A DNA stretch of 32,000 nt from Mycobacterium tuberculosis H37Rv. Lineage in GTDB: Bacteria; Actinomycetota; Actinomycetes; Mycobacteriales; Mycobacteriaceae. The translations under genes were made by a program, and so were the position numbers. The stretch covers positions 2,850,001-2,882,000 of the forward strand of contig NC_000962.3 in the NCBI RefSeq assembly GCF_000195955.2. The letters run 5' to 3'. A model generated the notes under the pieces. It worked only from the letters and a program-made list of their open reading frames with translations. It did no database searches and was not told the origin of the DNA. Positions 1 to 32,000 of this stretch are shown piece by piece (position 1 is the stretch's first letter; each line of letters opens with the position of its first letter).

Positions 1-574
1 ACGAGCCCAAGCCATCGTTGACGGCCCAGTCGATGGTTTTGGAGTTGGCGTACACGCCGGTCCGCTGGTGTCCGATCACCGACTCCCAGGACCGCAGATA
101 TGGCACGATCTGGTTCTTGTACTGCTCATATGATGGGTTGTCGTCGATCGAGGCGTAGATCGGGGCGCTCGTCGGGCCGCCGGCAGCGGCATGCAGCTCC
201 GACCCCCGTCTGGCGTGCTGCACGCCGGCGCTGGCACCGCCCAGCCAGTCGGCAGTGCTCCCCTTGCCGTATTGATAACAGGACACGATCTTGAGCCCAT
301 TGCCGCTCAGGTCACGGGCCTCGCTGAGCTGGATCGGCTTGCCAAGCATCCAGGCGCCGCCAGGCCGCCGATCGGACACGTACCGGATTGCCCCCACCGC
401 GCCGGCAGCCCTGATCTGGCTGGCGGGGATGACACCGGCGGCGTAGTCCAACAGGGTGCCCAGCGAACCGGCCGATGCCGGCGCGGCGCGCAACGACGAC
501 GCAACGACGCCAAGACCCAGCACGCCCGGAGTCGCCGCCGCGAATTTGAGCACATCACGCCGAGAGACCGACAT
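1..574 (-). CDS. Tat-exported secreted protein, N-terminal ~191 codons only (3' end lies left of the window); Rv2525c-like
   Basis: Absent from the ORF track because no stop falls inside the window. Hand translation of the minus strand from ATG 574-572 gives MSVSRRDVLKFAAATPGVLGLGVVASSLRAAPASAGSLGTLLDYAAGVIPA... This is a twin-arginine signal (S-R-R-x-V-L-K, hydrophobic core, A-x-A). I checked every codon of this frame down to position 2 and found no stop. Confidence 0.8.
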   Translation of the reverse strand, partial: MSVSRRDVLKFAAATPGVLGLGVVASSLRAAPASAGSLGTLLDYAAGVIPASQIRAAGAVGAIRYVSDRRPGGAWMLGKPIQLSEARDLSGNGLKIVSCYQYGKGSTADWLGGASAGVQHARRGSELHAAAGGPTSAPIYASIDDNPSYEQYKNQIVPYLRSWESVIGHQRTGVYANSKTIDWAVNDGLGS

Positions 575-1078
575 ATGCCACAGGGTACGACAAAAACAAC
601 AACTGTCACACTGGTTTCAGTGGTCACGGATGCATCACACTGGCAGAACACATGCATGCGGCCATACCGACACCGGTGCGGTCTCGGGCAGGCCGCCTCT
701 CCCTGCGACCACTACTACGGTGTGATCGCCTACGCTCCCAACGGCGCAATGGGCAAAATCGTCGCGCCACCGCACTCGAGGCCAGGCGGATATCGACGCA
801 TAAGAACTTTGCGGCGTCTTAGCTGCAAAGTGCTCAGCAACTTCACCAACTACCACGGGGGAGTCCGACGATCGCGCCCGCTGGCAGAACCTGGACGTGC
901 AACCAGTTGAGTAGTTCCCACACTGCGCGCCGAGCGTGGGCTGGCTGCGCCGAATGTGCACTGGTGGCGGCGACACGCCCGGGCGACGCCGCCGTGGTTG
1001 CACGTTCGGCGTAGGCAGCCCCGTGCGCTTGCCGGGCAGGTGTCCTCAAAGGTCCAACTAGACACACATATCAGACAC

Positions 1079-1090
1079 TAGTATGTACAT
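1079..1090 (+). promoter_or_regulatory. vapB17 -10 box (TAGTAT 1079-1084) with overlapping 8-bp palindrome ATGTACAT (1083-1090); leaderless start at ATG 1091
   Basis: TANNNT hexamer exactly 6 nt upstream of the ATG. A perfect palindrome covers the -10/TSS region in an AT-rich patch. No Shine-Dalgarno sequence is present. Confidence 0.55.
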
Positions 1091-1318
1091 ATGACCGTAA
1101 AGAGGACCACGATTGAGCTGGACGAAGATCTTGTGCGGGCAGCCCAGGCCGTCACCGGGGAAACATTGCGAGCGACGGTCGAGCGCGCGCTGCAGCAGCT
1201 GGTGGCCGCGGCTGCCGAGCAGGCCGCCGCGCGCCGGCGGCGGATCGTCGACCATCTCGCGCACGCCGGCACTCACGTGGACGCAGACGTGCTGCTCTCC
1301 GAGCAGGCGTGGCGATGA
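1091..1318 (+). CDS. vapB17: VapB-family antitoxin (VapB17)
   Basis: 75-aa ORF MTVKRTTIELDEDLVRAAQAVTGETL... with the R-T-T-I-x-L-D-x-x-L N-terminus typical of VapB antitoxins. Its stop overlaps the PIN gene start (ATGA at 1315-1318). Confidence 0.85.
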   Translation: MTVKRTTIELDEDLVRAAQAVTGETLRATVERALQQLVAAAAEQAAARRRRIVDHLAHAGTHVDADVLLSEQAWR

Positions 1319-1716
1319 CCACCTGGATTCTGGACAAGAGTGCCCACGTGCGACTCGTGGCCGGCGCCACGCCGCCAGCCGGCATCGACCTCACCGACCT
1401 CGCCATCTGCGATATCGGCGAACTTGAATGGCTGTATTCAGCACGGTCAGCTACCGACTACGACAGCCAACAAACGTCACTGCGCGCCTATCAAATCCTT
1501 CGCGCACCCAGCGACATCTTTGACCGGGTTCGCCACCTTCAGCGCGACCTAGCCCACCACCGTGGGATGTGGCATCGAACGCCGCTTCCGGACCTATTCA
1601 TCGCCGAAACCGCGCTTCATCACCGGGCCGGCGTGTTGCACCACGACCGTGACTACAAACGAATTGCCGTCGTACGGCCTGGGTTTCAAGCATGCGAACT
1701 CTCTCGCGGGCGCTAG
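1315..1716 (+). CDS. vapC17: PIN-domain ribonuclease toxin (VapC17)
   Basis: 133 aa from ATG 1315 (the track lists GTG 1309). PIN layout with acidic residues in WILDKS, ELEWLYSARSATDYD, PDLFIAETA and HHDRDY. Paralogous to the ORF at 18154-18567. Confidence 0.85.
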   Translation: MTTWILDKSAHVRLVAGATPPAGIDLTDLAICDIGELEWLYSARSATDYDSQQTSLRAYQILRAPSDIFDRVRHLQRDLAHHRGMWHRTPLPDLFIAETALHHRAGVLHHDRDYKRIAVVRPGFQACELSRGR

Positions 1717-1750
1717 CTTCGCCCGAATCCGTGAGCGGAGGCGATAATCC

Positions 1751-2671
1751 TTACAGGCCATCAAAAAAGTCCTCGTCGAGCCGTAAGAGTTCGACGGTCT
1801 GCACCGCCTGGACACCGACTCGATACCGCACGAGCAGCTCGGCCAGCCGAGCGCCGTCGATGAGTTCGATCCGGGCGTTGATCCGCTCAGCTTCCTCGCG
1901 GGCACCGCGGGAAAACGATGACGTGGTGATGTAGACGCCCCGGTCGCCCTGCTTGCCCAGGAGGGCGCCGGCGAACTCGTGGATCTTCGGCCGGCCAATC
2001 GTTTGGTCGACGGCGTATCGCTTGGCCTGCACGTAGATGCGGTCCAGCCCGAGCGGGTCCTGGCTGATGATTCCGTCGATGCCAGCGTCACCGGAGGCAC
2101 TCGTCCGTTCCACCGCGCCGGCTCGCCCGTAACCCATCGCCTCCAAAAGTCTGATAACCAGATCTTCAAACCCGGTGGGCGACAACGTGAGTGCCTTCTT
2201 CAGGATCTCCCCCTCGACGGCTGCCCGGTTCTCCGCAAGCGCAGCGTCGATGAGATCCTCGGGTGAGACCTGCACATCGTCCCCGGACGGTCGCTTGGCG
2301 GTCGCGTCGACTGGCTGCTTGGCTTTGGTTCGCTCACGAAAAGCGATGTACGACGGGAACTCCCGCAGCACAGCCATGTCGACGCGCTCGGGATGCGCCT
2401 TCAGGACTTGACGGCCCGTGTCCGTGACCTGGACGTGGCCCCGCGTGGGACGGTCGAGCAATCCGGCCTGCGACATGTGAGTGAGAGACCAGTGCACCCT
2501 GTCGTACATGGTCCTTTGCCGACCGCTGGGCAACATCTGCGCCCGCTCGTCGTCGGACAGACCGAACTCGTCGGACATCGCCGCGATGACGTCCTTGGCC
2601 GACTTCGCTTGTCCATCGGCAAGATACGCGAGAATCGGCCGCATCAACGTCTGGGCATCAGGGATCGTCAT
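1751..2671 (-). CDS. mrr: Mrr-type (type IV, modification-dependent) restriction endonuclease
   Basis: 306 aa. The N-terminal region MTIPDAQTLMRPILAYLADG... resembles the Mrr_N winged helix. The C-terminal PD-(D/E)xK core is GDAGIDGIISQDPLGLDRIYVQAKRY (D...Q-x-K). Confidence 0.9.
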   Translation of the reverse strand: MTIPDAQTLMRPILAYLADGQAKSAKDVIAAMSDEFGLSDDERAQMLPSGRQRTMYDRVHWSLTHMSQAGLLDRPTRGHVQVTDTGRQVLKAHPERVDMAVLREFPSYIAFRERTKAKQPVDATAKRPSGDDVQVSPEDLIDAALAENRAAVEGEILKKALTLSPTGFEDLVIRLLEAMGYGRAGAVERTSASGDAGIDGIISQDPLGLDRIYVQAKRYAVDQTIGRPKIHEFAGALLGKQGDRGVYITTSSFSRGAREEAERINARIELIDGARLAELLVRYRVGVQAVQTVELLRLDEDFFDGL

Positions 2672-3011
2672 GGGGAGCCATTATCCAGCTGGCTTGTCAG
2701 CCCTCCGAACCGGCCAAGTTGGGTAAGTCCATCCGGGGCTCCGTGTTCTGACAGGCCCGCTGCAGGCGTCGCATCTTCCTCATCTGCCCCACGTGTACCC
2801 GGTCCCGCCGACCTAAAAGGTCGGCATATCCCTGCCATGCCGGGACGCGTGAGGCGGGTGAGACACAAGGGAACGTGCACCTCGCGCACCGGGTCGCCAG
2901 CAGCCGCGACACGCCGTCGTCCAGTGCCACACCGAATGCGGTGTCGGGCTCGGCGTCAAACGCTGCCGATCGGCCTTGCCTCGTCAGGCCGCCGACAGCA
3001 CCGCCCTGGGC

Positions 3012-3278
3012 TCACGGTCCGCGGCTCCGCCGGGATCCGACCGGCGGCGGCTCAACCCCCTCGATCGTCTTGAGCCGGTCGACAGACCGATCGAAAGACG
3101 GCCACCGGATCGTCCCGGCAGGGGCGAGGAAGTCCGGCGTCCGAGCAAGCACCGGGCGATTGCCCTCAACGCGGAAGACAACCCGATCACCCGATTGCAG
3201 GCCGAGCGCGTCGCGCACCGCTTTCGGAACCGTCACCTGCCCCTTCGACGTGACGATGGGTTCGTCGGAGTGCCTGCT
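3012..3278 (-). pseudogene. AbrB/SpoVT(MazE/VapB)-fold antitoxin-like frame with no usable start codon; antisense to the 5' part of the long + ORF
   Basis: Track ORF 3012-3236 begins (GTG) [41 protein letters not shown]. Hand translation upstream in the same frame adds ...IVTSKGQ, giving the canonical SKGQVT(I/V)PKAVRD swapped-hairpin motif. That extension is closed by TGA at 3281-3279 with no ATG/GTG/TTG in between. Confidence 0.45.
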
Positions 3279-4266
3279 TCACCGTTGCCGTACGCCGCCC
3301 GTACCCTCACACTCTGTGGAGCTGCTCGTCGCCGCCAACCCCGCTGAAGACTCGCGCCTGCCCTACCTGATCCGGCTGCCGGTGGGCGCGGGACTGGTCT
3401 TCGCCACCTCAGACGTGTGGCCGCGCACCAAGGCGCTGTATTGCCATCGCCTCGACATCGCCGACTGGCCCGCCGACCCCGTCGTCGTCGACCGGGTCGA
3501 GCTACGCAGCTGCAGCCGCCGGGGCGCGGCCATCGACGTCGTCGCCGCCCGCGCGCGGGAGAACCGATCGCAACTGGTGCACACCATGGCGCGCGGCCGC
3601 CAGGTGGTGTTCTGGCAGAGCCCCAAAACGCGCAAACAGTCGCGGCCGGGCGTGCGCACCCCCACCGCCCGCGCCGCCGGCATCCCCGAGCTGCACATCG
3701 TCGTCGACGCCCACGAACGCTACCCCTACACCTTTGCCGACAAACCCGCGAAGACGACGCGGGAAGCCCTGCCCTGCGGCGACTACGGCCTGAAAGTGGC
3801 CGGCCAACTCGTGGCGGCCGTCGAGCGTAAAGCGTTGGCGGACCTTACTTCTGGCGTGCTGAACGGCAACCTGAAATACCAACTGACCGAACTGGCCGCG
3901 CTGCCACGGGCCGCCGTGGTGGTCGAGGACCGCTACTCGGAGATCTTCGCGCACTCCTTCGCCCGCCCGACGGCGATCGCCGATGGGCTGGCCGAATTGC
4001 AGATCGGCTTTCCCAACGTGCCGATCGTGTTCTGCCAAACCCGCAAGCTCGCCCAGGAATACACCTACCGCTATCTAGCCGCCGCCCTCACCTGGTTCGT
4101 CGACGATGCCGACGCCACCACGGTTTTCGAGCCGGCTGCCGCCGAGCCCGAGCCCAGCAGCGCCGAGCTGCGCGCGTGGGCCAAAAGCGTCGGCCTGCCG
4201 GTGTCCGACCGGGGGCGCCTGCGCCCGCAGATCCTGCAGGCCTGGCGAGCCGCCCATCCCCGGTGA
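3256..4266 (+). CDS. ERCC4 (XPF/Mus81-like) nuclease domain protein with C-terminal Lsr2-like DNA-binding tail (Rv2529-like)
   Basis: The longest ORF is 2875-4266 (463 aa). Its first ~127 codons are Ser/Arg/Pro/Thr-rich shadow sequence of the minus-strand AbrB-like frame, so I place the start at ATG 3256 (alternative GTG 3316). Motifs: [26 protein letters not shown] (the ERCC4 signature). C-terminus: [33 protein letters not shown] (Lsr2 C-domain-like with an R-G-R hook). Confidence 0.75.
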
Positions 4267-4686
4267 CTACAACACCTCGACGAGGCCTGCGGATGCTGAA
4301 TCGGCCAGTGCGGCATCGAATGTGACCAACCGGCCCCCGTAGCGCGCGGCCAAGGCGATGAGATGGCAGTCGGTGACCCGACGGTGGTTGGACACCGCAT
4401 CGCGATCGCCGGCGCTCCCAACGATCAGTGGCACATCGTCAGGCCAAAACGTGTGCCCGGCAAGAGAAGTCATCGCCGCCAACTGAGCGATCGCGATAGC
4501 CGGCGTGGTCGACACCTGCATCACACTGCGATTGCTTGAAATTCGGACATACCCTGCCTCGGTGATCGGCGTGGTGGCCCACCCATTCGAGGAGAACTGC
4601 GTGAACCATCGCTGCGCGGCCGCATGGTGAACGTGATTCGGCCAGCCCAGCGCGATCAGCACATTGACATCGAGCAGTGCCGTCAC
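4267..4686 (-). CDS. vapC39: PIN-domain toxin (VapC39)
   Basis: 139 aa, MTALLDVNVLIAL..., a classic PIN N-terminus with C-terminal LVTFD. There is a 4-nt overlap with the upstream antitoxin. Its stop abuts the stop of the convergent + gene with 0 nt between them. Confidence 0.9.
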   Translation of the reverse strand: MTALLDVNVLIALGWPNHVHHAAAQRWFTQFSSNGWATTPITEAGYVRISSNRSVMQVSTTPAIAIAQLAAMTSLAGHTFWPDDVPLIVGSAGDRDAVSNHRRVTDCHLIALAARYGGRLVTFDAALADSASAGLVEVL

Positions 4687-4907
4687 ACGTCGTCCTCGAG
4701 CGCGCGGACGACATCCTCGGAAGTCACCGTCGGCGCATCCGGCGGAACATCAAAAACCGGAAATCCGTCAACCTCGACAATCCCAACCGGACGGAGCGAC
4801 CTACGCGCCAACTCAGAAATTACCGCGCCGACTGACTTGCCCTCCGACCGCGCGATGCTACGAGCATCTTCTAGAACATCATCATCAATCTGCAACGTGG
4901 TGCGCAT
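4683..4907 (-). CDS. vapB39: VapB antitoxin (VapB39)
   Basis: 74 aa, MRTTLQIDDDVLEDARSIARSEGKSVGAVISELARRSL... It overlaps vapC39 by 4 nt. Confidence 0.85.
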   Translation of the reverse strand: MRTTLQIDDDVLEDARSIARSEGKSVGAVISELARRSLRPVGIVEVDGFPVFDVPPDAPTVTSEDVVRALEDDV

Positions 4908-4913
4908 AGCATC

Positions 4914-4919
4914 ATGTTA
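4914..4919 (-). promoter_or_regulatory. vapB39 -10 box TAACAT, 6 nt before ATG 4907 (leaderless)
   Basis: The minus strand reads TAACAT-gatgct-ATG. The box lies only 30 nt downstream of the decarboxylase stop. Confidence 0.5.
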
Positions 4920-4937
4920 CGGGGCTTGGGCCAGCTT

Positions 4938-7781
4938 TCACGCGTCTTCGGCGACCCCCTGCAGCACACTGTCGCCGTTGACGGTGCCATTCAAAGCCGA
5001 AGCGTCCCGCGGTACCTCGAAGGCCGGCAGCGCGGCACCTACCGTGGCGACGGCGTTGCGCGCGGCCTCCATCCGGGCCAATGCCGCCTGGGTGAACACC
5101 GACAACCCCAGGTCGGGGTTGTATCCGTGGATCTCTTTGACGTCGAGCTGGGCAAGAAAGTAGATGATCTCCTTGGAAACCAGTTGACCCGGCACCAGTA
5201 CCGGGAAGCCGGGCGGGTAGGGCACCACGAACGTGGTGGATACCAGAGTCTTGCCCTCAGCCAGCCGGCGCCCGGCCAAGCCGATCTGCACGTACTCACG
5301 GTCGGCCTCTTCGTAGCCGGCGTAGAAAGCCGACCGCATGTCACCGAAAGAGCTGGCGTCGTCGGGGCGGAAGGCAAGGTCGAACTCGCTGAAATCTGGT
5401 AGATGCGGCAGATCCTGCGTGATCTCCTCGACGTGGCGTCGGTGTAGAGCAAGGTCGGCCCCGCTGGCCGCCTTCTGGCTGCGGTCCAGATCGATCGCCA
5501 CCCGACGCAACACATCGAGCAGATAGTGCACGCTCGACCAGGTGACGCCGATCGTGAAGATCAGCAACACGCTGTTGATAGACGTTTTGTTGATCTGGAT
5601 GCCGAATCGCTCCATCAGGATCTTCTCGCGGAAGTCGTACCCGTTCATCCCGGTCGCCCCGATAAACAGGGTGAGCCGCGTCGGATCGAGCACGAATTGA
5701 TCGGACCGCCAGGCTTCGTTCCAATCGGCCAGAGCCCCCTGCCTGACCTGACGGTACGAGCTGACCGTCGAGGACCGAAAGGCATCGGGAACCAGGTCGG
5801 ACTCGTCAAGGATGCGGAACCACTTGCTGATCAGCCGGTCTTTGCGGACGCGATGGCGGAACACCAGCGCCATGTTGTAAACATGGCGGACCAGCTCGAA
5901 CCCTTCGATGTCAACCTGTCGGCGCGCCAAGTCCAACGAGGCGAGAAGTTGCTGGTTGGGCGAGGTCGAGGTGTGGGTCAAGAATGCCTCACCGAACGCG
6001 TCCCGGGTGAGCGCTTTGAAATCCTGGTCGCGCACGTGGATCATCGATGCCTGCCGTAGCGCGGACAGCGACTTGTGAGTCGAATGCGTCGCATACACTC
6101 GGACCCGAGCGCGGTTGGGGTCTGGCAACAGCCGGTGATCAACCCACTCGGAGCGGTCCACTCCGTCCATCGACGCACACCAATTCCGGTATTCCTCAGC
6201 GTATTCCGCAGTGGACAACATCTGCTCGAGTCGCTCGGCAGCAATCATCGCGGTCCGCTGCCGGGCCCAGGGCACCGCCGTCGCAAACGCATACCACGCC
6301 TCGTCCCACAAAAAGCAGATGTCCGGTTTGATCGCTAGCACCTCCTCCATCACCCGGCGCGGGTTGTACACCACGCCGTCAAACGTGCAGTTGGTGAGCA
6401 ACAGCATGCGCACCCGGTGCAGCTGTCCGGCGGCCTCGAGGTCCAGCAGCGCCTGCTTGATGGTGCGCAACGGCACGGCACCATAAATCGCGTACTGCGG
6501 CAGCGGATATGCGTCGAGGTACATCGGGTACGCGCCGGCAAGTACCAGGCCGTAGTGGTGCGACTTGTGGCAATTGCGGTCGATGAGCACGATGTCGCCG
6601 GGGCGGGTCAGGGCCTGCACGACGATCTTGTTGGCGGTCGATGTTCCGTTGGTGACGAAGTAGGTCTGGTTGGCGTTCCAGGTCACCGCGGCTTTGTCCA
6701 TCGCCGTCTTGATGTTGCCATGCGGGTCCAGCAGCGAGTCCAGTCCACCAGAGGTTGTCGAGGTCTCGGCCATGAAGATGTTGCGGCCGTAGAACTCGCC
6801 CATGTCGTGCAGTGACTTGGAGTTGAAGATGCTGGCGCCGCGCGCGACGGGAAGGGCATGAAATTGGCCGACCGGCGCCGCCGCATAGGCCCGCAGCGCA
6901 TCGAAAAACGGTGTGGCATAACGGTTTCGTAAACCCGCGAGCACCGTGCTGTGCAGGTCGGTGACGTCGTTGAGCCGGTAGAAGGTGCGGTCGTAGACGT
7001 CGGGCTCGTCCTGGGTCTCGGCGGCGATCGACTCGTCGGTGAGCAGATAGAGGTCGATGTGGGGCCGCAACTCACGGATCCACTCGGCGCATTCCACCCA
7101 GTCGTGGGTCTCGTTTGCCACCGCTTCGTCGCCATCGGTGCCCAGCAGCGTGGTCATCAGCGGCACCCGGTCGCGGGACCGCAGCGGCAGGTCGTGACGG
7201 ATGATCGCCGCCTGAATCTCGCCATTCAGCGCCACCGCGGTGATGGCATCTTCGATGCTGGCCACCACGAGCAACTCGAACTGCACCTCGTCGGCCGGAT
7301 TGCGCAACTGCCGCAGGCACTCGGCCAAGCTGTCCGGAGCCGTCGCCGGGGAGTCGTCGGCGAGCAGCACGGTGTAGAACTGCTGCTGTTTGGCCTGCGC
7401 TACCAGCTCCTGCTCCGCCAGTGACGCGGAGGTGTCGAACAGCGCTGTGCGGTCGCCGTATTCGGACAGCAGTCGTACGGCCAACGACACTTCCTCGGTA
7501 AGCCGCACCGTGGAATGACTATCCAGATGAGCGCGGAAAGTCGCCAGATTCTGTGCCCCCGGATACAGCCAGTACCGCTCATAGGCGCCGATGCGGTCCA
7601 TCAGCCGCTTCGCCCGAGCCACGTCGTGTGTGGTGTCGAGCCCGGCGAGGTCGACCTCCGCCAGGTGACGACACGCGTCATCGAGCAGGTTCCAGGTGTC
7701 CAGGCGGGTGTAGGACGGGTTGGCCACCGCGGCCAGCGCGGAGACATGCAGCCGTCGCGGGCGGACGCTGTTTGGGTTCAT
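4938..7781 (-). CDS. adi: PLP-dependent Orn/Lys/Arg decarboxylase family protein, 947 aa, with long N-terminal extension
   Basis: The ORF track gives 964 aa. I start at ATG 7781 (MNPNSVRPRRL...). PLP-lysine motif YATHSTHKSLSAL. CheY-like wing segment FYTVLLADD...LLVVASIEDAITAV, preceded by ~135 residues I do not recognise. Confidence 0.9.
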   Translation of the reverse strand: MNPNSVRPRRLHVSALAAVANPSYTRLDTWNLLDDACRHLAEVDLAGLDTTHDVARAKRLMDRIGAYERYWLYPGAQNLATFRAHLDSHSTVRLTEEVSLAVRLLSEYGDRTALFDTSASLAEQELVAQAKQQQFYTVLLADDSPATAPDSLAECLRQLRNPADEVQFELLVVASIEDAITAVALNGEIQAAIIRHDLPLRSRDRVPLMTTLLGTDGDEAVANETHDWVECAEWIRELRPHIDLYLLTDESIAAETQDEPDVYDRTFYRLNDVTDLHSTVLAGLRNRYATPFFDALRAYAAAPVGQFHALPVARGASIFNSKSLHDMGEFYGRNIFMAETSTTSGGLDSLLDPHGNIKTAMDKAAVTWNANQTYFVTNGTSTANKIVVQALTRPGDIVLIDRNCHKSHHYGLVLAGAYPMYLDAYPLPQYAIYGAVPLRTIKQALLDLEAAGQLHRVRMLLLTNCTFDGVVYNPRRVMEEVLAIKPDICFLWDEAWYAFATAVPWARQRTAMIAAERLEQMLSTAEYAEEYRNWCASMDGVDRSEWVDHRLLPDPNRARVRVYATHSTHKSLSALRQASMIHVRDQDFKALTRDAFGEAFLTHTSTSPNQQLLASLDLARRQVDIEGFELVRHVYNMALVFRHRVRKDRLISKWFRILDESDLVPDAFRSSTVSSYRQVRQGALADWNEAWRSDQFVLDPTRLTLFIGATGMNGYDFREKILMERFGIQINKTSINSVLLIFTIGVTWSSVHYLLDVLRRVAIDLDRSQKAASGADLALHRRHVEEITQDLPHLPDFSEFDLAFRPDDASSFGDMRSAFYAGYEEADREYVQIGLAGRRLAEGKTLVSTTFVVPYPPGFPVLVPGQLVSKEIIYFLAQLDVKEIHGYNPDLGLSVFTQAALARMEAARNAVATVGAALPAFEVPRDASALNGTVNGDSVLQGVAEDA

Positions 7782-7852
7782 GTCGTCACCTGTTCTCTGG
7801 TGCGGGTAGCGCCGTAGAGTGCAACCAGGCAATTATCGCGCGCAGGACCGGG

Positions 7853-8254
7853 TCAGTCAGCTAAGTCGTCGCTGTCCGCGATCCGCCGATTAGCCCGATT
7901 CCCGGAGTTGTCCACCCAGCGCAGCACCGGCAGCTGCGAAAGCTCCCGGCGGCGTGCCGGCAGATCGGTGACGTCACCCAGCGAGCGCACCACGGCCTGC
8001 GTCAGGCCCATGATGGCGGCCATCACCGGTAGCAGCGGCTGCAACGGCTTTGCCGCCGTGCGAACAGTGCTGATGCGGCGTGCCAAGATCAGGCGTTCGA
8101 TCGCGTGATACAGCCAGGCGCCGACACCCAGCGCGTAGATCGACATTGCCGAGGCGACAATGGTCAGCCCGTAGGCGGCGCACACCACGGCACCGAGCAC
8201 CACCGTCGCAGCCAGGACGGCCGCGACCACGACGCGCAGCTCGAGCCGGGTCAT
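7853..8254 (-). CDS. small integral membrane protein (Rv2532c-like)
   Basis: 133 aa from ATG 8254, which overlaps the nusB stop (ATGA). The N-terminal hydrophobic stretch is LRVVVAAVLAATVVLGAVVCAAYGLTIVASAMSIYALGVGAWLY. The longer 193-aa track version is Gly/Arg-rich shadow sequence over nusB. Confidence 0.6.
   Translation of the reverse strand: MTRLELRVVVAAVLAATVVLGAVVCAAYGLTIVASAMSIYALGVGAWLYHAIERLILARRISTVRTAAKPLQPLLPVMAAIMGLTQAVVRSLGDVTDLPARRRELSQLPVLRWVDNSGNRANRRIADSDDLAD

Positions 8255-32000: not shown

Follow-up and report, generated by a model that had tools for sequence, protein, structure and literature searches.

Rv2529 of Mycobacterium tuberculosis: a predicted XPF/Hef-type nuclease with an Lsr2-type DNA-binding tail, from a large family of stand-alone genes

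Nucleases of the XPF/Mus81/Hef type are usually assigned to archaea and eukaryotes. In a 2012 survey of the PD-(D/E)XK superfamily, the ERCC4 family is entered as "Archaea & Eukaryota" (PMC3424549). The M. tuberculosis gene Rv2529, which lies in the 32 kb stretch of DNA analysed here (the window), shares with archaeal XPF and Hef (P. furiosus Hef, 1J22-1J25; A. pernix XPF, 2BGW/2BHN) both the ERCC4 fold and the catalytic signature D..E, GD and ERK, and in all of them a DNA-binding module follows the nuclease by way of a linker. The nature of that module differs, being a (HhH)2 C-terminal domain in XPF and Hef and a 35-residue Lsr2-type domain in Rv2529, as does the N-terminus, where Rv2529 has a beta domain of roughly 100 residues, Hef a helicase and the short form of XPF nothing. 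Unlike archaeal XPF and Hef, Rv2529 is bacterial and its family is found on plasmids, and the sequence identity between them is only 18-25%. Inspection of Rv2529 by eye revealed no clamp-binding motif.

Other systems resemble parts of Rv2529 or its general design. Lsr2 (2KNG, 6QKP, 6QKQ) has the C-terminal domain and the predicted two-helix topology in common with it. The N-terminal oligomerisation domain of Lsr2 is needed for bridging and silencing; Rv2529 lacks this domain and carries a nuclease in its place, and for this reason it is no orthologue of Lsr2, whatever the names in some database entries. In phages, ERCC4-type nucleases (PHROG 3490) and Lsr2-like proteins (PHROG 1223 and 6269) each weakly match one half of Rv2529 (E 2.5e-5 and 3e-7), but there they are separate small proteins whereas Rv2529 is a fusion. 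Finally, the type IV enzyme Mrr, encoded by a neighbouring gene, is like Rv2529 a single-gene combination of a DNA reader with a nuclease of the PD-(D/E)XK superfamily that has no methylase partner, and by analogy the two may work on a shared principle, the recognition of a feature that marks DNA as foreign. They belong to different fold subfamilies, and Mrr reads modified DNA whereas the tail of Rv2529 is predicted to read AT-rich DNA. Rv2529 also departs from single-gene nuclease defences of the Mrr type in that no PADLOC-DB v2 model matches its N-domain or ERCC4 core at E <= 0.1 and its linkage to mrr is not conserved.

A sequence-only reading of this DNA had opened the frame at ATG 3256, an in-frame start that some gene callers also use. 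We consider that translation probably begins instead at GTG 3316, giving a product of 316 aa plus stop (3316-4266, forward strand), given that the spacing from a -10-like promoter fits this codon; it is also where homologues of 313-330 aa start in alignments, and the 316-aa form is held in RefSeq as 'ERCC4 domain-containing protein [Mycobacterium]'. Longer forms starting at 2875, 2941, 3070, 3160 or 3250 were rejected, since upstream they would run antisense through a decayed antitoxin gene.

The promoter element concerned is the hexamer TACCCT at 3302-3307 of the forward strand, 8 nt before the start codon, so close that the mRNA should have no leader or almost none. Homology to the DNA of M. 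pseudokansasii starts at 3287, just 5' of this element. In a comparative alignment of 84 distinct upstream regions from homologous loci, 76 have an equivalent -10 core (A-N3-T) that begins 11-13 nt 5' of the start codon, and at any other offset from -20 to -7 the core occurs in no more than two of the 84. Because of this regularity the alignment indicates that Rv2529 is transcribed from a promoter of its own, directly before the start codon, and that its mRNA is probably leaderless. A scan for promoters and terminators of the E. coli type gave no signal, the -10 element being seen through the comparative alignment instead. The LexA box GAAC-N4-GTTC is present in none of the upstream regions of 89 homologous loci, which argues against a damage-inducible repair gene, and in the same 89 regions the RecA-independent promoter motif occurs at only 5 loci, every time on the opposite strand. 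Regulation of the family by DNA damage was rejected on these two results.

The nuclease domain spans aa 125-271 (3688-4128, forward strand). It matches Pfam PF02732 (ERCC4) at E 1.9e-15, with 57.4 bits against a cut-off of 24 and coverage of profile positions 1-139 of 140; NCBIfam reports a partial match to Hef nuclease, and the best PDB sequence match is the nuclease domain of Pyrococcus Hef, 1j22. The catalytic codons, all on the forward strand, are those for VDAHER (3703-3720), GDY (3778-3786), ERKALAD (3823-3843) and VVVED (3916-3930). In 316-aa numbering, D131, E134, G155-D156, E170-R171-K172 and E204 are invariant in 53 sequences whose identity falls to 35%, and D176 is kept in at least 90% of the sequences compared. 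The AF2 model of the whole protein has a pLDDT of 90.8, and in a Foldseek search of the PDB with this full model the nuclease domain superposes on Hef 1j22 as the first match (E 5.6e-8, TM 0.79 by target, rmsd 2.7 A), then on A. pernix XPF, human XPF and MUS81. Taken as sequence and model together, these data indicate an XPF/Hef-type nuclease domain with an intact catalytic core, bearing out the ERCC4 assignment that had been made by eye. No HhH family was found in Rv2529 by a Pfam scan at E <= 0.1, the C-terminus being occupied by the Lsr2-type domain instead. The linkers on either side of the nuclease are of different character. That on the N-terminal side (aa 102-124; 3619-3687, forward strand) is basic, conserved and predicted to be disordered (pLDDT 53-73), with R110 and P111 conserved at 90% or more in the most diverse sets and K107, Q108, P116, A118-A120 and G122 invariant among close relatives. 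That on the C-terminal side (aa 272-279; 4129-4152, forward strand; pLDDT 64-70) is a short, flexible acidic/Pro-Ala stretch whose length and sequence vary in alignments.

The tail (aa 280-314; 4153-4257, forward strand) is an Lsr2-type DNA-binding domain of two helices, placed by AF2 at 282-291 and 304-313 with a pLDDT of about 95, and the loop between them carries R-G-R (aa 299-301; 4210-4218, forward strand). Pfam PF23359 (Lsr2_DNA-bd) matches the whole ORF at E 4.7e-8 and the tail alone at E 8.6e-10 (38.2 bits, cut-off 26.9), and the tail aligns with the Lsr2 structures 6qkq and 2kng with no gap and 14 identities, R-G-R among them, in line with the sequence-only reading, which had put the identities at about 14. 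Profile and structure searches thus agree on the identity of both the ERCC4 and the Lsr2 domain. Within the 53-sequence set, 34 sequences have an Lsr2 tail, with RGR in 30 and RGK in 4. Conservation of the domain is what leads us to predict that the tail of Rv2529 prefers AT-rich DNA. In PADLOC only the 38-residue tail is matched, by the C-terminus of a type II methyltransferase model, which provides a precedent for an Lsr2 domain on a defence-type DNA enzyme. The tail is modular across the family: actinobacterial members have the Lsr2 type, a winged helix takes its place in relatives from Bacillota, Betaproteobacteria and Trueperaceae bins (in one case above the Pfam cut-offs for both HTH_DeoR and MarR_2), and some other members have no tail at all. 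Since tail-less and winged-helix variants exist, a preference for AT-rich DNA is no general property of the family, which counts against the conflict reading set out below. A 450-aa variant, P0139, was considered as a carrier of a second nuclease of the GIY-YIG type; the motif is visible by eye and the Pfam match (E 0.012) is below the cut-off, so the assignment is tentative and was set aside.

The N-terminal domain (aa 1-101; 3316-3618, forward strand) is family-specific, all-beta and built of eight strands, and has no Pfam model. The sequence-only reading recognised nothing in this region, and searches of Pfam, NCBIfam and PDB profiles likewise gave no sequence match, with at most weak scattered hits. 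P36, G70, R79 and W100 are invariant, and the AF2 model of the domain alone has a pLDDT of 92.9. With this model, the only PDB Foldseek match at E < 0.01 was 3p43, an archaeal LigD-type 3'-phosphoesterase (TM 0.64/0.59, E 6e-3), and other phosphoesterase (PE) structures were absent from the top 50 matches. The LigD PE domain (3P43, 3N9B, 3P4H) has a His-His-Asp metal site together with catalytic Arg and Tyr residues. In the best local pairing from hhalign, LHYDFR of the PE domain faces LPYLIR of Rv2529, which sets P16 opposite the metal-site His and L18 opposite the Asp; the PE metal triad is absent and no H-x-H-x-D-type motif was found in the N-domain sequence. None of 38 N-domains matched the LigD PE family in Pfam, and hhalign of the domain against four PE sequences (real sequences, recovered from PDB alignments) gave a probability of 0.56%, that is, no profile relation. 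Membership of the LigD phosphoesterases was therefore rejected, given the lack of a profile relation and of the metal triad, and the likeness is best treated as a fold-level lead only. A likeness to the p97 N-domain, seen as weak matches with the full model, disappeared with the N-domain alone and was dropped.

The sequence-only reading drew on the immediate surroundings of the gene in M. tuberculosis. An Mrr-type gene (1751-2671; PADLOC mREase_IV, E 1.4e-83) does lie nearby, as that reading stated, but it is on the opposite strand to Rv2529, divergent and about 645 bp away, so that the two do not form an operon. VapB/PIN pairs do bracket the gene, at 1091-1716 on its upstream side and at 4267-4907 directly after it, but the window holds five VapBC-type modules, and the bracketing is for this reason a trait of the genome region and not of the gene. 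Among the other 91 homologous loci that were fetched, blastp and tblastn with the Mrr of the window found no mrr homologue within 8-10 kb; conserved mrr linkage was rejected accordingly, mrr adjoining the gene in this lineage only. Nor did clustering of GC3-based gene calls around 74 loci yield a conserved partner, no neighbour family recurring in more than 9 of them. The commonest immediate neighbours are PIN genes (8/124) and phage-type integrases (4/124), and other TA genes and transposases also occur; the M. adipatum copy adjoins a Wadjet system, Fic and a PIN TA pair. PADLOC defence matches are limited to a handful of the 124 immediate neighbours, with each model matching at most one neighbour in this uncontrolled count, and several loci have housekeeping or metabolic surroundings. 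The argument for defence from context (mrr, VapBC) thus does not generalise to the other loci fetched. Across the loci compared (74 loci; 124 immediate neighbours) there was equally no conserved repair operon and no linkage to any repair gene, so the family is not embedded in conserved repair operons elsewhere.

The gene belongs to a large and catalogued family of stand-alone genes that is apparently unstudied; for Rv2529 itself, the searchable literature gave table listings and no functional study. An exhaustive search at E <= 1e-3 gave 2,042 cluster representatives at 50% identity, and copies occur on chromosomes and plasmids across Actinomycetota. A pattern-limited scan of genomes from 185,579 species gave 428 places with a confirmed relative, a number that suggests a patchy distribution. 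Identity between classes (63-72%) is about equal to the mean within Mycobacteriales (67%), although the comparison used 80 loci picked as best matches to mycobacterial sequences, a choice that may inflate the cross-class similarity. Neither the 50,697 INPHARED phage records nor 2.9 million IMG/VR contigs contain a copy, and among BFVD structures only the ERCC4 domain was matched; no fused protein and no N-domain was found in any of the three collections. A phage origin or an anti-defence role was rejected on this basis.

The reading that we favour, with a probability of about 0.4, is that Rv2529 is an autonomous, mobile, AT-rich-tethered structure-specific nuclease that takes part in conflicts with foreign DNA. 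Its autonomy is suggested by the -10 core of fixed spacing in 76 of 84 loci taken together with the absence of a conserved neighbour in 74. The protein would be a self-sufficient, single-gene, metal-dependent endonuclease of the XPF/Hef type which, as a homodimer like other ERCC4 nucleases, would cut branched or partly unwound DNA rather than plain duplex. The two Lsr2-type tails may fix the dimer to AT-rich duplex by way of its minor groove, standing in for the (HhH)2 DNA-binding domain of archaeal XPF, and the N-terminal barrel and basic linker could recognise a strand end or junction, or else control access to the active site. As an accessory conflict gene it would cut AT-rich incoming or mobile DNA during replication, recombination or transfer, which is the least certain part of the scheme, and polymerised Lsr2 may, as a conjecture, shield the AT-rich DNA of the resident genome. 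Carried to its full extent, the scheme becomes one of xenogeneic restriction, in which a self-promoted, mobile XPF-type nuclease with an Lsr2 reader would cut incoming low-GC DNA at replication, transfer and recombination structures and spare Lsr2-covered host islands, with a winged-helix reader serving in other phyla and the N-barrel, taken here as related in fold to the LigD PE domain but lacking its active site, acting as sensor of strand ends or junctions; we regard this complete version as improbable.

What keeps a defence role alive as a hypothesis is a set of traits typical of conflict genes, namely a solitary gene, copies on 23 plasmids, flanking TA, IS and integrase genes and similarity between classes, and such a role is possible rather than demonstrated. 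The sequence-only reading had preferred a defence enzyme to a repair enzyme; its domains and its idea of a nuclease tethered to an AT-rich-DNA reader stand, but its argument for defence from context does not. Several observations count against the conflict reading. PADLOC is silent on the nuclease core, defence genes are rare among the neighbours, many of the loci lie in ordinary metabolic or housekeeping regions and the adjacency to mrr is lineage-specific. A solitary nuclease that has no immunity partner must also spare the AT-rich islands of its own host. To our knowledge, those ERCC4 enzymes that have been characterised are nucleases of repair and recombination.

An accessory role in repair or recombination is nearly as likely as the conflict role, and is itself tentative. 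Rv2529 would then be the bacterial counterpart of archaeal short XPF or Hef, trimming 3' flaps, forks and D-loops in settings such as single-strand annealing, end joining or fork restart, with its tail gripping duplex as (HhH)2 does in XPF and a LigD-3'-phosphoesterase-like N-barrel sensing a 3' end or junction. The closest structures (Hef, XPF and MUS81) are all repair nucleases and the order of nuclease, linker and DNA-binding domain mirrors that of archaeal XPF, but the gene has no SOS box and no link to any repair gene. For the N-domain, the one fold match in the PDB comes from the end-healing LigD family, yet this is a single Foldseek match that lacks profile support and has non-catalytic residues opposite the His/Asp metal ligands. 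Sequence conservation is very strong, many of the loci are not defence islands, and the position beside vapBC39 and adi is kept among slow-growing mycobacteria, which suggests stable inheritance there; the patchy distribution suggested by the 428 places, together with copies on small plasmids and beside IS elements, pulls the other way.

Less probable again is that the gene serves mobile elements themselves, with plasmids or transposons using it either to resolve branched intermediates that arise when they replicate or transfer, or as a weapon against rival elements. The 23 plasmids that carry copies are actinobacterial and include the pMUM plasmids and a 21-kb plasmid of M. chimaera, where the gene sits in the maintenance region between a serine recombinase and ParA; a plasmid of M. 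chubuense has matches at three places and one of M. intracellulare at two. Copies adjoin IS21, IS110, IS256 or integrase genes, several loci have a Tn554-like recombinase trio within four genes, one database protein is a family member fused to a Tn3 transposase domain, and the self-contained promoter travels with the gene. Most copies found are nevertheless chromosomal with no adjacent mobility gene, none occurs in the phage and IMG/VR collections, no relaxase, replication protein, resolvase or other partner gene was found to be conserved beside them, and in M. tuberculosis the gene is part of a syntenic block that is stable. We consider it very improbable that Rv2529 is a non-catalytic nucleoid-associated protein, an Lsr2 paralogue that only binds DNA, for although some NCBI and UniRef records say 'Lsr2' or 'histone-like nucleoid-structuring protein Lsr2' and ERCC4-like domains can be DNA binders or scaffolds (ERCC1, EME1, FAAP24 and, as a bacterial example, LlaI.R1), every catalytic residue is invariant over the whole family, Lsr2-family matches are confined to the last 35 residues or so, and the N-terminal oligomerisation domain of Lsr2 was not detected.

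These data describe a large and strongly conserved bacterial branch of the ERCC4 nucleases, with one member in M. tuberculosis. Whichever role applies, experiments have clear starting points in the tail, which is modular (an Lsr2-type domain, a winged helix or nothing), in the N-terminal domain, which is new, and in a conserved promoter that moves with the gene. If Rv2529 is a repair enzyme, it would be a candidate for the flap-trimming activity in mycobacterial annealing or end-joining pathways. If it is instead an enzyme of defence or of conflict between elements, then the read-out of Lsr2, by which foreign equals AT-rich, would be tied to the destruction of DNA and not to its silencing, and this would also be relevant to the difficulty of transforming mycobacteria with low-GC DNA.

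The gene order in this stretch (vapBC, mrr, Rv2529, vapCB, an Orn/Lys/Arg decarboxylase gene, then nusB and efp, the last two named by eye) fits the Rv2526-Rv2534c region and identifies the target as Rv2529; Rv2527, mrr (Rv2528c), Rv2529 and nusB (Rv2533c) are also named together in one published paper. The 336-residue translation is an exact match to "hypothetical protein TBMG_01444 [M. tuberculosis KZN 1435]" and the 316-residue one to "ERCC4 domain-containing protein [Mycobacterium]". The start of relatives of 313-330 residues corresponds to GTG 3316 (MELLVAANP...) and not to ATG 3256. When 84 distinct upstream regions were aligned at their start codons, the A-N3-T core of an actinobacterial -10 element began 11-13 nt ahead of that codon in 76 regions, and at any other offset between -20 and -7 in no more than two. 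The element in the window is TACCCT (3302-3307), 8 nt before GTG 3316. This fixed spacing implies, as a prediction from the alignment, that the Rv2529 mRNA is leaderless or nearly so and that the promoter is the gene's own. DNA homology to M. pseudokansasii begins at 3287, just upstream of TACCCT, and the genes further upstream differ.

A longer reading frame from 2875 was rejected as an artefact, since it runs antisense to the remains of an AbrB/MazE-type antitoxin gene. That gene belongs to a decayed toxin-antitoxin module on the minus strand between mrr and Rv2529 (2697-3262), in which the antitoxin frame (3012-3236; Pfam MazE_antitoxin, E 7e-7) lacks its own start region. In M. innocens, M. 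ostraviense, M. gastri and M. attenuatum the AbrB and PIN pair at the corresponding site is intact. Relative to them, about 0.4 kb has been deleted, taking with it the bulk of the PIN toxin gene and the antitoxin gene's 3' end; homology to these four relatives stops near 3032, with mrr beyond that point.

Profile, motif and fold all place Rv2529 in the ERCC4 superfamily. The reading frame ending at 4266 matches the Pfam ERCC4 domain (E 1.9e-15) and the Lsr2 DNA-binding domain (E 4.7e-8 on the whole frame, 8.6e-10 on its last 38 residues), both above the curated thresholds, and its best PDB sequence matches are the nuclease domain of Hef (1j22) and the DNA-binding domains of Lsr2 (6qkq, 6qkp and 2kng). 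The sequence-only reading had described an ERCC4 nuclease with a gap-free Lsr2 tail sharing about 14 identities, including R-G-R, behind an N-terminal region matching nothing recognised. The nuclease is borne out by profile and structure, 14 identities with R-G-R among them were counted in the ungapped PDB alignment, and searches of Pfam, NCBIfam and PDB indeed gave no sequence match for the N-terminal part.

With a mean pLDDT of 90.8, the AF2 model of the 316-residue protein is confident, and it falls into five segments. First comes an eight-stranded all-beta N-domain (residues 1-101), with pLDDT 92.9 when modelled by itself; its fold assignment is based on one structural match, to a LigD 3'-phosphoesterase (3p43), and kinship with that enzyme was not demonstrable. 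A 23-residue basic segment follows (residues 102-124; window 3619-3687), conserved yet predicted to be disordered. For the nuclease domain (residues 125-271) the best superposition is with Hef, at TM 0.79 by target and an rmsd of 2.7 A; A. pernix XPF, human XPF and MUS81 come next. Beyond a flexible linker (residues 272-279), the Lsr2-type domain (residues 280-314) has the Lsr2 topology of two helices, with R299-G300-R301 in the joining loop. Since D131, E134, G155, D156, E170, R171, K172 and E204 are invariant in 53 sequences with identities down to 35%, the nuclease is very probably active. A second R-G-R lies at residues 93-95 (window 3592-3600), in the turn of the beta7-beta8 hairpin of the N-domain, with G94 and R95 at least 90% conserved; this R-G-R and the basic segment could provide extra DNA contacts.

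Rv2529 lacks the (HhH)2 domain that XPF, Hef and Mus81 have. Nor is it an orthologue of Lsr2, given that no oligomerisation domain was detected. The combined architecture is already catalogued in public databases, where ERCC4 plus Lsr2_DNA-bd is precomputed for essentially all full-length top matches, under the name "ERCC4 domain-containing protein" or, misleadingly, "Lsr2". No paper with both "ERCC4" and "Lsr2" was found in the literature searched, in which Rv2529 appears only as entries in tables, and a 2012 survey of the PD-(D/E)XK superfamily gives the ERCC4 family as archaeal and eukaryotic (PMC3424549).

The family is large: a word-indexed search returned more than 4,800 related proteins at 90% clustering, and an exhaustive search of 50%-identity representatives gave 2,042 relatives with an E-value limit of 1e-3 and 247 with a limit of 1e-30. 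Members share a core made up of the N-domain and ERCC4 and differ in the tail. Some members lack a tail (270-283 residues), and others, from bins labelled Bacillota, Betaproteobacteria and Trueperaceae, carry a winged helix, which in one case exceeds the Pfam cut-offs for HTH_DeoR and MarR_2 and in the remainder is concordant but sub-threshold. A database relative of 450 residues (P0139; its cluster includes an Acidimicrobiia bin) has a different C-terminal extension of 157 residues with GIY...YVGKA-like motifs, matching Pfam GIY-YIG weakly and below cut-off (E 0.012), which may be a second nuclease domain.

In a pattern-limited scan that took a single genome from each species, relatives were confirmed at 428 places, spread over Actinomycetes, Acidimicrobiia and Thermoleophilia. 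Mean identity was 63-72% between classes against 67% within Mycobacteriales (minimum 55%) in a sample biased towards sequences near the mycobacterial query, a pattern that fits either horizontal spread or very strong constraint. Copies sharing 74% and 60% identity with the M. tuberculosis protein lie on contigs binned as Candidatus Sericytochromatia (locus L034, 8001-8834) and Gemmatimonadaceae (locus L059, 1112-2089), reflecting either mis-binned actinobacterial contigs or inter-phylum transfer.

The genomic surroundings vary widely. Across 74 fetched loci, skewed to close relatives of Rv2529 and clustered from our own crude GC3-based gene calls without a matched control set, no neighbour family occurred at more than nine, and the one that reached nine was the decarboxylase of the slow-grower syntenic block. 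The 124 immediate neighbours contain 138 Pfam families, led by PIN (8), phage integrase (4), SDR (3) and TetR (3), with PemK, MazE and two transposase families also present; no PADLOC model matched more than one of them, and Rv2529 itself, its Lsr2-type tail aside, matched none of the PADLOC defence models. Copies sit in a region with Wadjet, Fic and PIN in M. adipatum, in one with a kinase and an Rv0495c-like gene in Rhodococcus, between an amylase gene and smc in Agromyces, and among sugar and purine catabolism genes in Nocardioides. The mrr and VapBC context that had been taken to indicate a defence island is real as far as the genes go: mrr (1751-2671, minus strand) matches PADLOC mREase_IV at E 1.4e-83. 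However, no Mrr homologue was found at any other fetched locus, and the 32 kb hold five VapBC-type modules of VapB or RHH antitoxin and PIN toxin (1091-1716, 4267-4907, 17756-18567, 18540-19237 and 19727-20364), so toxin-antitoxin genes beside any gene here are expected by density alone and their bracketing says little about Rv2529. Elsewhere in the window, an LppA-family lipoprotein gene is tandemly duplicated at 16466-17421 (ORFs 16468-17127 and 17037-17786; Pfam LppA, E 1e-43 and 3e-39), with a 300-nt repeat, 92% identical and spaced by 656 nt, in the part of lowest GC (0.59), and around 13000-15000 GC rises to 0.73-0.75 against an average of about 0.66, with long ORFs overlapping on both strands.

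Relatives are also carried by 23 actinobacterial plasmids. On an M. chimaera plasmid of 21 kb the copy has a serine recombinase on one side and ParA on the other; it adjoins IS21 on pMUM002 and an M. avium plasmid, and IS110, IS256 or HipA on Mycolicibacterium and Rhodococcus megaplasmids. NC_018022.1 (M. chubuense pMYCCH.01) matches the query at three places, the one copy inspected adjoining IS110, and NZ_CP012886.2 (an M. intracellulare plasmid) at two. At several loci a Tn554-like trio of two tyrosine recombinases and a DUF6262 protein lies within four genes on either side (for example, 4951-7914 in locus L032), and one database protein (P0320, 516 residues) joins a Tn3 transposase domain to an ERCC4-Lsr2 protein; transposons may carry the gene as cargo. 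The family was absent from 50,697 phage records and 2.9 million IMG/VR contigs, and in phages ERCC4-type and Lsr2-like proteins were separate, with no fusion found.

ERCC4 nucleases act as dimers on branched or partly unwound DNA, and the Lsr2 domain inserts its R-G-R into the minor groove of AT-rich duplex. For Rv2529 the analysis shows an intact ERCC4 active site, a flexibly tethered Lsr2-type R-G-R domain, a conserved beta domain at the N-terminus followed by a basic linker, the gene's own promoter and no partner gene. By analogy with both families, we propose that a homodimer would be held on AT-rich duplex by its two tails, in the role of the archaeal XPF (HhH)2 domains, and would cut a junction, flap or bubble nearby, with the N-domain and basic linker aiding end or junction recognition or gating the active site.

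As to function, we tentatively put first, at a probability of roughly 0.4, a role in conflict, in which Rv2529 would cut AT-rich incoming or mobile DNA during replication or transfer and, we conjecture, resident AT-rich DNA would be protected by Lsr2 polymers. It is favoured because the gene is solitary, self-promoted and plasmid-borne, often has toxin-antitoxin, IS or integrase neighbours, is patchily distributed and shows no damage-regulon signals. No LexA box was found in 89 upstream regions. Close behind, as a possible, somewhat less probable alternative, comes accessory repair by what would be a bacterial analogue of XPF, given that every characterised relative is a repair enzyme, that many loci are unremarkable and that synteny at the slow-grower locus is stable. 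That the protein serves the plasmids or transposons is doubtful, and a non-catalytic, Lsr2-like role is very unlikely when the catalytic residues are invariant.

Given the variable tail across bins, the Lsr2 tail is the actinobacterial form of a swappable DNA-binding module. A PADLOC type II methyltransferase model (PDLC03328, MTase_II) also matches the Lsr2-type tail through positions 532-569 at its end (E 2.4e-9). Rv2529 is a real, uncharacterised and experimentally tractable protein, and from that match the Lsr2 DNA-binding domain seems to be a portable module on several kinds of actinobacterial DNA enzymes.
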